Shown: positions 1 to 64,000 of the stretch, piece by piece
How positions within the stretch are numbered: the first letter of the stretch is position 1
Layout of the letters: every line of letters starts with the position of its first letter
NCBI GenBank assembly: GCA_016929645.1
Contig: JAFGIK010000028.1
Location: forward strand, 11,402-75,401
Direction of reading: 5' to 3'
Source: Candidatus Dojkabacteria bacterium
GTDB taxonomy: Bacteria; Patescibacteriota; Dojkabacteria; SC72; JAFGCJ01
Length of the DNA stretch: 64,000 bases
The notes under the pieces: generated by a model
The model's input: the letters and a program-made list of their open reading frames with translations, nothing else
What the model was told of the DNA's origin: nothing
Databases searched by the model: none
Position numbers and translations under genes: made by a program

Positions 1-966
1 TGCATCTTTTATTGCTTTCTCACAAGGACCTACCGTCTTTTCAACAAGTTCCATAACAAGCTTTTCTAGCTCAGCTCTTGTCATCTCACGATTCAAATGT
101 TTTGCACCTTTATCATCGGCTGTGATAAATGGAATATTAATTGTTGTTTTCTCTGATGTAGAAAGCTCGATCTTCGCCTTTTCAGCAGCTTCTTTTAAAC
201 GTTGTAATGCAGTTCTGTCATCTCTTAAATCGATTCCTTCTTTTGATTTAAATTCATCAGCAAGGAAATCAATAATAACCTGATCAAAGTCATCTCCACC
301 AAGATGTGTGTCACCATTTGTAGAAAGTACCTCAAAAACGCCATCTCCAATTTCTAAAATCGAGATATCAAACGTACCTCCACCAAGGTCAAACACTGCA
401 ACTTTTTCTTCTTTCTTATTATCCATGCCATAGGCTAAAGCTGCAGCAGTAGGTTCATTAATAATTCTTTTCACATTGAAACCCGCAATTTTACCTGCAT
501 CCTTGGTCGCCTGTCTTTGTGAATCATCAAAATATGCTGGAACTGTAATAACAGCATCTTTTACTTCTTCTCCAAGATAATCTTCAACATCTGTTTTAAT
601 TTTCTGCAAAACCTTAGCAGAGATCTCCTGTGGCGACATCCAATCAGGACCAAATTTGATTTCAATACCGCCCTTTGAAGATTTTTTCATCTCAAATGGT
701 AGAAGCTTAACATCTTTTTGTACTTCTGGATCATCCCACGATCTACCAATAAGTCTTTTAACTGAATAAATAGTGTTTTCGGGATTTGTTACTGCCTGAT
801 TTTTAGCAGGTGAACCTACTATCAATTCTCCATTATCTCCTAAAGCAACAACAGACGGAGTTAACCTACTCCCCTGAGAATTAGCAATCACGGTCGGAGT
901 ACCGCCTTGCATAACTGATGCAACAGAATTTGTTGTACCAAGATCTATACCTACAATTTTACTCAT
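1..966 (-). CDS. dnaK: Chaperone DnaK (Hsp70), N-terminal ~322 aa; the gene runs off the window edge
   Basis: The reverse complement of 964-966 is ATG. Translation [18 protein letters not shown]... carries the Hsp70 IDLGTTNS signature. It follows hrcA-grpE in canonical order and is absent from the ORF track only because no stop lies in the window. Confidence 0.9.
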
Positions 967-1053
967 TTTTAATTAATAATAATTTTAATTAATATATACT
1001 ATGTCAAAAGCATTTAGACATAGAGGCAGAAAAAGCCTATTTCTTACAAAAAA

Positions 1054-1665
1054 CTATTTCTTAGTTGAATTTGCTTTGCTCACTATAACTCTTGTCGGTC
1101 TAATAATGATATCCCCTATCTTATATCCAGATTGAATAACCCTTGCAATATGTCCATCCTTGCCTTCATTTAATGTCCCAATTGCTTCATGAACGTTTGC
1201 ATCAAATTTATCGCCTTTCTTGCACTCAATAATTTCAGCACCAAGATTTGTAATAACACTTCGAAACTTTTCAAGTATTTGCAAAATTCCATCTCTCCAA
1301 CCCTTTTCATCAGTCACACGATCCACAGCCATATCTATATCGTCGGCAACATTGATAACTTGTCGCACTAAATCAGTACGTAAAAGACTAGTTTCAAAAT
1401 CTAAACGTTTATCCATCTCCCTCTTAAGATTCTGATAATCAGCAAGTGATTTCTTCAACTGTAATTCAAGTTCACCAATTTTTTCTAAATTCTTATCCTG
1501 TCCATGTTCTAATGGATTCATATTGCCAGGTGCTTCAACCGACGAATTTTCAGAAAACTCTTTTCGTTCAAAATCTGAAGCTGAGGAAGTTTCAATATTT
1601 GAAGATTTTGTTGACTCATTGATCTCATTATTATCTTTATTAACCTTGTTACTATTTTTATCCAT
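1054..1665 (-). CDS. grpE: Nucleotide exchange factor GrpE
   Basis: A 203-aa protein with an acidic N-terminus, a long coiled coil and a C-terminal beta domain. It lies between hrcA and dnaK. Confidence 0.8.
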   Translation of the reverse strand: MDKNSNKVNKDNNEINESTKSSNIETSSASDFERKEFSENSSVEAPGNMNPLEHGQDKNLEKIGELELQLKKSLADYQNLKREMDKRLDFETSLLRTDLVRQVINVADDIDMAVDRVTDEKGWRDGILQILEKFRSVITNLGAEIIECKKGDKFDANVHEAIGTLNEGKDGHIARVIQSGYKIGDIIIRPTRVIVSKANSTKK

Positions 1666-1693
1666 AAAAAACTAATCAAAAATAAATTAAAAA

Positions 1694-2416
1694 TTACCAA
1701 CCTCTCACTGACTCTTCAACCATTTTTTTAATATATCTAAGTGCAGGAATCGCATTATCATATCTCATCCTCCTTGGACCGAGAACCCCGATATATGCCT
1801 TTTTGCCACTAATGTAATCCGCTTCTGTAAAAGCTACAGAGCATTTGTCAAGATTTTTTACCTCGAATTCCTCTCCGATTAATATGCACACATCCTCTGA
1901 AATTCTTCGAGAGAAAAGCTCCCTTATTTCCCGAACATTCTCAGTAATATCTATTAATTTCTCAAGGACATCAACCTTCCTAAGTTCAGAAAACTGAGGA
2001 AGCAATGACATACCTTTATACCAAAATTTATCATCAACAAGAGCTATAGACATACAATGTGTACGATTTGTAAGATAAGTTAGTATTTCATCAAACAAAT
2101 CAGCCGCAGAAAATCTTTTCTTGTAAATAAACATCCGAACCTTCACCTGTTCACCATTTGAAACCTCTCTCTCCTTCATCATCTCTTTAACATAATATCT
2201 AAATCCTAAATCCGTCGGTAATCGTCCAGAAGAAGAATGCTCTTTAACTAGGTATCCAAGATTTGTTAGCTCAGCCATCTCATTTCTAACAGTAGCTGGA
2301 CTTACTTTTAAGCTATACTTCTCAACAAGACTTGATGAACCAACAGCCTCTGCACTACTCATAAATTCCTTGATAATTGCACTGAGTATTTTTTCTTGTC
2401 TTTCTGAAATTGTCAT
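1694..2416 (-). CDS. hrcA: Heat-inducible transcription repressor HrcA. The ATG at 2414-2416 is the probable start; the track's TTG start at 2431 is less likely.
   Basis: HrcA-like N-terminal winged helix (MTISERQEKILSAIIKEF...) and its position heading the grpE-dnaK operon. Confidence 0.8.
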   Translation of the reverse strand: MTISERQEKILSAIIKEFMSSAEAVGSSSLVEKYSLKVSPATVRNEMAELTNLGYLVKEHSSSGRLPTDLGFRYYVKEMMKEREVSNGEQVKVRMFIYKKRFSAADLFDEILTYLTNRTHCMSIALVDDKFWYKGMSLLPQFSELRKVDVLEKLIDITENVREIRELFSRRISEDVCILIGEEFEVKNLDKCSVAFTEADYISGKKAYIGVLGPRRMRYDNAIPALRYIKKMVEESVRGW

Positions 2417-2424
2417 CTTTACAT

Positions 2425-2451
2425 TTAGCAATTAAGTTACATGATTGCTAA
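2425..2451 (-). promoter_or_regulatory. CIRCE-like inverted repeat operator (TTAGCAATT-N9-GATTGCTAA)
   Basis: A 9-N9-9 inverted repeat 8 nt upstream of the hrcA ATG. It matches the CIRCE consensus TTAGCACTC-N9-GAGTGCTAA at 7 of 9 positions per half-site, with symmetric ATT/GAT replacing CTC/GAG. Confidence 0.55.
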
Positions 2452-2625
2452 TCCCAAGCATATATGAATTAGTTTCGATTGTCAACAAGATAATGAACAA
2501 TTGAATGATTTAATTACTAAATGTAGCCAAATAATATAACTAATTTAAATTGAAATATAATTGATCTTTTCTTTTAAGTACATTCAATATCTTGTTATTA
2601 TCTCATTTTTTTGCTATAGTTCACG

Positions 2626-3333
2626 TTGTATATGAAAAATATCAAATTCAAAGCTGAAGAAAGAAAACTCAATGAAGCAATTGATACAGATAAATATGTA
2701 TCTGGCGTAGCATACGATCAATCTGGTAACTCAACAAATATCAAATTAAACAGAAAAGATCTTAGAGCTATACTAAAACTCGTTGATAAAAGCACAATTT
2801 CAATGATTGAAATGCCTGACGGCAAGGAATACAAGTGCTTAATCAAAGAAACCCAGATAGACCAGAGATCAACCAAAATCCAGCATCTTTCATTTATGTT
2901 ACTTGACGATAACAAACAAGCCAAACTTCCAATTATGATTAAATTGGAGAACGAATCAGAGGCCGTTAAAAATAATCTCGGAATTCTAATAAAGACAAGA
3001 AATTTTATCCTTATAAAGGCATTTCCAAAAGATGTTCCAGAATCACTTACACTAGATATTTCTAGACTTAAGGATGTTGGAGAAAGCCTACTTGTTGAGG
3101 ATCTCAATTTACCTGAGAATATCAAACTCATTCACGAGAAAGATGCGAAACTAGTAGTAGTTTCAATACGACCACTTCAGAAAGTCGAGGAATTTAAGCC
3201 TGTCGTAACAGCTGAGACTGCTGAAGAAGGCGCTGAAGGAGAAGAAGGAGAAACTCCTGCAGAAGGAGAAGGTACAGAAGGCACTGATGCCGTCGAAACA
3301 TCTGAGGCCACAGCAGAGACTAACGAAAAATAG
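2626..3333 (+). CDS. ctc: Ribosomal protein bL25 / general stress protein Ctc with an acidic C-terminal tail
   Basis: Aligns by eye to B. subtilis Ctc: KAEERK..VSGVAYD.., IQHLSF vs ITHADF, a DISRL segment and an acidic E/G/T-rich tail. Confidence 0.7.
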   Translation: MYMKNIKFKAEERKLNEAIDTDKYVSGVAYDQSGNSTNIKLNRKDLRAILKLVDKSTISMIEMPDGKEYKCLIKETQIDQRSTKIQHLSFMLLDDNKQAKLPIMIKLENESEAVKNNLGILIKTRNFILIKAFPKDVPESLTLDISRLKDVGESLLVEDLNLPENIKLIHEKDAKLVVVSIRPLQKVEEFKPVVTAETAEEGAEGEEGETPAEGEGTEGTDAVETSEATAETNEK

Positions 3334-3390
3334 CAGAAGATTAATATATAATCCTCAATAACCATTAACTGTTTTCATAGCCTCGATTTG

Positions 3391-3705
3391 TTAATATAAA
3401 CGATCAGAACAATTAGTCTGAAAATCTTCTTTATACATACTGGAACCATCAGAATCAAAGATTTCATACGTGACTTCATCAATTTTATATTGATTTCTAC
3501 AGGTCTCAGGAAATAACAGATAATCATGACTATCATTATTGTATGACTTATCAACAATCGTCTTACTAGGAAGTATAGGATTAAAAAGGAAATCCCAAAG
3601 GTTCAAATTAAAGAGGATAACCCAAATAGGGGGAAAAAAAGAAAATAAAATTGCTAAAGAAATTAGTAAAATAACAAGAATATTGCGTTTCTTTTTAACA
3701 ACCAT
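3391..3705 (-). CDS. Hypothetical small membrane protein
   Basis: 104-aa ORF with two hydrophobic helices; no recognisable family. Confidence 0.3.
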   Translation of the reverse strand: MVVKKKRNILVILLISLAILFSFFPPIWVILFNLNLWDFLFNPILPSKTIVDKSYNNDSHDYLLFPETCRNQYKIDEVTYEIFDSDGSSMYKEDFQTNCSDRLY

Positions 3706-3747
3706 TTATCACACAAAAGTGATAGATAAATTAATATCGATATAATT

Positions 3748-4215
3748 TTACCATCTAAAATGAGCAAACGCTTTGTTAGCCTCTGCCATTTTCTCTGTGT
3801 CCTGCTTCTTCTTCACAGCTTCACCTTCGCCCTTATAGGCATCAACAATTGCAGCAGTCAGAAATTCTTTAAAATCTTTGCCTGATTTTGAGCGAGATAT
3901 ACTTATCAAACACTTAAATGCAAGAGCTACTTGTCTTTCCTGTGTTACTGGAACAGGTACCTGATAGGTTGCACCTCCTACACGTCTTGAACGCACTTCA
4001 ACAGAAGGAGCAATATTTTTTATTGCTACTTCGAGTATATCAAGTGGTTTCTCCTTAAGTATTGAAGAAGCACCTTCTAACGCACTGTAAACAGCCTTTT
4101 GTGCAGTTGATTTCTTTCCATCTAACATTGTATAGTTGATGAATTGTGAAACTTTTATACTACTATATATTGGGTCAGGTTGTATTTTTCTTTTTGATGC
4201 ACTCTTTCCTCGCAT
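3748..4215 (-). CDS. rpsG: 30S ribosomal protein S7
   Basis: uS7 signature (MLDGKKSTAQKAVYSALE ... KAFAHFRW) and synteny with rpsL. Confidence 0.92.
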   Translation of the reverse strand: MRGKSASKRKIQPDPIYSSIKVSQFINYTMLDGKKSTAQKAVYSALEGASSILKEKPLDILEVAIKNIAPSVEVRSRRVGGATYQVPVPVTQERQVALAFKCLISISRSKSGKDFKEFLTAAIVDAYKGEGEAVKKKQDTEKMAEANKAFAHFRW

Positions 4216-4236
4216 TTGCTTTAAAATATAAAATTA

Positions 4237-4686
4237 TTATTCGCTAGCTTCATTAGATGAACTGTCAGATCTTCCGGATGTATCACGTTTTGCACCATAT
4301 TTTGAACGGCCTCTCTGTCTTCCACCTACTCCCTCTGTATCATATTTTCCTCGAACTACAATATACCTAACACCTGGCAAATCTCTCTTCCTTCCTGCTT
4401 TTACCATTACAACAGAGTGCTCCTGAAGATTATGTCCCTCACCAGGAATGTATGCTGTCACAACAGCACCATTTGATAACCTTACTCTACAAATTTTACG
4501 AAGAGCAGAGTTTGGTTTCTTTGGTGTCATTGTCTTGACCAATACACATACGCCTCTTTTAAAAGGATTGTTAGCATAAGAGATACGGTTTTTTAACGTA
4601 TTTCTATTTAAGGCAAGAGAAATATGCTTCCTCTTCGCCTTTTTATTTTTTCTTGGTTTTCTTACTAATTGACTAATTGTTGGCAT
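4237..4686 (-). CDS. rpsL: 30S ribosomal protein S12, with an N-proximal insertion and a ~25-aa basic/Ser-rich C-terminal tail
   Basis: uS12 core ([35 protein letters not shown]...RGKYD). At 149 aa it is longer than the usual ~124 aa. Confidence 0.9.
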
Positions 4687-4703
4687 ATATAAATTGATAA
4701 AAA

Positions 4704-7700
4704 TTATTCGGCAATTTCTTCCAACTCAGAAAAATCGGTAATTCTTGCAGATTCGCCTACAGGAATTGGTCGTCCGATAATAACATTTTCTTTGAGACCA
4801 CGCAAATAATCGGTCTTACCAATTATAGCAGCTTCAGTCAAAACTCTCACCTGTTCTTGGAATGACATTGCAGACAGGAAACTCTCGGTCTTTAATGATG
4901 CTGCTGTTATTCCAAGCAAATTATCAATGACAAAAGCAGGTTTCTTACCCATAGATTCTAATTGGATGTTCTTCATCTGAGCAATGAATTTATTAACAAA
5001 AGAACCAATCAAATACGATGAATCTCCAGAATCAATTACTTTAGCCATCTTGCCCATCTGCCTAACAATACATTCAACATGCTTGTCATTCATAGAAATA
5101 CCCTGCTCTGTATAAACACTCTGAACTCCATCAATTACGTATTCCAAAACATTCAGCAAATTAACAGCTTCAAGATATGTTCTTGGATCAATACTTCCAT
5201 CTGTCAACACCTTACCAGCTTTTAATTCATCGCCACTGTTTACAAGGATTTTGTAAGTTGGCATTATAGTGAATTCTTCAAAGGCAGGAACCCGACCACT
5301 AATTTCAAGAACATTTCCAAATATCTTTACTGTACCTGCATAAGGAGCCTGTTGCTCTTTCTTTTCCTTATTTGCAAACAGTACTTCTCCCTCTTTAACC
5401 TTATCCCCAGACTTTACCATTAAATCTTCCACATTATTCAAATAATATCTTCTTGTAACGTCTTTTTCTCCATTTGCTTCAAGTGAGAAACTGCCATCTT
5501 CCTGTTCAATTATCTTTATCTTGCCATCAAATGGCATGACAAATGCAGCTTTCTTTGGATGTCGTGCTTCAAATAACTCAGTAAGTCTCGGAAGACCTCT
5601 CGTAATATCTGTCTGTAAAGCACCTCCTGCATGGAAAGTTCGTAGAACCATCTGAGTAGCAGGTTCACCCATAGCCTGAGCAGCAATGACACCAACAGCT
5701 TTACCTACCCCAATAAGCTTATTATCCCCCATATCATATCCATAACACTTAGCACAAAGACCAAGTGGTGATTGACATGTTAAAGGTGACCTAACTTCAA
5801 CAGACTGAACTCCAGCATCTGCAATTTCTCTTGCAAGATTGAAAGTAATTTCTTCGTTTTCACCAACAATAGGCTTCTTTGTCTTCGGGTCAAGAACTTC
5901 TTTGCTTGTCCATCTCCCTGCAATAAGATCAATAAATGGGACTCTTCTATTTAACATATCGTCATCCCGAACAATAGTATGACCTGTCCCTTTAAACCCA
6001 CAATCATCAGTTCTAACAATTAAATCCTGAGCAACATCAACCAATTTCCTTGTCAAATATCCACTGCTTGCAGTTCTAAGTGCCGTATCAGCTAAACCTT
6101 TTCTCGCTCCACGGCTAGCAGTAAAGAACTCAAATGCAGAAAGGCCTTTTGTATGATTACCTTTGATAGGAAGCTCGACCCAGTTACCTTCTGGATCTCT
6201 CATCATACCTTTCATTGCTACAACAGCGGCAGTCTGGGTTGGATATTTACCAGCTCCAGATTTGACCTGTTGATAAACAGGATTTGTTGTATCAATTTTC
6301 TCCCAGATAGCGTCTGATAATTTGTTAAAGATTTCGTTCCACATATCGATACTAAGTTGCTTCTTTTCATCATAGGTCAAAAGACCCATCATGTAATCTT
6401 CTTGAAGCTTTAGCTCTTTTTGATCACCTTCTGCAAGTACTTCTTCACGGTTAATATCAATCATAAAATCTTCAACCGCTATATCATATCCCATTTCTGT
6501 AGCATACTTGAAACCAAGCTCTTTTAATTTATCGAGAACTTCTATAGCATCTTTTAGTGGATATCTTCTCACAATATCTCGGATCAAATCAGAAAGAGAA
6601 CTTTTGTCGATAACTTTGTTTACAAATGGATAACTTTCAGGCATAGATTCATTGAAAATTATTCTACCTATAGAAGTCTCCTCAATTTTACCCTTAACTG
6701 ACACTCTGATCTTAGTATCAAGTGCTAACTGACCAACATCATAAGCAGCAACAGCTTTATTTTGATTAGAAAATGTCCTTGTTACTTCGGATTTTTCATC
6801 CATTTGAGTTAACAGATAATGACCAATATTCATATCCTTACTAGGAATAGCCCAGATACTACTATCAGCTAAAGCCACTATATTGTTTTGTGCTAACATT
6901 TTGTCTTCTACCTCGGCGACAGCATCTTTTGACAAAGGAATATAAACAGACATAGTATCCCCATCAAAATCAGCATTATAACTTGAACAAACAAGAGGAC
7001 AGATTCTAATGGCATCTCCCTCAACAAGTGTTGCAAAAAATGCCTGAATACCCTGTTTATGAAGAGTCGGAGCTCTATTTAACATAACAGGTCTATCCTT
7101 AATAAGCTCTGCTAGAATGTCCCATACAACTTCTTCTTCATCATCAATAATTTGCTTTGCAACTCTAATATTTGGAGCATACTCTAATTCCAAAAGCTTG
7201 TTTATTACAAAAGGTCTAAACATTTCCAAAACCATAGTTTTGGGAAGACCACATTGGTTAATTGTTAAATTGGTCGAACCAATAATTACCGAACGACCTG
7301 AATAATCGACACGTTTACCAAGAAGATTTCTTCGGAATCTACCTTTCTTACCACGAAGGTTATCTGTAAGTGCCTTGTACGGAAGCCTTCTCATGCTCAA
7401 GATTGGTCTGCTTGGTCTATGACTATTATCAATCAATGCATCGACAGATTCTTGTAACATTCGCTTTTCATTTCGTAGAATAACCTCAGGTGCTCCAATT
7501 TCAATTAATCTCTTAAGTCGATTGTTTCTGTTAATAACTCTTCTGTACAAATCATTAAGATCAGATGTCGCAAATTTACCACCAGGAAGTTGGATAATAG
7601 GTCTTAAATCTGGTGGAATAACAGGAACCACATCGAGAATCATCCATTCTGGCCGAAGATTATTCTTCAAGAAACCATCGACAAGTCGTATTCTACTTAC

Positions 7701-8624
7701 AAGCTTCGATCGCCTTGCAACTGAATCTGTAAGATTAATACTTTTCTGAATAGAGTCTCGAAGCAATTTAAGATCAATTCTGACCAACAACTCTCTTACT
7801 GCTTCAGCACCCATTTTGGCTGTAAAGAAGACATACTCTCGATCCTTCAAAAGGATAAACTCCTCTTCACTCAAAACTTCTCCGATAGCGATTTTTTCAA
7901 CAAGTTTTTTCAGGTCATCATACTCCTTTTCCAACTCCTCTTCTCTGTCAGCAAATTGCTTATGAAGCTTAGCTACTGTTTTTTTATTCTCATGCGTTAA
8001 TGTCTCGATTTGAAATTCAGATTTTGAATCAGATTTTTTCTGTATTTTTTTTATCTGACTTGAAAGTTCTTTCTCTTTCTCCTGCACCTCAACGTCTAAT
8101 TCTGATTGAAGTTCTTTTTTCTTCGTCTCAAGTTCAGAATCAATTGCAGGTAAAATCTCTTTCTTTTGATCTCCATCAACATCTGTAATTAAATACCTAG
8201 TATAATACACCACAGATAAAAGCTTCTTTTGTGAAATATCAAGAATTGTAGCAATCTTATTTGGAACGCTAAACGAATACCATACATGGGTAACAGGAAC
8301 ACAAAGTTTGATATGTCCCATTCGTTCACGTCGAACCTTGTTTGTAGTCACCTCTACACCACATTTGTCACAGATTATTCCTTTATATCGAACTTTTCTA
8401 TATTTTCCACAATAACATTCGTAATTTTTACTTGGACCAAAAATCTTTTCACACATTAATCCATCTGGCTCTGGTTTAAGTGTTCGATAATTGATAGTCT
8501 CTGCTTTTGTGATCTCTCCATGAGACCAAGAAAGAATTTGTTCAGGAGATGCTAATGTTACCTTTATAGCATCAAATGAATCGAACTTATTCTTCTTTTT
8601 CTTCTGGTTGTTGTTCGGCTCCAT
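4704..8624 (-). CDS. rpoC: DNA-directed RNA polymerase subunit beta-prime
   Basis: 1306 aa with the zinc-binding CxxC motifs, NADFDGD catalytic motif, bridge helix and trigger loop. It overlaps the rpoB stop by 38 nt. It carries a K/E-rich coiled-coil insertion (see findings). Confidence 0.95.
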
Positions 8625-11600
8625 CTGTATTATCAGCTTTGTTATAAATTAAATCGATATCAAGAGACAAGGCATTTAACTCCCTAATCAAAACTTTAAA
8701 TGATTCAGGAGTAGAAATTGTCTCAATTTTTTCTCCATGAATAATAGCTTTGTACGCGTCTGCCCTACCCTTCACATCATCAGACTTGATAGTTAACATT
8801 TCCTGAAGGACTGTTGGAACACCATGAGCTTCAAGCGCCCAAACTTCCATTTCTCCAAATCTTTGTCCGCCCATCTGGGCCTTACCACCAAGTGGCTGTT
8901 GAGTTACAAGTGTATATGGACCAGTTGATCTTGCATGAATCTTCGTGTCAGCAATATGTTTCAACTTTTGAATATATTTCGGTCCTACTTTTATCTTCTT
9001 CTTGAAAGGATTACCCGTCCTACCATCAAATAATTTCACACGTTCATCAGTATTAACACCTTTTGATTTAGCTTCATCATACAACCAATCAATTCTAAGA
9101 TTTTCAAAGTTTGGTAAACCGATCCTTATACCAAGATCCTTTGCAATCTTTGCTAAACGTACTTCGAGCAACTGACCAACGTTCATACGTTTAATCATAA
9201 TTGGATTGATAATAATATCAACAGGAGTTCCATCTTCCATAAATGGCATATCCTCTACTGGCAAAATTCCCGAAATTGTACCCTTATCTCCATGTCTACC
9301 AGCAAGTTTATCTCCAAAAGAGATCTTCTTCGTATCTGCAACCCATACACTTACTCTTTTAAGAACGCCTGATGGCAATTTATCCCCATTCTCTACATCC
9401 AGTACTTGAGTCTTTATTACTACACCGTGCTGACCATGTGGAACTTTCAAGGAATTATCTCTAACATCATGGGCTTGCTCTCCAAAAATTGCTCGAAGAA
9501 GTCTTTCCTCTGATGTCAATTCCTGTTCTCCTTTTGGAGCAATGACACCAACAAGGATATCCTGAGACCTGACACGTGACCCTTCTCGGACAATTCCTTT
9601 TTCATCAAGGTTTTTAAGTGCTCTTTCGCTTGCATTTGGAATATCATTTGTTAAAACTTCTGGACCAAGTTCAGTTTCCTGAATCTCATGGTCATATTTT
9701 TTAATATGAATAGAAGTTAGCATATCATCTTTTACTACACGTTCAGAAATCAAAAATCCATCTTCATAAACATACCCATCAAGAATCATATATGCACAGG
9801 TAAGATTTGTACCGAGGGCAAGTTCTCCATTTTGAATTCCAGGACCATCAACTATCAAATCACCTTTCTTTAACTTTTGGCCTGAATTAACCACAGGCTT
9901 CTGACTGAAACACGTTTCATGGTTAGTACCCATAAATGTTGTTAATTCATAGGATTTATCAGTTTTCTGTCCTTTATACCTAACAACAACTTTTTCTGCA
10001 TCAACATATGTGATTTCACCATCTTCTTCTGCATAGATTGACCAACCCGTCTGCTTAGCAATCTCATCCTCATAACCAGTACCAACAATTGATGCCTGAG
10101 TTTTAAGCAATGGAACTGCCTGCTTTTGCATATTAGAACCCATCAATCCTCTTGCGGGATCATCATTATGACCACAAGCAATAGCTGCTAAACTGACACT
10201 ACAAATCTGAGATGGAGTAACATCCATAAGTTGAACATCTTGTGCAGGTCTCAAAAAGAAGTGACCCTCTGAACGTACGGAAACAAGTTTATCAAGGATG
10301 TTACCATTTTCATCAAGATTTATAGTAGACATAGTAATAACAAAGGCGTCATCTTCAGAAGGAGCTACATAAATAATCTCTTCACTTCTAAATGAGACAA
10401 CATTTATTTCTTTAATATCTGTTATCCTAGAAACTTTTTCTGCAGTAGCTTCTGTAATCTTTTCAAATGCTTTAACAACGACCTTCTTGGACTTTGGATC
10501 TTTAATATCCTCTAATGGAATTCTATTCAACAATGACTTTTTATTATTTTTTACTTTGTTTAAAACCTTGATGTAAGGAGCTTCAATAAAACCATATTCA
10601 TTAATTCGAGCATATAACGCAAGATTAATAACAACACCAATTGGCTGACCTTCTGGCGTCATAACAGGACAAAATCTTGAATAATGTGAATGATGAACAT
10701 CACGAACTGAAAACGTCGCACGTTCCTTTGTAAGACCACCAGGACCAACTGCCGTAACCTCTCTCTTCTGAGAAAGCTCAGCCATAATATTGTCCTGATC
10801 CATAAACCTACACAGCTGACCAGTACCAAAGAAGCTATTTACAGCTGCAGCAATAGGCTTAGTACTTATTAACATACTTGGGGTAACATTTGTGTCTTCA
10901 CCATGCATACTCATCCTATCTCGAATATTCTTTTCCATCCTAAGTACACCGGAACGTACTTCATCAACAAGAAGTTCACCAACGCTTCTAATTCTTCTGT
11001 TTGCCAAATGATCTAAATCATCCGGAGATCTCTTACGATTATGAAGTAATATAATATTTCGAATTATCTGAACAAGATCTTCATTGTACAATCTGTAATG
11101 TTCAGGTTTCATTTCAAAATCAAGTCCTAATTTCTTATTCAATTGATAACGCCCTACTCTACCCAAATCAAATCGTCTTTTATTGAAAAAGAATCCTTTA
11201 ATGTATTTCTCCGCCGATTCGATAGATACAGACTCATCAGGTCTAATCTTATTATAAATATCAATAACAGCCTGTTCTTTATTATGAGTACTATCTCGCT
11301 CCAATGTAGCTTCGATTAAATCACGATCAAGACCTATTACATCCTTAAATAGCTCGCGAATCTCATCATCAGAAGAGTAACCAAGTGCTCGAAGAAGTGA
11401 CGTTAATAAAATCTTTGGTCGCTTATTAACCAATCTCAAAGTCATAACAAGATGTTTATTTACCTCAAAAACAAACCACGGGCCATTCATAGGCATAAGC
11501 CTTGCAGAGTATAGCTTGTTGGTAACTGTACTTGTCTTACTCTCTTCAAACAATACACCTTCTGCTCTTACAATTTGATGAACTGTAACCTTAGTAACAC

Positions 11601-11991
11601 CATTGATAACAAAATAACCGTTTTTGGTCATAATAGGTACATCAGCTACAAAGATGGATTGTTCCTTAATTTCACCAGTTCTCTCACTTTTCAATCTCAC
11701 CGTAATATGTAACGGTGCATCGTATGAGAGATTTTTATCAATAGATTCACGTACAGTTCTATTTGGTTTCCCAAACTCAAAATCACCAAACTCTAATGTC
11801 CACATTTTTCCAAGAGTATCCTTAACTGGATTTATCTCGTTAAAAAGAGCTCTTACACCTTCAGATTTAAACCAATCAAAAGATCGATGCTGAGCTTCGA
11901 TGAAATTTGGCAGCGGCAATATTCTATCTGAAGTTCCAAGAACAAATCTGCCTGAAGTATTCTTGCGAGGAATAAATTCTCGAGTATCCAT
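8587..11991 (-). CDS. rpoB: DNA-directed RNA polymerase subunit beta
   Basis: 1134 aa with conserved beta-subunit blocks (e.g. GDKLAGRHGNKG-like, fork and clamp regions). It lies upstream of rpoC. Confidence 0.95.
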   Translation of the reverse strand: MDTREFIPRKNTSGRFVLGTSDRILPLPNFIEAQHRSFDWFKSEGVRALFNEINPVKDTLGKMWTLEFGDFEFGKPNRTVRESIDKNLSYDAPLHITVRLKSERTGEIKEQSIFVADVPIMTKNGYFVINGVTKVTVHQIVRAEGVLFEESKTSTVTNKLYSARLMPMNGPWFVFEVNKHLVMTLRLVNKRPKILLTSLLRALGYSSDDEIRELFKDVIGLDRDLIEATLERDSTHNKEQAVIDIYNKIRPDESVSIESAEKYIKGFFFNKRRFDLGRVGRYQLNKKLGLDFEMKPEHYRLYNEDLVQIIRNIILLHNRKRSPDDLDHLANRRIRSVGELLVDEVRSGVLRMEKNIRDRMSMHGEDTNVTPSMLISTKPIAAAVNSFFGTGQLCRFMDQDNIMAELSQKREVTAVGPGGLTKERATFSVRDVHHSHYSRFCPVMTPEGQPIGVVINLALYARINEYGFIEAPYIKVLNKVKNNKKSLLNRIPLEDIKDPKSKKVVVKAFEKITEATAEKVSRITDIKEINVVSFRSEEIIYVAPSEDDAFVITMSTINLDENGNILDKLVSVRSEGHFFLRPAQDVQLMDVTPSQICSVSLAAIACGHNDDPARGLMGSNMQKQAVPLLKTQASIVGTGYEDEIAKQTGWSIYAEEDGEITYVDAEKVVVRYKGQKTDKSYELTTFMGTNHETCFSQKPVVNSGQKLKKGDLIVDGPGIQNGELALGTNLTCAYMILDGYVYEDGFLISERVVKDDMLTSIHIKKYDHEIQETELGPEVLTNDIPNASERALKNLDEKGIVREGSRVRSQDILVGVIAPKGEQELTSEERLLRAIFGEQAHDVRDNSLKVPHGQHGVVIKTQVLDVENGDKLPSGVLKRVSVWVADTKKISFGDKLAGRHGDKGTISGILPVEDMPFMEDGTPVDIIINPIMIKRMNVGQLLEVRLAKIAKDLGIRIGLPNFENLRIDWLYDEAKSKGVNTDERVKLFDGRTGNPFKKKIKVGPKYIQKLKHIADTKIHARSTGPYTLVTQQPLGGKAQMGGQRFGEMEVWALEAHGVPTVLQEMLTIKSDDVKGRADAYKAIIHGEKIETISTPESFKVLIRELNALSLDIDLIYNKADNTDGAEQQPEEKEE

Positions 11992-12431
11992 ATATTTTAG
12001 TCCTATTATTAATAATTATATAAACAAAAGAAGACCACATAGGTCTTCCTAAAAACTTTAATAAACTTTGAAAAGACTAATATCCTTCAAAAACATTATG
12101 AGAAACTAATTTTTATTGAAAATCCCGGTGATAGTAACATGTAAACGATCTTATGTCAAACCTGATGTTTGATATTAATCGCCAACCTGCAGCAAAAACA
12201 GTAATCTTTATACTAGACATCTACAAATTCTTATTACATTTTCTTACAATTATAGACAAAATGCAATACTGAAATACAAATGGATGAAACAGGTTATTTC
12301 CAATTACAGCATTTTCCAATTAATAACATATTTCATCTGTTTATTTTTATATTGTAAAAAGACATCACTTCTAATACAATAATTATTGATCACAAAAACA
12401 ATATATTAATGCAAATTACCAAAAAATTATC

Positions 12432-14672
12432 ATGGCAAAAAAACGAGGCCGACCAAAAACAAAAGATAACAAAACGATAAACATCAAAAGCCCTGAAACA
12501 AAAATTGCTTTAGGAATAATCCTAGCATTTATAGGGCTAATAGAAATATTGGCATTATTCATGAACGGAGTCGTGTTTGAATACATTGTTAAACTCTTTG
12601 GAGTTTCATGTTTACCATTCGGAATATCGACAATACTACTTGGAATTTATCTAATCGGAATAGATCTAAAATTCTTAACACCAAGAATCTTGTTCGGCAT
12701 ATTTCTTATGTCATCAATAATCAGCACATTCGCACACTTTATAATTCCAACAGAACTGGCGAAAGAAGTCGCCATGTCAGGTCAGGGTGGCGGACTATAT
12801 GGCTACTATATAAGCAAAATACTAATAGATTTCTTGGGAAGATTTGCAGGAATAATAGCCTTGCTGATAATGCTCCTTTTTGCTATTACAATTTTGTCAG
12901 GAATTACTTTATTACAAATCAAGGAATTTATTACAGAGAATATATTCCATAAGAAAATCACAAGGAGTCCACAAGAGGATCTTAATCTTGAAAGAAAAGA
13001 ATTAGATTCTGATTATATTGGGGAAATGGGACTCGATATGAATACCAATCCTCAGATGGATGGAGAAAACAATTCAAATCACAGCAAAAATGATATATTG
13101 ACAGATATTTCAGAAGACAATGATACCGATAATTATAATACTAATATTAACATAGATAATACTTCATCGAACTTGGATTTTTCCAATTCGAACAAAAAAG
13201 AGGAAGACGATAAAGCTGATTCAGAAAACAAACCGCACGGAATTCAATATCCAAACTGGACCTTACCATCACCAGATCTTTGCGAAGAACCTAAAGTATA
13301 TAAGACATCACCTGCACAATATAAGAAAAAAGGTGAAATCATAGAAAAAACACTGAGAAGTTTTAACATCAAAAGTAGGGTAGTTGACTATTCAGCTGGA
13401 CCAAGAGTAGTCCAATATGCCATAAGCATAACTATCGGCACAAAAGTGTCAAAGGTAAAAGCACTTGCAAACGACCTTGCTTTAGCACTCGCTGTACCTT
13501 CAGGAAGTGTACGTATTCTCACACCAATTCCTGGAACATCATATATTGGAATCGAAATACCAAATGATTCACCAAATTTCGTTAAGATCAAAGAGATTAT
13601 TACATCAAAAGAATGGAGTGAGTTTAATGGAATGATACCGTTTTCACTGGGAAAAGATGTTACTGGTAAAAACATCATATCTGACCTTACCAAAATGCCG
13701 CACATTTTGATCGCTGGTGCTACTGGCTCTGGCAAATCTATAGCTGTAAATACATTCCTTTGTGGTTCATTGATGAGCCTTTCCCCTGATCAACTCAAAT
13801 TCATTCTTGTTGATCCGAAAATGGTCGAACTGACACCATATAATGATATTCCACATTTACTAACACCTGTGATTACTGAGGTAGATAACGTGGTGAATGC
13901 ATTGCAATGGCTAGTTAACGAAATGCAGCGAAGATATAGAATACTGAAGCAAGAAAAAGTTAGAAATATCAAGCAATACAACGAATTAATGGGATATCCA
14001 GAATTACCATATATAGTTTTAGTAATCGATGAAATGGCAGACCTTATGCTCACAACTGGAGCCGAGGTCGAATCAAGAATTGTCCGTCTAGCACAAATGG
14101 CACGTGCTGTTGGAATACATCTCGTTCTCGCTACGCAAAGACCATCCGTTGATGTTATTACAGGATTAATCAAGGCCAATGTACCAGCAAGAGTTGGTAT
14201 GAGTGTTGCGACAAGCATAGATTCACGTGTAGTTATAGATATGCCAGGTGCAGAAACCTTACTTGGGAATGGAGATATGTTATTTAAAGCTCCAGATATT
14301 TCAAAACCATACAGAATTCAAGGTGCATATGTATCAAATGAAGAGATAGAAAGGATAACAGATTTCGTTAAAACTCAAGTTGACAATGTAGATTACGACG
14401 CAAACATAATCAAACCACAAACAGAAGGAGCCAAAGGAGATTCAACCGAAGGAGGAGTTTCAGATGATCCGTTATTTGCAGATGCAGTTCAAATCGTAGT
14501 GTCTTCTCAAAAAGCATCGGCATCACTATTACAAAGGAAACTAAGGATTGGCTATAATCGAGCAGCCAGATTGATGGATGAACTATACGAGAAACACGTA
14601 GTAGGACCGGAAGACGGTAGTAAAGCACGAAAAGTTTTAATAACTGATGCAAACTCATTTCTAAATAAATAA
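12432..14672 (+). CDS. ftsK: DNA translocase FtsK (N-terminal polytopic membrane domain, N/D-rich linker, RecA-like motor, gamma domain)
   Basis: Walker A GATGSGKS, hexameric motor motifs and a C-terminal winged-helix gamma domain (RKLRIGYNRAARLMDEL). Confidence 0.9.
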   Translation: MAKKRGRPKTKDNKTINIKSPETKIALGIILAFIGLIEILALFMNGVVFEYIVKLFGVSCLPFGISTILLGIYLIGIDLKFLTPRILFGIFLMSSIISTFAHFIIPTELAKEVAMSGQGGGLYGYYISKILIDFLGRFAGIIALLIMLLFAITILSGITLLQIKEFITENIFHKKITRSPQEDLNLERKELDSDYIGEMGLDMNTNPQMDGENNSNHSKNDILTDISEDNDTDNYNTNINIDNTSSNLDFSNSNKKEEDDKADSENKPHGIQYPNWTLPSPDLCEEPKVYKTSPAQYKKKGEIIEKTLRSFNIKSRVVDYSAGPRVVQYAISITIGTKVSKVKALANDLALALAVPSGSVRILTPIPGTSYIGIEIPNDSPNFVKIKEIITSKEWSEFNGMIPFSLGKDVTGKNIISDLTKMPHILIAGATGSGKSIAVNTFLCGSLMSLSPDQLKFILVDPKMVELTPYNDIPHLLTPVITEVDNVVNALQWLVNEMQRRYRILKQEKVRNIKQYNELMGYPELPYIVLVIDEMADLMLTTGAEVESRIVRLAQMARAVGIHLVLATQRPSVDVITGLIKANVPARVGMSVATSIDSRVVIDMPGAETLLGNGDMLFKAPDISKPYRIQGAYVSNEEIERITDFVKTQVDNVDYDANIIKPQTEGAKGDSTEGGVSDDPLFADAVQIVVSSQKASASLLQRKLRIGYNRAARLMDELYEKHVVGPEDGSKARKVLITDANSFLNK

Positions 14673-14675
14673 AAT

Positions 14676-15701
14676 ATGCTTACTGCAGGGACTATATTAA
14701 AAAAAGAAAGAGAAAAAAAAGGATATACAATCCAGGACGTATCTGCTGCAACAAAAATCCAAAGGGATTACATAACAGCACTAGAAAATGATGAGTTCGA
14801 AAAATTTCCATCATCTGTTTACGCAAAAGGTTTTTTGCAAAATTACGCGAAATTTCTTGGCATCAATTCAAACAAAGTACTTGCATTATACAGAAGAAGT
14901 CAAAGCTCTGACCCTGAGCCAACTATTTCAAAAAAAGAAGAAAAATTTAAAACACCAGCCTTTGTTATGACTCCGACAGTCCTAATTATGGGCGTTATAA
15001 TTACTCTTGTAATTGCAACAATCGGATATCTAATTATTCAATTCTATAACTTCCAAAAACCTCCGTATTTGAAAGTATCAGAGCCTGAAGGAGATATTAC
15101 AGTTACCGAAGATAGAATAGATGTAAAAGGAAAAACAGAAGTAGGAATGTTTGTTACTGTCAATGATGAATCTGTTCAAGTATCAAATAATGGAGAATTT
15201 GAAACATCAGTAAAATTAAATCCAGGCTCAAATACAATTGTCGTCAAATCACGACATCCAGACAATATTGGTAAAGAGGCAGTTGTAATACGTACAGTGG
15301 AATACAAAAACCCAGAAGACAATTCACAGGAAACAAATCCTGATAGCGATACACAAAATAATACGAATGTAACGGAAGGCGATAATACAGAGGATAATAA
15401 CCAAACTACTCAAGATGACACCACGGTTGAGAACGTCATGAACATTGTTGTAGAAGTAACAATAGATGCAGCATGGCTAGAAATCGAAATTGATGGTGAA
15501 TCAGTACTCGCACAAACTGTAACTGCACCAAACACCATGGAGTTCACAGCTAATGAAAGCTTTTACATCAGATCAGGAAAAGTCTCTTCCACATCAGTAA
15601 CAATAAATGGTGAGCCCGTAACCTTGATTAATGATGAATACGGAACTGCCAGCATTATTTGTACCCTATCTGGGGCACAATACAGTTGTACTGCCCCTTA
15701 A
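14676..15701 (+). CDS. rodZ: RodZ-like cytoskeleton protein (XRE-type HTH, single TM, extracellular C-terminal domain)
   Basis: N-terminal HTH (KKGYTIQDVSAATKIQRDYITALENDEF) then a TM helix, which is RodZ architecture. Confidence 0.55.
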   Translation: MLTAGTILKKEREKKGYTIQDVSAATKIQRDYITALENDEFEKFPSSVYAKGFLQNYAKFLGINSNKVLALYRRSQSSDPEPTISKKEEKFKTPAFVMTPTVLIMGVIITLVIATIGYLIIQFYNFQKPPYLKVSEPEGDITVTEDRIDVKGKTEVGMFVTVNDESVQVSNNGEFETSVKLNPGSNTIVVKSRHPDNIGKEAVVIRTVEYKNPEDNSQETNPDSDTQNNTNVTEGDNTEDNNQTTQDDTTVENVMNIVVEVTIDAAWLEIEIDGESVLAQTVTAPNTMEFTANESFYIRSGKVSSTSVTINGEPVTLINDEYGTASIICTLSGAQYSCTAP

Positions 15702-15758
15702 AATTCACATGCGAAGCTATTTAAAGCATTAAAACAATAAATTGACAGACACTGCTTA

Positions 15759-17588
15759 ATGACAGCAAACAATCCAGCATTCAAAGGATTTGATCGACAA
15801 GTAATAGAAGAAATAAAAGATAGAATTCCGATAGATACGGTTGTAAAAAGATATGTTAGATTAAAGAATATTGGCCGAAATCTTTTTGGAAAATGTCCAT
15901 TTCACACTGAAGATACACCATCATTTTCAGTCAATCCGGAATTAAAAATATATAAATGTTTTGGATGTGGCGAACATGGTGATGTTATTTCATTTCTTCA
16001 AAAAATCGAGAATCTTGAGTTTCCTGAAGTAATCACAAGGCTCGCAAAGGAAGCTGGAATCCAAATTAAAACTTCAAATATTTCTGACAAAAATTATAAA
16101 ACAATAGTAGAAGCAAAAAATATTTACGAGTTAGTTCAAAAATTTTTTACTTACTACTTAAACGATAAGAACAAAGGACTAAAAGCCCGCAAGTATTTAG
16201 AAAACAGAAACTTATCATCTAAGTCAAGTCAATGTTTCGAAATAGGATATGCACCAACAAGCGAAAACAATGATATTCTTACCAAATTCCTAATAAAGAA
16301 AGGAATCCCTGAGTCTAAACTCATTGAATATGGATTATCAACACAGAAGTGGAAATATTTGCGGGATAGATTTTATGACAGAATAATGTTTCCAATACAA
16401 AATACTTCAGGAAACATATTGGCTTTCAGCGGTAGAGTTCTTGATAAGGACGATAAAAGGCCAAAATATTTAAACTCACCAGAAACAGTAATATTCAAGA
16501 AGAGATATAATTTATTTGGAATTTTTCAAGCACGAAAATATATCTCAGATAAGGATTTTGTAATACTTCATGAAGGACAGACCGACGTCATTTCAGATTT
16601 TTCAATTGGAATAAGAAACGCTGTTGCACCTCTTGGCACGGGTCTCACAAAGGAACAGCTACAAATACTTAGTCGATATACAAAAAATATTGCAATTGCG
16701 TTTGATTCTGATGCTGCAGGAATCAAAGCGTCTGTCAGAGCTGCAGCTCTTGCCTACGAACAGGGATTTAACGTGTTTATCATAAATATACCTTATGGAA
16801 AAGATGCAGATGAATGCATTCGCCATGATAAAAAACTATGGATAACTGCAGTGAAAAATAGAACTCCTGCCATTTCAAATTTTATCGGAAAATTAACAGA
16901 AAGGGTTGATCCTTCTTCAGTTCAAGGCAAAAAGATAATCCTTACCAAAATACTTCCAATAATAAATATTATTACTGATAAGGTAGTTCAAGATCATTTT
17001 ATCAAGGAGATAAGTGCTGTTATTGATACACCTGAGGATTTGATCAAGCAAGAACTAAGAAATCTTTCAAAAAGGAGCGCATACTCAACTACATCACAAA
17101 GCCCCCAAAAACCTGGCAAAATGGCAAAAGCGTTACCAAATCAACCAAACATCAATACGTTTTCACATGAAACATATCTCTTAAGATTATTTTGTTCTGA
17201 TCCAAAATTGTTTACCAAAGAAAATCTTGATATTGATCTAAATTTTTTCCAAGATGAGTTCATAAAGAAGATTTTTGAAATAATCAAGAATGAAAAAGTT
17301 GAGTCTCTAGATAATTTATTTGGCCAACTGAGCACTGAAGAGCAAGATTCGTTGAAAAACCTTATCATGAATCCAGATCAACAATTATTGTCAAATGATA
17401 ATTTAAACGAGATTCAAAAAGAAATATCTGATACAATAGCCCAAATAAAAACCAATGGATTAAAGATCAAATATGAAGAAGTCAGAAGAGAATTGAAACG
17501 TGCAGAAATTAGTAATGATATTAAAAAAGCAACTGAATTATCTGAAAAACTGAATGAACTTGGACGCAAAATTAAAAACAAGAATTAA
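15759..17588 (+). CDS. dnaG: DNA primase
   Basis: CHC2 zinc finger (CPFHTEDTPSFSV...CFGCGEHGD) and a TOPRIM domain. Confidence 0.9.
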   Translation: MTANNPAFKGFDRQVIEEIKDRIPIDTVVKRYVRLKNIGRNLFGKCPFHTEDTPSFSVNPELKIYKCFGCGEHGDVISFLQKIENLEFPEVITRLAKEAGIQIKTSNISDKNYKTIVEAKNIYELVQKFFTYYLNDKNKGLKARKYLENRNLSSKSSQCFEIGYAPTSENNDILTKFLIKKGIPESKLIEYGLSTQKWKYLRDRFYDRIMFPIQNTSGNILAFSGRVLDKDDKRPKYLNSPETVIFKKRYNLFGIFQARKYISDKDFVILHEGQTDVISDFSIGIRNAVAPLGTGLTKEQLQILSRYTKNIAIAFDSDAAGIKASVRAAALAYEQGFNVFIINIPYGKDADECIRHDKKLWITAVKNRTPAISNFIGKLTERVDPSSVQGKKIILTKILPIINIITDKVVQDHFIKEISAVIDTPEDLIKQELRNLSKRSAYSTTSQSPQKPGKMAKALPNQPNINTFSHETYLLRLFCSDPKLFTKENLDIDLNFFQDEFIKKIFEIIKNEKVESLDNLFGQLSTEEQDSLKNLIMNPDQQLLSNDNLNEIQKEISDTIAQIKTNGLKIKYEEVRRELKRAEISNDIKKATELSEKLNELGRKIKNKN

Positions 17589-17632
17589 TGAAAAATAAAA
17601 CTCAAATATTTTAATTGTTCTGACAAATATAA

Positions 17633-18592
17633 ATGACCAAACAACCAGAAGTCTCTGACTATGATAAAAGCAAATATGATTACACTACGTATTGGAAATC
17701 AAGAGAATACGAGCATCAGGCCGAAACTGCATTACTTGATAGGATTTTCAAAAGAAAAAACGGACAATGGATAATCGATATAGGTGGAGGATTTGGTCGT
17801 CTTGTTAAAACATATCACCAGAAATACCACAAATTTATAATTTGTGATTATTCTACAGAACTTCTTAACAAAGCACAGATACAATTACGGGAACAAGGTA
17901 TCAAAAATGGATTCTTTGTAGCTGCTAATATCTATAATTTACCCTTTAAGCAGGACATTATAGATACAGTTTTAATGGTCAGAGTGGCTCATCATCTGGA
18001 AGATATTTCAAAGGCGGTAAATGAACTTACACGGATCATAATGCCAAAAGGAGATATTGTGCTCGAGTTTGCAAATAAATTACATATTAAAAATCGATTA
18101 AAGCACCTGCTTAAATTTGATTTTGATTTTTTTTTCTCAGGCAAGCCATATAAGCATAAAACTGGAGAAAATGCTGAAGGTACGGATCGGAAATCACCAG
18201 GAATCTTCTACAACTTTGATTACAGACATTTAAAACGGGAGATAGTTTCACATGAAATGACAATCAAAAGAACTTATCCTCTCTCATTTTTTAGAATAAA
18301 CCTTGCAAAAAAATTAATACCTTTAAAATTATTAATTTTTCTTGAAAAACTTGCTCAAAATATTTTATTCTGGACTAAAATAACTCCAAGTGTGGTCATA
18401 GAAGCGTCAAAACAAGTTAAGCGTAAACAAACAGCTGAAAGAAAATCTATTGAATCGATTATCTGTTGCCCAAATTGCAAAGGAGATTTTAAACAACAAG
18501 GAAGACTATTCATATGTAACAAATGCAATCTTAAATTCAAAGAATCTAATAATATAATTGACCTGAGATACCCCAATCTAAATGAATCTTAA
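17633..18592 (+). CDS. Class I SAM-dependent methyltransferase with a C-terminal Trm112-like zinc ribbon
   Basis: Motif I IIDIGGGFGRL and C-terminal CCPNCKG...CNKC. Overlaps rsmA by 11 nt. Confidence 0.55.
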   Translation: MTKQPEVSDYDKSKYDYTTYWKSREYEHQAETALLDRIFKRKNGQWIIDIGGGFGRLVKTYHQKYHKFIICDYSTELLNKAQIQLREQGIKNGFFVAANIYNLPFKQDIIDTVLMVRVAHHLEDISKAVNELTRIIMPKGDIVLEFANKLHIKNRLKHLLKFDFDFFFSGKPYKHKTGENAEGTDRKSPGIFYNFDYRHLKREIVSHEMTIKRTYPLSFFRINLAKKLIPLKLLIFLEKLAQNILFWTKITPSVVIEASKQVKRKQTAERKSIESIICCPNCKGDFKQQGRLFICNKCNLKFKESNNIIDLRYPNLNES

Positions 18593-19397
18593 GAATAAGG
18601 ACCTAGGACAAAATTTTCTTGTTAATCGAGATATTATTTCAAGAATTGTCTCACAAATAAAACCTGAAGAAGACGAGACTTTTATCGAAATTGGACCAGG
18701 TCTTGGAGCAATAACAGTTCCACTGGCAAGTAAGGTTAAAAAGATAATTGCTGTCGAAATTGATTCAAGATTACATCTTTTGCTTAATAGTGATATTGAG
18801 AAGTTTAAAATCAAAAATATTAAATTAATTAATGAAGATATTTTAAAAGTTAATCTTGAAAAGATTCTTGAAAAAGAAAACATTCAAAAATATCGAGTTT
18901 ATGGTTCACTGCCATACAGTATTTCAAAACAGATAATTAAGCAATTTCTAACGTATGACAAAAAAAAACCAAAGGATCTTACATTTATAATTCAAAAAGA
19001 AGTTGCAATGAATTATATTCAAGCTCCTCCGAAAGCTACTTTCCTGTATCACATGAGCGAAATATACTCCCATAAACAAATTTTAATGAATATTGCACCC
19101 AAAAACTTTAGACCTATTCCAAAAGTTGAGAGCTCATTAATTAAATTTGAATTGAAAACTAAGACAGATATTGATAATCCAGAGCAGTATATTAAATTCG
19201 TAAAAATTCTTTTTACTCATCCGAGAAAAACAATTCTAAATAATTTACGAACGTTAAATAAAAATTTGCTAAATAAATCGAAATTCGAACATGACAATGA
19301 AATTACAATGATCTTGAGCAAACGAGCAGCAGAGTGTAGTAAAGAAGAACTTTTTCAGCTTTTCCCTATTTTCCTGCAATTAACAGACAGGGCTTAA
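18582..19397 (+). CDS. rsmA: 16S rRNA (adenine1518/1519-N6)-dimethyltransferase RsmA/KsgA
   Basis: GQNFLVN ... IEIGPGLGAITVPL motifs. Confidence 0.85.
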   Translation: MNLKNKDLGQNFLVNRDIISRIVSQIKPEEDETFIEIGPGLGAITVPLASKVKKIIAVEIDSRLHLLLNSDIEKFKIKNIKLINEDILKVNLEKILEKENIQKYRVYGSLPYSISKQIIKQFLTYDKKKPKDLTFIIQKEVAMNYIQAPPKATFLYHMSEIYSHKQILMNIAPKNFRPIPKVESSLIKFELKTKTDIDNPEQYIKFVKILFTHPRKTILNNLRTLNKNLLNKSKFEHDNEITMILSKRAAECSKEELFQLFPIFLQLTDRA

Positions 19398-19428
19398 GAA
19401 TTCTCCTGAATGTTATATAATACTTCCA

Positions 19429-19980
19429 ATGAAAAAAATGATTCACACAAAAGAAGAAATTACTAAAATAACTAATACTAATACAAAAACTCGAAAATCA
19501 GTCCTCGATCAACGCACAGCGAATAAAAATAGCAAGCAGGAAATTGAGACACAACTTGATCTTGGAATTAAATACAAGGGCAATCCATTAATTGACCGAT
19601 TTAAAAATGACGCAAGAAAAAAGCTTAGAATTCTTGAATTATTCATATATTGGAGATCTGCTATTTTATGGTTTTTATTTTTTCTAAATACTGTAGCACC
19701 TTACTTTCTGTATACAAAATTTGCAGAGAAACTCTCTAAGCTGGATTATAAATTTCCTTTGTTTTACTACTTACCAGTCAAAAAGGATCGATTGATAACA
19801 AAAGAAGATCTTCTATTTTTTTTAATTACGTTTGCAATTGTGCAACTAGTTGGAGTTGCATTGGGAAGTAAGGTTTATTTCAAATCAAAAGATATTTCAT
19901 ATTTGCTTATTATTACTCAGATCTTATCTTCGATTTTTGTCTATTTAGGTTTGTATAAATCCTTGTTAATGATATTTTAA
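19429..19980 (+). CDS. Hypothetical membrane protein
   Basis: 183 aa with about four predicted TM helices; no family recognised. Confidence 0.35.
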   Translation: MKKMIHTKEEITKITNTNTKTRKSVLDQRTANKNSKQEIETQLDLGIKYKGNPLIDRFKNDARKKLRILELFIYWRSAILWFLFFLNTVAPYFLYTKFAEKLSKLDYKFPLFYYLPVKKDRLITKEDLLFFLITFAIVQLVGVALGSKVYFKSKDISYLLIITQILSSIFVYLGLYKSLLMIF

Positions 19981-20059
19981 TGAATTCGCAATATGTCGAG
20001 AAAATTAAAACATTGTTAAATAAACATATTAAATTAAGATAAATAAGACCTACAACGAA

Positions 20060-21250
20060 ATGTTCAATCTCGTACAAACAATCAACAATTACCTACCAGA
20101 TAACTACCACCCATATACCAAGTATTTACCATTGTTTCTGATTTCTATTTTAATTACATTGTTTTCCACACCAATCGCTGGTTATGTTGCTCGAAAATTC
20201 AATATAATAGGAAAACCACCAAGTCAAAGAGACGGAAAGAAATTTTCAGACAGAAGACACCTAGAAAAGCAACCATTACCAAAATTTGGAGGAACAGCCG
20301 TAATTATTCCTCTATTAATAATTTGCTTTGTAACACTAAAACCTGATACAAATTTACTTTTTCTTCTTGCAGGGGTTTCCGTACTAGTAGTAATGGGAAT
20401 TATTGACGATATTTACGAAATCTCAGCAACCGCTCAATATTCTGCTCAAATGATTGCTGCAATACTAATATTCATTTCACCAATGAATTTATCATTTATT
20501 TCTACTCCTTTTGGTGGGACAATAGATCTAGATTGGTGGAACTTTTTGGGAAAAATTGGTGAAATCCCATTCGAGATAATTCTGCCAGGAGATTTGTTTC
20601 TAATTGGATGGATTTTAGTATGTATTAACGCCGTAAAATGGGTAGGTGGTGCTGATGGGTTAATTGAAGGTAATTCATTTCTTGGATTCTTGGCACTATT
20701 TTTACTAAGTGTCAGAGTAAACGAACAAATTCCTGCAACAGTAAGCATCACTATGGCAGGTCTTTTATTTGGATTTTTGTTTTACAACTTCAAACCGGCA
20801 AAAATTATGAGCGGTTCCCCTGGTAAATCAACATATGGATACATTCTTGCCGTACTAGGCTTGCTTAGCGGTGCAAAAATTATGTTAACTATGATCATAC
20901 TAATGATGCCTTTGACCGATTTTGTTATTGTTATTGTTGGAAGAATAATCAAATACAAACCAAAATCATTTAAGCAGCTTATGTCCATTAGTGATCAATC
21001 ACATTTACATCATAGACTTCTCAATCTTGGTTTAACTGAATCAACGGTGGCTTTCGTAGAATATCTGATTTCTGCAGTTATGGCTGCAATTGCACTTGCA
21101 TTTTCTGGAGCGATGAAAGGATTTGCCCTGCTATTAGCATTTATTATAATCGCAATATTTACATATCTCATTTTCAAGGTTGCTAACAAGATCCGTAAAG
21201 AGAAAAACAAACCGCAAGGAGACACTCCAGAACAAAAATATTCATACTAA
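20060..21250 (+). CDS. Glycosyltransferase family 4 polyprenyl-phosphate sugar-1-phosphate transferase (MraY/WecA-like)
   Basis: Polytopic membrane protein with MGIIDDIYE (GxxDD) and VGGADGL motifs typical of MraY/WecA. Confidence 0.6.
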   Translation: MFNLVQTINNYLPDNYHPYTKYLPLFLISILITLFSTPIAGYVARKFNIIGKPPSQRDGKKFSDRRHLEKQPLPKFGGTAVIIPLLIICFVTLKPDTNLLFLLAGVSVLVVMGIIDDIYEISATAQYSAQMIAAILIFISPMNLSFISTPFGGTIDLDWWNFLGKIGEIPFEIILPGDLFLIGWILVCINAVKWVGGADGLIEGNSFLGFLALFLLSVRVNEQIPATVSITMAGLLFGFLFYNFKPAKIMSGSPGKSTYGYILAVLGLLSGAKIMLTMIILMMPLTDFVIVIVGRIIKYKPKSFKQLMSISDQSHLHHRLLNLGLTESTVAFVEYLISAVMAAIALAFSGAMKGFALLLAFIIIAIFTYLIFKVANKIRKEKNKPQGDTPEQKYSY

Positions 21251-21376
21251 ATAAACACTAGTAGGACTTCCGAAAAAATAACAATATATCAATTTCTCAT
21301 AAATCTTCCATTTTTTACAATGATTTCATTGAATGTACCATTTCTGTCATATTCCTGTTAGACTGTAATACAATCA

Positions 21377-22039
21377 TTGATTTTTCTAAAAGTGAAATTT
21401 ATAATGAACATTATGAAAAAAGTCATTGTCAAAATTGTATTAGCCCTACTAGTTGTAGGTTTATTTATGGCATTATCACTGTCACAACCCTGGAAATACC
21501 TTTTTGAATCATCACTATTTAATAATGGTGCAGCGTTAACTGTTAATTCTCCAGGTGGCAAGGCTGATGTGTATTTAGATGGTAAAAAAATCGGTGAGAC
21601 ACCATATTCATCAGCGAATTTAAAATCAGGTGAGTATCAAATTGAACTTCGAAGAGAAACTGAAAGTTCTGATTTCTATCAATCAATCGGACGAAAAATT
21701 AATTTGGAGCCAGACACACGAGCTTTTATCGAAGCAGAGATCGGTCCAACTGAAGAATTTAGCTCTCTTAAAGTTGCATATTACCAAAAATCTCAAAATT
21801 CCAAACCAACAATACTTTTAGACATCACTCCTAAAGATGCAGATTTATGGATAGATGGTGAAAAGACATCAATCTCAGATTCAAACATAGTCACTCTTAG
21901 CGAAGGAGAACATACTGTTAAGGTTGAACAAACTGGCTATGAACCATTAGACGTAGAGGTTATATCGAGAAGTGGTTACACCCTTATCGTCGAAGTTAAA
22001 TTAATGACAAAACCAATAGATCTATTAAAAAATGAGTAA
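21377..22039 (+). CDS. PEGA-domain protein (two PEGA repeats), secreted or anchored
   Basis: N-terminal signal/TM then two PEGA-like modules (VYLDGKKIGETPY..., LWIDGEKTS...EGEHTVKVEQTGYEP). Confidence 0.55.
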   Translation: MIFLKVKFIMNIMKKVIVKIVLALLVVGLFMALSLSQPWKYLFESSLFNNGAALTVNSPGGKADVYLDGKKIGETPYSSANLKSGEYQIELRRETESSDFYQSIGRKINLEPDTRAFIEAEIGPTEEFSSLKVAYYQKSQNSKPTILLDITPKDADLWIDGEKTSISDSNIVTLSEGEHTVKVEQTGYEPLDVEVISRSGYTLIVEVKLMTKPIDLLKNE

Positions 22040-25000
22040 AGAAACATCTACCAAAAATCCTGTAACACTAATAATTCATGGAGCAAATACTATTGGTGAA
22101 AAACTGACAGAGCTACTATCGACACAAAAAAGTCAGATTGTACTTGTCGATACCTTTACAAAGGCAAAAGACCAGTTACTTCGAAATATGAAGGAAAAAT
22201 ATAATATTTTCTCCTACGATATTTCAGGGCTTGAATCAATCAGTAAAAAGTATAAAAGAATTGACTACATATTCCTTCTCAATAATGACGAATTCGAACA
22301 AAAAGAAGCTTTATCTTCGAAGGAATTTTTATCTGAAACAAATATCGCAGATGTTGCATTTAAACTTGGTGTCAGACATTCATCCAAAATTCTTTTAGCT
22401 TCAACGATTGAACTTCACCGATTAATTACTGAACAAAAAGATACATGGGCAGACAAGTTATCGGAGGTATCAGCAAAAAACGCCTACACACCAGCTGAAT
22501 TACAGCGATATTGCGAAAACCTAGCAGCGGAATATCACGATCAATCAGGGTTAAATGTACGTATTGCTAGACTAGGTGAGATCATCGGCAAAAAAATATC
22601 AACAGAAAAAGAAACCATATTTGTTCAAATGGTAAAAGAGGCTATTACAAAACCGCGAATTACAATAAAAGGAGAAGGTCTTGATTACAGCTACTATGTG
22701 CATTTACTTGATGCAGTTTATGGATTGATTAAGGCTATGTTTAGTTCAAAAACTAACGGTGAGGTTTTTACAATAAGTTACCCTGAAGAAATTTCCGTTT
22801 TAAATCTTGCATATAGAATTTTAGAGCTCAATCCCAAGGCAACAGAGATCGTTTTTACTGAAGCAGAAGAAGAAACAATGCAAAAAGGAGTTTATATTCC
22901 AGCTCAAAACCTTACAAAACTTGGATGGAAACCAAAAATTCCATTTGAAAAGGCACTTCACGAAACTATTGAATATTTTTATGAACAATACAAAATAAAA
23001 TGGGATGATAAGCCAACAGCAGAAAGAAAACCGATCAAAGATAAGCCTAAAGTATTGCCACACAGATCCGAAAAGCTTACGGCTACAGGAAAAGCACTAT
23101 TAGCAGTATCTGGGCCCTTAAAAGGATTTTTTGGAGCAATATCAGAAACATTTTCTGAATTCTTCAGCAAATTTAAACACATTTCTTTGAAACCAAAAAA
23201 TTTAATCAAATATGGAATTTACGGAACAATTTTTCTAATCCTTTACATTTTCATAATCAATCCAATATTTCAGATAGTCGGAGGAAGTACATTAACCTAT
23301 TACTACGGGCAAAAAGGGTACAACGAAGCGAAATCACTCGAAACAGAAAAAGCTGCCAGGTCACTAGAAAAAGCCAACTATTTTGCATCAGTGTCAACAT
23401 CAGGATGGGAAGGTTTATTCTGGCTTAAATATATCAAAGGTGTAGATGAAGAATACAATGATATGCTGTTAATTTCATCTTCCATAGAACATCTGACAAA
23501 ATCAGGCCAGTATCTTGTCCAAGGACTGGACCCATATGCAACATATTTTAAAGAATTCGAGCCAGTTGCTTCATTTGACGGATCTGCAGGACAAGGCTCT
23601 AGAGAGTACCTAAATGAGTTGAAGGATATGGAAAGCAATTTGCATTACATCGATAGTGCATCGTTTGAAATTTCACTTGCCAAGGAGTCTCTGACAAATG
23701 TAAATCCAGATGACTATCCAGAAGAAATTTCAAAATATATCAAAATGCTGAAAGACCAAACAGGTGAGACAAGCGACATAATAGGTACATTCAGCAGCTT
23801 CGCAGCATATATTCCTGAAATATTAGGAAAAGACGGGAGACAAACCTATGTCATTTTATTAAAAAACCCAATGGAATTACGAAGTACAGGAGGCTGGATT
23901 TCTTGTTTTGCAATCGTTGGAATAGAACATGGTCAAGTTAGAGAATTAGAAGTTAAAGATGTTTATGAAGCAGATGGTAAACTTGATGAGAAAATTGCTC
24001 CACCTGAAATGATGCAAGATGCACTTGATATCAATCAGTGGAATCTTTCGCTTTCAAACTGGTCAGCAGATTATCCAGAATCAGCAGAGACAGCAGAATA
24101 TTTTTTGAAACTAGAAGATCAGATTGTAAGTGCTGATGGCATTATTTCTATTGATCTTGAATATGCAAGACAATTAATCGATATCTGGGGAGAGCTTAAG
24201 GTTGACTCAGAAGATGAAAAAGTAACAAAAGATAACCTTTACGATAAAATAATAGAAATTCATAGAAACTTTACACCAGGAAGTACAGAAAAGCCGGTGT
24301 TCCTATCAAATCTCGCAAATGCATTACTAGTCAAAACGCTTAAGAGCCCATCGAGTAAATGGCCAGCAATAGCTCAAACCACAGTTACAGCTTTGAACGA
24401 AAAGCATGTTCAAATTTATATGTTTAACAGTGAAATTGACAAACTCCTATCAGAACAAGGCTGGAACGGACAATTAGAGCACGACACTAATCAAGTATAT
24501 TTAGTCGAGTGGAACAATGGTGGCAACAAGGCCAACTATTTTATAGATAGGACAATAGACTACAAAATGATAATAATTGACGAAAATGAAGTTCAGCAGA
24601 AAGTCACAGTCAACTATACAAACAGAAGTACGGAAAACAGATATCCAGAAGGTGAATATGAGAACTTTGTTCGCCTTTATATTCCAATAGATGCAGATAT
24701 CACAAAAACTGATGGTGTATCATCATTAAAGATTTATAATGATGAAGCAAGAAATTTCAAAATCGTAACTGGCTGGGTTAATGTACCAATTAATTCAGCA
24801 AAACAATTTTCAGTTTCTTATGCACTTACTAGTGACTCTCAAGATTTTCCACTTACAGTAGAACCAGGGGGAAAAATAAAATACACGCTTAACCTAAAAA
24901 AACAATCCGGTACAATGAACGATGAGATCACAGTTCAAGTTGCATATCCAGAACAATGGAATCCTTTTGATTATCCCAACATGCATAGAGAGATTAACTC

Positions 25001-25061
25001 TCTTGTTGAAGATAGTGAATTAAAAACTGATAAAAAAGTCGAAATAATATGGGAGTTATAA
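22032..25061 (+). CDS. Large envelope-associated protein: N-terminal NAD(P)-binding Rossmann-like domain (~330 aa), one TM helix, ~600-aa extracytoplasmic domain
   Basis: Glycine-rich loop LIIHGANTIGEKL and a TM at about aa 390 (YGIYGTIFLILYIFIINPIF). It sits between the PEGA and CapA-like genes, each start overlapping the preceding stop. Confidence 0.45.
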   Translation: MSKETSTKNPVTLIIHGANTIGEKLTELLSTQKSQIVLVDTFTKAKDQLLRNMKEKYNIFSYDISGLESISKKYKRIDYIFLLNNDEFEQKEALSSKEFLSETNIADVAFKLGVRHSSKILLASTIELHRLITEQKDTWADKLSEVSAKNAYTPAELQRYCENLAAEYHDQSGLNVRIARLGEIIGKKISTEKETIFVQMVKEAITKPRITIKGEGLDYSYYVHLLDAVYGLIKAMFSSKTNGEVFTISYPEEISVLNLAYRILELNPKATEIVFTEAEEETMQKGVYIPAQNLTKLGWKPKIPFEKALHETIEYFYEQYKIKWDDKPTAERKPIKDKPKVLPHRSEKLTATGKALLAVSGPLKGFFGAISETFSEFFSKFKHISLKPKNLIKYGIYGTIFLILYIFIINPIFQIVGGSTLTYYYGQKGYNEAKSLETEKAARSLEKANYFASVSTSGWEGLFWLKYIKGVDEEYNDMLLISSSIEHLTKSGQYLVQGLDPYATYFKEFEPVASFDGSAGQGSREYLNELKDMESNLHYIDSASFEISLAKESLTNVNPDDYPEEISKYIKMLKDQTGETSDIIGTFSSFAAYIPEILGKDGRQTYVILLKNPMELRSTGGWISCFAIVGIEHGQVRELEVKDVYEADGKLDEKIAPPEMMQDALDINQWNLSLSNWSADYPESAETAEYFLKLEDQIVSADGIISIDLEYARQLIDIWGELKVDSEDEKVTKDNLYDKIIEIHRNFTPGSTEKPVFLSNLANALLVKTLKSPSSKWPAIAQTTVTALNEKHVQIYMFNSEIDKLLSEQGWNGQLEHDTNQVYLVEWNNGGNKANYFIDRTIDYKMIIIDENEVQQKVTVNYTNRSTENRYPEGEYENFVRLYIPIDADITKTDGVSSLKIYNDEARNFKIVTGWVNVPINSAKQFSVSYALTSDSQDFPLTVEPGGKIKYTLNLKKQSGTMNDEITVQVAYPEQWNPFDYPNMHREINSLVEDSELKTDKKVEIIWEL

Positions 25062-26707
25062 ACATTAGCTCTAATAATATAGGCGCTAAGATCACTCCAA
25101 AAAAGAAATCTCCAAAATTAGCCTTTGTTGCCATTATTATTGTTGTTCTGATTTTAGCAGTTTTCTTAACTATAAAATATATTCCGGGATCAACTCAGAA
25201 AAACTCAGATAACAAAAGTGATAATCATAACATAACCGTCTTTTTTGACGAATCAACTCCAGAATCAATTCGAACAGCAGTTAATGAACTTGCACAGAAA
25301 TACGATTGGAGCATTACAGAAAAAAAAGAAGATAGCACATTACAAATTTCATCAGAAAAATTCACAAAAGACACGACAGATGACAGCAATAAAAATCCGG
25401 CGTTTAACCTATATCAAATTCTAGTTATTACAAAAGCCTGGAACAACCTACTTTCCACAAGCAATACAATTACAAATATTTCAGAAAAAATAGATTTTGA
25501 TTCGAATCTACTAATAGAAGAACCCTTCTCTGTTCCTACAGATAGAAGTCTGGATCAACAGGATCAACTTCATCTTGTCACACTTAGTGAGCTAGATAAT
25601 ACACGAATTGCCATCCCGGTTAATGGACATAACTTTTTTGATCAAGATCTATGGCTACAAGATTCCTCAAAAACTTATCCTATGATTTTAAACGTAAAAT
25701 TCTCAACACGAAACCCGGAGATCATAAAAATTCTGCGAGACAATCTACCAGACAATGACTCACTAACTAATCTTGGGTACATGATCAAATTACCTCAATC
25801 AAGCGATTTTGTATCAATAATAAAAACAGGAACTTCGGTAATTGGTGGACCTGGATGGACTTTATGCGAGCAACGAAAAGGGATTCAATATCCAATATTA
25901 GAAGTAAAAGACACAGTTTCAAATGCAGATTTTACAATAATAAGCAATGAGGGTTCATTTGTAGAAGGTTGTACACAATCAGCTGGCACAACAGCATTTT
26001 GCGGAAAACCCACATATCTTCAAAACATGCTTGATATCGGCACTGATATTGTCAGCCTGACAGGAAATCATATGGCTGACTATGGAAAAACTGCATTTTC
26101 TAACACTTTAGCAACTTATAGAAATAATAACATTAACTATTATGCCGGTGGAGACAATCTTGAAGAGTCATGGAAACCTCTCTATATTGAAACATCGGCT
26201 GGCATAATAGCCTTTTTAGGATACAACAATATGGGTCCTTCAGGAGTTTTGTCCGGAAATGGACTCGCAGGAACTGCATATTTCGATGTAGATGAATTTA
26301 CAAAAAGTATGGATGAAGCATCTCAAAATGCTGATATCATTTGGGTTGACTCACAATTATGGCCAGAATACGGTACAACTCCAACGCAGGAGCAGATTGA
26401 TCACGCAGATCAAGCAATTGACCTTGGAGCAGATATCGTTACCGGGGTATCTTCTCACGAAATTCAAGGAATCACATATTATAACGATAAACCAGTCTTC
26501 TACGGTCTTGGAAATTTCCTTTTTGACCAGATGTGGTCTACTGAAACCCGTCAGGGCATTGTTCTAAAGGTAATAATTTACGATAAAGAAATCCGATATA
26601 TAGAACTTATGCCAACAATGATGTACGACTACTGCCAACCACGATTTCAGGAAGGAGAAGAGAAAGACACAACAATTGAATACATACTTGGAATCTCAGA
26701 TCTCTAG
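25049..26707 (+). CDS. CapA/PgsA-like metallophosphatase-fold capsule biosynthesis protein, N-terminally membrane anchored
   Basis: TM anchor then a CapA-type domain (TGNHMADYG ... YYAGG ... IAFLGYNN ... SHEIQG ... GLGNFLFDQ). Confidence 0.6.
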   Translation: MGVINISSNNIGAKITPKKKSPKLAFVAIIIVVLILAVFLTIKYIPGSTQKNSDNKSDNHNITVFFDESTPESIRTAVNELAQKYDWSITEKKEDSTLQISSEKFTKDTTDDSNKNPAFNLYQILVITKAWNNLLSTSNTITNISEKIDFDSNLLIEEPFSVPTDRSLDQQDQLHLVTLSELDNTRIAIPVNGHNFFDQDLWLQDSSKTYPMILNVKFSTRNPEIIKILRDNLPDNDSLTNLGYMIKLPQSSDFVSIIKTGTSVIGGPGWTLCEQRKGIQYPILEVKDTVSNADFTIISNEGSFVEGCTQSAGTTAFCGKPTYLQNMLDIGTDIVSLTGNHMADYGKTAFSNTLATYRNNNINYYAGGDNLEESWKPLYIETSAGIIAFLGYNNMGPSGVLSGNGLAGTAYFDVDEFTKSMDEASQNADIIWVDSQLWPEYGTTPTQEQIDHADQAIDLGADIVTGVSSHEIQGITYYNDKPVFYGLGNFLFDQMWSTETRQGIVLKVIIYDKEIRYIELMPTMMYDYCQPRFQEGEEKDTTIEYILGISDL

Positions 26708-26749
26708 GAAATTTGAACCAACATAATTATAGATCGTACAGTTTAGTCA

Positions 26750-27163
26750 CTAACGTGATAACAATTGTTTGGTGATTTTTGCTTTTGGCATATACTTCAA
26801 GATATCTTCAACTGTCACATGGCCATTAGAAAGAAGCTCGTGAACATCTAGGATTTCGTTAGAGCTAATACCTGATTTTTGAGAGAAACTCGAAATCTCA
26901 TCAATCACAAGATCTGTATTAACTGGCATACGACTTGAAACACCAAGAGGTTGAATAAATGTAGCCATCTGGCTTGCTTTACAATTTTCACAAAAAAAAT
27001 GTATAATCGTCGAGTAATTATTGTTTTGGAGAATTTCTAAATTCTCAGGTTGGTAAGCAGTACCACATTTATCACAATATTTAGCAACATGCTCAAGAAA
27101 AAACTTTTTTTTCATATTTTGATCAGTTGTTTTACTTTTGTTTTTTTTGACATCACTATCCAT
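26750..27163 (-). CDS. Hypothetical zinc-ribbon protein, divergent from rpoD
   Basis: CDKCG...CENCK Cys4 pattern; no family recognised. Confidence 0.35.
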
Positions 27164-27188
27164 TAACCTATATTATACCATACAACTA

Positions 27189-28298
27189 ATGGCCAACTTA
27201 AAAAAATCAATAAAAAAAGAGAAATATCGAAAAATTGCCTTAAAGCTAATTAAAAAGGGTAAAGATCAAGGATTTTTAACCCAGGATGATATTTTGTTCG
27301 AATTTCCAAATGTAGAAACAAATCTTGATATTCTGGATCAGATATTTTCCTCACTTCAGGACCAAGGTATAGAGGTAATTGATTCAGGTTACGATGAAGA
27401 TGATGATAACAACGAAGAGCAACTTACTCTCGAACACAAGATTAAAATTCTCAAATCAATCCAATCAAACATTTCAACAGACGCTGTTAGATCCTATCTA
27501 CAGGAAATCGGCAAAACTCCACTTTTGACTGCAGAGGAAGAGGTTATATTAGCAAAAAGAATCGAGAAAGGTGACGAAGAAGCAAAACAGCTTTTAGTCA
27601 CAGCAAACTTACGTTTAGTTGTAAGTATTGCAAAAAAATATGCACATAGAGGACTTCATTTACTTGACCTTATTCAAGAAGGAAATATTGGACTCATAAG
27701 AGCAGTTGAAAAATTTGATTACAAGAGAGGCTTTAAATTTTCTACATATGCAACATGGTGGATAAGACAAGCAATTACAAGATCGATTGCTGATCAGGCT
27801 CGTACAATCAGAATCCCAGTTCACATGCATGAAACAATTAACAAACTGAACAAAGTATCTTCAGAGCTTGCAACAAAACTTGGACGAAAACCAAAGCCAG
27901 TAGAGATTGCCAAAGCTATGCGAATTGAAATTGAGAAAGTTCATGAAATTTTGAAAATTGCACAACAACCAAAATCACTTTCAGCACAGATTGGTAAAGA
28001 GCAAGACAGCGAGCTGCAAGACATTATTCCAGATGAACAATCAATGACTCCAGAGACCCTAGCTACAAATGCCTTTTTAAAGAGCCAGATGAAGGAAATT
28101 CTTGACACATTACAGGATCGAGAGAAAAGAGTGCTCGAACTTCGTTTCGGCCTCCAGGATGGAGTCACAAGAACGCTAGAAGAGGTTGGACGAGAATTCA
28201 ATGTAACAAGAGAACGGATACGACAAATTGAAGCCAAAGCATTAAAGAAGCTAAAAGTCGCCTCAATGGAAAAACAGCTAAAAGACTACATTGATTAA
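27189..28298 (+). CDS. rpoD: RNA polymerase sigma-70 factor RpoD. The MANLKK ATG at 27189 is the probable start.
   Basis: Regions 1.2 to 4 are present, including the [10 protein letters not shown] and [13 protein letters not shown] signatures and a region 4 HTH. Confidence 0.9.
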
Positions 28299-28350
28299 CA
28301 TTGCGAAAAATTCCCAGCGCAGAAAGATACTCAAACAAAGGAATCAGAAA

Positions 28351-28572
28351 TCATTCTAAATCGTTTCGTTCCACTAACAAAAATTCTTCCTCACGAGAAT
28401 TAACTTCATCAATTGACACTCTTGTAAATTCCGTAGTAATAGGAGTTAGATAAGATTGATAATCAGGCTCAACATCACTAGTTCTAAGCCTGAAAAAAAT
28501 TTCGAGTCCAATCCAAACAACAACTGCAACAATTGAAAAAAGAATAATTACAGACCATTTACTCATTTTCAT
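28351..28572 (-). CDS. Small single-pass membrane protein, last gene of the pilN/pilO cluster
   Basis: 73 aa with an N-terminal TM; a possible PilP-like accessory. Confidence 0.3.
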   Translation of the reverse strand: MKMSKWSVIILFSIVAVVVWIGLEIFFRLRTSDVEPDYQSYLTPITTEFTRVSIDEVNSREEEFLLVERNDLE

Positions 28573-28591
28573 CTAGATTGTATTTTTAAAA

Positions 28592-29233
28592 TTAAATCTC
28601 TTCTTGCGAGTTAGTAGTATCAACGGTGTTGGTTAAATCGCTCGAGGCTTGTTTATACATTCGCATAGTGATAATAATTTCGACACTTGTTGGATCCTCT
28701 CTGCCAGGAATAAATGAAACACTAGTAATATCAGGAATCGTGGGAAGATTCTCGAGATGTGCAACATATTCTGTAATATTTGAAAAAGGACCTGTCGCTG
28801 AAATACTTACTGAAACAGTTTCCATATCTGAGTAAAGCGATGTATTACTAAATGTATCTGAACCAGATTCGATTGCGATATTTTTTGATTTGAAACCATA
28901 AGTATTTCCAACTTTTTCTACACTTGCAAGAAACAAACTATAATCACCATTTTCAGGGAAAAAAACATCAAGGAAAGACAATTCGTCCTGACTCTCAAGG
29001 TAATCTGTCTGCAATGACTGGATACTATTTAGCTTTGCCTGAAGAGCTGCATCAACTTGTTCACGCTCCTTGATCTCACTATATAACGATGAAATCGTAG
29101 CGACTGTTGGCCGAATAGCTCCAATCAAGAAAATTAAAACCAATACAAGAGTAAATCCAAGAAACGAATAAGTCCTTCTTTGAGGATTTTCCAAAAAACG
29201 TCTTAATGATTCTCTGTATGTAACTACTGCCAT
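28592..29233 (-). CDS. pilO: Type IV pilus assembly protein PilO-like (bitopic, coiled coil)
   Basis: Short cytoplasmic N-terminus, TM, coiled coil, periplasmic domain. Immediately downstream of the pilN-like gene. Confidence 0.5.
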   Translation of the reverse strand: MAVVTYRESLRRFLENPQRRTYSFLGFTLVLVLIFLIGAIRPTVATISSLYSEIKEREQVDAALQAKLNSIQSLQTDYLESQDELSFLDVFFPENGDYSLFLASVEKVGNTYGFKSKNIAIESGSDTFSNTSLYSDMETVSVSISATGPFSNITEYVAHLENLPTIPDITSVSFIPGREDPTSVEIIITMRMYKQASSDLTNTVDTTNSQEEI

Positions 29234-29297
29234 TTCATTAATAAAAAATTAAAATCAAAAAATACAACTATATCTCAAATTCCATAATACAAATTGT

Positions 29298-29843
29298 TTA
29301 TCTATCATAGGTAGCAATAACATTGAACTTAATTTCAGCACCTTCTCCACCTTCTTTTGCAAGAGAAACATCAACATTTGAATAAACAGGATCAAGTCTC
29401 AGATTGTTTTCCAATTTTTTTATTGGATCATAGCTTGAAGCATGACACGCCATAAGCAAAGAGTCTTCAGAAATGGTAAAAGAGTCAAGCGTCACACCAG
29501 ATGGAATCTTATCCAGAGCATCTTCAATATCACTTGATTTCAGTTCTTGATTTTCGAGAATTAACGAAAGGTTAACAAGAGAATTCTCAATTCGTCTCAA
29601 TTTCCGCTCATTAGAAGCCTGTTCATCAAGTGCAAGAACCTTTGCCTCCATAGAATCTTTCAGATCATTATTTTTCACATCGAGATAAAACCTGCTGAAA
29701 AATGCAAGTATTACTACAAGTTCAACACCTACAATGATATATCGACCCACTGCAAACACCCAATCATAGATCTTATCCCAGGTATTTTTGGGCTCAAAAG
29801 TCGGCTCAAGCAAATTTATTGTCTTAGGCAGTGTTTTTGTCAT
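29298..29843 (-). CDS. pilN: Type IV pilus assembly protein PilN-like
   Basis: N-terminal INLL(P) motif (KTINLLEP) followed by a TM and coiled coil. Confidence 0.6.
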   Translation of the reverse strand: MTKTLPKTINLLEPTFEPKNTWDKIYDWVFAVGRYIIVGVELVVILAFFSRFYLDVKNNDLKDSMEAKVLALDEQASNERKLRRIENSLVNLSLILENQELKSSDIEDALDKIPSGVTLDSFTISEDSLLMACHASSYDPIKKLENNLRLDPVYSNVDVSLAKEGGEGAEIKFNVIATYDR

Positions 29844-29936
29844 AATTTATACAGTAAGGATAACACAAACAGTAGGGAAATCAAGAAAATGACGAATTAA
29901 ATCTACTGTCTCGGAACAAATTCTTACTATTTAATT

Positions 29937-31370
29937 TTATTGATCAGATGGCATACTATCAACCTTAATTTCATCAATATCTCCTGGCCGCAAATTGTAT
30001 ACAGAAGATCCAATATTTACAACATACCTACCATACTCAAAAGTAATGCTCACAGCAGCTGTCTTTGAGGATTGCTTTGTTATACCAGCTCTACCAGTAG
30101 AAAAAGTAGTTTCTTGTGCAATCTCTTGTTCAAATGTAGAGGAGTAGGTCTCCATATCCAAATTACCCTCAGCAGTAAAGTTTTCGACATTAATAAAGTT
30201 ATACTCAAGCGATTCGACATTTGAATAATAAGAAACTGAATATTTGCCATCCTCCTTAATATCAAGAACAATATTAATATTTTCGATTTGAGTTGAACTC
30301 TCTGAATCACGACTAAAAACGAATGAACCAATATATCCTGGTTCGAATGTTCTTTTATCAACATTTTCGCTTAGTTTTGATAATTTCTCATTTAATTCAA
30401 CAGTACTTTGCATCAAGACAACATTGAAATCATAAACAACTTGCGAATGTGTATTTTCATAGTCATTAATTACCAGCTTTGCATCAGAATATGTAGATTT
30501 CAAGGCATTAAGATCAGCTGCACTGGCAGTATCATATGCGCTGAAATAGCGTGGGTCAGGAACTCCGTTAACACTAGGATACATTGCTAAATATTGATTC
30601 TGAATAGAAATTAAAGTCTGAATATAATTCTCAATGCTTTGAGTCTTTTCAATAAGCTTGTCTATCGACTCAATCATTGATTTTTTAATTTTTTGGCTAA
30701 ATTCATACTTTGGATCAAGAGCATCTACTCTCGCTTTAAGATCTTCATACTTTGTTCGCTGCTCAGTAAATTTTGCAAGCCTATCTTCGAAATCTTCTGT
30801 GTTTTTAGGATAAGTTGAATTTAATCTCACAAATTCAACTTCAAGACTTAAAACATCATCAAAATATTCCTGATATTCTTCGTATGAACTATCAGAAATA
30901 TCATTACATAATCCCACCGCCTCCTTGACTGATTCACGATTCTCAACGAAGGACTTAAAGATATACCACGGATTTGAATCAAGTTTATTTATTAAATCGA
31001 TAGTAAACATCATGTCATGAATATCTTTTTCCATGTCACTATAGGAATTCTCATCTGTAGTTAAGACTAAAAGATTCTTGCTACTTTCATCGTAAATAGA
31101 AGAAGAGAGTTCATCAATCTTTTCGATGTATTTTGTGGAAAGCGACTCATATTCTTTGTTTTTATTAAATCCATAAATAAGAACAGTTGCAATTAATCCT
31201 AATATCACAGTGACAATTCCTACAATCAGCCAACGTTTGCTTCTATTCGAACGAAATTTAGCATCTTTTTTCTCTGATTTTTCTGAATCTTTCTGCAATT
31301 TGGAATATTGGTTATTAGCGACAGAGGATCCCAGTGCTTTTGACTTTTGTAATAATGTTTTTTTTGACAT
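29937..31370 (-). CDS. Membrane-anchored protein of the pilus cluster (K-rich cytoplasmic N-terminus, TM, ~400-aa extracytoplasmic coiled-coil/beta domain). The MSKKT start is likely; the track's start at 31448 falls inside a palindromic repeat.
   Basis: ORF track entry with a TM at WLIVGIVTVILGLIATVLIYGF. It has no actin-like PilM fold. Confidence 0.4.
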   Translation of the reverse strand: MSKKTLLQKSKALGSSVANNQYSKLQKDSEKSEKKDAKFRSNRSKRWLIVGIVTVILGLIATVLIYGFNKNKEYESLSTKYIEKIDELSSSIYDESSKNLLVLTTDENSYSDMEKDIHDMMFTIDLINKLDSNPWYIFKSFVENRESVKEAVGLCNDISDSSYEEYQEYFDDVLSLEVEFVRLNSTYPKNTEDFEDRLAKFTEQRTKYEDLKARVDALDPKYEFSQKIKKSMIESIDKLIEKTQSIENYIQTLISIQNQYLAMYPSVNGVPDPRYFSAYDTASAADLNALKSTYSDAKLVINDYENTHSQVVYDFNVVLMQSTVELNEKLSKLSENVDKRTFEPGYIGSFVFSRDSESSTQIENINIVLDIKEDGKYSVSYYSNVESLEYNFINVENFTAEGNLDMETYSSTFEQEIAQETTFSTGRAGITKQSSKTAAVSITFEYGRYVVNIGSSVYNLRPGDIDEIKVDSMPSDQ

Positions 31371-31401
31371 GAATCTGTGCTCATAATTTAATTGACAAAG
31401 G

Positions 31402-31448
31402 ATTTTACATGAAATTTTAATGAAGTCCAGACCGAGACTCAGCTTCAT
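31402..31448. repeat. Palindromic repeat element, copy A (AAATTTTAATGAAG-TCCAGACCGAGACTCAGC-CTTCATTAAATTTTA)
   Basis: 14-bp AT-rich inverted arms around a GC-rich core. Closely related to the copy at 63550-63612 and to partial copies in metG. Confidence 0.7.
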
Positions 31449-31545
31449 TAAATTTTAACCAAAACAAAATTTTAATTCGTGTTATAATAGTAATTTATGC
31501 CGATATTGCACCGGAATTATATAAACTTGATCATAAAAAATTTAT

Positions 31546-32421
31546 ATGTTCCCTTTTAGCCGCGGAAGAAGACTATTATTACAAGCAGCAGCTATTGGTA
31601 CAGCAGCATATCTTCTCTCATCTTGCGACACGGCAAAACAAGATCAAAAGCGAATCTTGGAATATGCCACAACCTTGCCCAAAAGTTCTGGAGATGTACA
31701 ATGGACAGGAAATGTCACTTTTGTTGAAAACCAGAAGCGGGCGATAACAGGAATTCATGTCGATATAGAACCATCAGGCAGACCAAAGTTTGAAATGAGA
31801 GATATTCAAATGATGACACTCGACGCCTCCGGTAATCCAGCCACTTACGAATTGCTACAAATAGGTCTTAAAAAAGAGCATAACCATCTATTTGTTCTTG
31901 ATTGGGTACGAAACACGCTTTTTGACCAACATCCAGAAATGTTCTATCAATGCGGAATAGAGGAAATACTAAGACTTGTTGATGGATTAGCCTTTTTGAT
32001 GCTATCTCCAGAAGAGCAGCAAATTATCGATAATGGAGGAACTCGCTACTACGGACAGAGAGAACACTTATATAAACCTGACGGACAACCGTACTTTAGA
32101 GACCCAACAAACAATTCAGTAAGTGTCATTGAAGCTGGCGAAAGATATACCTGGAGTCCAGAGGACGGACTTACGGCTAAAGCACTTATTGCGACACACA
32201 TCCTTTCCGCTAAAGCACAACAAATTAATGAAGGCGGAATACAATGCATTGCTCAGATATGGCTAAATAAACAGATGAGTACTGGATATTCCACATGGGA
32301 CGTTGCTGCAAATTTTCCAGAAATCGGAGCTATCCAACAAATATGTGATAGCCAGACAGGAATTCAAACACAAATTGGAGGAATATCTGGTGAGCCAGCT
32401 AGCTATCCATTTAGCTGGTAA
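31546..32421 (+). CDS. Putative lipoprotein with a twin-arginine-like signal (SRGRRLLLQAAAIG...LLSSC)
   Basis: RR motif, hydrophobic region and LSSC lipobox. The gene looks GC-richer than its neighbours. Confidence 0.45.
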   Translation: MFPFSRGRRLLLQAAAIGTAAYLLSSCDTAKQDQKRILEYATTLPKSSGDVQWTGNVTFVENQKRAITGIHVDIEPSGRPKFEMRDIQMMTLDASGNPATYELLQIGLKKEHNHLFVLDWVRNTLFDQHPEMFYQCGIEEILRLVDGLAFLMLSPEEQQIIDNGGTRYYGQREHLYKPDGQPYFRDPTNNSVSVIEAGERYTWSPEDGLTAKALIATHILSAKAQQINEGGIQCIAQIWLNKQMSTGYSTWDVAANFPEIGAIQQICDSQTGIQTQIGGISGEPASYPFSW

Positions 32422-32485
32422 ATGAAACTCGCTCGATAAACTCAATAAATTTGGCCAAAATTCCAAATTAATAATGCAAAAAACA

Positions 32486-32514
32486 TTTACATATCAACCG
32501 TTTTATGGTATAAT
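32486..32514 (+). promoter_or_regulatory. Sigma-70 promoter of ssrA: TTTACA-N17-TGgTATAAT (extended -10)
   Basis: -35 at 32486-32491, TG at 32506-32507, -10 at 32509-32514; tmRNA 5' end 11 nt downstream. Confidence 0.6.
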
Positions 32515-32525
32515 ATGCATGTTAC

Positions 32526-32947
32526 GGGGACGCATTTGGTTTCGACAGTTGTTCGCGTTCTAACGCTCAAGTCAGAGTAAAGCTCTGTAAAAACTTACAA
32601 ATAGACAGCAATAGTCTAGTACAACGTGTTCAGAAAGCTGCAAGTAACATTGTAGCTGGTTTTAATGCAGCATTAGCTGGATTAAATACTATGAATGCGG
32701 TAGTTGCATAACTAGCGACTACAGACCTGGATGGCTTTTTCTTGATAGAGCCTCCAACGTCTTTCACCTATCAAGATATATAGGAAAGGTAAACGTGATA
32801 AGCCTGACCTTCGAACTCTAAAATTATCACTACTGCATTTTGTTTTGTCAGCTTTATAAAATGCAGGAAATACTAAACTGACAAAACTTGTTTAAGGCGT
32901 TATTACAAAGCAATTGGACGTGGGTTCGACTCCCGCCGTCTCCACCA
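32526..32947 (+). ncRNA. ssrA: tmRNA (SsrA)
   Basis: 5' GGGGACGCATTTGGTTTCGAC ... 3' GGACGTGGGTTCGACTCCCGCCGTCTCCACCA. Acceptor stem with a G3:U70 wobble, T-arm GGTTCGACTCC and a terminal CCA. The internal tag-like frame ...AALAGLNTMNAVVA ends at TAA; the resume codon is uncertain. Confidence 0.9.
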
Positions 32948-33093
32948 TTCTTCGCTAAAGCTTCGAATGGTGTCGTCTACGAGGCACCATGATGAAGGTT
33001 TATATAAATAATAGATGTTATCTTTAGCTGACACTACATATAAACACTCAAAACTTAACGAAAGTTTCATAATCTTTCTTTATAATATCTGGT

Positions 33094-33348
33094 ATGTACT
33101 ACGTTTACATACTTCAAAGTATCAATTTTCCTCAAAAAACATACGTTGGTTATTCACAAAATATAAAGCAGAGACTATCGAGACATAATACAGGTAATGT
33201 TAAATCAACGTATAAATACCGTCCTTGGAGAGTCAAGTTTTACTGTGCATTTGAAGAAAGATTAACAGCCATGAGGTTTGAAAGATATTTAAAAACTGCA
33301 TCGGGAATAGCTTTCAGGAGAAAGAGATTAGTCAAATACGATTCATGA
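33094..33348 (+). CDS. GIY-YIG nuclease-family small protein
   Basis: YYVYIL...YVGYS..R..H..G GIY-YIG motif; 84 aa; immediately downstream of ssrA. Confidence 0.7.
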   Translation: MYYVYILQSINFPQKTYVGYSQNIKQRLSRHNTGNVKSTYKYRPWRVKFYCAFEERLTAMRFERYLKTASGIAFRRKRLVKYDS

Positions 33349-33745
33349 ATCTAAAATCTCAAAATAGTCATCAACCTATGAAGTAACAGTTTAACAAAAA
33401 GTTGTTACACAAGAACCTAATTAGTTAATATTAGGCGAAAATAGTGAAACAAGACTAGGCTATAATACTGTATCCAGATCGATTCTACTCATCTGATGTA
33501 TAACCAGTAAACAATATTTACAGAAATGGCCAATTATTAGGGCTAAGTGAGAACACAATCTAAACAAAACTCATCAACATACTCCTATTATCCCCACGTA
33601 GTTTTTCCGCAACATGTCCTTCATCAGGTCTAGTCAAATAATTTATGTCCGGCAACGGTTGCTTCGACATTGACAGAACTCTTTACATGCTAAATTTAAT
33701 AATATATTCTGAAGCATAAATCTAACTTAACCATTAATTACATAC

Positions 33746-35800
33746 GTGCCCGAAATGTCACACGTTCCAACTGACGTAACAAAGGATTTTCTCAAACAGG
33801 TAGATACTATCTCCTCGAGCAAACAGTATGAATATTTTGATCCTGCCCAGGAAATGAGCATGGATGACGCTGCAGAACAAATTTATTTATCTAAAACAGA
33901 AAAAGATTTAGTAAATACTCCAACAGGCAATTTATCCGTTTATCTCAGAACCAGAAAACTTGGTGACGCGTGGGACTTGGATCTTGATAAAAAGGAGGAA
34001 ATACACACTGCTCGAGCAAGAGAAGTCATAACGGCTGTACTAAAAGTAGAATCTATTATAAGAGACCCAAAATATACGAAAACCTTATCTCTCCCCGATT
34101 CATTAAGGGAAACTATTAATCAAATAACTGAATATGAAAGATTAGCATCAACAACCAATCTCCAAACAGAAGAATTTAAAAGTATCAAAACTGAATACAT
34201 TCGTTCAAGACTGATTCTATTAATGTCTCTGACATATCCTATGACCCAAATGGTCGATGAAAAGAAAGTTCCAAAAGATTTTCTTAAGAAAGCAAACCGA
34301 ATAAGTCATAATAAATTCACTAGGACATTTTCCACAGCTATAGTTATAGCAGGCTTAATACTTGGAGGTTGTAGAGCCCCTGGCCCAGGTATATCAGCAG
34401 AAAAAGTAGCAAATGAACCAGTTATCGAACAGATTGATCGAGTCAACTATACTGATCAAAACGATCTGCCCATTCCTCAACAACAATCTGTAGTAACACC
34501 TGTAAAAGAAGATGATTCGACCACTCGCTTGAATATTAACAAAGAACAGGAATACGGTAGAGAAGATACAAGACCTATTTACGAAAATGATGATATTGCA
34601 ACTCCTGATGATGTTACAACTACTACTGAATTGCAACCGGTTCAAGTTGAGCAAGAAAGTAGCCCAACAGCCGCCATTGAAATTTCTCCAATGAGCTGGG
34701 AGGCATTCAACAAGTTGAATCTTAATGAGGCGCAACAATTAATAGAGGAGCTTATACACAGACCTGGTGGATTAGAATTAGGTCCCGACGCAATACTCGA
34801 ATATGTGAGAGTTACTGATCAATCAGTTGTTTACACTAGCTCAGCCGAAGGTATTTTTATAACAGGATCCATGAATCCCAATAGTTCATCTATAACAAAT
34901 CTGGTACCAGCGGAAAACAATACAACAGATATATATATCAGTCCAACAAACACAGTAAATATTAGAGAGGGTACATTAGGTGGAAACACTTACACAATAA
35001 GGATACGTCTTGGTCGCTACGACTCATCAGGATCAATTGTTTTACCAACAAGTGATAGCCAAATAGCAAGATTTGACCCACAGTTGTTGGGTACCTTTAC
35101 GTTATCTAGATTCTTAGCTGCAGGATCTGAAGAAAGCTATAGTCAATGGTGGCGAGCACTAAAAAAGACAGTTATCGGAGCAATGAATATTAATCAATAC
35201 TTTGACACTCAAACTCTCTCTAGTGGACAGGAATTTAATTTTGGACAAACGTTTATGACCGGCAGTGGTCAACCATCAAACACTGAATGTGAAGGTGCTC
35301 AATCTTTTTATCGTGCATACATGGCTTCTGCCTATAAAGCTTACGTACTAGGGCAACCAAGTCCTCTCGTTCCAATACAACGATCTATGCATCCATATAT
35401 AGAATTGTTATACCCTAGTGCTTATACAATTAACGTTTTCGAAGTTGATCAAAATTCGGGAAATGTATCAGCAGAAAAGTTTTCGGGGACACCGAACAGT
35501 ATAGCCGAAGCAAATAATTTTCATCAAGGTTTATATGACTATTTGGCCACTCATCCCAATACCTTTGCAGATCCAGGATTGTTTTTCGCTGAATGGGATA
35601 GATATTACCATGATGACGTTACCTTTGGTGAAAATCATCCATTTGTTATTAGATCTCTACGCGATGGAATTGTCATCAAAGCCTACATAACAGTTATAGC
35701 TGACGGAGTACCAATTACAACAAGAGAGCAAATGAACAGAGATTACAGAAACATCTTGTACCGTGTCACATATGTGATCAAAGATACTAATCAGAAGTAG
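33746..35800 (+). CDS. Hypothetical 684-aa protein: cytoplasmic N-terminus, internal TM with LGGC, large extracytoplasmic domain
   Basis: ORF track entry; no recognisable family. Confidence 0.4.
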   Translation: MPEMSHVPTDVTKDFLKQVDTISSSKQYEYFDPAQEMSMDDAAEQIYLSKTEKDLVNTPTGNLSVYLRTRKLGDAWDLDLDKKEEIHTARAREVITAVLKVESIIRDPKYTKTLSLPDSLRETINQITEYERLASTTNLQTEEFKSIKTEYIRSRLILLMSLTYPMTQMVDEKKVPKDFLKKANRISHNKFTRTFSTAIVIAGLILGGCRAPGPGISAEKVANEPVIEQIDRVNYTDQNDLPIPQQQSVVTPVKEDDSTTRLNINKEQEYGREDTRPIYENDDIATPDDVTTTTELQPVQVEQESSPTAAIEISPMSWEAFNKLNLNEAQQLIEELIHRPGGLELGPDAILEYVRVTDQSVVYTSSAEGIFITGSMNPNSSSITNLVPAENNTTDIYISPTNTVNIREGTLGGNTYTIRIRLGRYDSSGSIVLPTSDSQIARFDPQLLGTFTLSRFLAAGSEESYSQWWRALKKTVIGAMNINQYFDTQTLSSGQEFNFGQTFMTGSGQPSNTECEGAQSFYRAYMASAYKAYVLGQPSPLVPIQRSMHPYIELLYPSAYTINVFEVDQNSGNVSAEKFSGTPNSIAEANNFHQGLYDYLATHPNTFADPGLFFAEWDRYYHDDVTFGENHPFVIRSLRDGIVIKAYITVIADGVPITTREQMNRDYRNILYRVTYVIKDTNQK

Positions 35801-35871
35801 TGAATTTAGCGGACATAGAAATGCTATTGACTTCGATTAATTTGTACTTGATCCAAGATAAATACTATATA

Positions 35872-37002
35872 CTACTTAACAGATCCAACAAAATCCAAAT
35901 AATTGTCTTTGTTCACTACCGTTACGGTTGAGCCAGGATATGTTTCAAGAAAATGTTTTGCAGATTTTGATGAAGTTGAATTGTACTTGAATTCGTAGCC
36001 AAATAATTTACCTTCTCGTTCTTCAACCCAATCTATCTCCTTTTGCTCCCAAGTTCTCCAGAAATAGAGATTCGCAAATATTGGTTTGTAATCAATACAT
36101 TTCAACCGCTCTATCACAAGAAAGTTTTCCCATAGTTGACCTACATCATTCCGTTTATCTATTTCATTAAAATTTGAAATAATGGCATTTCTAATACCTA
36201 AATCATAGAAAAAATATTTACTCTTACTCGTTATTTCCTTCCTCAAATTTCTCGAATAACCCCTCAAGTTAAACAAAATAAATGATTTTTCAAGCAAATC
36301 GAGATATCTTGCAACAGTTTTGTAATCTATACTCAAATTCATTCCCAACTCTGATAGAGAAACTTGATTTCCGACCTGGTAGGAAATTAATCGCAATAAA
36401 TCGAGAAGAGTTTTTGAGCCCTTTATCCTTTCAAATTCCAATATATCCTTTAGAAGGTAACTATCAACCAATTCTCTCAAAAGTGCAGATTTTTCATTGT
36501 CAACAGAAGCATTTAGAACACTGGGATAAGTCCCATATACAAGCAAAGTTTCAAGAGGTATTTCGCTTGGAGCATATATTTTCTGTAATTCTGTGATAGA
36601 AATGGGGTACATTTTAATATTACGCTTTCTCCCAACAAGCGGCTCTCCTGTCTGACCTATTAGCTCAAAAGAAGAAGAACCTGTTGCTATGATGTATATA
36701 TTAGGAATGTTATCTACAATAATTTTCAATCCAAGGCCAACATTTGGAATTTTTTGAGCTTCATCTATCACAATTAATTCATATCCAGCACAATATTTCT
36801 TAATTTGATCAAAATTTTGTGAAGACAAAATGCTCTGCGTTGCGATATTTTCTCCTGAATCTAACTTGTATTTCAATTTCGTCTTTGAGAGAAAATCCTT
36901 TATTAAAGTAGTTTTTCCAACTCTACGAGGTCCAAAAATTAATAGGACCTTATTTTTTTCTAAAAATTGCTCTAGATTTTGATAATTTCTTTTAAAATGC
37001 AT
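35872..37002 (-). CDS. AAA+ ATPase, AAA_14/DUF4143 family
   Basis: Walker A GPRRVGKTT, Walker B VIDEAQ and a DUF4143-like C-terminal region. Confidence 0.65.
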   Translation of the reverse strand: MHFKRNYQNLEQFLEKNKVLLIFGPRRVGKTTLIKDFLSKTKLKYKLDSGENIATQSILSSQNFDQIKKYCAGYELIVIDEAQKIPNVGLGLKIIVDNIPNIYIIATGSSSFELIGQTGEPLVGRKRNIKMYPISITELQKIYAPSEIPLETLLVYGTYPSVLNASVDNEKSALLRELVDSYLLKDILEFERIKGSKTLLDLLRLISYQVGNQVSLSELGMNLSIDYKTVARYLDLLEKSFILFNLRGYSRNLRKEITSKSKYFFYDLGIRNAIISNFNEIDKRNDVGQLWENFLVIERLKCIDYKPIFANLYFWRTWEQKEIDWVEEREGKLFGYEFKYNSTSSKSAKHFLETYPGSTVTVVNKDNYLDFVGSVK

Positions 37003-37160
37003 GCTTCAATTCTAACAAATCCTCAAAATTTGTCAATTTCAAGGAGTGCGCATCCTTAAAATCAACGAATTTCGAGGATTTTATAGGAATAATGGGATAA
37101 ACTTTAGTTGCTGCATATCACTAAATAAAATCCCGGTTTATCTTAATTATTTATCTGAAT

Positions 37161-37619
37161 TTACAATGTTTTTCGCATAACAAGCCTTGGTTTTTTGTCG
37201 TAGTACTCAGGTAACCAGTCGACAATCTTGAAGCCAAAACTCCAATAGAATCTTATTGCACCAGAGTTTTCCGGATGTGTAACAAGCTTAATTGATTTTA
37301 TTTGCGGATTATTTTTTATTTCACTAACGATTTTTTCCATGATAGCCGTGCCGAAACCTTTGTTTTGAAAATCAGGTGCTATCACTATGCCAAGAATCTC
37401 AGCTTCATTACCATCACTCGGAACTTCATAAGTATAATATCCAATAACAGCTTCATTATTCAGAATAACATAACCATCATTACCTGATAGGAATTTTATA
37501 ATCTCTTCTTAACTTGCAAATGGCGTATCAAAATCTCGGCAGAACGCAGCTTTTTCAAGATTAAGCAGGGTAGTGACATCATCTTTATCAGCTTTTTTAT
37601 ATACAAAACTTTTGTCCAT
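37161..37619 (-). pseudogene. GNAT N-acetyltransferase interrupted by an in-frame TAA (forward 37509-37511). The ORF track shows only the 3' 74 codons, from a GTG start.
   Basis: The minus-strand reading ATG(37619)...TPFAS-TAA-EEIIKFLSGNDGYVILNNEAVIGYYTYEVPSDGNEAEILGIVIAPDFQNKGFGTAIMEKI is one continuous frame with a single stop. The GNAT motif A Q/R-x-x-G-x-G/A is present (QNKGFG). Confidence 0.55.
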
Positions 37620-37620
37620 A

Positions 37621-38520
37621 TTACTTCTTTTTTAAAATATTTTGAGGCTGTCCCTTAAGATAAGCCTCAATATTTTGTATGGCAATTTCGCGGCCGCCTT
37701 CCATAGCCTGATTCGTAGAAAAGGCAATATGTGGAGTCACAAGAATTTTTTCATTTCCCATACATTTTTGATAAAAATCATTTGTCGTATCACCAAAAGA
37801 CTCAGGGTCACAATCAATTGCAGCACCATCTACAATTCCCTTGTTGATAGCATTAATCAGACCATCAATGTCATAAGTCCAAGGCCTTGCAAATGTCACA
37901 AAATAACAACCTTTTTGCAAACTCATAAAGAAATCGCCATCTAACAAGTTTTTACTTGAGGTATTACAATTAAGAGAATTCACTACAAGATCAGCATCTT
38001 TTGATTTTTCCAGCAAATCGTCACCTCGCTCAAAATAGCTCACATTCATCTTAAAAGCTTCACAAAGCTCACCAACCCGGCTTCCAATACTTCCGTGACC
38101 AACAATAAGCACTTTCTTACCAACAAGGCTTTGTTGAAGCACCCAATCAAAGCTCTCTTTTGATCTGACTGCAGGCGCAAACTTGCGAAATAACGAGAGA
38201 ATCATGTACATTGTCCATTCAACAATCGAATCCCTGTTTCCACCTTGAGCATTTGCTACAAATACGCCGTTTTTCTCCAATTCTTCTGAATCGAAAACCC
38301 CAAGTTCAACAAAAGGGTAGGTGACAAAAATATTTTTAAGCTTAGGAAGACTTTCAAGAAGGTAGTCTCCATTACTTAAAACAACATCCATGCCTGCAAC
38401 TTTTTCTAAAAAATCTTCTACTGAATCAGGGCAATCCTTAACTTCAAATTGACCGATTGATTCAAGTCTTTTCTTATGATCTTCACTTAAATCCAGGCCA
38501 AGAACGACAATTTTTTTCAT
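37621..38520 (-). CDS. D-isomer-specific 2-hydroxyacid dehydrogenase family protein
   Basis: NAD-binding GKKVLIVGHGSIGSRVGE and catalytic domain signatures. Confidence 0.7.
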   Translation of the reverse strand: MKKIVVLGLDLSEDHKKRLESIGQFEVKDCPDSVEDFLEKVAGMDVVLSNGDYLLESLPKLKNIFVTYPFVELGVFDSEELEKNGVFVANAQGGNRDSIVEWTMYMILSLFRKFAPAVRSKESFDWVLQQSLVGKKVLIVGHGSIGSRVGELCEAFKMNVSYFERGDDLLEKSKDADLVVNSLNCNTSSKNLLDGDFFMSLQKGCYFVTFARPWTYDIDGLINAINKGIVDGAAIDCDPESFGDTTNDFYQKCMGNEKILVTPHIAFSTNQAMEGGREIAIQNIEAYLKGQPQNILKKK

Positions 38521-38577
38521 TAAGGTTTAATAATAAATTTATTATTTTCAAATATTTATAAGAAATCGAACTAAAAT

Positions 38578-39525
38578 CTACCTTGCAATCTTTAACTTTA
38601 CCATACCAAAGTATTTCTCTTTTTGTTTATCATAGCATTGTTCTGTTTCTCTAGCTAACCTCTCAAAATCGTCAACTTTACTATAGTTTAATTTTAACCC
38701 AAGAGAAAACATAGCACCACAAATACATGCACCAATTCCTGCCGTTATGAAGCGAGAATATGGTTCATTAATACTAAATTCATCAAGAATTACCTTGCTT
38801 GCCATAATTGCGGCGTAAGTAGGAAGAAGAGTCATTGCTTCCAAAAGTAATGTTTGTTTAAGCATATTTTTGTATCTTGTCCAAAAATCATGAGGCTCAA
38901 CAGAATGAGTAATCTCATGTCCCAAACTTCCAGAAATATCAGTTTGAGATACAAACCATCTTAAAAACGAGTTCATTCCGCTAATATATCGTTTCTTATC
39001 AATAACTCCTCTTCCGTAACGATCTATCAACGACCGAACAAATAAATTAGACCTGCTAATAGAGTTATCCGTAGCGATATTTTCCCCTTGCTTCACTGAA
39101 AATTCCTTCTGCAGACTTTCCTCTCCATAACCTTGTTGAATCGATACAATCAAATTCTCCGCTTTCTCCAGGTAGATATCAGAATAAAGATATATCGTAT
39201 TACTTCTCATATCATACTGCATCAAAGGAGAAAATAAGAGATTTTGAGGATGAAGTCTCACAGAAATATTACGTAAGGTAATTTTACTTAATACAGATCT
39301 AAGATTCGTAAGATCAGAGGACGGAACTGGAAATAAATATCTAGGGAAAGGCCTTATTGCAATATTAACAGGGTAGTCGTCTGGAACTCCACAAATCTCT
39401 CGAGCAAATTCACGTATAAGTTGTTGATTGAGTTCAACTATTACAGTACAATCTCTTGATTGCTCAACATGAATATTATAACTATTTGAATCATAAATCT
39501 CTGCTGTATTCTCTGATGTCTTCAA
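38578..39525 (-). CDS. Putative membrane zinc metalloprotease (HExxH)
   Basis: GHEITHSVEPHDF motif and C-terminal TM helices. Confidence 0.4.
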   Translation of the reverse strand: MKTSENTAEIYDSNSYNIHVEQSRDCTVIVELNQQLIREFAREICGVPDDYPVNIAIRPFPRYLFPVPSSDLTNLRSVLSKITLRNISVRLHPQNLLFSPLMQYDMRSNTIYLYSDIYLEKAENLIVSIQQGYGEESLQKEFSVKQGENIATDNSISRSNLFVRSLIDRYGRGVIDKKRYISGMNSFLRWFVSQTDISGSLGHEITHSVEPHDFWTRYKNMLKQTLLLEAMTLLPTYAAIMASKVILDEFSINEPYSRFITAGIGACICGAMFSLGLKLNYSKVDDFERLARETEQCYDKQKEKYFGMVKLKIAR

Positions 39526-39588
39526 AATAGTATGCCACCAATTTAAATCCCATAGTGATTATATCCTAAAAACCCTACATAATAAACC

Positions 39589-40323
39589 TCAATAATCCAA
39601 TCCCTCGGTTCCGTTTTCCACAATGTATGGCATATAGTTTTTTCTGTCTTTAAGATATCGCCTCAGATGAGGGAGGCCAAGCTCAAAACCTTTACTGAAA
39701 ATCCGATCCAATTCAAGAATTTTATCAATGTCATACCAGAAATACTCGCCTTCCACACTTTTTTCCGAAATAGTACCAGACCATTCTTCTATAACAACAT
39801 CAAAAAAGACGCCATCACCGACGGGATTCATATCCTTGTCGCGAAATATTTCCCTATCTACACCGACAATTTTAACCTTACTGACGTCAATATTCAGCTC
39901 TTCCTTAACCTCTCTAATTGCATTATCTTCAATACTCTGACCCCATTTAAGCTTACCAGTCACAGATCCTATATAACCAAAGTGTGGATGTTTCAACCTT
40001 TTAAACAGAAGCATTTGATATTTTCCACGTTTTTCCCTTACTAACGTTATAAACATACCAACCTTGAATTGCTGCTGAAGAGTACCATCCTCTTCCATAT
40101 TCGAGACAAACTGCTTACCTTTTTTTGTAAGAGAATAACTTTTCTGATTCTTCTCTAAATAGCCATTTTTAACCAACTCGCGCAGATGATAGTTAAATAA
40201 ATCGTGATTTTCCGTCACTTCATGGATTTTGGAATACAACAGCTCACCGCTAAACATCATTTTTCGCATAATTTCGATCTGCATTTTGGAGATTTCGTTT
40301 ATCATTTTGGTAAATATAAACAA
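39589..40323 (-). CDS. Nudix hydrolase with an N-terminal winged-helix domain
   Basis: Nudix box GKLKWGQSIEDNAIREVKEELNI. Confidence 0.65.
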   Translation of the reverse strand: MFIFTKMINEISKMQIEIMRKMMFSGELLYSKIHEVTENHDLFNYHLRELVKNGYLEKNQKSYSLTKKGKQFVSNMEEDGTLQQQFKVGMFITLVREKRGKYQMLLFKRLKHPHFGYIGSVTGKLKWGQSIEDNAIREVKEELNIDVSKVKIVGVDREIFRDKDMNPVGDGVFFDVVIEEWSGTISEKSVEGEYFWYDIDKILELDRIFSKGFELGLPHLRRYLKDRKNYMPYIVENGTEGLDY

Positions 40324-40411
40324 TTAATTAACCGTATATTTACAGCAAAACATTAACAGTGTCTAGTTAGGGAGGACTAACTATGGGTGAGATTCGAAAA
40401 CACATCGCATT

Positions 40412-41005
40412 TCAATTATATTTCCATTCCTTTTTGACTACTGATGCAACTTCCTCACCAGAATTCTCCCACGGTAACAAAACATTAAGTGCGTTCTTAT
40501 CGATTCCGTATTTCTTAAATAAAGGATGAGAAGTTTCCCATTTTTCATTAATATCAAAGGCAAATGCATCAAATAAAAAATCTTTATGATTTTTGACAGA
40601 CAAATCTTGCACTAGAGAAGCAAATATGAACTTTTCTGACGAATATTTTTCTCTAATCTTTTCTAAAGCAAGAAATTTAGTCTTCCCACCACACGGAAAT
40701 GTATCACAAAGCAAAAAGGTTGGATTTTGTGGAAGATCATATTCTACATCTTGAAGCCCAGAGATATATTTCAGTTCATTGCTACCGTTATAAAGCATAT
40801 ATTTAAACTGAATAGTCAGGACTTTATAAGTGTTGAGTTTGTACGCCAAGGGCATCGCAGTAAACATACCTTCTCTAAGAATGCCAATAATTGCATCAAT
40901 TTTCACGTTATGCTTTTTAATCTTTGCTTCAAGATCCTTCCATAAATCCTCTATCAAAAGCCCGTAATCGTTCCAGGACAATTGGAAAAAATTTTCATCA
41001 CTCAT
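40412..41005 (-). CDS. Phosphoribosyltransferase-like protein
   Basis: PRPP-binding-type motif FLLCDTFPCGGKT (hhhhD-x-x-x-x-GGT). Confidence 0.4.
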   Translation of the reverse strand: MSDENFFQLSWNDYGLLIEDLWKDLEAKIKKHNVKIDAIIGILREGMFTAMPLAYKLNTYKVLTIQFKYMLYNGSNELKYISGLQDVEYDLPQNPTFLLCDTFPCGGKTKFLALEKIREKYSSEKFIFASLVQDLSVKNHKDFLFDAFAFDINEKWETSHPLFKKYGIDKNALNVLLPWENSGEEVASVVKKEWKYN

Positions 41006-41143
41006 TGAATTTTTTGACCATTAATTAAAATTCCTTACACAAAGGGAATATATCACATTTCATCGCACCTCATCATATCTTTTAAAAATCGCGCCAAGAT
41101 CCATATAACATAAGACTTACCATTGTTGTTAATATCAAATTAC

Positions 41144-42133
41144 TTACTGGCACTGAGAATCACACGCCACACCATCGTGATCTCCATCTCTCGCACTACA
41201 CCCACACACATTCAACTGATATTGTGCCTCTGCACAGGACATATTCGGGCAAGTCTTGCTACAATTGCACGCCCACGTCTGATTTTGCGTTGGGGCAGGG
41301 GAGACTACTGCACAACTTGAAGTGCATGTCGTATCCTCTACACTTTCAGTATATGTTTCACAATTCCAGTAAGTTTTTGTTACAGTTGCTGTCTTGCAGC
41401 CAGAGCATGATCGCTCAGTCTCAGCACCTTTTTCACAATCACAAGCCTTACCCCAGAGCCCTTTGTTGTTTTTTTTCGCCTCGGCCTGCAATTCCCTGAA
41501 ATCACCCTGGTATTTGTATGGGTCATCATATGTGTATTCTTTTGCATATCCTTCTTTAATTAAAGTTTCATTAACAAAAATATCATCCACCCAGATATAC
41601 AAAAGAAGCCTTCCGTACTTGTCTTTTTCGCCTTGCGTATCATCAAATTCTACCTCAATAGTTTTGCCATCAACCAATTCCTTCATTTTGTCCGATGCTT
41701 CCTGTCCATAGCACTGAACAGGGGAATCAGGATCTTTTGTCTCCGGTGTATCAATACCAATTAATCTAACTCCCGTTACTTCTCCTTCATAATCAATCTT
41801 TATCGTATCGCCATCAACCACTTCTAAAACCTCATATTCCGGTTTTTTGCGCTCTTTTTCAACACCTTTTACATCAGCCTCCTCTGAAGAAGAATCTTGA
41901 TTGTCATCATCTTCAAGATTACTTTGCGCGAAACTTTCTGTGGAATTATCGGTAGAATCTCGGTCAGGATCCGAGTAATTTGAGAATTTTATGTTCAGAA
42001 AAACAACAAATCCAAGAAATCCAAACATGAAAAAGATTAAAGCAGAGGATAATATAACAATGAAAACCTGAATATTCTTTGGAGTTTTGGCAAAACTTTG
42101 TTTTATAGTTTCAAACATACAAAAGTTTAGCAT
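41144..42133 (-). CDS. Membrane-anchored thermonuclease (SNase) with a Cys-rich C-terminal Excalibur-like Ca-binding domain
   Basis: N-terminal TM, acidic linker, SNase core (GDTIKI...VRLIGIDTPE...GRLLLYIW) and C-terminal DGDHDGVACDSQ (DxDxDGxxC). Confidence 0.7.
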   Translation of the reverse strand: MLNFCMFETIKQSFAKTPKNIQVFIVILSSALIFFMFGFLGFVVFLNIKFSNYSDPDRDSTDNSTESFAQSNLEDDDNQDSSSEEADVKGVEKERKKPEYEVLEVVDGDTIKIDYEGEVTGVRLIGIDTPETKDPDSPVQCYGQEASDKMKELVDGKTIEVEFDDTQGEKDKYGRLLLYIWVDDIFVNETLIKEGYAKEYTYDDPYKYQGDFRELQAEAKKNNKGLWGKACDCEKGAETERSCSGCKTATVTKTYWNCETYTESVEDTTCTSSCAVVSPAPTQNQTWACNCSKTCPNMSCAEAQYQLNVCGCSARDGDHDGVACDSQCQ

Positions 42134-42493
42134 TATTTAATAAATAGGAGTAGAGTATGAAAATATGCGCTTTTTAATAAGTAATTTACATTTATTTAAT
42201 AAAATATTAACGCAATTGATATTTATAATTTTTACAATTTTTACCAATCAAACAAGCCTTACTCCACAATTTAGACGTTTTTGTGGAGTACTACTCCGCA
42301 ATTTTGACAAATTTGCGGAATTCAGCATTAAATATCCCTTGTCTGCACTAGCCACATATATCAATCGCCCATTCAATATCTTACGAAATATTCAGAAAAC
42401 TCTCTTGAATTAGAGCACTTTTGGCAATTATCTCAAAACTGAAACTTTTTCACCTAAATAACCGTCTGTTATGTATCTGTAATTGGACTTTTG

Positions 42494-42535
42494 AAAGAGG
42501 CCCGAGGATTTTTCAATCCTCGGGCCCCTTCTCCT
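42494..42535 (-). terminator. GC-rich 12-bp hairpin (GGCCCGAGGATT-loop-AATCCTCGGGCC) just downstream of the 42562..43116 gene
   Basis: Perfect inverted repeat in an AT-rich intergenic region. The U-tract is imperfect. Confidence 0.4.
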
Positions 42536-42561
42536 AAACAAATCAGAGCCTAACAAACACT

Positions 42562-43116
42562 TTAATTACCACCTTCTAAAATTGCAACTTTATCCTCAAG
42601 CTCTGCCACTTTTGACTTTAAACTATCTAAATCACTAGCACCAACTGTTGCATAGCTAAGATAAATCATAGCTATTAATCCTCCTATTGAGAAAATAAGT
42701 GTAAAAATCCTTATCATGACGGATACAAATGAGACTAAACCAGGATATACATTTCGTTCAAAAATGCCACCTTCGGCATCACCTTCTGAATCTGAATCTT
42801 TGGAATCGTCGGAACCACCCCAAAGAGAAGAAATATCATTCCATATACCTTGAGTTGTTTCAGTTGCAGTCTCAATACCAGAAAAATCTTCATCAATATT
42901 GGTAATTTTCTCGTACACCCCAGCCTGCTTCAAACTAAAATCTGCAATTTTATCGAAAACAACGGGAATCAAAATCGCCACAAGAGCTACTGCAGCAAGA
43001 GCAAAGAAAAAAAACTTAAGACCTGCGTTCATCAAAGAAACCAATTTGCTGCGAATTAAAAAGACACCAACAATTACAAATATGAAAACAACAAGAATAA
43101 TCGAAATATAATTCAT
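42562..43116 (-). CDS. Hypothetical membrane protein with a C-terminal coiled coil
   Basis: Three TM helices, then LDSLKSKVAELEDKVAILEG. Confidence 0.35.
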   Translation of the reverse strand: MNYISIILVVFIFVIVGVFLIRSKLVSLMNAGLKFFFFALAAVALVAILIPVVFDKIADFSLKQAGVYEKITNIDEDFSGIETATETTQGIWNDISSLWGGSDDSKDSDSEGDAEGGIFERNVYPGLVSFVSVMIRIFTLIFSIGGLIAMIYLSYATVGASDLDSLKSKVAELEDKVAILEGGN

Positions 43117-43284
43117 AACGATGATTAAAAAAATTGATATAGATTATGGCAGTAAGACAATTTTAACACATCCTTTCAAAAACACTACCGTGATGTACCA
43201 TCCATCATAAAAACCCATAACTTGCACAAACATGGTATCATTACAGCTATTTCATAGTTTCCTTTTTCTAATTGAAATAGGCAC

Positions 43285-43944
43285 TTGTTGACTCTTTACC
43301 AAAAGTCATTAAAACCCTATAATACATGCAAAATAATATTTATGAATGAAATCATGCATAATTACGTAGAACTGTTTTCTACCCCACATAATGAAGAAAT
43401 GACAGGTCAACAATATTATCTTTCAATCTTAAATAGAGGATTTGATTTAGAAATAGGACAAGAAACGGAAGGAATTCATAGAATATCAATGCAAGTTGTT
43501 ACCTTAAATCTAACAGCCACAGGAGACACCATCGGATTTGAAATAGGAAGGTTAACTGATGCCACACGACGGATAGTATTTAGTCCTACCTACACATACG
43601 ATACTCGCTGTGCAACTGTGCTATACGCAAATCAAACTTATACCGCCTTAGCTCAATATTCATATATGTATCCTAATCTTCATCCGAACAATCTTGTATT
43701 GCGATTAATACATGAAAGCCCAGAAAATACTCACAAAAGATCAAGCTTTTACATAGGTAATAATGGCACTCTAGTTAACTCATCTACAAGACAGCCTAAT
43801 GATGATAGGGATTTAAGACAGATGTGGTGGGAGGCTGAATCAAAAGTCTTTCCATTTATTTCTCCAGAAGATTCCGCTCTATTATTCTTCAATTCAACTT
43901 ATAATATACCACAGTTTATAAAGGAAAGAACAAGTAAATACTAG
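43285..43944 (+). CDS. Hypothetical protein
   Basis: ORF track entry only. Confidence 0.3.
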   Translation: MLTLYQKSLKPYNTCKIIFMNEIMHNYVELFSTPHNEEMTGQQYYLSILNRGFDLEIGQETEGIHRISMQVVTLNLTATGDTIGFEIGRLTDATRRIVFSPTYTYDTRCATVLYANQTYTALAQYSYMYPNLHPNNLVLRLIHESPENTHKRSSFYIGNNGTLVNSSTRQPNDDRDLRQMWWEAESKVFPFISPEDSALLFFNSTYNIPQFIKERTSKY

Positions 43945-44069
43945 GTTCAACCATATAAATTTTGCCAAAACTATATTTCAAGCAAAAAAAGCACCCAGTT
44001 ACCTGAGTGCTTTTCTACAAACTATCAAGAAGTCGGGCCATAATTAATAAATTATGCAATTGCCCTAAC

Positions 44070-44195
44070 TTATCTTGATTTCTTGGCAGTTTTTTTCTTT
44101 TTTGGCTTTGCTTTTGACTTTGTCGTCTTTCGCACAGTCTTTTTTACGGTCTTCTTTGCTGCCTTTTTCTTTGTTACCTTCTTGGCTTTTGGCAT
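44070..44195 (-). CDS. Lysine-rich histone H1-like/Hc1-like small basic protein (41 aa, from the internal Met)
   Basis: MPKAKKVTKKKAAKKTVKKTVRKTTKSKAKPKKKKTAKKSR. The upstream part of the track ORF looks non-coding. Confidence 0.45.
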   Translation of the reverse strand: MPKAKKVTKKKAAKKTVKKTVRKTTKSKAKPKKKKTAKKSR

Positions 44196-44402
44196 TGAAA
44201 GAATAAAGATAAAGTAATATATAAATATTAATTTAACATGAGAGGGAAAATAGTCAATACCAAATTTACATTTATTATGAAAACACATTAATGACAGCAC
44301 GGATACCTACTTATAATTATCAAGCTAAAATAATATCAAAACCTCGTGAATAACTAATCAATAACCAAGAAAAGGTAATTTTCATATTTGATGCAAAAAC
44401 GA

Positions 44403-45125
44403 TCAATCCTTAAGACCAAGTACTTTCAACAATTGAGGAAAACGAACAATAGTAAAATCTGGCTTTATGTCTGAATCCTTAGGAATTTCCTTCTTTTTAG
44501 GATTAAACCAGCAACAATCAATTCCGAAAGATTTTGCTCCTACGATATCTGCATCGAAATTATCACCAATCATAATAATTTCGTTTTTTTGAGCTCCTGT
44601 TTTATTAAGTGCTAATTCAAAGATTTGGGGTTCTGGTTTAGTGTAAATAACCTCCTCCGAAGCAACAAAAAAGTCTATTAAATCAGCAATCTTCAGAGAA
44701 ATTATCTTCTCAAGCCGAGAATGTAAAGATCCATCTGAGACAGCAGTAATTTTTATTCCAGAGTCTCTGATTTTTTGTAAAGTCTCAAGAACTCCAGGAA
44801 ATAACTGAATATACACATTAACAGTAAACCAATAAGCTTCATGCATTTCTAAAATCATTTCCTCATTAGACTTTATACCTAATCTCTCAAGTAAATTCTC
44901 AAAAAGGATTGCACGATTATGTGAAATTGTATTATGTACATAAGTTTCTTTCAAATCTTTCCTTACTTCAAGAAACAATTCTTTAAATTTTGTATATTTT
45001 ACCTTAGGATAAAATGAATGAAGTTTTTCGTATGAAACCCTAATTGCCTCATTGTAAAGGCTTTTAGAATTAAAAAGCGTTTCATCAAGATCGGTAAATA
45101 AATGCTTGTATTTTAATGTTTTCAT
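44403..45125 (-). CDS. HAD-superfamily hydrolase
   Basis: Motif I FTDLDETLF and motif IV IGDNFDADI. Confidence 0.7.
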   Translation of the reverse strand: MKTLKYKHLFTDLDETLFNSKSLYNEAIRVSYEKLHSFYPKVKYTKFKELFLEVRKDLKETYVHNTISHNRAILFENLLERLGIKSNEEMILEMHEAYWFTVNVYIQLFPGVLETLQKIRDSGIKITAVSDGSLHSRLEKIISLKIADLIDFFVASEEVIYTKPEPQIFELALNKTGAQKNEIIMIGDNFDADIVGAKSFGIDCCWFNPKKKEIPKDSDIKPDFTIVRFPQLLKVLGLKD

Positions 45126-45250
45126 ACCTTTATCATATCTTATTTTATTAACTATTTAAAGTAATATTTCTCTATTGTTTTTTGAATAATCCTATAGTAT
45201 AATCAGTGCTATGAATTTTTATATTCAAAAACACAAACGAAACGAAAATA

Positions 45251-45396
45251 ATGAGAGATGCATTAGCCTTATTAAGCGTTCAGCATTCATGGGAATTGTC
45301 GTCCCTTGTACAAAAATGCTGAATAACGGAGGCTAATAGTTATCGAGCAACTTATCTCTTTTGATACAATAAAGCCTCCAATACGGAGGCTTTTTT
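45251..45396 (+). promoter_or_regulatory. Leader ORF (23 codons, MRDALALLSVQHSWELSSLVQKC) plus terminator/antiterminator upstream of the MFS gene
   Basis: CGGAGGCT (45327-45334) can pair with AGCCTCC (45373-45379). Alternatively AGCCTCC-AATAC-GGAGGCT forms a hairpin followed by TTTTTTATTGTTTTATTTT. Confidence 0.35.
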
Positions 45397-45578
45397 ATTG
45401 TTTTATTTTCCTCATAAATTTCTAATAAACCATAAAAACTCTCTAGTAGCATCCTTTTCTTGCACCACGTATTGGAGGTTTTGCTGTCTTAGAAGCATTT
45501 AAGACAGCTCTTTACAATCACATATCTTAACAATCCAAATTCAGACATATCACTTAGCTGGCATAGAAAAGGAGAAAG

Positions 45579-46787
45579 ATGAATGCTCAAACAAACCGGT
45601 TCAAGAAGTACTTTATTGTCTCGATTTTCCTGCTTAGCTCGTTTATGACAGGATTCGAGTTTATTGGGTCCATTATCACCCCATTTTTCACAAAATGGGC
45701 AGGGCTGGAGTATGTATGGATCATGACTCTCCAATCTTGGTTCTCGGCAATAATCTTCATCATGGAAATTCCGACAGGAATGATAGGCGACAAGTTTGGA
45801 AACAAGTTGTCCGTAGGTTTAGGTTATCTGTTCATGCTTATTGGAACAATAACCTACACAATTGTCCCTGACCTCAGACTTTTCTTCATCGCAGAGGCCC
45901 TTTTTGCAATCGGGGTGTCGTTTTGCTCAGGGGCAGACCAAAGCCTTCTGTCAAACGCAATGAGAGATCTTGGAATGAAAGATTCATTCTCAAGAATCCA
46001 AGGCCTGAAGCAAAACTTCCATCTTGCAGGAATGATGTGCGCAGGACTACTGACAAAAGTCGTAGTCACAGCGCTGCCTCTCAATAAGGTTTTCAGACTG
46101 GGAGCTGTAGGCCACGCACTTGCGCTGATACTGCTGATTGCGTTTATTCCTGATTCTACTAACGGTAGGCACCACAAGTCATTTATAACGATAATAAAGA
46201 ATGCGGTAGTGCAGCTGCGAGAGCGACACGAACTCAGAAGAGTCTCAATCTATATCATGTTGATCTATAGCATCGGATACTTTGTAATCTGGACCAATCA
46301 GGCACTACTGACAATGATTGGTATCCCAGAAACAGAATTTGGATTCTATCGAATACTTTTCACTGGCACAGAGATTGTGATAACAAGCATCGCAATCGAG
46401 ATTCAGGCGAGGGTAAAGAATAAACGGAGATTTAACTTTATTCTCGTTGTGTTCATTGCTGTGGGCTTTATTGTCGGAGCAATCTCGAAAACATGGATTG
46501 GTGCAGCGTTGTTCATCACATTATCTGGGGGCATCGGTATGTCCTTCATTACAATCCAAACAGGGGTGATAGACAAACTTATCAACCGTGCAGAGAAGTC
46601 GACGGTGCTCTCCGGAATTAGCATGATCAGAAGAATCATAATTGCTGCATTGAACCCAATCGTGGGCCATTTCATGGATATAAACTTGCGATTGGTACTC
46701 GTTGTAATAGGCGTTGCAACGCTTGCATGCATGCTAATAGTGCCAAGAAACACAGACTTCACAGCGAAGGCTGTAGAAGAGGATTAG
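45579..46787 (+). CDS. MFS transporter (12 TM helices, motif A GMIGDKFGNK)
   Basis: MFS signature. Noticeably GC-richer than the surrounding genes. Confidence 0.8.
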   Translation: MNAQTNRFKKYFIVSIFLLSSFMTGFEFIGSIITPFFTKWAGLEYVWIMTLQSWFSAIIFIMEIPTGMIGDKFGNKLSVGLGYLFMLIGTITYTIVPDLRLFFIAEALFAIGVSFCSGADQSLLSNAMRDLGMKDSFSRIQGLKQNFHLAGMMCAGLLTKVVVTALPLNKVFRLGAVGHALALILLIAFIPDSTNGRHHKSFITIIKNAVVQLRERHELRRVSIYIMLIYSIGYFVIWTNQALLTMIGIPETEFGFYRILFTGTEIVITSIAIEIQARVKNKRRFNFILVVFIAVGFIVGAISKTWIGAALFITLSGGIGMSFITIQTGVIDKLINRAEKSTVLSGISMIRRIIIAALNPIVGHFMDINLRLVLVVIGVATLACMLIVPRNTDFTAKAVEED

Positions 46788-46817
46788 TTGATAGGACAAG
46801 ATATGTGACAAGAGTAG

Positions 46818-46848
46818 GCGGGAGGGAAATCTCCGATTTCCCTCCCGC
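46818..46848 (+). terminator. Perfect 14-bp GC-rich hairpin downstream of the MFS gene (GCGGGAGGGAAATC-TCC-GATTTCCCTCCCGC)
   Basis: Seen directly; followed by CAGGTTTTC. Confidence 0.5.
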
Positions 46849-46926
46849 CAGGTTTTCAATAAAAACATGCGGCAATAACACCGACAAATTAACAACGTCC
46901 TAAAGGAGTGATACACAGTTATAACA

Positions 46927-47619
46927 TTACTCAGTACTGGAAAAAGAGATGCTATCGACAAGGTTTTCGTAGTATTCTTCATGTGAACGATCAATATCAT
47001 CCCACCATGAGATTGTATGAACATAGCTGCCAGCATCAACTACAATATATTTTCCAAAATAAATATCTTTTTTGGATTCATCATAGGACAAATCGATTTC
47101 ACCTTCATAATAAAAACATGGGATACCTCCAACCAAAATCTCACCTTGAACTGGCTCACTGACCCAACTGTAATTGGAAATTGAATTCAAGAGAAGTTCA
47201 GGTTTTGTTCCTAGCCCTGGCAAAGATTCGATTTGAAGTGTCGACACTGGATAATTTGACTCAGAAAGTACAATTTCCGTGTCAAAGCATGGCGAACATT
47301 GACCAGTATTCGTACATCGGTCATAACATTCTTCTGGAGTATTAAGCTTGGCATTCTGCGGGTATTTAATTCTAAATCCGTATCCCAAGGCATTTTCGTA
47401 GATCTCCCATTCCTCAACATCAGGAATCAGAACCTCAGAATCTTCATCTGTGTCTCCTTCATCTTCTGATACATTTGCATCATTACCATTAATTATATAT
47501 TCATTAAACATCAAATATCCCCAAATAATAATTAAACCGGCAATAAAGATAACCATCAATAATCTGGAATTTCTGTTTATTTGAGGTTCTTTTTTCTTTT
47601 TTGTATCTACTTCCCCCAT
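46927..47619 (-). CDS. Hypothetical membrane-anchored secreted protein (Cys-containing)
   Basis: N-terminal TM LLMVIFIAGLIIIWGYLMF followed by an acidic linker. Confidence 0.35.
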   Translation of the reverse strand: MGEVDTKKKKEPQINRNSRLLMVIFIAGLIIIWGYLMFNEYIINGNDANVSEDEGDTDEDSEVLIPDVEEWEIYENALGYGFRIKYPQNAKLNTPEECYDRCTNTGQCSPCFDTEIVLSESNYPVSTLQIESLPGLGTKPELLLNSISNYSWVSEPVQGEILVGGIPCFYYEGEIDLSYDESKKDIYFGKYIVVDAGSYVHTISWWDDIDRSHEEYYENLVDSISFSSTE

Positions 47620-47627
47620 ATCAACTA

Positions 47628-48116
47628 TTAATTCTTTTTTAAATAAATCACACCGGAAATATGTTTTGATTTATGTTCTTTTTCGGTATTTGCATCTAGT
47701 GCATCCGTTAATATTGAGGTTTCAAAATCTTCATGATTAATTATTTTTTCATTAACAATAGCGACATCATGTTTTATTGAATTTGCATTACGATTCTCTT
47801 CCATATGAACAATAGGAATATTTTTGGATTTCTGCTTAATTCTGACATTACTATCACTACCATCAGAGTAAATTGATTGTCGCTTTGAGGTGGAAACCTC
47901 TATCCTTAAAGAACGGCCTTCAAAGGCTTTCCCATCCAAAGATTTGATCACATCTTCCACGTTCACTTCATCCTCCATAGTGACAAAGGCGAAACCTTTA
48001 AATCTACCGTTTTTAAACTTAGCAATTGAGACTTCTTTCACTTTACCTGCTTTTTCAAACCAATCTTTAAGAGATTCTTCTGTGCTTGACCAAGGAATAT
48101 TACCCACAAACAGCAT
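47628..48116 (-). CDS. RRM-type RNA-binding protein. Start at MLFVGNIPW, about 22 codons inside the track ORF.
   Basis: RNP2 LFVGNI and RNP1 KGFAFVTM motifs. Confidence 0.6.
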   Translation of the reverse strand: MLFVGNIPWSSTEESLKDWFEKAGKVKEVSIAKFKNGRFKGFAFVTMEDEVNVEDVIKSLDGKAFEGRSLRIEVSTSKRQSIYSDGSDSNVRIKQKSKNIPIVHMEENRNANSIKHDVAIVNEKIINHEDFETSILTDALDANTEKEHKSKHISGVIYLKKN

Positions 48117-48156
48117 ATTTGACATAAATATCATCTTAGAAAAATAAATATTAAGG

Positions 48157-49887
48157 CTATAAGCGCCAATCCACAGGCTCATCTAGTTCTCGGATGAGCA
48201 CGAAATATGAAGATTTTGAATCCAGAGCAAAATCGTTACCATAATAAGTTTGATTATCATATATCAATCCTTTGTATCGACCATCCACATAAGCCATAAC
48301 AGACTTTGCTCCAATTGAATTATTATTTAGTTCATCAAGTAATTCTTTTGCCATAATACCATCATTAAAAACAGAATGGTCCCAACTCGTTGAATCACTA
48401 CCTCCGAGAGAAATCAGATTCCAGCCGACATTTAAATGTATAGCATCACTTTGTTCCAACTCATTTACAGACATAGAGATATCCGCCCCAGTAGAATTAA
48501 CAATATATCCTGTATTTGATTCCAAATCAAAATTATTTCCATAAAACTCTCCATTTGACTTCTTTTCATAGCTGATCCAACGTCCATTGTCATATGTGGC
48601 AATAGACCTGAAGTTTCCGTTTGATGAAGTAATATATTCTGCAATACTTTCAGCTTTTCGACCATCAAGATCATATGGAAAAGAAACAAAAGTTGATCCT
48701 GGATCTAGTTCGTAACTAACATCTATCTTCGTTTCTTCATTGTCATCATCAGACAATGGATATTTGTAATCTTCAAAATTTCCTTGTACCTCAAAAATTT
48801 TCTGCTGGTTTTCTACAAAATTATTATCAGCATCAATTAATGTTCTTTTGAATTCGATGTTATCATTAGATACGGTCGCTATAATAACCTCATCATAAAG
48901 ACCCGGAGCACCAACATTTTCTGTAGATACACCATACATTGACCATAATTGAACACCATTATAAACCTCATCTCCACCTTTATGACCATGTCCCATAAAT
49001 ACGGCTTTCAGATTACTATCACAGCCTAGTTCATCAATAATATACTTTGGGAAAAGAGTTCCATCAGAGGAAGAAGTTTCACGGTGATGAATAAACATGA
49101 TTGATGCTGAAGCTTTGTTTGAATCACACACCTCGCTTCTTATCCAATTCATATCTTCTGTATTTCCTGGAAAATTTTGAAAAAAATTATAACCAAGTAT
49201 GATGAAATTTATATTTCCCCTAACAAAGGAATATGTGTGATCAGTACTATCTGCTGTACAAAATCCATTGGTAGCAATTTCAGGATTAAATGGTGCAGGA
49301 AAATCTGTTTTAGTCTGAAGCTCTACAGTTTCAAAATTAGCAGAATAATGATCTCGAGGGCTTTCTGCTTCAGAGCCCCAATAGTTAAAAGTGCCATTAC
49401 AAATGCCATTCTCATAGCTATCCAGCATTACGTATTTTTTGTTGGGATATTCAGTTCCTTCAACTCGCTCTACGTCATGATTGCCGAGAGCCACATGAAT
49501 TTCCATAAGCTCATCTTTATCAGTTTGTGTAATATATTCCTTTGATTGCAAGGCAAGTAATCCTTTTGTAGGCTGATATCTGTAATCTCCAACATGAACA
49601 TCGCCCATCTTGTGGGCCCAGGTAATATCACCAACATGAATTAGCATTTTAGAATCGTTTTCAGCGACTTGTTGAAACAGAGTGTCATATGACTGAGTCT
49701 CAGTATTATGGGTATCTGTTATTATCGAAAACGACCAAGGTGTAAACTGCTCTGTTGTAGCACTACTTCTGGGATCCATTGTCGTTGACTGTTGTGTCAA
49801 AGCTACGACTATAAAAAATAGCGTTAAACTAACACTAAAGATCCCAATTATAAAAAAATTATTGCTGTTGTTTTTGCGAACGGGCAT
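48157..49887 (-). CDS. Secreted calcineurin-like metallophosphoesterase
   Basis: Signal/TM N-terminus and GDITWAH...GNHD...GHGH phosphoesterase motifs. Confidence 0.6.
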   Translation of the reverse strand: MPVRKNNSNNFFIIGIFSVSLTLFFIVVALTQQSTTMDPRSSATTEQFTPWSFSIITDTHNTETQSYDTLFQQVAENDSKMLIHVGDITWAHKMGDVHVGDYRYQPTKGLLALQSKEYITQTDKDELMEIHVALGNHDVERVEGTEYPNKKYVMLDSYENGICNGTFNYWGSEAESPRDHYSANFETVELQTKTDFPAPFNPEIATNGFCTADSTDHTYSFVRGNINFIILGYNFFQNFPGNTEDMNWIRSEVCDSNKASASIMFIHHRETSSSDGTLFPKYIIDELGCDSNLKAVFMGHGHKGGDEVYNGVQLWSMYGVSTENVGAPGLYDEVIIATVSNDNIEFKRTLIDADNNFVENQQKIFEVQGNFEDYKYPLSDDDNEETKIDVSYELDPGSTFVSFPYDLDGRKAESIAEYITSSNGNFRSIATYDNGRWISYEKKSNGEFYGNNFDLESNTGYIVNSTGADISMSVNELEQSDAIHLNVGWNLISLGGSDSTSWDHSVFNDGIMAKELLDELNNNSIGAKSVMAYVDGRYKGLIYDNQTYYGNDFALDSKSSYFVLIRELDEPVDWRL

Positions 49888-50112
49888 ATTACTATATTAC
49901 ATTATCGACAGAGTTTTTACTATATAGGCTACGGGATTGTAAATTTTAAATGTACCTTCTTTGGTAAATAATTTGCTTAAGAAATTTATCTATTTTGAAT
50001 GTTATCCTAAACAACAAATTAGCGGGTCCTGAAGCTAATTGGGTTAAAAACCCTGGGATGGCAACCCAATAAATATCTTCTTCTAGAAATCATCCTAAGC
50101 AAGCCTAACATT

Positions 50113-50141
50113 GACTTCAGATTACCTTATAGCTAAAATCC
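50113..50141 (+). promoter_or_regulatory. Putative sigma-70 promoter TTGACT-N17-TAAAAT for the metG leader
   Basis: Spacing and hexamers read directly. Confidence 0.3.
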
Positions 50142-50177
50142 TAATAATTTATGAAAACATTGAACAACTCAAAATTA

Positions 50178-50277
50178 ATGATGGTAATGATGATGCAAAA
50201 CCTCTAGGAGGCATGTGATTCATATACTTTCATTAAAATCGCATACCTCCGAAAAGGAGGTTTTTTGTTTTTTTATG
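50178..50277 (+). promoter_or_regulatory. Met-codon-rich leader ORF (ATG ATG GTA ATG ATG ATG CAA AAC CTC TAG) plus terminator/antiterminator upstream of metG
   Basis: GGAGGCAT (50207-50214) can pair with ATACCTCC (50243-50250). Alternatively ACCTCC-GAAAA-GGAGGT (50245-50261) forms a hairpin followed by TTTTTTGTTTTTTT. Confidence 0.45.
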
Positions 50278-50309
50278 CTATATGAATTAAACTCTTTAGT
50301 GAATATTTA

Positions 50310-53129
50310 ATGAAAACACAAATTTTCGAAAAATTAAAATCGCAGCACAAAAAGATTTTTATTGGAGTCTCATGGCCATACGCAAATGGCGATATACACC
50401 TTGGACACCTTGCTGGTCAAAATGTCGTGTGCGATGTTTTTGCCCGTTATCACAGGCTTATTGGAAACGAAGTCCTAATGGTTTCAGGAAGCGATTGTCA
50501 CGGTGCACCTGTTGTTTTTGCCGCAGAAGAAAAAGGCATTAAACCAGAGGAATTTGCAGAAAAATCTCATGAAAATATTTTAAAAACATTTAAGAGACTT
50601 GGATTTTTATATGAAAATTACACTTCAACAACAACAGAAAACCATAAAAAAGTTGCACAAAATGTTTTTTTAGTATTAAAAGAGAAAGGTTATCTTGTTG
50701 AAAAAGAATCTCAACAATACTTCGATCCCAAGGTCAATAGGTTTTTGCCAGACAGATATGTCAGAGGAACTTGCCCAAACTGCAAAGCAGACAATGCCCG
50801 CGGTGATGAATGTCCTGAGTGTGGAGCCTATCTTGATCCAGAGGAGCTAATCAACCCTCGTAGCACATTATCTGATGCCACCCCAATAATCAAACAGACG
50901 AATCATTTTTATCTGGACTTGCGAAAAGCAGCACCAAAACTCAACGAATGGTTGAAAGATAAGAATTACTGGCGAAAATGGGTACTGGAAGTTTCTCGAG
51001 GATGGATTAAAAATGGATTAAAACCTCGGGCTATCACCCGTGACATGGACTACGGAATCAAAGTTCCAGTTGACGGATGGGAAGGAAAAGTCATATACGT
51101 ATGGTTTGAGGCAGTTATCGGATATTTATCTGCAGCAATTGAATGGGCCGCCAAGCAAGGAAACCCCGGCAAATGGGAAGAATTCTGGAAGAATTCAGAA
51201 TGTAAGCATTATTACTTTATTGCAGGCGGAAATGTACCGTTTCACACAATAATATGGCCTGCCGAAATTTTCGCTTACAACGAAAAGTACGAAGATAAGG
51301 CGATATTCGAGAAATATAAACTTCCGGGGGAAACAACACAGGAAAATCTTCAACTTCCTTATGACGTACCTGCAAATAATATGCTGACATTCCGTGGCAA
51401 AAAGATGTCAAAAGGTGACAAAACAGGAATAACCTTACAGAAATTACTTGATGAATACAAATTTAACCCTGATACATTAAGGTATTTTTTTGTAAAAAAT
51501 GCGCCGGAAGATACAAACCGAGACTATATATCAAAAGATCTTGTCGACTCAAATAACAACGAATTGGTGGCAAATATCGGCAATTTTATTAATCGAGTTG
51601 TTTCTTTTACGAATTCGAAGTTTGAAGGAATCGTGCCGGAAGGGCATGTTAATAACGAGACCGAGACTCAGCTTAATGAAACTTTCATTAAAACTGGAAA
51701 ATATATCGAAGAATGCGAATTTGTTAAAGCAATTGAACAAATTCTGGCACTTGGACACTACGCTAATAAGTATTTTAACGATCAAAAACCTTGGGAAAAA
51801 ATAAAAACCGAGCAAGAAAATGCAAGTAACACCATTTACAACTCTATCCAGATTGTGTCTGCATTTGGAACCCTGCTGAAGCCTTTTTTACCGTTCACAG
51901 CAGAAAAAATTCAAAAAATGTTAAATTTTAATGAATTGTATGATCCTAACAAAGAACTTGAATCTAATGGCAAAATATCAAAGTTTGTAAACGTATGGAA
52001 ATTTAATGAAATCCCAGTGGGTCAAAAAATTAACAAACCTGAGATTTTATTTGAAAAGCTCGATTACAGAGAGGAATTCCAAAAGACTGACAACCCTGAA
52101 CCAGAAATCATCATAAGCACTGAAACATCGGGCTTAGATTTCTCAAAGATTGATCCAAACGTTGTTATCGCAAAAATTAAAAGCTCACAGCCACATCCGA
52201 AAGACGCTAAATTAAAAATTCATGAAGTTGAGTCTCGGTCTCCAAGCAGAGTCGTCTGTGCCGCCCAAAACGTAAACCCAGGCGATATCGTCCCGCTCGC
52301 CCTTCCAGGAAGCAAAGTACTTTCGCTTTCAGGGAAAGGCAAACATAAGATCGAAAGTGCCACCATAAAAGGTGAAAAATCAGAGGGAATGCTTTGCGCC
52401 CAAGTAGAACTTGGCATAGGTCAAGACACCAAAAACATATATATCCTTCCAAAATCATTCGAAAAACATATTGGAAAACCGTTATCATCAATCCGTTCAA
52501 TTGGTCTCAACATAGATGAAACCCTAAAAGATGAACCTGTCCTTTGGACTGTCGTTAGGGACATTAACATCAAGAGGAATCGATCGAATAAGTTGAACAA
52601 ATGGATCCATGATCGTGAGCTGGAGGTTGAACAGATAACCAAAAATAAGAAATGGAAAGAAAATGAAATTTATTCTCATTTTCGAGAATTACACAGCAAA
52701 TATGGAGCAGGGGATACTCCAGGAGCAGCAGAGGAGTTGATATCTTTCGTTAATAAAAACCATGCATTGCCAAACATTAACAACTTCGTCGATTTATACA
52801 ACACTTTTTCGGCAACAACAGGAATATCAATAGGAGCTCATGACATAGAAAGGATTGATGGTACGCCACAGCTAAAAATCCTTGAAAAAGATCAAGAATT
52901 CAATCATGTGACAACAAATACAAAAGATGTTGCCAAAAAAGGCGAATACGCATTTACTGATGATAAAGGAGTGATGTGCAGACTGGACATAAAACAGTCG
53001 AACCATACAAATGTCACACAGAAAACTAAAAAAATCCTTATTATTTTCCAAGGAACTAAGACTCTGACAATCAAAGTATTGAAAGAAAAATTAAAGGAAT
53101 TCGAAAAACTAGTTAAAGAACTTCTTTAG
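50310..53129 (+). CDS. metG: Methionyl-tRNA synthetase fused to a C-terminal tRNA_bind OB-fold and a PheT-like B3/4 domain (939 aa)
   Basis: HLGH and KMSKG class I motifs, Zn knuckle CPNCK...CPECG, tRNA_bind (PGDIVPLALPGSKV...SEGMLCAQVELGI), then VDLYNTFSATTGISIGAHDIERIDG...AFTDDKGVMCRLDI resembling the PheT B3/4 block [25 protein letters not shown]...IADHNKALAMGGI. Confidence 0.9.
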   Translation: MKTQIFEKLKSQHKKIFIGVSWPYANGDIHLGHLAGQNVVCDVFARYHRLIGNEVLMVSGSDCHGAPVVFAAEEKGIKPEEFAEKSHENILKTFKRLGFLYENYTSTTTENHKKVAQNVFLVLKEKGYLVEKESQQYFDPKVNRFLPDRYVRGTCPNCKADNARGDECPECGAYLDPEELINPRSTLSDATPIIKQTNHFYLDLRKAAPKLNEWLKDKNYWRKWVLEVSRGWIKNGLKPRAITRDMDYGIKVPVDGWEGKVIYVWFEAVIGYLSAAIEWAAKQGNPGKWEEFWKNSECKHYYFIAGGNVPFHTIIWPAEIFAYNEKYEDKAIFEKYKLPGETTQENLQLPYDVPANNMLTFRGKKMSKGDKTGITLQKLLDEYKFNPDTLRYFFVKNAPEDTNRDYISKDLVDSNNNELVANIGNFINRVVSFTNSKFEGIVPEGHVNNETETQLNETFIKTGKYIEECEFVKAIEQILALGHYANKYFNDQKPWEKIKTEQENASNTIYNSIQIVSAFGTLLKPFLPFTAEKIQKMLNFNELYDPNKELESNGKISKFVNVWKFNEIPVGQKINKPEILFEKLDYREEFQKTDNPEPEIIISTETSGLDFSKIDPNVVIAKIKSSQPHPKDAKLKIHEVESRSPSRVVCAAQNVNPGDIVPLALPGSKVLSLSGKGKHKIESATIKGEKSEGMLCAQVELGIGQDTKNIYILPKSFEKHIGKPLSSIRSIGLNIDETLKDEPVLWTVVRDINIKRNRSNKLNKWIHDRELEVEQITKNKKWKENEIYSHFRELHSKYGAGDTPGAAEELISFVNKNHALPNINNFVDLYNTFSATTGISIGAHDIERIDGTPQLKILEKDQEFNHVTTNTKDVAKKGEYAFTDDKGVMCRLDIKQSNHTNVTQKTKKILIIFQGTKTLTIKVLKEKLKEFEKLVKELL
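51655..51700. repeat. Possible degenerate partial copy inside metG (GACCGAGACTCAGCTT + AATGAAACTTTCATTAAAA)
   Basis: A 16-nt exact match to the copy A core plus an arm-like palindrome. Encodes NETETQLNETFIK in frame. Confidence 0.3.
52209..52239. repeat. Partial copy of the palindromic element inside metG (AAAAATTCATGAAGTTGAGTCTCGGTCT)
   Basis: Matches the reverse complement of copy A (AAAATTTAATGAAGCTGAGTCTCGGTCT) at about 27 of 30 positions. Encodes HEVESRS in frame. Confidence 0.45.
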
Positions 53130-54573
53130 AACTAGTAGATAATCCAGCATTAAAACCAAACTGTTGCCATCTATCGACCCAGTTTTTCTTAATCTTTTGA
53201 GCAACATTTGTCAAATCATTCAATTGATTAAATATTGTTTCCCAAAGTTCAATATATTTGTCAGAATCAGGTGTAACTTGCCTATCACCTCTTTTGCGCT
53301 TAATCTTTTTCTTACCACTAAGTAGTTCTACAAGTTCAAATTTCATTCGCATCCTGTCAAGTCGAGCCTGCGTTCTTGTTGACACTGGATCAGTAAGCTT
53401 TGCTTTCTTTTCAAGATACTCAACAGCTTTTGCGTAGTTAATCCGAGCAATCTCAAGATCTTTATTAAACCTATCTTTATCCTCTCTATCGGTACCAGCG
53501 AGTGCTATATCAGCCAGATCTTCATGCCAGGCGTTTGAATTGGCTAAGGCATTCGCAAGATAGCGTTCAACTCGGTCTACATGTTCATCTGAAGCTTTTT
53601 CATAAAGGTCTTCGAGAGAGTTAACTGCCGTTGAAAATGCATCTGTAGTTAACACTTCCAAAAATGCCAACGGATTTCCAGATAATATGACATCATCAAA
53701 AATCTCAGATATTCGTGCGCAATGTAATTCTTCAGAATTCATTTGCGGAATACTTTCGTACATTTTTCGCAAAACCATACCTTTTTGATTGAGAAGCATG
53801 TCGTAAACAATAAGAAATTCTGGATCATCAAGATCTTTACGATCCAATAAATCTATACCTACAGTTGTATTGTTTAAAGCAGCTTGGTAGTAATAAAACT
53901 TATCATCAAGTTTAGGTTCAAAATAGGCTTCACAATATTTGAAAAATATTGCAGTTCGTAGCAATCCTCTAGCATAGTTAAGTCTTGCATAACGAGAGAT
54001 AAGTTCATTTTCGGATTGTGAGTTTTTTTTATAAAATGATTCATAATATTGAAACATGGCATTAAAATGATTTCGCCATAAGTTTCTATCCTGCTTATTC
54101 CATTCTGTATGAGGTTTCATTTCCCACATACTCCCTGTTATATAGCGGAGTAAAACATAATTCAAAGCATCTGCCTTTCCTAGTTGGAACATTTCTTTAT
54201 AATAAGAAACATAATATCTGTAATCCCAAGATAAAGTTTGATTTTCTTGTTTTCCATGAAGTTCTAGTGCCCAATCAGTACACAAAGCTAATCGCTCAGC
54301 CATAAATGCTCTACCAGCAAAAGCTCTTTGGTCTCGATCTTCCGGCCTTTCCTTCTTATGAAGATCCTCTAACCTGATCATTGCGAGATGTATCGTCTCA
54401 GCTAGTGAAATTTGAGCTAATAGTGCCTCTTCTGATTCAGGTCCTTGTTGATTGCATAGCTCAATATATTGTTCTATATAAGAAGGAACTTTAGCTTCAA
54501 GCTTTGATAAAAGTTCAGAATGTGTAGAATATTCGCCAAGCATTTCTTGAAACTCTATAACATTTTCACTCAT
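53113..54573 (-). CDS. Hypothetical alpha-helical protein
   Basis: ORF track entry; convergent with metG, overlapping it by 17 nt. Confidence 0.35.
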   Translation of the reverse strand: MSENVIEFQEMLGEYSTHSELLSKLEAKVPSYIEQYIELCNQQGPESEEALLAQISLAETIHLAMIRLEDLHKKERPEDRDQRAFAGRAFMAERLALCTDWALELHGKQENQTLSWDYRYYVSYYKEMFQLGKADALNYVLLRYITGSMWEMKPHTEWNKQDRNLWRNHFNAMFQYYESFYKKNSQSENELISRYARLNYARGLLRTAIFFKYCEAYFEPKLDDKFYYYQAALNNTTVGIDLLDRKDLDDPEFLIVYDMLLNQKGMVLRKMYESIPQMNSEELHCARISEIFDDVILSGNPLAFLEVLTTDAFSTAVNSLEDLYEKASDEHVDRVERYLANALANSNAWHEDLADIALAGTDREDKDRFNKDLEIARINYAKAVEYLEKKAKLTDPVSTRTQARLDRMRMKFELVELLSGKKKIKRKRGDRQVTPDSDKYIELWETIFNQLNDLTNVAQKIKKNWVDRWQQFGFNAGLSTSSKEVL

Positions 54574-54685
54574 TACTATTACTGTTCAAAACTTATTAAT
54601 ACCCTATAACATATTATACCATACAATACTACATATTTCACCATAAAAGATTACTCTTTTAGCAGATATTCGAACTTTCTTTTTA

Positions 54686-55261
54686 CTACACCTTCTTATA
54701 CAAATATACGAACCTCTTTAGCACTGATGTTTTTGTTTTGAGCTTAAGTTCAGACGATTTTATAGGGAAAATTATACTGGCAATATAAGTGCCTTTTTTG
54801 AGATCGGCTTCAAATTTTTTGACAAGCTCCGGCATTCGGCTTGGAATTCCGAAAATATAGATTTTATTAAATTTTAATAAATCAACATTTCTGTAGTCTT
54901 CATTAAGAATCAATATTTTTCGTTTATTAAACGAAAAAAAGCGATAAAACACGGAAAAAAGATAGAGAATCTTGCGAATTTCAATTCCAGTAGAATTTAC
55001 GCCATATTTCCTTGATGCAAAAAATAAAACTTTGCCAGTTCCTGAGCCGATATCTACAAACATATCAGATGGTTTTAATTTAAGAAGAGTTAAGGCTTTT
55101 TTCATGAAAATATCACGACTTGGAAGATATGGTACAAGACTTTTGTTTTTTAACGTTTTTTGAAAAGTTAGCTGTATAAAAATAATCCTTATTGAAAGAA
55201 ATATTAATGATACAGCCAAACCTAGACGTATTATATTAACCAGCAAATGCCAGTAATTCAT
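54686..55261 (-). CDS. Small SAM-dependent methyltransferase with an N-terminal TM
   Basis: Motif I VDIGSGTGK. Confidence 0.5.
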   Translation of the reverse strand: MNYWHLLVNIIRLGLAVSLIFLSIRIIFIQLTFQKTLKNKSLVPYLPSRDIFMKKALTLLKLKPSDMFVDIGSGTGKVLFFASRKYGVNSTGIEIRKILYLFSVFYRFFSFNKRKILILNEDYRNVDLLKFNKIYIFGIPSRMPELVKKFEADLKKGTYIASIIFPIKSSELKLKTKTSVLKRFVYLYKKV

Positions 55262-55342
55262 CTGTTGTTAATCAAAAGTTAATTAATAGTACAATTGCAC
55301 GAAAAATTAAAACTTTTTCAAACAGGCATTTCACTACTCATA

Positions 55343-57757
55343 CTATTCAACCTCAACTGGCCATTTTTCCATCATCAAGAGTCCTGATTTATGACCATCT
55401 TCTAACAACCCCATACCCTTGAGATTCTGCCAAATATATTCTGTTACAAACGGTGCAAAAGGATGAATCAATTTTAATGAAGTAATAATAATCGTCAACA
55501 AACGGGACATAAATTTCGCCTTATTTTCAGGATCTTCATCAATAAGCTTTTTCGTTTCTTCGATCCATTGGTCACAAACGGTGTGCCAGAAGAATTCCCT
55601 TAATTCTTCAACAGCAAGATTAAATCTATATTTATTGATGTAATCTGTAATCCTTGTTGCCGTAGCATAAGTTTGCTTGAGCCACTCGTCATCAGCATTC
55701 TTTAGATTCATTAAATTTTCATTAATTTCACCATCAAGTTGTTTAATTTCATTTTCATTAAACAAATCCTCCAACTTCATCATGACAAAGCGACTGGCAT
55801 TCCATATCTTATTTACAAAATTTCGATTACCCATCAACTTATCATCCATGATTGGAGTACTTTGACCAGGAAGTGTTGCAGTGTAGTACCACAGACGGAG
55901 TGCATCAGCACCATATTTCTTTAACACATCAGCAGGCTCAACTCCATTTCCTTTGGATTTAGACATTTTCTGACCATCTGCCGCCAAAATCATGCCATGC
56001 AAGTAAACTGTATGAAAAGGAGTTTTCCCAGTACGATACATAGACATCATCATCATTCTGGCAACCCAGAAAAACAAAATGTCACGAGCAGTTTCCATTA
56101 CATCTGTTGGGAAAAATTTCTTAAAATCTTCTCCTTCAGGTCCACCCATAGTTGAGAAAGTCCACTGACCTGATGAATACCACGTGTCAAAAACATCTTC
56201 TTCTTGAACAATATCAACATCAGCTGCAGATTTTCCACATTTTTCGCACTTTTCAGGCTTATCTATAGCAGCCATGGCATTACCGCAACCGTTTACTTTT
56301 TCCCCAGTTTCCTTTTCGAAATCCTCGATAGACTTGTCAGGATTGCTTAACTTCCAGTCAAAGAACTTCTTAGAACCACAGTACCAAACTGGAATTTGAT
56401 GTCCCCACCAAAGTTGACGAGAAATACACCATGGCTCGAGTTTTTCAAACCACTGGCGCAGCACCCGATGCTGATTTTCAGGTAGCACTACAGTTTCCCT
56501 TTTATCCAAGGCTTCAATGCATTTTTCTGCCAAGGATTTTATGTTTACAAACCATTGTTTTGACATAATTTGTTCAATGTCATTCTTGCAACGCTCACAA
56601 ACAATAACCTCGTGCGGAAAATCCTCAACTTTAACCAACAATCCCTCATTTTTAAGATCTTCAATAACCGCATCACGACACTCTTTTACCGTCATACCCT
56701 GGTATTTCTCAGGTGCATTGTCATTCATTTTTCCTTCTTCATTGATCACATTTATGACTTCAAGATTGTGCTCTTTGCCAATGCCAAAGTCGATAGATGA
56801 ATGAGCAGGTGTTACTTTCAAAGCGCCTGTACCAAAATCCTTATCAACTTCTCTTGCAGCAATAACTGGAATCTCCCTGTCTGTTAATGGCAATTTAACT
56901 TTTTTACCAACAAGATCTTTGTATCGATCATCATCAGTAGAAACTGCTACTGCAGTGTCTCCAAGCATAGTTTCAGGTCGAGTTGTTGCTACAGTGACAA
57001 ACTTAGTCGGGTCATCAGCATACGGATATTTGATATATGCAAAGATGCCTTTTTTCTCAATATGATCTGTATCAATATTGGCAAGTGCTGTCTTACAGTG
57101 GGTACACTGGTTAATGATGTACTCGTCTCGATAAACCATACCTTCATTAAACATTTTAATGAAAGTTTCAAAAATAACTTTATTTAGGCCTTCGTCAAGA
57201 GTAAATTTTTCACGTGACCAATCGGAAGATAGACCAATTCTTTTTTCCTGCTGCCTTGCATGATCAGCATTTTTTGTACAAAATTCATAGGCTTTATGAT
57301 AAAACTTTTCTCTACCGATTTCCCATTTATCAAGGCCTCTTTCTGCCAACACTTTTGTAAAAACGGCTTCCGTTTGTATCCCTGCATGATCTTTACCAGG
57401 TAAAAGTAGGGTAGGCCGACCATTCATTCGATTGTAACGACCCATACAATCCTGAAAAGAATAACCACACATATGGCCAATATGAAGCTCTCCGTTTGCA
57501 TTTGGAGGTGGCTGTGTTATGACAAAAGGCTTTTTCGATTTTACTTCTTTCTTTGTCGAACTTTCTGTCTTTGATGACTCTTCATGAAGATCAGAAATCA
57601 TTTTGTCTGGATTAAAATAACCCGAATCTTCCCATAATTTATACATCTGCATTTCATCATCAGGCGTATATTTTTTGGGAATTTGAAACGAATCACTGGT
57701 AGAAGATTTCTCTCCAGCATTATTTTCTTTCTCAGCTTTTATTTCTTTGCCAGCCAT
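55343..57757 (-). CDS. valS: Valyl-tRNA synthetase
   Basis: PPNANGELHIGH, GKDHAGIQTE, WCISRQLWWGHQIP and KMSKSKGN. 804 aa, lacking the usual C-terminal coiled coil. Confidence 0.75.
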   Translation of the reverse strand: MAGKEIKAEKENNAGEKSSTSDSFQIPKKYTPDDEMQMYKLWEDSGYFNPDKMISDLHEESSKTESSTKKEVKSKKPFVITQPPPNANGELHIGHMCGYSFQDCMGRYNRMNGRPTLLLPGKDHAGIQTEAVFTKVLAERGLDKWEIGREKFYHKAYEFCTKNADHARQQEKRIGLSSDWSREKFTLDEGLNKVIFETFIKMFNEGMVYRDEYIINQCTHCKTALANIDTDHIEKKGIFAYIKYPYADDPTKFVTVATTRPETMLGDTAVAVSTDDDRYKDLVGKKVKLPLTDREIPVIAAREVDKDFGTGALKVTPAHSSIDFGIGKEHNLEVINVINEEGKMNDNAPEKYQGMTVKECRDAVIEDLKNEGLLVKVEDFPHEVIVCERCKNDIEQIMSKQWFVNIKSLAEKCIEALDKRETVVLPENQHRVLRQWFEKLEPWCISRQLWWGHQIPVWYCGSKKFFDWKLSNPDKSIEDFEKETGEKVNGCGNAMAAIDKPEKCEKCGKSAADVDIVQEEDVFDTWYSSGQWTFSTMGGPEGEDFKKFFPTDVMETARDILFFWVARMMMMSMYRTGKTPFHTVYLHGMILAADGQKMSKSKGNGVEPADVLKKYGADALRLWYYTATLPGQSTPIMDDKLMGNRNFVNKIWNASRFVMMKLEDLFNENEIKQLDGEINENLMNLKNADDEWLKQTYATATRITDYINKYRFNLAVEELREFFWHTVCDQWIEETKKLIDEDPENKAKFMSRLLTIIITSLKLIHPFAPFVTEYIWQNLKGMGLLEDGHKSGLLMMEKWPVEVE

Positions 57758-58090
57758 ATGCTTTATTTAAAAATTTATATCAAAAAAAATCCGTCCTCAT
57801 CAGATTAATAAAAATTAACCTGAAAAGGACGGATTTCTATATATAATTCTCCGTGGTACCACCTTTTTTTCTTCAAAAGTTACCTTTATGAAGCTCTTTT
57901 CCATACTATCTCAATGAAGCATTAATATGGGACTGAATCACCAGCTCAGCAACTGCCAGAGTCTATTCGCTTTATTAGAAATTTGGCTAACAAAGTTTTC
58001 TTTCTGAACCTCCAGAGTGACTAGCTCTGTACATTCGGTTTATTAAATTAAGAAAATTTTAACAAAAAATAAAGGAATCTTCAATGTTAA
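57758..58090 (-). promoter_or_regulatory. T-box riboswitch leader for valS
   Basis: Minus-strand AAAAAAAGGTGGTACCACGGAGAAT matches the T-box consensus AGGGUGGNACCGCGG (forward 57851-57863). It is followed by a terminator AAATCCGTCCT...AGGACGGATTT plus T8 (forward 57787-57836). A candidate GUC specifier lies in UAGUCAC upstream. Confidence 0.55.
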
Positions 58091-58096
58091 TTAAAA

Positions 58097-58125
58097 GCCC
58101 CGCCGTTAGGCGGGGCTTTTGCTTA
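58097..58125 (-). terminator. Rho-independent terminator (AAAAGCCCCGCC-TAAC-GGCGGGGCTTTT) downstream of the 58144..59385 gene; hairpin symmetric on both strands
   Basis: GC-rich stem with flanking A/T tracts. Confidence 0.6.
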
Positions 58126-58143
58126 CTTATTCATCAAGTATAC

Positions 58144-59385
58144 TTATGCTTGCTTCTTTGGCCTTACCACCAATACTGCTCCCATCAACCCTAATCCTGA
58201 CATTACTCCCAATACAACACTAGCCCCTGTATCTGCAAGTAAATCATATATATCAAACGCCTGCGATAACTCTGCACTTACAGTATATGATGATCCACTT
58301 AACACTGCATTCAATTGATATGTACCTACTGTATTTACTGCCAAATCACTAAAAGTCGCTACTCCATCTACCACTGGTCTTGTTAAGGTACCTACTATCT
58401 GTCCATCTCCTCCGACCAAGTTTAATGTAACATATGTATCTGCCTCGTCTAATAATGTATCAAATTGATCCATTACCCTTACCTGTATTGGTGCCATTGT
58501 ATTACTTACCTGCGTATCCACTGGCTGTACGTTGAATTCAATCTGATATTCTCTCTCTAACGTAACCTCTAGATCAAGTGAAAATATCTGATCAGCAACA
58601 TCATCATCATCACTAAAGATTGCTACACCGCCTGTGTAATTCCCTGGCCCAGTAGCGTTTACTCCCATTACTAAATTTACACTCTCCAATGGATCTAATG
58701 TATATATTCCTGTTCCTGGTCCGTATACATAAAAATCACCAAGAATATTATTTGGATTTATCTCTAATGGCAAATGTCCATCATTTCTAACAGTAAAAGA
58801 AAACGGTGTTAACGATGTAGATGTACTTGATACAAGTTGTCCATTTGTTAATGCTGTCGTATCCTCATATACTCCAATCTCTGGGGTTGCTTCAAATACG
58901 AGGAATGCAAAATCTGTTGTCGGATGCCAAATGTTATCAAATAGTGCTTGACCTAATGCATAAGGTGTCGCGCTATAGTATAGACCAAATTCACTGCCAT
59001 CAGATCTTCTAACCAAAATTGAATAAGTAGAACCACTAACTATATTGAAATCTTCGAATATACACTCAATTTGAGTATAACCTCCATTTACTGTTGTCCG
59101 ACAGTTTTGTCCTTGGACTCCTGAAGCATAATCGTATGATTGACCATTGACTAGATACATTTCCTGAAAAGGAGCAAACAGAGAATACATTCTGACAACA
59201 ACATCCTCTGTACTAGCCTGAGCAACAAATGATTGACCCGAAAGATATAAGCTACCAGACCCAGAAGGCTGAGGTGCACTCACCTCTATCACATCATCTG
59301 GTGCAGCAAGAACATTTTTTGGAAAAAATAATACCAAACCAAATGCCATAAACATAGCTAAAAACAGCTTTGTATAAACCCTCAT
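58144..59385 (-). CDS. Secreted cell-surface protein with a C-terminal TM anchor and basic tail
   Basis: N-terminal signal peptide. C-terminal VVLGVMSGLGLMGAVLVVRPKKQA. Confidence 0.4.
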   Translation of the reverse strand: MRVYTKLFLAMFMAFGLVLFFPKNVLAAPDDVIEVSAPQPSGSGSLYLSGQSFVAQASTEDVVVRMYSLFAPFQEMYLVNGQSYDYASGVQGQNCRTTVNGGYTQIECIFEDFNIVSGSTYSILVRRSDGSEFGLYYSATPYALGQALFDNIWHPTTDFAFLVFEATPEIGVYEDTTALTNGQLVSSTSTSLTPFSFTVRNDGHLPLEINPNNILGDFYVYGPGTGIYTLDPLESVNLVMGVNATGPGNYTGGVAIFSDDDDVADQIFSLDLEVTLEREYQIEFNVQPVDTQVSNTMAPIQVRVMDQFDTLLDEADTYVTLNLVGGDGQIVGTLTRPVVDGVATFSDLAVNTVGTYQLNAVLSGSSYTVSAELSQAFDIYDLLADTGASVVLGVMSGLGLMGAVLVVRPKKQA

Positions 59386-59526
59386 AAATACTTTATTAAA
59401 AAAATTATTCTAAGCTATTAGCTTACAAAAAATTCCATCAGAAATCAATACTGAGAATGAACTTTTAAATTAAATTTGGTTAACATCTCCTTGCCCAAAA
59501 CCGTGAGGATCTTTTCACAATAACCT

Positions 59527-60483
59527 GTGCTCAACTCCATTAGGAATTTTGATAAAGATACGCTACAATCCCGAGTAGTGAAAAATATCTTATCCATAAG
59601 AAAAGAAGTCAAAAATCCCGAAATATTTGACATTACGATCGATAATATTTCACAGTTATTAAAGTACAATTCAGTAGAGAGTACTTTTTTTTTCTATCCA
59701 TTTGATCTTACAACAACAGCCAAAAGTTTTACTATCCAACCCTTTGATGAATATGTAGCAAATATATCTTGTTCACAACAATCTACATATAGAAAAATTC
59801 GATTTTTTGGCAAAAATTTCTTTGGATTGATACTTGGGTTAATAATTTTCATCATATTTGCACTAATAAAACCCGATGATCTTGTCTCTGTCCAATCCGT
59901 TGTTTCAATTTTTGGTGCCTATACTGTAGGAAAAGAAATGTGGGATGATATTGATTCAATACTGTCAACAATAACAAGGGCACTACCTGTTCGATGGATT
60001 TCTCAAAAATATCATTACTTAAGAGAGGAATATGGAACTATCAGACAATTTTGGGAGAAAGCAAGAATTCACAGATACCAGAAGTCAAGTATATTGCCTT
60101 TAAAAATGGATTTTATAAAGCACAGCAATTCAAAGACAGTCGTTCTTTTTTTCACAAAAAGATCATTGAAAAATTCAAATAAGGAAACAGCAAGAATAGC
60201 CTCTATCATAATAAAACCTGAATATATTAGCAAAATTAGAGAAAAAGGATTTATGTTTGGAGTAAAAATTATGCTTACTAAAACATTTTTGTTTTTTAAC
60301 TATGATGTCGAGCTTTTTCAGGCAATGACTACTGACGGAAAACTCAAAATCGGAACAGTTGACTCATCATATATCTGGCATGAAAAAACTATCTTGTTAA
60401 GAAAAATATTACGAATAGGAAGATTAAAGCTATACTTGAGCAAAGAAAACAGGAAAGAAGAGCTCATAATTTCTTCGAAATAA
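59527..60483 (+). CDS. Hypothetical protein with one central TM segment
   Basis: ORF track entry only. Confidence 0.3.
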   Translation: MLNSIRNFDKDTLQSRVVKNILSIRKEVKNPEIFDITIDNISQLLKYNSVESTFFFYPFDLTTTAKSFTIQPFDEYVANISCSQQSTYRKIRFFGKNFFGLILGLIIFIIFALIKPDDLVSVQSVVSIFGAYTVGKEMWDDIDSILSTITRALPVRWISQKYHYLREEYGTIRQFWEKARIHRYQKSSILPLKMDFIKHSNSKTVVLFFTKRSLKNSNKETARIASIIIKPEYISKIREKGFMFGVKIMLTKTFLFFNYDVELFQAMTTDGKLKIGTVDSSYIWHEKTILLRKILRIGRLKLYLSKENRKEELIISSK

Positions 60484-60597
60484 GAGGTTTTTTATAATAT
60501 TATGATTATCACTTCAGAAAAGCCTGACAAAATGGGATTATTTTTTACAAATCTGATATAATGCCTTGTATGACACCGCTTTTGAATCAATCGAATT

Positions 60598-62097
60598 ATG
60601 CTAAACCTAGAAAACCTTACATTTTCATACACAAATGATCCTATCCTTTCTGAGGTTAATGCTGTTATTGGTTCAAATCAAAAAGTAGGATTAATTGGAG
60701 TAAACGGCGCAGGAAAATCAACATTATTGAAGATAATCACAGGTTCACTTATTCCCGAGTCAGGGCAAGTCAAACTTCCTCCCAAATACGGATACATTTC
60801 TCAGGAGTTGAATAAGGATCTTGACGACAACAAATTCAAAACTATTTTAGATTTTGTTAATCAAGAACGAAAATTTGAAGCTTATGAGGTTGCTATTCTG
60901 CTTAACAAAATTGGAATGTCTGACAAACTCCCTGAAAGCGAATTTTATTCATTAAGTGGAGGACAAAAGACTAAAGTTGCTATTATAAAGCTGCTACTAG
61001 AGCAACCAGACCTATTAATCCTTGATGAACCAACGAACTTTCTAGATATTAATTCTGCAAATTGGCTCATGAACTATTTGTGTGATTTTAAGGGTGCAAT
61101 TTTAGTTGTTTCTCATGATCTGCGTTTAATGAATCGTGCAATTGACAAAATATGGTTTCTTAATGAATTTACTCACAAAATCGAACAGTATAAAGGAAAT
61201 TATGATCACTTTTTAATGATAAAAGAGGAAGAAGATAAAAGTCTTGTAAGGAAAATGAAAAAAGAGGCACGAGACTACCAACGATTACTGAGAATCGCCA
61301 AAAACTTAGCCAAGAATACTAAAACAGAATTGAAATCTAAATCTGCAAAATATAGAGAACAGGCAAAAGAATTTAAAGAGAATATGACCAAAAGACAAAA
61401 CAAATCGAGGAAAATTCGTATAAAAATCGATATCAAAAAGACTCCAGGATACAAGATAGTATCTGTTAAAAACGTATCAAGATCGTTTGATACTGATACT
61501 GGAAATAAACAAGTTCTTGTAGATATAAACTTTGAACTAAAGAGAAGAGACCGCCTTGTCGTAATCGGAAAAAACGGCGTAGGAAAGACAACTCTACTTA
61601 AGATAGTCAGCCAAAGACTTGAGGCAGAAAATGGTCCAGAGGGAAAGGCAGAAATTGAATTTGGATACAATGTAGACATTGGCTATTACAGCCAGGAATA
61701 CGAGAATATTGACCAATCACTAAGTGCTATAGATTTGGTTCCGGAACGAGATAAAGGACGTTTTAGAAGCTTTCTTGGTAATTTTTTATTTACTCGGGAC
61801 AAAGTTTTTCAGCAAATATCATCTCTTTCTGGAGGAGAAAAGACTAGACTCGCTTTAGCAAAAATGTTTTTTGAGGGACATAACTTTCTTTTACTGGATG
61901 AACCAACCACTTTTCTGGATCCGGCATCTCAAGAGGTTTTAATTGAATTCTTATCACAGTTTAATGAAACATTTATACTTGTCTCACATCACCCAGAATT
62001 AGTACAGGAAGTAAATCCGACTCACGCACTTTTATTACCAGAGGAAAACTTTGCAATATATGAAGAGTCAATGCTTGATAGGGTAACTGTTTATTGA
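60598..62097 (+). CDS. ABC-F family ATPase (tandem ABC domains, no TMD); likely a translation factor
   Basis: Two Walker A motifs (GVNGAGKST, GKNGVGKTT), two signature motifs (LSGGQKTK, LSGGEKTR) and a basic inter-domain linker. Confidence 0.8.
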   Translation: MLNLENLTFSYTNDPILSEVNAVIGSNQKVGLIGVNGAGKSTLLKIITGSLIPESGQVKLPPKYGYISQELNKDLDDNKFKTILDFVNQERKFEAYEVAILLNKIGMSDKLPESEFYSLSGGQKTKVAIIKLLLEQPDLLILDEPTNFLDINSANWLMNYLCDFKGAILVVSHDLRLMNRAIDKIWFLNEFTHKIEQYKGNYDHFLMIKEEEDKSLVRKMKKEARDYQRLLRIAKNLAKNTKTELKSKSAKYREQAKEFKENMTKRQNKSRKIRIKIDIKKTPGYKIVSVKNVSRSFDTDTGNKQVLVDINFELKRRDRLVVIGKNGVGKTTLLKIVSQRLEAENGPEGKAEIEFGYNVDIGYYSQEYENIDQSLSAIDLVPERDKGRFRSFLGNFLFTRDKVFQQISSLSGGEKTRLALAKMFFEGHNFLLLDEPTTFLDPASQEVLIEFLSQFNETFILVSHHPELVQEVNPTHALLLPEENFAIYEESMLDRVTVY

Positions 62098-62160
62098 TGC
62101 CAATGTAGTTAATAGACAGATATTCAAAAGAAACTAACTTTTAATAGAGATGAAATATTC

Positions 62161-62574
62161 ATGAAAACACTTACAAGAGAAGACATAAAAAATATATTTA
62201 AAAAAGTTAAAAAACTTAGAATACCAAAGGATTTACTATCTATAGATTTTGAAAAAATGAAATATTTCGCTTGGCTGGAGCCTTCATCTCAAGAGGTATT
62301 CATGATCTATGAATATAATGGTAAGCAGGAAGGCATTAAATGGGACACTACAAAAGCCTCAAAATCAAGCACAAAAATGGCATTTTGTGAGATTTGCAAA
62401 AAGCACAGAAGCAAAAACGAAATATTATTAATAACAGCCAAGACAAAAAACAAGCCTAAAGGTGTAAATTCACAAACAAGAGGAAACTTTATTTGTTCTG
62501 ATTTCGCTACGTGCAATGAAAGTATGGACGATCTCGATGGGATAAACAGTTTGTACGATTTAATATTCAAATAA
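62161..62574 (+). CDS. Hypothetical Cys4 protein (CEIC...CSDFATC)
   Basis: ORF track entry; a possible zinc-binding module next to the ABC-F gene. Confidence 0.3.
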   Translation: MKTLTREDIKNIFKKVKKLRIPKDLLSIDFEKMKYFAWLEPSSQEVFMIYEYNGKQEGIKWDTTKASKSSTKMAFCEICKKHRSKNEILLITAKTKNKPKGVNSQTRGNFICSDFATCNESMDDLDGINSLYDLIFK

Positions 62575-62581
62575 TGAGTAT

Positions 62582-63985
62582 TTAATCTTCATACAATAGC
62601 ATTACATCGTTATTTTTTAATGAAACAATAAAAGGAATGACAATCAACATCATGACTAAACCCTGAGGAAGAGTCCAAAAATAATGATCAAGAAAGAAAA
62701 TACATAAAACATAAGCAGATACAATTAATAGGTTAATAAAACTAATCTTTTGTGCTTTAAATCGCTCAATAGCAATTAATACTAATATGATAGATAAAAT
62801 GGCACTACCAATTATCCCATTTTCTACAAAAATCATCATAAAAACATTGTGTACCGGTTGAATAATCCTTACACCTTGAGCATTATAAACAGGAATATTA
62901 GATAGATATTTAACAAAGTTGCCCATACCAACTCCTGTAACAGAATTAGAACTTGCAATCTCAACGCTTTTCTCCATAAGCATTCGACGCTCAGTGACAC
63001 TTATATCCGTTTCAGATGATTGCTCAACCAGCCTATTCTTCAAAGCCCGAGCTAGATAATTATCGCTTTTCATAACCCACAAACCCAAACAAGCAATTGT
63101 AGTTAATGAAAAAATAATAAATCCTACAAAAATCTTTTTACTAAAATTTTTATAAAGAAAAATTATCATTCTTATGAAAATAACAGCAAATAATGCAAGC
63201 CAAGCAGTTCGAGACCAGGTCACAACAATACAGGTAATACAGAGCAGAAGCGAAATTGATAAAAATACTTTCAATAAATACTTTTTCTTTAATGTTTTCT
63301 CTTGGATAAGAGTCAATAGCCAATTAATAAGGATGAAACATATCAAAACAAGAAAACCACCTAAAATATTTGGATGTGGAAAAGTACCATACGATCTCAT
63401 CCGATAACCATCAGGAAGGTAAACAGCACTAGCATTAAATCCACCAACATGAACTCGAGATTCACCAAGAAAGAATAGACCTAACGGAGAATTTCGATAA
63501 AATTGTAGTAATCCGATAACCGCTTGTACAAGTCCAGAAAGGATTAATGAAATTTTCATGAAGCTCAGACCGAGTCTCGAGATAGACCGAGTCTCGACTT
63601 CATTAAATTTTAATAAATCAATCCACCAAATAATTCCAAGACCACAAACCAAGTACAACACAAATCTTGACGAAAAATAAAACACGATCCAATCTCTGAA
63701 AATCAAATTATGGATAATAAACCAGAATGAAATAGCTATTAATATAATTTTCTTTAATTTTTCATTAAAAACACCACAAAAAAAGAAAATTGAAATTAAT
63801 ACCAGACATAAAAAATCTACAATATTCACATAAAAATCAAGATAGTTAATGAAAAAACCATGCTGCAAAGTAAACCCAGAATAAAAATGGAAAACCCTAT
63901 TAAAAGGAAATAAAAACAAAAGACTGCAAATCAACAACAATGTAAGTTTTTCTCTAATGAAATTCTTATTTTTCAGAAGTGGCAA
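62582..63985 (-). CDS. O-antigen ligase (Wzy_C)-like polytopic membrane protein; contains an in-frame palindromic repeat
   Basis: About 10 to 12 TM helices, a periplasmic loop with RMRSYGTFPHPNILGG and SRTAWLALF typical of the Wzy_C family. Confidence 0.5.
   Translation of the reverse strand: MPLLKNKNFIREKLTLLLICSLLFLFPFNRVFHFYSGFTLQHGFFINYLDFYVNIVDFLCLVLISIFFFCGVFNEKLKKIILIAISFWFIIHNLIFRDWIVFYFSSRFVLYLVCGLGIIWWIDLLKFNEVETRSISRLGLSFMKISLILSGLVQAVIGLLQFYRNSPLGLFFLGESRVHVGGFNASAVYLPDGYRMRSYGTFPHPNILGGFLVLICFILINWLLTLIQEKTLKKKYLLKVFLSISLLLCITCIVVTWSRTAWLALFAVIFIRMIIFLYKNFSKKIFVGFIIFSLTTIACLGLWVMKSDNYLARALKNRLVEQSSETDISVTERRMLMEKSVEIASSNSVTGVGMGNFVKYLSNIPVYNAQGVRIIQPVHNVFMMIFVENGIIGSAILSIILVLIAIERFKAQKISFINLLIVSAYVLCIFFLDHYFWTLPQGLVMMLIVIPFIVSLKNNDVMLLYED
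63550..63612. repeat. Palindromic repeat element, copy B, with a tandemly duplicated core (GACCGAGTCTCGA x2)
   Basis: AAATTTTCATGAAG-CTCAGACCGAGTCTCGAGATAGACCGAGTCTCGA-CTTCATTAAATTTTA. It shares arms and core with copy A. Confidence 0.7.
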
Positions 63986-64000
63986 ATCCGGTCAAAATTT

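Follow-up and report, generated by a model that had tools for sequence, protein, structure and literature searches.

A GC-cored hairpin repeat with in-frame, nearly length-neutral copies in genes of a Candidatus Dojkabacteria genome

Introduction

Rickettsia palindromic elements (RPEs) are repeats of about 100-150 bp which integrate additively, resulting in translational fusions, and which are present in dozens of copies (PMC10969869). Uptake sequences are numerous, with hundreds to thousands of copies at about one per kb. Known ones amount to 765-1,892 copies per genome, and the intragenic ones are placed without insertions or deletions at poorly conserved residues (PMC2817400). In CPR bacteria, com genes and type IV pili are present and Saccharibacteria are naturally competent, with no uptake sequence reported (PMC10633639). 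Small dispersed repeats have hardly been described in the genomes of CPR/Patescibacteria, and a literature search linking Patescibacteria to MITEs returned nothing relevant. To our knowledge, neither an uptake bias nor a receptor is known in CPR.

Here, we analyze a window of 64,000 nucleotides, the whole stretch of DNA under study, from a Candidatus Dojkabacteria bacterium. A GC-cored, RPE/MITE-like palindromic repeat with in-frame copies inside protein-coding genes had been predicted in this window from the sequence alone. The repeat resembles the RPEs in being palindromic and in lying in frame within intact, unrelated housekeeping genes of a small-genome bacterium. It differs from them in how it affects the length of its host proteins, and much of the following is concerned with this difference.

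Results

Source genome and gene context

The window has a GC content of about 35 % and belongs to a MAG of an uncultured Candidatus Dojkabacteria (CPR/Patescibacteria), of which 74 kb could be reached (the window plus the sequence L001). Exact copies of window proteins were identified only as the NCBI Dojkabacteria protein P0001 (Wzy_C, 100 % identity) and in the Logan assembly of SRR13394437, and the exact RpsL sequence was confined to the SRR13394437 sample among the collections searched. No close relative of the source genome turned up in these collections: the best Wzy_C homologue shares 39 % identity, and the nearest MetRS among the GTDB species genomes, encoded by a Dojkabacteria MAG, shares 58 %. 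Within-genome paralogues as leads to other contigs of the source genome were not found.

The genes of the window are housekeeping genes (grpE, hrcA, rpsL, rpsG, ftsK, dnaG, rpoD, pilN, pilO and metG), accompanied by a tmRNA (32526-32947), a ValRS-like ORF, an ABC-F protein and Wzy_C, and jag, yidC, yidD, rnpA and dnaA follow just past the window end. No transposase or recombinase domain was detected among the genes examined in the 74 kb, a set that leaves aside the two largest ORFs (1306 and 1134 aa), and no Y1 transposase was found in the 74 kb.

Several features of the region are worth recording in their own right. At a distance of about 1 kb downstream of copy A of the repeat, the tmRNA gene is located (+ strand, Rfam score 96.9 bits), which is followed after about 150 nt by the gene of a stand-alone GIY-YIG protein of 84 aa (33094-33348, + strand). 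A tmRNA- or tRNA-derived att site was rejected as an identity of the repeat, as no core is present in 32526-32947. Upstream of metG, a protein of 165 aa containing an RRM_1 RNA-recognition motif of the eukaryote type (47628-48125, - strand; L026 7319-7816) adjoins a 576-aa Metallophos protein. The Logan contigs of SRR13394437 break at about 30950 and at 56044-56074, where the NCBI contig is continuous, which suggests variation between strains or branching of the graph at these positions; no copy of the repeat is located at either break.

A repeat family at four loci

The GC-cored repeat with AT-rich inverted arms is a genuine family. Its 12-nt core, AGACCGAG[A/T]CTC, is present in five copies, which are distributed over four loci of the 74 kb. 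Allowing up to one mismatch, GACCGAGWCTC was matched seven times against 0.36 expected, a number reached in none of 100 shuffles; five of these seven are exact cores (31430, 51659, 52230 on the - strand, 63568 and 63585). In a non-circular test, the 30-mer of copy A was compared with the other loci and agreed at 26, 27 and 27 of 30 positions; across 100 windows simulated with a Markov-1 model, no match exceeded 21 of 30. Furthermore, a repeat finder grouped 31429-31465, 51658-51694 and 63584-63620 into one direct family. All four loci named in the original prediction thus exist, with small corrections of their coordinates, and the core counts and the 30-mer test bear out its description of the repeat.

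Both tests refute a chance similarity of ordinary coding and intergenic sequence, which we consider practically negligible as an explanation. What speaks for it is that arm-like words recur in the coding sequence of the window, such as AATTTTAATGAA with five occurrences against 0.14 expected under an order-3 model. Words of this kind (AAATTTTAATGAA and variants) were also noted in ordinary coding sequence at 19078, 36162, 51923, 55469 and 57142. The coding bias of an AT-rich genome, which favours Asn, Phe, Lys and Glu, is the probable cause of their recurrence.

The conserved unit comprises about 30 nt at all four loci and consists of the core AGACCGAG[A/T]CTC, two variable bases and the AT-rich arm CTTCATTAAATTTTAA. 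Copies A and B, and only these, additionally carry the upstream sequence AAAGGATT and an inverted copy of the arm, resulting in a hairpin of 62-76 nt with the core in the loop; the two units in metG, m1 and m2, are bare units without the left arm. The 14-nt inverted arms predicted for the two full copies are present with one mismatch in A and two in B, which agrees with the terminal inverted repeats of a MITE. Both copies fold better than shuffled sequence, copy A with z = -2.8 as RNA and -2.6 as DNA, and copy B with -5.1 and -3.2, respectively. Similarity between A and B runs leftward to AAAGGATT, so that the full copies span 31397-31458 (62 nt) and 63538-63613 (76 nt), and their flanks are unrelated. 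Sharing of 62-76 nt including both arms and AAAGGATT between unrelated flanks fits the copying of a pre-formed element and not convergence.

An alignment with the flanks revealed no direct repeat at the borders of A and B that would represent a target-site duplication, which is weak evidence given two full copies. A search of the 74 kb with an nhmmer profile of the unit returned nothing beyond the four loci and no cloud of degenerate copies, and an excess of near-miss cores was likewise not found there. The copies are read in three different combinations of frame and orientation, and neither GTAG nor CTAC is present in the element sequence. A variable/template repeat pair of a DGR was considered and rejected, since the differences between the copies are not adenine-specific and a reverse transcriptase is missing.

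Copy A probably lies in a spacer between divergent genes

Copy A (31397-31458, + strand) starts with AAAGGATT, followed by the left arm (31412-31425), the core CAGACCGAGACTCAG (31428-31442) and the right arm CTTCATTAAATTTTAA (31443-31458), as delimited by sequence and fold. The range given originally, 31402-31448, marks a real locus and ends at the ATG of a long ORF, by which the right arm was lost. This 503-aa ORF starts at 31448 and hence begins inside copy A. An independent Logan gene call places the start of the same gene at 31370 instead, which leaves copy A intergenic, in a 175-nt spacer between the divergent genes 29937-31370 (- strand) and 31546-32421 (+ strand). Copy A contains stops in all six reading frames. 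We conclude that copy A is probably intergenic and that the N-terminal extension of the pilus-cluster protein, which had been ascribed to it, is probably an artefact of ORF calling. The claim of in-frame copies inside genes accordingly holds for three of the four loci, all within intact genes, and probably not for copy A.

No terminator-like site was found around copy A, by which an intrinsic terminator was rejected, and the one promoter-like site that overlaps it is weak, with no more such sites than in shuffled sequence. An IS608 target was also dismissed, as TTAC is present at copy A only.

Copy B occupies a loop of the Wzy_C protein

Copy B (63538-63613, + strand; 76 nt) is a full hairpin in antisense orientation inside the Wzy_C gene (62582-63985, - strand). 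It consists of a left arm (63550-63563), two cores (63566-63580 and 63583-63597) and a right arm (63598-63613), the cores being a tandem duplication with a distance of 17 nt, as had been recognized before. TRF remained silent on this array because it is too short. The RNA fold of copy B reaches -21.4 kcal/mol. Two frames are open through the element, one of which is the Wzy_C frame, where it encodes about 26 residues, approximately L125-S150 (LKFNEVETRSISRLGLSFMKISLILS). The 467-aa Wzy_C ORF is uninterrupted, and its homology to family members extends over the whole length, to either side of the copy. The NCBI annotation of the protein (P0001) comprises 325 aa and starts at M143, inside copy B, which is probably a mis-annotation caused by the repeat.

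The distance between the anchors R107 and Q154 amounts to 47 residues, compared with 32-50 (median 38) in the 45 homologues keeping both anchors and 41-42 in the three closest ones (about 36 % identity). The loop is therefore only about 6-9 residues longer than in homologues, against 26 encoded by the element, and its length stays within the range of the family. Removal of copy B would leave 21-26 residues between the anchors, fewer than in any homologue, and the first half of TM helix 5 would be lost. A purely additive insert of 21-26 residues would thus require an ancestor shorter than any homologue seen. In an AlphaFold2 model of Wzy_C (pLDDT 90.8), residues 99-127 and 131-164 form helices joined by a turn at 128-130, and the copy B stretch has a pLDDT of 79 compared with 94-98 in the neighbouring stretches. 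In this model, the residues of copy B are predicted to end the first of these helices, to form the three-residue turn and to start the second, which places them at the TM4/TM5 tip, a site that tolerates extra length.

Two units in metG add no residues

The MetRS of the window (50310-53129, + strand; 939 aa) is composed of catalytic, anticodon-binding and tRNA_bind domains followed by a B3/4 domain (PF03483), which is normally found in the PheRS beta subunit. The orthologue in the Dojkabacteria contig L030 comprises 757 aa and has a tRNA_bind but no B3_4 match in the gene table.

The earlier fragments 52209-52239 and, listed as possible, 51655-51700 are both real units of core and arm, at 52209-52242 and 51657-51694. 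The unit m1 (51657-51694, + strand) lies in sense orientation in the anticodon-binding domain and is 84 % identical to copy A, and m2 (52209-52242, - strand) is inverted, lies in the tRNA_bind domain and is 90 % complementary to copy A over 30 nt. The peptide encoded by m1 is ETETQLNETFIKT, also given as ETETQLNETFIK, and m2 reads KLKIHEVESRS on the + strand. The in-frame placement in metG proved correct, as did the peptides MKLSLGLDFIKIS and LKFNEVETRSISRLGLSFMKISLI quoted originally for copies A and B. The m1 arm region forms a local 8-bp hairpin, and a TAA that would be in frame in this arm reads GAA, an exchange to be expected from the adaptation of repeat sequence to a reading frame.

Comparison with orthologues revealed no extra length at either unit. 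Between the anchors FEGIVPEG and EFVKA, which enclose m1, the spacing is identical (0 residues difference) in the Dojkabacteria orthologues L014 and L030; the stretch aligns without gaps to the E. coli MetRS, and in the Pyrococcus enzyme it contains 4 more residues. At m2, the MetRS of the window is 2 residues shorter than those of L014 and L030 and gapless against the Pyrococcus sequence. Both units fall where MetRS orthologues themselves vary. Judged by these alignments, the metG units are length-neutral patches and not insertions, and the encoded peptide is not additional relative to L014, L030 or the solved MetRS structures. The presence of the same peptide segments in orthologues had been named as a sign of ordinary conserved coding sequence; instead, the orthologous positions in relatives carry unrelated sequence.

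These data bear directly on transposition of the classical RPE/MITE-like kind, by which host proteins would gain an in-frame peptide. Such an event would account for the terminal inverted arms and the hairpin, for the in-frame placement in intact ORFs and for a Wzy_C loop that is 6-9 residues longer than in homologues and whose extra length would be tolerated at the tip of a helical hairpin. For metG it is contradicted by differences of 0 and -2 residues, and in Wzy_C a net excess of at most 9 residues stands against the 26 encoded. The lack of a visible target-site duplication and a size of 62-76 nt compared with about 150 bp in RPEs (PMC10969869) also speak against it. When the element peptides of all open frames were concatenated and searched against 5.8 billion protein clusters, nothing was found at E <= 10, in a search whose sensitivity was limited to identical runs of about 16 residues or longer. 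Overall, the original prediction of an RPE-like in-frame insertion is only partly supported, and we regard additive transposition of the classical kind as improbable.

Potential RNA structures

The two metG units form an inverted pair (51657-51689 and 52210-52242) of 33 nt with 85 % complementarity and 520 nt between the arms. In the metG mRNA from 51620 to 52280, the minimum-free-energy fold and the centroid fold both hold the m1:m2 helix (z = -3.0). A shufflon or invertase site in metG was rejected, as the opposite strand has no ORF.

It is conceivable that the repeat acts as RNA, by forming double-stranded structures that control mRNA stability or translation in a coordinated way, for example via RNase III. 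Local hairpins would then form in the mRNA of Wzy_C and, next to copy A, in the 5' region, a long-range helix would connect m1 and m2, and a transcript of copy A could base-pair in trans with m2 of metG and with the copy in Wzy_C, both of which are inverted. Besides the metG helix, the significant hairpin folds and the complementarity of copy A to m2 fit this idea, and selection for complementarity would explain the identical cores of m1 and m2. On the other hand, four copies are too few to reveal covariation, no Rfam family matched, and the surroundings of copy A have no terminator and a single weak promoter-like site at shuffle level. Moreover, a function as RNA leaves the origin of the sequences at these sites unexplained. 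We consider this explanation doubtful.

An invariant core beside drifting arms

Including one flanking base on each side, the cores of m1 and m2 are identical (14/14) and match copy A at 13 of 14 positions, whereas among the arms of m1, m2 and A the identity is only 14/20 in each comparison. The core is furthermore made of codons that are rare in this genome, as expressed by their fraction within the synonymous family: CGG 0.05, TCG 0.07, CTC 0.07, CTG 0.07, AGC 0.10 and ACC 0.11. This codon usage indicates that the repeat is not a product of ordinary coding evolution. An unchanged core next to drifting arms suggests a constraint on the core at the DNA or RNA level and not neutral decay. Together with the retained rare codons, the sequence comparison suggests that the core may be recognized by something. 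A 13-nt odd palindrome, ACTGAGTCTCAGT, was observed inside the Metallophos gene (49690-49706); it has CTGAGTCTC in common with the reverse-complemented core and represents a 2-mismatch core on both strands, a resemblance that may be due to chance.

The unit could accordingly be a recognized DNA motif, similar to an uptake sequence or to the site of a chromosome protein, that was gained by length-neutral substitution, with the GC core as the recognized part and the AT-rich flank as accessory. The invariant core, the drifting arms, the retention of rare codons and the huge enrichment of the exact 12-mer are in agreement with such a motif. A similar layout is known from the extended USS of Haemophilus, in which a GC core is followed by an AT-rich flank. 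The metG occurrences are length-neutral and located at poorly conserved positions, as described for uptake sequences (PMC2817400). CPR bacteria have com genes and type IV pili, competence is established in Saccharibacteria (PMC10633639), and PilN and PilO are encoded in the window. In addition, dnaA is encoded 2.7 kb beyond copy B, at about 4.1 kb after the end of the window, which makes a role close to the origin conceivable. However, five cores in 74 kb correspond to about one per 15 kb, compared with 765-1,892 uptake sequences per genome (PMC2817400), and an excess of near-miss cores is missing. A canonical parS site was not found either, which led us to reject parS as such. Conservation over 30 nt exceeds the need of a binding site, and point substitution cannot yield the 62-76 nt, including both arms, that A and B share.

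We therefore treat the recognized motif as a tentative alternative of low probability. Its more specific form, an uptake-type or chromosome-organizing signal of 12-nt core and flank that was written length-neutrally into genes including the essential metG, appears slightly less probable still. If true, this would be the first report of an uptake-type signal outside the Proteobacteria, and it would come from a lineage relying on type IV pili and com genes.

Distribution in relatives and sequence collections

A comparison with related genomes, proposed along with the original prediction, covered the syntenic dnaA-to-metG regions of three Dojkabacteria (L014, L028 and L030), where the unit profile detected no copy. 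As the orthologous positions in relatives are also unrelated in sequence, this points to a lineage-specific gain. The exact pattern AGACCGAGWCTCNNCTTCATNAA had 0 matches in 185,579 GTDB species genomes and 12 matches in JGI metagenomes. The latter fall into two groups of homologous contigs (41-46 % and 55-62 % GC) and were judged to be chance matches and not family members, since they are without arms and belong to no Rfam family; the two matches of a looser pattern in IMG/VR were judged likewise. Rfam identified the tmRNA only in the whole window, and permissive scans over A and B gave nothing credible.

The loci of the relatives contain no analogous dispersed repeat family. Other repeats were observed in them: the dnaA-rnpA spacer of L028, presumed to be the oriC region, carries two 46-nt direct repeats (7389-7434 and 7592-7637; 87 % identical), each composed of an AT-rich part and, after it, a GC-rich hairpin (AGGTCGG...CCGACCT), and L014, a Dojkabacteria STE_172 contig, contains a perfect 61-nt direct duplication (1977-2037 and 2072-2132) with a spacing of 95 nt.

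Discussion

Proposed origin of the gene-borne copies

Based on the shared anatomy of A and B, the foreign-looking codons, the lineage-specific occurrence and the lengths of the host proteins, we propose a lineage-restricted, non-autonomous hairpin repeat that survives within genes only as frame-preserving substitution patches, a reading in which we place middling confidence and which could well turn out either way. A selfish or neutral hairpin repeat would be copied into its sites at the DNA level, in a copy-and-paste manner. It could be mobilized by a transposase acting in trans from elsewhere in the genome, or by recombination or template switching during replication. Inside genes, only versions that keep the frame and have roughly native length would persist through trimming and selection. 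The repeat would thereby replace native codons in tolerant, poorly conserved segments, and no peptide module would be added.

The gene-borne copies are indeed located in poorly conserved protein segments. The tolerant sites would be, in MetRS, a variable helix within the anticodon-binding domain and a strand and loop within the tRNA_bind domain, and, in Wzy_C, the TM4/TM5 tip. The element-encoded residues are predicted to be integrated into the protein structure. Two routes could lead to this state. The repeat may have been inserted and then reduced by palindrome-stimulated deletions under selection for native length, or native sequence may have been replaced directly from a template via gene conversion or template switching. 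Length neutrality at all three coding sites is awkward for a simple insertion. A hairpin repeat that spreads by templated patch replacement would be a conceivable alternative.

If the patch behaviour extends genome-wide, this would mean either a repeat that overwrites coding sequence or a recognition motif that shapes proteins as the uptake sequences of Haemophilus and Neisseria do, and both would bear on the evolution of tiny, recombination-dependent genomes. A practical consequence is that the element misleads gene callers: the start of Wzy_C at NCBI lies inside copy B, and a naive ORF call extends the pilus-cluster gene into copy A.

Comparison with known repeat systems and uptake sequences

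With the RPEs, the repeat also shares that the encoded residues lie in tolerant surface or loop segments. It differs in its host, a CPR bacterium, in its size of 62-76 nt, or about 30 nt for the bare units, and in its number, with four loci in 74 kb compared with dozens of RPE copies per genome. Copies in metG add no residues and the one in Wzy_C adds at most about 9 of 26, and the family is read in three frame/orientation combinations and not in one frame with a conserved peptide.

In common with MITE, REP, Correia and ERIC sequences, the repeat is short and non-coding, has terminal inverted arms and lacks a transposase of its own. The hairpins are co-transcribed into mRNAs, and they may sit next to promoters. 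In contrast to these families, no target-site duplication was found and no parent IS or RAYT among the genes examined in the 74 kb, three of the four loci are intragenic, half units without one arm occur, and the conserved part is the central core and not the termini. REPs and REPINs differ in particular, since REPs are extragenic with GTAG and a RAYT, whereas the present repeat is mostly intragenic and has no GTAG.

Compared with the uptake sequences (USS/DUS), the density is roughly 10-fold lower, as estimated from a small sample of five cores in 74 kb, and the two full copies have far more sequence in common than would be needed for a motif. As in a USS, a short invariant core is combined with a looser flank. 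The resemblance extends to the metG copies, which are intragenic without insertions or deletions at poorly conserved residues and occur in both orientations as an inverted pair, as is the case for uptake sequences (PMC2817400).

Follow-up and report, generated by a model that had tools for sequence, protein, structure and literature searches.

The MFS transporter gene at 45579-46787 of the window (the whole stretch of 64,000 nt of Candidatus Dojkabacteria DNA analysed here) raises the question of how it is regulated and whether it is, as an earlier note on this DNA had proposed, an acquired, inducible efflux gene with a leader-ORF attenuator. Results of our analysis indicate, with a probability of roughly 0.75, that the gene is controlled by a ribosome-dependent transcription attenuator, in which the progress of the ribosome on the leader probably sets transporter expression. 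To judge from sequence comparison, related transporter genes of many bacteria of the candidate phyla radiation (CPR) have a leader of this design.

Leader of the MFS gene in the window

The following features of the leader and the gene are discussed below.

45175-45203, + strand: predicted promoter, read from the sequence (-35 TTGTTT at 45175-45180, 17-nt spacer, -10 TATAAT at 45198-45203)
45211-45336, + strand: leader uORF of 41 codons, MNFYIQKHKRNENNERCISLIKRSAFMGIVVPCTKMLNNGG-stop, ending GGA GGC TAA across seg2 (ORF list, homologous frame)
45259-45270, + strand: seg1 (TGCATTAGCCTT), 5' strand of the anti-antiterminator and partner of seg2 (GGAGGCTAAT) (MFE and centroid folds)
45279-45323, + strand: hairpin P2, lying within the uORF, TTCAGCATT / AATGCTGAA, inner stem GGGA/TCCC (folding, sequence)
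45327-45337, + strand: seg2 (CGGAGGCTAAT), which pairs with seg1 or with seg3 (antiterminator) and overlaps the final two codons of the uORF together with its stop
45371-45396, + strand: intrinsic terminator, composed of seg3 AAAGCCTCC, loop AATAC, seg4 GGAGGCTTT and a T-tract to 45396 (scan, folding)
45567-45578, + strand: Shine-Dalgarno (SD) region of the MFS gene (AAAAGGAGAAAG), read from the sequence
45579-46787, + strand: MFS transporter gene, 402 aa (Pfam MFS_1 at 3e-13)

The uORF ATG at 45211 lies 7 nt past the TATAAT box, so that the uORF is predicted to be effectively leaderless, and its frame reads seg2 as Gly-Gly-stop. The idea of a leader ORF is supported, but the reading frame first proposed for it is not: the 23-codon ORF at 45251-45322 is present in the sequence, but it belongs to another frame, lacks an SD and is not 5'-terminal, and the conserved ORF is that of 45211-45336.

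The region 45225-45405 folds far better than its shuffled versions (-51.4 vs. -31.0 kcal/mol, z -5.6). The alternative-pairing set described previously was found at slightly corrected coordinates (CGGAGGCT at 45327-45334, AGCCTCC at 45373-45379 and GGAGGCT at 45385-45391, then T6); all three segments are in place, but they are joined by a fourth, upstream one, seg1, which together with P2 forms a duplex of -22.3 kcal/mol with the seg2 region. The window has a single occurrence of the pattern GCCTCC-N3-8-GGAGGC, with 0.01 expected, and the terminator hairpin (-14.2 kcal/mol) was also called by a terminator scan. The antiterminator of the window consists of just CGGAGGCU/AGCCUCC, with a loop of roughly 40 nt (-14.5 kcal/mol; equalled by 7 of 200 shuffles), and is the weakest member among the family antiterminators. 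No promoter-like site was found in the window between 45397 and 45578.

No known riboswitch accounts for the structure of the leader. A search of the whole window against Rfam 15 at the gathering score detected tmRNA only, and the matches within 45100-45620 at E up to 10 were of chance level and terminator-driven (Phe_leader, STnc370), none of them near threshold. Likewise, six other leader loci gave no Rfam family at gathering or permissive thresholds.

Conservation of the leader among homologous loci

About 160 loci homologous to the MFS locus were compared, 143 of them with enough upstream sequence. In a sequence-independent scan, 53 of the 143 loci (44 distinct) had the following plan: a -10 box precedes a near-leaderless uORF, 21-41 codons in length, and a terminator lies 18-41 nt past the uORF stop; the presence of the terminator in every family locus follows from the construction of the scans. 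In all 30 distinct leaders beside MFS homologs, a -10 box, mostly an extended TGnTATAAT, is located 5-10 nt before the uORF ATG, and the ORF of 21-41 codons stops 0-6 codons past seg2. None of these 30 leaders has a stop in the homologous frame, while the other two frames contain on average about 2 and 2.8 stops over an equal span. The distance from the uORF stop to the terminator is 23-38 nt, mostly 26-27 nt, and the window, with 38 nt, lies beyond this mode. Indels in the uORF are in-frame (minus 1 codon in leader L106 and minus 15 in L099).

The pattern of substitutions suggests that the constraint on the uORF acts on its translation and that the peptide sequence is not conserved. Substitutions between close leaders are spread equally over codon positions 1, 2 and 3, and nonsynonymous changes exceed synonymous ones (e.g., 7 nonsynonymous and 0 synonymous between L011 and L110). 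In the uORFs of L002 and L003 all three changes alter the peptide and two of them, as read by eye, keep P2 base pairs. A loose mid-leader motif, P-[AS]-[MT]-[LC]-[VG], considered in comparison with the antibiotic-inducible arrest-peptide leaders (erm, cat, cmlA, mef and msr types), recurs, but is absent from the window and from L003, where Pro is replaced. At the nucleotide level, mid-leader CCA-UCU-AUG is invariant in class A and could be an RNA element instead of a peptide element. No runs of codons for an amino acid were found in the 44 distinct MFS leaders, and no recognised arrest motif points to the signal.

The alternative pairings are retained by loci that differ in sequence. The window-type terminator is conserved among the loci of the CCTCC class, and a hairpin of unrelated sequence occupies the P2 position in other leaders. 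RNAalifold applied to a MAFFT alignment of 25 leaders recovered only seg2:seg3 (flanking pair U-A in 17, U-G in 3 and C-G in 2), because the variable stems misalign, and per-sequence folding and swap tests were used in its place. The uORF 3' end pairs with the terminator arm of its own class at -11.4, -10.5 and -11.6 kcal/mol (CCUCC, CCAGC and other classes, respectively) vs. -6.1, -7.1 and -4.3 kcal/mol with arms of the other classes; it thus covaries with the terminator 5' arm, although the terminator sequences are unrelated. The antiterminator takes the form of a long hairpin in most loci, to which the final ~8 codons, the stop codon and a conserved spacer contribute. The energies of the antiterminator duplexes range from -14.5 to -26 kcal/mol, and 0-7 of 200 shuffles equalled them (23 of 200 in the exceptional L002); only in L005 is the terminator the more stable of the two. 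In at least 17 loci, 6-42 nt separate the end of the terminator from the MFS start, which leaves no room for a separate promoter.

The leader-ORF transcription attenuator proposed in the earlier note is supported by this comparison, in which the uORF, terminator and antiterminator are conserved, together with a predicted anti-antiterminator. The sequences themselves display the conserved open frame, its position with respect to promoter and terminator and the covarying alternative pairings; from these we infer where transcription starts, that the leader is translated, which way expression responds and that a physiological signal acts on it.

Proposed mechanism of attenuation

Transcription is predicted to begin a few bases before the ATG at 45211, so that the 41-codon leader would be translated as an effectively leaderless mRNA. 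Three pairings would then compete: seg1 (45259-70) with seg2 (45327-37), seg2 with seg3 (45371-79), and seg3 with seg4 (45385-93 and the following Ts), the last being the terminator. A ribosome at the stop codon would cover seg2 and leave seg3 free to form the terminator, and transcription would end at about 45396; with no ribosome on the leader, seg1 would sequester seg2, and termination would likewise follow. A ribosome that is slow or stalled early in the leader would cover or unwind seg1 and expose seg2, in which case seg2:seg3 would form first, block the terminator and let RNA polymerase enter the MFS gene. The expression of this gene should therefore rise when the translation of the leader slows.

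Folding with ribosome masks agrees with a part of this scheme. As long as seg4 is not yet made, seg2 is the partner of seg3 in nearly all loci, except with the P-site in the last ~7-12 codons; with seg4 present, the terminator becomes the MFE structure. At equilibrium the window terminator wins at every ribosome position tested, as it does in most loci; read-through would thus have to be kinetic, and thermodynamics alone cannot show the switch. In folds of truncated RNAs, seg2:seg3 forms even without a ribosome in most loci, so the protective role of seg1 is not established thermodynamically, the seg1:seg2 pairing being predicted in MFE folds.

Function and origin of the transporter

A different reading of the same leader, which we consider possible but unlikely, is that the gene encodes a laterally acquired drug:H+ efflux transporter and that antibiotics stall the leader ribosome, as in the case of mef(E)/mel, cmlA, fexA, bmrCD and vmlR. 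The attenuator logic suits induction by slowed translation, and leader peptides are known to precede genes of an MFS pump, an ABC transporter and an ABCF resistance factor. The recurrent mid-leader motif might also be taken in its favor; against this, the peptide shows no purifying selection, and the Pro residue is replaced in both L003 and the window.

MFS_1 is the sole Pfam match of the protein (3e-13), and a search with Pfam, NCBIfam, solved structures and motifs for indications of the substrate returned generic MFS signals only. Motif A (G-x3-D-x2-G-x-[KR], between TM2 and TM3) is present as GMIGDKFGNK at residues 67-76. The antiporter motif C (G-x3-G-P-x2-G-G, TM5) is absent in all 16 family proteins checked, which speaks against a drug:H+ pump. 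The best NCBIfam matches, multidrug, Tet and Bcr/CflA pumps, would favor efflux, but they score 18-23 bits vs. cut-offs of 131-800, and none of the named families is reached. Similarly, the weak and generic matches to solved structures include NorA and YajR, but the top one is the fucose symporter FucP. Neither efflux nor inducibility by antibiotics is supported by these results. No Mef homology was revealed by profile or solved-structure tests, and no gene neighbours of the MFS homologs are consistent between loci.

The protein is 100% identical to 'MFS transporter [Candidatus Dojkabacteria bacterium]', and its next-best homologs share 37-38% identity with it. The family is distributed among CPR bacteria and DPANN archaea; given this spread in uptake-dependent organisms, a starvation-induced importer fits the data equally well as an efflux pump. 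The identity of the signal that slows the ribosome on the leader would reveal the role of the transporter.

The higher GC content noticed previously was confirmed by calculation. The MFS gene has a GC content of 0.435 vs. a mean of 0.349 for the 46 ORFs of the window (z 2.7), and a GC3 of 0.496 vs. 0.276 +/- 0.046 (z 4.8), ranking first of the 46 in both; the excess is wholly associated with third codon positions, GC1 and GC2 being ordinary. Such an anomaly is compatible with lateral transfer, and to this extent with an acquired efflux gene, but most other genomes also show a mild GC3 enrichment of the homologous gene, and that of L162 a strong one, so a part of this bias may be intrinsic. The lateral acquisition of this gene, as judged from its composition, is plausible but unproven. 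The transporter family together with its leader is native to the CPR and does not represent an import from known resistance elements.

Comparison with known attenuation systems

The same window contains a textbook leader-peptide attenuator upstream of metG. Its leader, MKTLNNSKLMMVMMMQNL-stop, has five Met in six codons and a stop codon that overlaps GGAGG, followed by the terminator CCTCC-GAAAA-GGAGG-T6; the GGAGG/CCTCC/GGAGG design is thus shared by the two leaders, as had been noticed before. While the metG leader is of the classical amino-acid attenuator type, that of the MFS gene has no run of codons for any single amino acid and is, therefore, unlikely to report one charged tRNA. Its proposed four-segment 1:2 / 2:3 / 3:4 logic resembles that of the trp, his and pheST attenuators. 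The predicted position of its start codon at or next to the transcript 5' end is similar to that in Deinococcus deserti, where leaderless leader peptides precede tRNA-synthetase genes (PMC4007540).

The vmlR leader of Bacillus subtilis combines uORF-dependent transcription attenuation with translation attenuation, and a ribosome stalled on its uORF prevents the formation of the anti-antiterminator, which results in read-through (PMC9226507). The MFS leader is similar in its predicted series of uORF, anti-antiterminator, antiterminator and intrinsic terminator, in the proposed effect of stalling and, probably, in having more than one regulatory layer. However, the two are not related in sequence, the vmlR uORF is SD-led while that of the MFS leader is effectively leaderless, and the regulated genes encode an ABCF factor and an MFS transporter, respectively. 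Additionally, the MFS leader contains a segment complementary to the terminator loop, for which we found no described counterpart. In mef(E)/mel, macrolide-inducible MFS efflux is controlled by an 8-residue leader peptide, MTASMRLR, and a terminator (PMC4335068), and bmrB-bmrCD (PMC4191407) is a second system of this kind. In both, and as proposed in the locus studied here, a short leader peptide and a Rho-independent terminator within a long 5' region govern a transporter gene. The leaders of these two systems are SD-led and have known antibiotic inducers, whereas the MFS leader is predicted to be leaderless, and its 21-41 codons of non-conserved sequence differ from the 8 residues of mef(E).

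In the literature we found no description of this MFS leader design or of cis-acting RNA gene regulation in CPR bacteria, which are largely uncultured. The leader represents a defined regulatory element that is associated with one transporter family shared by CPR lineages and has 44 distinct natural variants, and these variants, deletions included, can be used in in vitro work. It indicates, with support from the metG leader, that reduced CPR genomes probably employ leaderless translation as well as ribosome-coupled attenuation.

Downstream module

Three further elements separate the terminator from the MFS gene.

45402-45424, + strand: U/C-rich tract (TTTATTTTCCTC ... TTTCTA), tentatively predicted by MFE folds as a pairing partner of the SD and start codon of the MFS gene
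45469-45479, + strand: seg5 (GTATTGGAGGT), exact complement of seg3 and the terminator loop (CCTCCAATAC) (duplex, loop-swap)
45483-45508, + strand: P5 hairpin GCTGTCTTA-N8-TAAGACAGC, directly after seg5 (folding, sequence)

The duplex of seg5 with seg3 and the loop has an energy of -15.5 kcal/mol, and none of 300 shuffles was as good. The seg5-loop swap matrix is block-diagonal over the loop classes, which means that seg5 covaries with the terminator loop. We did not find such covariation between a terminator loop and a downstream segment described for attenuators, and it may point to a post-termination step. P5 has a perfect stem of 9 bp, extendable to 11 bp. It is the second hairpin of the earlier note, where the spacer was given as N9 instead of N8, and it turns out to be part of a conserved module, in which it follows the segment complementary to the terminator loop; a hairpin of differing sequence is present 3' of seg5 in most loci having the downstream module.

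Seg5, P5 and the U/C tract facing the SD probably add a second, post-transcriptional layer of control. The pairing of the U/C tract with the SD is retained as a tentative feature only, since this MFE-predicted pairing is no better than that of composition-matched shuffles in 21 of 25 loci, only four being at 5% or fewer, with the window not among them. SD accessibility in the seg3:seg5 state was rejected as an argument: it increases in 19 of 23 loci, an outcome that is largely imposed by the pseudoknot-free model. A second uORF after seg4 and an internal promoter in the seg5/P5 region, both inspected by eye across the leaders, are not conserved.

A rather improbable extension of these findings is a two-stage RNA relay widespread in the CPR, in which the leaderless uORF sets termination and seg5 then captures the terminator arm and loop. 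In read-through transcripts, seg5 may take the 5' arm and loop of the terminator, and such a capture may also take place in trans, with the abundant terminated leader RNA as its target or its source. The conserved Pro-x-Met site could provide the trigger, as a signal of the nascent peptide or of the codons. Were this so, a transient transcriptional decision would be converted to a lasting change in the structure, translation or stability of the transporter mRNA, and the trigger could report a compound, either a nutrient or one derived from the host, that these symbiotic bacteria have to import or to expel.

Other explanations of the leader

It is very unlikely that the leader is a ligand- or protein-binding RNA switch, with a P1/P2 junction that senses a metabolite and an incidental ORF. 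Besides the strong fold of the leader, such a switch would be consistent with the conserved P1-P2 architecture with its covarying stems, the conserved unpaired AAGCCAUCUAUG, UAUAUUGGAG and AAAUUGUCAGUGAAUAG and the invariance of CCA-UCU-AUG in class A. It is disfavored by the Rfam results for the window and the six other leaders, and it leaves unexplained the frame that is open in each of 30 AT-rich leaders (44 distinct ones in the wider scan), its fixed start after the -10 box, its fixed stop position and the in-frame indels; moreover, the ORF plan is kept by classes of unrelated RNA sequence.

Very unlikely, finally, is the view of 45211-45396 as an independent small gene (for a micro-protein, a secreted peptide or an sRNA), with the MFS gene, perhaps for the exporter of the peptide, transcribed separately or by leaky read-through: this unit has a predicted promoter of its own and an efficient-looking terminator, the pairing of the peptide and MFS genes is conserved across many genomes, and the complementarity of the terminator loop to seg5 means that the terminated leader RNA could act in trans on the full-length mRNA, but the peptides diverge freely, with more nonsynonymous than synonymous changes, and have neither a signal peptide nor a conserved cleavage motif, the complementarity of the uORF 3' end to the terminator arm in every class is a regulatory and not a coding property, and the MFS gene would have no other promoter in the many loci where the terminator abuts its start codon or in the window, which lacks a promoter-like site in between.

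3' end of the MFS gene

46817-46849, + strand: hairpin with a perfect 15-bp stem and a 3-nt loop, probable terminator of the MFS gene (folding, sequence)

The perfect GC hairpin reported downstream of the MFS gene is present, its stem being 15 bp and not 14 bp. Its energy is about -30 kcal/mol (z -4.3 vs. shuffles), and the T-tract that follows it is weak (AGGTTTTC). The convergent gene at 46927-47619 is provided with a separate terminator-like site, at 46883-46870.

The transporter leader and its setting

The MFS transporter gene of the window and its upstream neighbour, a HAD hydrolase gene, lie on opposite strands, so the 453-nt gap between them is a divergent intergenic region, and a terminator in this gap ends neither of the flanking genes. 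The elements concerned are as follows:

44403-45125, strand opposite to MFS, HAD hydrolase gene
45211-45336, plus strand, leader ORF (uORF), ATG 7 nt past TATAAT
45327-45396, three-segment set CGGAGGCT / AGCCTCC / GGAGGCT followed by T6
45469-45479, seg5, reverse complement of seg3 and the terminator loop
45579-46787, plus strand, MFS ORF, 402 aa, Pfam MFS_1 as the sole Pfam match
46817-46849, 3' hairpin of the MFS gene, perfect 15-bp stem

The earlier note, made from the sequence alone, described an alternative-pairing set ending in a U-tract and a second hairpin between the terminator and the start codon. All three segments and the T6 tract are found, and the second hairpin (P5) is present at 45483-45508. 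The window has a single occurrence of the terminator hairpin pattern, against 0.01 expected. The attenuator proposed in the note is supported by the results below, but the 23-codon ORF assigned there as the leader (45251-45322) is in a different frame than the conserved uORF at 45211-45336. A known riboswitch as an explanation of the structure was to be looked for in Rfam, and no Rfam model matches the MFS leader. A sequence scan of the window revealed no promoter-like site between the terminator and the MFS gene.

Conservation of the leader

Leaders were collected from the upstream regions of contigs encoding homologs of the MFS protein, and from one genome scan and one metagenome scan. A CCTCC-loop-GGAGG-T terminator 100-250 nt upstream of the MFS start is common to 31 distinct leaders, one of which (L093) is cut by a contig end, and hence promoter and uORF counts refer to 30. 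In all 30 leaders retaining the upstream region, a -10 box (mostly an extended TGnTATAAT) is followed 5-10 nt on by an ATG. The uORF starting there comprises 21-41 codons, and its stop lies 0-6 codons past the invariant GGAG of the antiterminator segment seg2. This frame is free of stops in 30/30 leaders; across this stretch, the two other frames average about 2 and 2.8 stops. At ~0.07 stops per codon, the chance of an open 35-codon frame is ~0.08 per independent lineage, and at least 12 independent lineages have the uORF frame open. Its indels keep the frame (1 codon in L106, 15 codons in L099). The stop-to-terminator spacing is 38 nt in the window and 23-33 nt, mostly 26-27 nt, in other leaders.

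The L099 leader (L099:1234-1299) has lost 45 nt in frame, and with them seg1 and the Pro-Ser-Met site, but it retains seg2, the stop codon, and the terminator; it offers a natural test of what seg1 does. Another leader, L104 (metagenome contig Ga0076318_143), is nearly identical to L011 and differs from it by a few nucleotides deleted from the 5' arm of the terminator (AATAGCCAATACTGGAGG vs. AATAGCCTCCAAATACTGGAGG); it is predicted to have lost termination. In L134 (~960-990) and L028 (~2255-2280), a second mini-ORF (MMCCVFSEV* and MAKHEN*, respectively) follows seg4 (GGAGGC) at SD-like spacing; this mini-ORF is not conserved among the remaining leaders. In L007, L008, L010, L014, L057, and L068, which are leader-lacking homologs from candidate-phyla-radiation (CPR) bacteria, the MFS start codon itself is preceded at 6-10 nt by a TATAAT-like box, which suggests that leaderless mRNAs are frequent among these bacteria.

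A generic scan, which required just a -10 box, an ATG close to it, a uORF, and an intrinsic terminator of whatever sequence, detected the same plan in 53/143 MFS-homolog loci. Further classes carrying it have terminators CCAGCC...GGCTGG, CTCCGCC...GCGGAG, and ATCTCGG...CCGAGAT, and their seg2 is altered to match their own terminator, as in the case of GCUGGUUUC (Ala-Gly-Phe) opposite GAAACCAGC. When uORF 3' ends and terminator arms were swapped between classes, cognate pairs scored -11.4, -10.5, and -11.6 kcal/mol, and arms of other classes -6.1, -7.1, and -4.3 kcal/mol. The seg2:seg3 helix is the sole consensus helix obtained with RNAalifold for 25 leaders, and its flank varies between U-A, U-G, and C-G.

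Proposed mechanism of attenuation

The antiterminator of most loci takes the form of a long hairpin, in which the 5' arm comprises seg2, the ~8 final codons, and the stop, and the 3' arm comprises a conserved spacer and seg3; this explains the fixed distance between the stop and the terminator. When nascent RNA is folded up to the terminator loop, seg3 pairs with seg2 in almost every locus, and is left free when the ribosome P-site is within approximately the last 7-12 codons. With seg4 added, the MFE structure of most loci is the terminator at any ribosome position, and therefore the choice of termination must be kinetic, as is usual for attenuators. A ribosome at the stop codon would mask seg2 and allow the terminator to form, while a ribosome lagging or stalled earlier would leave seg2 free for seg3, with polymerase read-through as the presumed outcome. 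Pairing of seg1 with seg2 appears in full-length folds and is not clearly dominant in truncated ones. At 17 or more loci, only 6-42 nt lie between the end of the terminator and the MFS start codon, which leaves no other promoter for the transporter there, and the initiation region is probably occluded by the same hairpin as well.

Evolution of the uORF peptide

Substitutions between closely related leaders are spread evenly over the three codon positions, and nonsynonymous changes outnumber synonymous ones. Between L002 and L003, 3/3 differences alter the peptide, including an otherwise common Pro, and reading of the two sequences indicates that two of these differences retain base pairs of the P2 hairpin within the uORF. 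This pattern is evidence against a functional micro-protein and a strict arrest peptide, and it suggests that translation of the uORF matters while its peptide does not. A motif of loose consensus in the middle of the leader, P-[AS]-[MT]-[LC]-[VG], recurs across classes immediately before P2 and is invariant as the nucleotides CCA UCU AUG in class A; it may represent a constrained element, be it peptide, codons, or RNA.

The module downstream of the terminator

In the CCTCC class, the terminator is separated from the MFS start by 90-215 nt. There, seg5 can form a duplex with seg3 and the loop (-9.2 to -15.6 kcal/mol, equalled by 0-12 of 300 shuffles). It covaries with the loop (AAAUAC/GUAUUU; AAUAC/GUAUU in the window; GGAAAC/UUCCGG; GAAAAA/UUUUC), and the matrix of seg5-loop swaps is block-diagonal. 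Since seg5 is transcribed after the termination decision, it was ruled out as an antiterminator. P5, of variable sequence among loci, follows directly, and the class A leaders repeat the loop sequence (CCAAAUAC) after P5, which offers an alternative partner for seg5. MFE folds pair a U/C-rich tract past the terminator with the SD, a pairing that does not outperform composition-matched shuffles.

Relation to the metG leader and to known systems

A second leader precedes metG in the same window:

50151-50266, metG leader region
50151-50207, metG leader ORF, MKTLNNSKLMMVMMMQNL*, 18 codons, 5 Met in 6 codons
50310-53129, metG

Its UAG stop overlaps GGAGG, a CCTCC-GAAAA-GGAGG-T6 terminator lies ~40 nt further, and no T-box was matched by Rfam in the window. 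By its sequence, it looks like a classical Met-codon leader-peptide attenuator of methionyl-tRNA synthetase, which would mean that the organism uses ribosome-coupled attenuation with the CCUCC/GGAGG vocabulary of the MFS leader. A codon run of this kind is absent from the MFS leader.

The working principle is shared with the uORF attenuators vmlR (PMC9226507), mef(E)/mel (PMC4335068), and bmrCD, and with the leaderless leader peptides of Deinococcus (PMC4007540). Full-text literature searches revealed no description of this MFS leader or of attenuators in CPR bacteria. The MFS leader represents an undescribed leader family of the known uORF-attenuator principle, marked by predicted leaderless initiation, the lack of a codon run, and the extra module covarying with the terminator loop.

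The transporter and its composition

A protein named 'MFS transporter [Candidatus Dojkabacteria bacterium]' matches the MFS protein at 100% identity, and the next relatives share just 37-38%. Relatives are present in many CPR lineages and in DPANN archaea. It scores far below the cut-offs of named transporter family models, and its matches to solved structures (FucP, NorA, YajR) are weak and generic. Motif A is found, and antiporter motif C was not found in any of the 16 family proteins checked. The DPANN carriers include Woesearchaeota, Diapherotrites, Nanoarchaeia, Altiarchaeota, and Micrarchaeota (L017-L020, L024, L029, L032, L034, and others), in whose loci the generic scan did not detect the uORF-terminator leader.

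As the note had stated, the gene is GC-richer than its neighbours and is followed by a perfect GC hairpin, with a stem of 15 rather than 14 bp. Its GC is the highest of the 46 non-overlapping window ORFs with 120 or more codons (0.435 vs. 0.349, z 2.7), and its GC3 is 0.496 vs. 0.276 +/- 0.046 (z 4.8); GC1 and GC2 are ordinary, and the excess thus concerns synonymous sites. This GC3 excess is a genuine and large anomaly. Elsewhere, the MFS gene is slightly GC3-richer than most neighbours in nearly all loci whose flanks could be measured, and L162 shows a large excess too (0.42 vs. 0.22-0.28 in the flanks). Intrinsic bias contributes to the excess, and a plausible origin is lateral transfer from a relative richer in GC, the L002/L003 lineage (GC3 0.52) being one example. 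The 'inducible efflux' and 'acquired' readings of the gene are hypotheses.

Two genes downstream of the MFS gene, a 184-aa protein (47628-48182, minus strand) contains an RNA recognition motif that is clearly of the eukaryote type (Pfam RRM_1, 2.7e-20); its gene was not seen beside the MFS gene in other loci. The window also contains a tmRNA gene (32526-32947, Rfam RF00023, 96.9 bits); compared with the model, the region of its tag reading frame bears a long insertion.

Follow-up and report, generated by a model that had tools for sequence, protein, structure and literature searches.

We propose that the region upstream of metG, the methionyl-tRNA synthetase gene, in a 64,000-nt stretch of Dojkabacteria DNA (hereafter the window) is quite probably a classical four-segment, ribosome-mediated transcription attenuator that tunes metG to how much charged elongator Met-tRNA is available, and that this switch most likely raises transcription of the synthetase as charged Met-tRNA runs low. 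The proposal is supported by three lines of evidence, all of them computational (sequence, folding and comparison between loci), and it upholds an earlier note on this DNA, which had suggested a ribosome-mediated attenuator sensing Met-tRNA and which is amended here in the start of the leader peptide, the length of the antiterminator helix and the addition of a 1:2 pairing. The attenuators of trp, his, thr and leu have four segments that form mutually exclusive 1:2, 2:3 and 3:4 helices (the last being an intrinsic terminator), and in those of the trp/his type a ribosome terminating at the stop codon masks segment 2. In the metG leader we found a promoter-proximal, co-oriented open reading frame (ORF), a run of Met codons, a terminator, an antiterminator, a 1:2 helix and a stop codon lying on segment 2 (Table 1).

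Table 1. Features of the metG leader region (coordinates are those of the window; segments are given as RNA).
Feature	Position	Strand	Description
Promoter P1	50111-50139	+	-35 TTGACT (50111-50116), 17-nt spacer, -10 TAAAAT (50134-50139)
Leader-peptide ORF	50151-50207	+	Probable product MKTLNNSKLMMVMMMQNL, plus stop; 18 codons, five Met codons in the run
Regulatory codon run	50178-50195	+	AUG AUG GUA AUG AUG AUG; codons 10-15; ORF start in the earlier note
Segment 1	50175-50204	+	AUG run and CCUC arm (50201-50204); partner in the 1:2 state 50208-50236
Hairpin H1	50201-50211	+	CCUC-UAG-GAGG
Segment 2	50207-50220	+	GGAGGCAUGUGAUU; 5' strand of the antiterminator; abuts stop UAG (50205-50207)
CAU-rich stretch	50219-50236	+	UUCAUAUACUUUCAUUAA; pairs with the AUG run (1:2 state) or forms the antiterminator loop (2:3 state)
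Segment 3	50237-50250	+	AAUCGCAUACCUCC; 3' strand of the antiterminator; last 6 nt are the 5' arm of the terminator
Intrinsic terminator	50245-50274	+	ACCUCC-GAAAA-GGAGGU (50245-50261), then U6GU7 (50261-50274)
Possible weak promoter P2	50265-50293	+	TTGTTT (50265-50270), 17-nt spacer, TAAACT (50288-50293)
metG	50310-53129	+	Methionine--tRNA ligase, 939 aa, C-terminal tRNA_bind and B3_4 domains; regulated gene in the model

The promoter-like site TTGACT-N17-TAAAAT of the earlier note is present as P1, which matches the consensus at 10 of 12 positions and obtained the top score of the region in a promoter scan; an equivalent promoter (TTGACA/TTGAAA/TTGTGA-17/18-TAAAAT/TATAAT, 10-12 of 12 matches) occupies the same place in 8 of 8 related leaders. 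The mini-ORF ATGATGGTAATGATGATGCAAAACCTCTAG that had been described at 50178-50207 also exists, but its start is better placed upstream, at the in-frame ATG of position 50151, which lengthens it from 9 to 18 codons. This ATG is the first start codon past the -10 box and reads in frame into the AUG run without meeting a stop codon; the same arrangement recurs in six other Dojkabacteria leaders and in one degenerate relative (L092), with a gap of 8-11 nt to the -10 box, and the Met run follows the start codon at 27, 30 or 36 nt, in each case a multiple of 3. Translation most likely begins at 50151 (11 nt past the -10 box), giving the peptide MKTLNNSKLMMVMMMQNL, and the position of this codon makes it plausible that the leader mRNA is leaderless or carries a 5' untranslated region of at most about 4 nt. 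The ORF has no Shine-Dalgarno (SD) site; since an SD-like motif precedes just 2 of the 43 ORFs in the window, its lack is no argument against translation of the leader. In this AT-rich DNA, the spacing between -10-like hexamers and the genes of the window showed no clear signal for leaderless usage. The GGAGG motifs of the leader were considered as ribosome-binding sites and rejected, both on the scarcity of SD-like motifs noted above and on the behaviour of locus L098, which switches all four segments together to GGCGGG/CCGCC; these motifs are structural. A second tiny ORF (50275-50310), whose TAA overlaps the metG ATG and hints at translational coupling, was likewise set aside, as it is not conserved in the relatives.

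Shuffles of the 64 kb window predict 0.03 occurrences of the pattern ATGATGNNNATGATGATG, which is found there once, and just 3 of its 1313 ORFs with lengths of 10-45 codons contain at least five internal Met codons (the other two lie outside the metG intergenic region). Given the Met frequency of 2.0% in 12 long ORFs, the binomial probability of at least five Met codons among 17 internal codons is 1.7e-5.

The leader folds more stably than its shuffles (z = -3.3 for 50146-50275), and three competing structures can be drawn in it. The terminator of the earlier note, ACCTCC-GAAAA-GGAGGT followed by T6GT7, was found at 50245-50274 and has a hairpin of six pairs (four of them G-C) with a free energy of -9.5 kcal/mol. 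The pairing formerly proposed between GGAGGCAT (50207-50214) and ATACCTCC (50243-50250) is real, with one C/A mismatch, but forms part of a longer helix that reaches 50220/50237; this antiterminator (50207-50220 with 50237-50250) comprises 13 bp with the one mismatch and -12.1 kcal/mol, and its stability was equalled by none of 300 controls with shuffled interior (z = -3.95). The strength of the 2:3 helix relative to the terminator, which the earlier note had singled out for checking, is thus adequate in the window (-12.1 against -9.5 kcal/mol), and the helix exceeds its interior-shuffled controls in 7 of 7 loci. Overlooked until now was a 1:2 anti-antiterminator (50175-50204 with 50208-50236), in which the AUG run base-pairs with the CAU-rich stretch; with the core of segment 3 kept unpaired, the predicted structure of the window reaches -17.6 kcal/mol. 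Hairpin H1 has an equivalent in all seven loci, in different sequences, and is weak in the window (-2.4 kcal/mol). As for the energy balance, before segment 4 exists the 1:2 fold has almost the same energy as the 2:3 fold in five of the seven loci (0.2-2.2 kcal/mol apart), and once segment 4 is present the terminator state is ahead by 8-17 kcal/mol. In the ribosome-free RNA the antiterminator is slightly favoured in the window (by 1.5 kcal/mol) and by 10 kcal/mol in L098, so that, together with the weak H1, basal read-through could be high.

From this arrangement we infer where transcription starts, that the ORF is translated, that ribosomes stall on AUG, that transcription stops or reads through as a result, and which physiological signal is read. 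Transcription from P1 would begin at, or a few nucleotides before, AUG 50151, and a ribosome would initiate on the leaderless (or nearly leaderless) 18-codon ORF and trail the polymerase. Were Met-tRNA(Met) scarce, this ribosome would stall with one of the five AUG codons of the run in its A site, its footprint covering segment 1 (AUG run and CCUC) and leaving segment 2 free; segment 2 could then pair with segment 3, using up the 5' arm of the terminator and allowing read-through into metG. Were Met-tRNA ample, the ribosome would proceed to the UAG and occupy segment 2, the 3:4 hairpin ACCUCC/GGAGGU with its U-run would form, and transcription would end at about 50262-50274. With no ribosome on the leader, 1:2 pairing would come first and the terminator would form again. 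Initiation on the leader ORF itself needs fMet-tRNA, which is also a product of the synthetase, so that a severe shortage would cut initiation and favour termination.

The full layout, consisting of a near-consensus promoter, a start codon, in-frame Met codons, a stop codon, four segments and a terminator, is common to at least seven Dojkabacteria metG loci (the window, L001, L091, L094, L096, L098 and L099), the synthetases of which are only 49-59% identical. The conservation of a Met-codon mini-ORF and terminator upstream of metG, for which the earlier note had asked, is therefore found in relatives at this distance. The leader peptides of the other loci (MKTFNYSINMSMNMMMPAYGGV, MKILNQPKKMMSMMMHISKGRL, MKLINQPQKTVEMMAMMMQSSLGSL, MTIKVTTNSMMMSMMMHLQGEDVG, MTHSHRSQAMQVAMRILPAEG and, with a GTG start, SNSNTSSQAMSMMMSSPHRG) contain 4-6 internal Met codons in five cases and two, separated, in L001; the run is kept as MMxMMM, MxMMM or MMMxMMM in L091, L096, L094, L098 and L099, and the codon that interrupts it differs (GUA, UCU, GCC, UCC). 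Outside the run the peptides are poorly conserved, as is expected of a sensor ORF. The upstream neighbour gene varies among the loci, and the leader always stays beside metG in the same orientation. A MAFFT alignment of the seven leaders is in structural register only at the Met run and the terminator, and since the spacers are unalignable we used folding of each locus, shuffles and geometry in place of column-wise covariation. Read in this way, locus by locus and not from alignment columns, the four segments co-vary: in L098 the GGCGGG/CC(U/C)GCC type replaces the GGAGG/CCUCC type in all of them, and in L094 H1 is GGGGGU/GCCCCC with the pairing to ACUACCUCCC retained. The extension of the antiterminator is lineage-specific in sequence, yet more stable than its interior-shuffled controls in all seven loci (z from -1.8 to -4.4; 0, 6, 2, 1, 10, 4 and 18 of 300 shuffles per locus were as stable), and every locus has a terminator followed by a U-run. 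The geometry is equally regular, with the 5' arm of H1 +3 to +12 nt and the start of segment 2 +12 to +17 nt from the last AUG, the stop codon at or inside the antiterminator's 5' strand (beginning -3 to +13 nt from where segment 2 starts), and 69-78 nt between the last AUG and the U-run. By this spacing, the geometry that had been envisaged for the window, with segment 2 free at the stall and masked at the stop, holds in 7 of 7 loci. The distribution of the leader is patchy among Dojkabacteria: L092 and L093 keep a Met-Met ORF and have no U-run, L097 has lost the leader, and none was seen at the metG loci L011-L014, L100 and L102-L105. A neighbour-joining tree of the synthetase cores was star-like and resolved no single leader-bearing clade.

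Located 49-215 nt before the metG ATG and closed by a terminator, the leader element is absent from Rfam and would be a new motif for annotation. At the gathering threshold the whole window yielded a tmRNA only, a search of 49850-50400 with E up to 10 gave no T-box or SAM riboswitch, and eight related loci (gathering threshold) showed neither these nor other families; the leader region holds no tRNA genes. The leader of leuS in the window (57822-58045, minus strand), taken as a positive control, matches the T-box RF00230 with E = 7e-7. A T-box (RF00230) was accordingly discarded for metG, the leader of which lacks Stem I, a GGUGGUACC-type T-box sequence, a bulged antiterminator and any Rfam match, as were SAM- or Met-responsive riboswitches (S-box and others; no match in the window or the relatives). 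Among the amino-acid leaders of Rfam, Phe_leader scored best (16 bits against a gathering cutoff of 55, E = 6.4), and the scores rule out homology to Phe_leader, Trp_leader, His_leader, Leu_leader or Thr_leader, with which the metG leader would have the mechanism in common and not the sequence. Mimicry of the tRNA(Met) anticodon for binding of the synthetase, in the manner of the E. coli thrS operator, was also rejected, since the equivalent loops in L091 and L096 have no CAU.

A different use of the same elements would be a separate transcription unit, in which P1, the Met-rich mini-ORF and the terminator form a micropeptide or small RNA gene and metG is transcribed from P2 with no control by read-through. 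The product of the gene downstream is 100% identical to P0001, a methionine--tRNA ligase of Candidatus Dojkabacteria bacterium, and on sequence grounds we speculate that this gene may have a weak promoter of its own, 3' of the terminator. The candidate P2 ends 16 nt before the metG ATG and scores below the threshold of the promoter scan; its motif CTG(C/T)TAAACT, which together with a TTG inside the U-run could make up a promoter, recurs at this place in L001, L092, L094 and L097, and the Dojkabacteria metG loci that lack the leader have TGnTATAAT at the P2 position. Attenuated leader RNAs can, moreover, act in trans elsewhere (rnTrpL/peTrpL; PMC6614838 and PMC7298713). We nevertheless regard a separate unit as improbable, given that the peptide is unconserved beyond its Met run, that in 7 of 7 loci the terminator is overlapped by an antiterminator with statistical support (a plain terminator needs none), that the stop codon always falls on segment 2, that the unit always adjoins metG in the same orientation though its upstream neighbours change, and that unrelated Met-run ORFs recur upstream of metG in Chloroflexota. 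If P2 is real, metG would depend on read-through only partly.

The codons of the run could also be doing something other than reporting on Met-tRNA. An attenuator that reads general translation capacity (ribosomes or initiation), with the Met codons incidental or serving as extra starts, would suit a leaderless ORF, the repeated AUGs of which could give several points of ribosome entry, and would suit L001, which (if functional) has only two Met codons; against this, metG is always the regulated gene, AUG is always the enriched codon, across no fewer than three unrelated leader families from two phyla, and such a match of codon to gene is the hallmark of amino-acid-specific attenuators, and we consider this reading decidedly improbable. 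It is highly improbable, too, that the switch works independently of translation, the leader binding tRNA(Met), SAM/Met or the synthetase and the AUG run acting as an RNA motif. The complementarity of the run to the CAU anticodon, the anticodon-loop-like UUCAUAU in the antiterminator loop of the window and the presence of a T-box-like leuS leader in this genome would fit such binding, but the loop CAU is not conserved (L091 and L096 lack it), the Rfam searches (E up to 10, relatives included) and the T-box hallmarks named above were negative, the AUGs always keep one frame, with the path from a 5'-proximal start to the stop fixed relative to segment 2, and the triplet that interrupts them changes as a whole codon. 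Chance, finally, has in its favour that -10-like hexamers and short ORFs are frequent in AT-rich DNA and that, out of the 1313 short ORFs of the window, three reach at least five internal Met codons; the room that the window alone leaves for it is removed by the six further loci, where the full layout persists beside a protein only 49-59% identical and spacers that cannot be aligned, and by the excess of forward over reverse-complement regions described below (11 against 0). The comparative sequence data effectively refute a functionless arrangement, the likelihood of which we put close to nil.

Attenuation tuned to Met-tRNA(Met), our preferred reading, may extend beyond Dojkabacteria. At least four in-frame ATG codons within an 8-codon window were found in 11 of 100 metG upstream regions and in none of the reverse-complement controls, and several Anaerolineae (Chloroflexota) metG loci have unrelated Met-run mini-ORFs followed by terminators, so that AUG enrichment before metG spans two phyla and at least three unrelated families of leader sequence. 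The 'MMM' leaders of Anaerolineae showed no obvious antiterminator in their minimum-free-energy folds, and for them our claim is limited to the association of ORF and terminator. We lean towards the view that Met-codon attenuation of the methionyl-tRNA synthetase is widespread and unrecognised, with the form in the Candidate Phyla Radiation (CPR) and at least two unrelated Anaerolineae forms repeatedly invented or remodelled; with its codon-to-gene logic recurring in other sequences in Anaerolineae, the element is a good example of riboregulation that either converged or was rapidly remodelled.

Textbook examples of leader-peptide attenuation cover Trp, His, Phe, Leu, Thr and Ile/Val as well as one synthetase operon, pheST. 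AUG might seem an awkward sensing codon, as it is also the start signal, read by an initiator tRNA that the regulated enzyme itself charges. We found no description of a Met/metG leader peptide in the searchable literature, in agreement with the earlier statement that leader-peptide attenuation of this synthetase is undescribed, although a list of 14 cases in Deinococcus deserti (PMC4007540) could include one. Should our reading be true, the CPR form would operate on a leaderless mini-ORF devoid of an SD, with Met-tRNA needed both to start and to traverse the sensor; as far as we could find, it would have no described predecessor among ribosome-mediated attenuators in the CPR, and it would imply tight coupling of transcription and translation in these minimal cells. 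The host is an uncultured member of the CPR, and its genome carries the metG leader alongside the leuS T-box. CPR bacteria probably import methionine, to judge from their general metabolism, and a Met sensor before metG would indicate how such probable importers adjust their charging capacity. The switch would also offer a sequence-level handle on coupling and leaderless translation in organisms that cannot be grown.

A close counterpart is E. coli pheST with its leader peptide pheM, an example of attenuation of an aminoacyl-tRNA synthetase (PMC1262725), which has in common with the metG leader the kind of gene regulated, the four-segment logic and the placement of the stop codon. The metG leader differs from it in that its regulatory codon doubles as the start codon, in having no SD and an ORF 8-11 nt past the -10 box, in its CPR host and in sequence, there being no similarity (Phe_leader stays far below its cutoff). 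Attenuation of synthetases by leader peptides outside Proteobacteria has been put forward by comparative genomics for Streptomyces trpS and leuS, which are predicted classical attenuators (PMC1262725), and for Bacillus hisS paralogues, which have a His leader upstream (PMC2965389); these cases concern other amino acids and other phyla, no methionine case is reported among them, and a search of the regions before the methionine operons of Actinobacteria found no conserved RNA regulatory structure (PMC1262725). The leaders of Deinococcus deserti resemble ours in being short ORFs at the 5' end, rich in the cognate amino acid and upstream of a synthetase gene, but belong to another phylum, and the example given in the available text, with proposed transcription attenuation and no analysis of alternative structures, is Cys/cysS rather than Met/metG (PMC4007540). 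In mycobacteria, leaderless polycysteine small ORFs remodel the downstream RNA through ribosome pausing on a run of one codon and raise downstream expression (bioRxiv 10.1101/834739), whereas the metG leader would act through an intrinsic terminator, on Met instead of Cys, in a host without SD use. The T-boxes of Firmicutes metS/metG and the leuS leader of the window share the regulatory outcome proposed for it, low charging favouring an antiterminator over a terminator and giving more synthetase; a T-box, however, senses uncharged tRNA by direct binding and does not require translation, on which the model for the metG leader depends.

The earlier note had placed before metG a promoter-like site, an AUG-rich frame, two complementary segments, a terminator and the metG start codon, and had read them as a ribosome-mediated attenuator sensing Met-tRNA; all of these elements were found at those positions (see the table). 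The 420-bp gap between metG and the metallophosphoesterase gene is a divergent intergenic region, hence the terminator cannot be that of an upstream gene. Furthermore, the window contains a single match to the pattern ATGATGNNNATGATGATG (0.03 occurrences expected from shuffles), and the 50146-50275 stretch folds more stably than its shuffles (z = -3.3).

Features of the metG leader and of other elements named in the text
Feature	Position	Strand	Remark
Metallophosphoesterase gene (Pfam)	48157-49887	opposite to metG	upstream gene
Promoter-like site TTGACT-17-TAAAAT	50111-50139	+	10/12 matches, best of the region
Leader ORF	50151-50207		peptide MKTLNNSKLMMVMMMQNL
AUG-rich frame ATG ATG GTA ATG ATG ATG CAA AAC CTC TAG	50178-50207	+	
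1:2 helix	50175-50197 with 50216-50236		AUG run with CAU-rich stretch, around H1
GGAGGCAT	50207-50214	+	complementary to ATACCTCC, 50243-50250
2:3 helix	50207-50220 with 50237-50250		GGAGGCAUGUGAUU with AAUCGCAUACCUCC, 13 bp, one C/A mismatch
Terminator ACCTCC-GAAAA-GGAGGT	50245-50261	+	then T6GT7
Candidate weak promoter	50265-50270 and 50288-50293		TTGTTT, 17-nt spacer, TAAACT
11-codon ORF MLYELNSLVNI	50275-50310		TAA stop overlaps metG ATG (TAATG)
metG ATG	50310	+	opens 939-aa ORF
MetRS	50310-53129		939 aa
leuS	55343-57757		
T-box-like leader before leuS	57780-58045	-	
rpoB	8587-11991		
rpoB upstream region	12028-12160	-	promoter-like TTGACA-17-TACTAT
Terminator before rpoB	12050-12028	-	AGGAAGACC-TATGT-GGTCTTCTT + T-run
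tmRNA gene	32526-32947	+	Rfam 96.9 bits; ARAGORN tag peptide ASNIVAGFNAALAGLNTMNAVVA

Comparison with metG loci of other genomes (obtained through a genome scan, a metagenome scan and look-ups of the closest MetRS proteins) revealed that the AUG-rich mini-ORF and its terminator are kept in six further Dojkabacteria loci (L001, L091, L094, which equals L095, L096, L098 and L099), whose MetRS are 49-59% identical to that of the window; this conservation excludes a chance arrangement. The gene upstream of the leader varies by locus (ABC-2 permease, AF_1845-like protein, metallophosphoesterase, unknowns), and the leader always adjoins metG in the same orientation. A degenerate copy (Met-Met ORF, weak stem, no U-run) is present in L092/L093, L097 has lost the leader, and in other Dojkabacteria (L011-L014, L100, L102-L105) it is absent, a TGnTATAAT-type promoter 15-35 nt ahead of the start codon being all that they have. 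We consider this patchy phylogenetic distribution a main uncertainty. In the place of the lost leader, L097 (1750-1960) has a T-rich imperfect repeat (GTTCTGTTTATTCTC-like) that makes up a 40-codon Phe/Leu-rich frame, and then CCCATAATGGG-CGTTTTAT; a tmRNA gene, which the window also harbors, lies upstream of its metG (139-560). The 11-codon ORF at the metG start showed no conservation in the relatives (ATGAAAAAATAATG occupies its position in L096). The window's MetRS, which shares 100% identity with a Candidatus Dojkabacteria bacterium protein named methionine--tRNA ligase, carries C-terminal tRNA_bind (PF01588) and B3_4 (PF03483, as in the PheRS beta subunit) domains, and C-terminal architecture varies among Dojkabacteria (~580, 710, 810 and 940 aa forms).

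As regards the mini-ORF, the AUG-rich frame stands as proposed, but its start at 50178 most likely gives way to that of a longer ORF, opening at 50151 with a conserved in-frame start. In the seven leader-bearing loci (window included) and L092, a near-consensus sigma-70 promoter (10-12/12 matches) is followed, 8-11 nt 3' of the -10 hexamer, by an ATG or GTG that shares the frame of the Met run, without a stop in between; in 7 of these 8 loci no other start codon lies between it and the box. The distance from this codon to the run is 27, 30 or 36 nt (length differences being multiples of three); within the run the lone non-Met triplet changes as a whole codon (GUA, UCU, GCC, UCC, AAC, AGC) and the AUGs are kept. 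Outside the run the relatives' peptides (MKTFNYSINMSMNMMMPAYGGV, MKILNQPKKMMSMMMHISKGRL, MKLINQPQKTVEMMAMMMQSSLGSL, MTIKVTTNSMMMSMMMHLQGEDVG, MTHSHRSQAMQVAMRILPAEG and, with a GTG start, SNSNTSSQAMSMMMSSPHRG) show barely any conservation. With the upstream start, the regulatory codons no longer open their own sensor ORF, and the objection to such a layout falls away.

As sigma-70 transcription usually starts ~7 nt after the -10 box, the leader mRNA would be leaderless or bear a 5' UTR of at most ~4 nt. The organism (CPR; Patescibacteria, WS6; G+C ~35%) is essentially SD-less, with a Shine-Dalgarno-like motif (-6 to -23) in only 2 of the 43 window ORFs of at least 150 aa, so that its lack before both the mini-ORF and metG is normal here. 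The same rarity rules out the leader's GGAGG motifs as ribosome-binding sites and leaves them as structural ones. In a few window genes (e.g. 19429, 35872, 2626) the start codon is preceded at 5-9 nt by a -10-like box, which suggests leaderless mRNAs, a signal blurred by the AT-rich DNA.

Each of the seven loci has a small hairpin at the ORF end (H1), a long 2:3 helix (antiterminator) and a terminator (3:4) with U-run; segment 2 comprises the H1 3' arm and the sequence downstream of it, and segment 3 leads into and includes the terminator's 5' arm. The H1 arms differ (CCUC/GAGG, CCUGCC/GGCGGG, AUCUCC/GGAGAU, CUCC/GGAG, CCUCC/GGAGG in two loci, GCCCCC/GGGGGU) and the core segments vary in concert: L098 has switched to GGCGGG/CC(U/C)GCC in all four, and in L094 (H1 GGGGGU) the pairing with ACUACCUCCC is retained. 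The antiterminator extension beyond this core differs in sequence from lineage to lineage, yet in all seven loci it is stabler than controls with dinucleotide shuffling confined to the interior (300 shuffles per locus; z = -3.95, -2.42, -3.41, -4.38, -2.17, -3.03 and -1.80, with 0, 6, 2, 1, 10, 4 and 18 shuffles at least as stable), the loci being partly non-independent (L091 and L096 are close relatives) and covering at least four lineages with unrelated spacer sequences. In the 1:2 state (anti-antiterminator) segment 2 and the extension are base-paired to the ORF's 5' part (in L091, L096 and L099 through AAAUCAACC-like codons 4-7 and GGUUGAUUU). The free-energy comparison proposed with the original claim favors the window's 2:3 helix (-12.1 kcal/mol) over the terminator hairpin (-9.5; H1 -2.4). 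With the RNA ended at the terminator loop, so that segment 4 is missing, the antiterminator and the best fold that leaves the segment-3 core unpaired differ by 0.2-2.2 kcal/mol in five loci (window 1.5), 4.2 in L001 and 10.3 in L098, and inclusion of segment 4 puts the terminator conformation ahead by 8-17 kcal/mol. Such a balance is expected of a kinetic switch, in which the first-formed helix would stay in place until displaced by a ribosome.

Relative to the first base of the last AUG, the seven loci have the H1 5' arm at +3 to +12, the start of segment 2 at +12 to +17 and that of the U-run 69-78 nt downstream; the stop codon starts -3 to +13 nt from the segment 2 start, always inside the antiterminator 5' strand. 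The footprint of a bacterial ribosome reaches roughly 12-13 nt 3' of the A-site codon's first base, so that a ribosome waiting for Met-tRNA on the run would mask segment 1 and leave segment 2 free, and one at the stop codon would mask segment 2. Folding of the window's leader with these footprints as constraints agrees: the antiterminator forms if either the first or the last AUG occupies the A site, the terminator if the stop codon does. In L091, L096 and L099 (last AUG in the A site) the equilibrium fold retains a long-range helix that encloses the masked stretch, which we regard as sterically unrealistic.

The analysis establishes the leader's anatomy with its conservation, reading frame, co-variation, energetics and spacing; transcription start, translation, stalling, termination and signal we infer, and classical attenuation of metG is the best-supported reading. 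When Met-tRNA is plentiful, the ribosome would reach the stop codon and mask segment 2, the 3:4 helix would form and transcription would terminate; when Met-tRNA(Met) is scarce, stalling at codons 10-15 would break 1:2 and permit 2:3, and the polymerase would read through into metG; with no ribosome, 1:2 and 3:4 would form and lead to termination. The attenuator interpretation is supported and refined. A main uncertainty is that initiation on the leader depends on the product of the same enzyme.

An unlikely alternative is that the ORF would be an independent small gene, with metG run from its own promoter. In line with this, a conserved CTG(C/T)TAAACT is seen 16-19 nt upstream of the metG ATG and, together with the TTG that breaks the U-run, could act as a weak promoter that may provide basal expression; we consider this possible second promoter a main uncertainty, but the small-gene explanation accounts neither for the antiterminator nor for the stop-codon placement and the linkage to metG. 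A translation-independent riboswitch, T-box or MetRS-binding mimic is argued against by the frame-locked AUGs, which point to codons, and by the lack of any Rfam match for the metG leader region or the relatives' loci in a search able to pick up a divergent T-box before leuS (RF00230). A general translation sensor does not explain why codon (AUG) and gene (metG) are both constant.

We scanned 100 metG upstream regions (~75 with MetRS 37-43% identical to the window's) for stop-free 8-codon windows, and found at least three in-frame ATG in 25/100 (reverse-complement control 4/100) and at least four in 11/100 (control 0/100). The matches beyond Dojkabacteria form two sequence groups: an 'MMM' group (MTIDAVGVMMMCCAPWRGGSEAP, MTPRALIMMMPAVPPPHRSEAC, ..NGMMMSRPHLQFNAR, MMMRRMTWMPGCEVPR and others), and one with a conserved GGCUGUCC...GGACAGCC-U7 terminator and Met-rich ORFs of 18-44 aa. 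In both, an intrinsic terminator follows the ORF and metG (SD present in these organisms) lies 50-200 nt beyond; for one representative per group the closest named MetRS is from Anaerolineae/Anaerolineales (Chloroflexota). These Anaerolineae loci (L026-L028, L017, L034, L042, L043, L055, L076, L082; 150-300 nt upstream of metG) are unrelated in sequence to the Dojkabacteria leader, and the recurrence of a Met-run ORF and terminator before metG in unrelated sequences lends independent support to the codon-to-gene logic. One family encodes hydrophobic Met-rich peptides of 37-44 aa with a conserved SPPL motif, which could also be real small proteins. In L006 (Pelagibacteraceae, 2115-2132) a 12-codon frame containing ATG GGT ATG ATG ATG precedes the metG match by ~880 nt and probably has nothing to do with metG regulation.

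The T-box-like leader before leuS (RF00230, 37.1 bits, E = 7e-7, a full-length model match below the gathering score of 93) carries GGUGGUACCACGG and a terminator (AUCCGUCCU...AGGACGGAU-U8), which suggests that one genome would combine direct tRNA sensing (leuS) with a leader peptide (metG). Upstream of rpoB, a strong terminator ~80 nt past the promoter-like site and 37 nt before the ATG (with TATATAAT in between) is a possible rpoBC attenuator that recalls the one of E. coli rplL-rpoB.

The metG leader has no homology to any curated leader family, and a literature search, mostly without subscription journals and therefore weak evidence of novelty, returned neither a methionine leader peptide nor metG attenuation. 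Attenuators of aminoacyl-tRNA synthetase genes are known or predicted for pheST in gamma-proteobacteria and for trpS and leuS in Streptomyces (PMC1262725), and a His leader precedes hisS paralogues in Bacillus (PMC2965389). A report on Deinococcus deserti describes leaderless leader peptides ahead of cysS and other genes (PMC4007540), among which a Met case is possible. The leaderless polycysteine ORFs of mycobacteria also act through ribosome pausing, but their output is translation and not termination (10.1101/834739). The Met run at codons 10-16 is placed much like the Trp codons of trpL (positions 10 and 11), and with every sequence-level feature of the trp/pheST class the metG leader appears to work as such an attenuator; what we rate as new is its putative amino-acid specificity, its phylum and its predicted leaderless, SD-less initiation.
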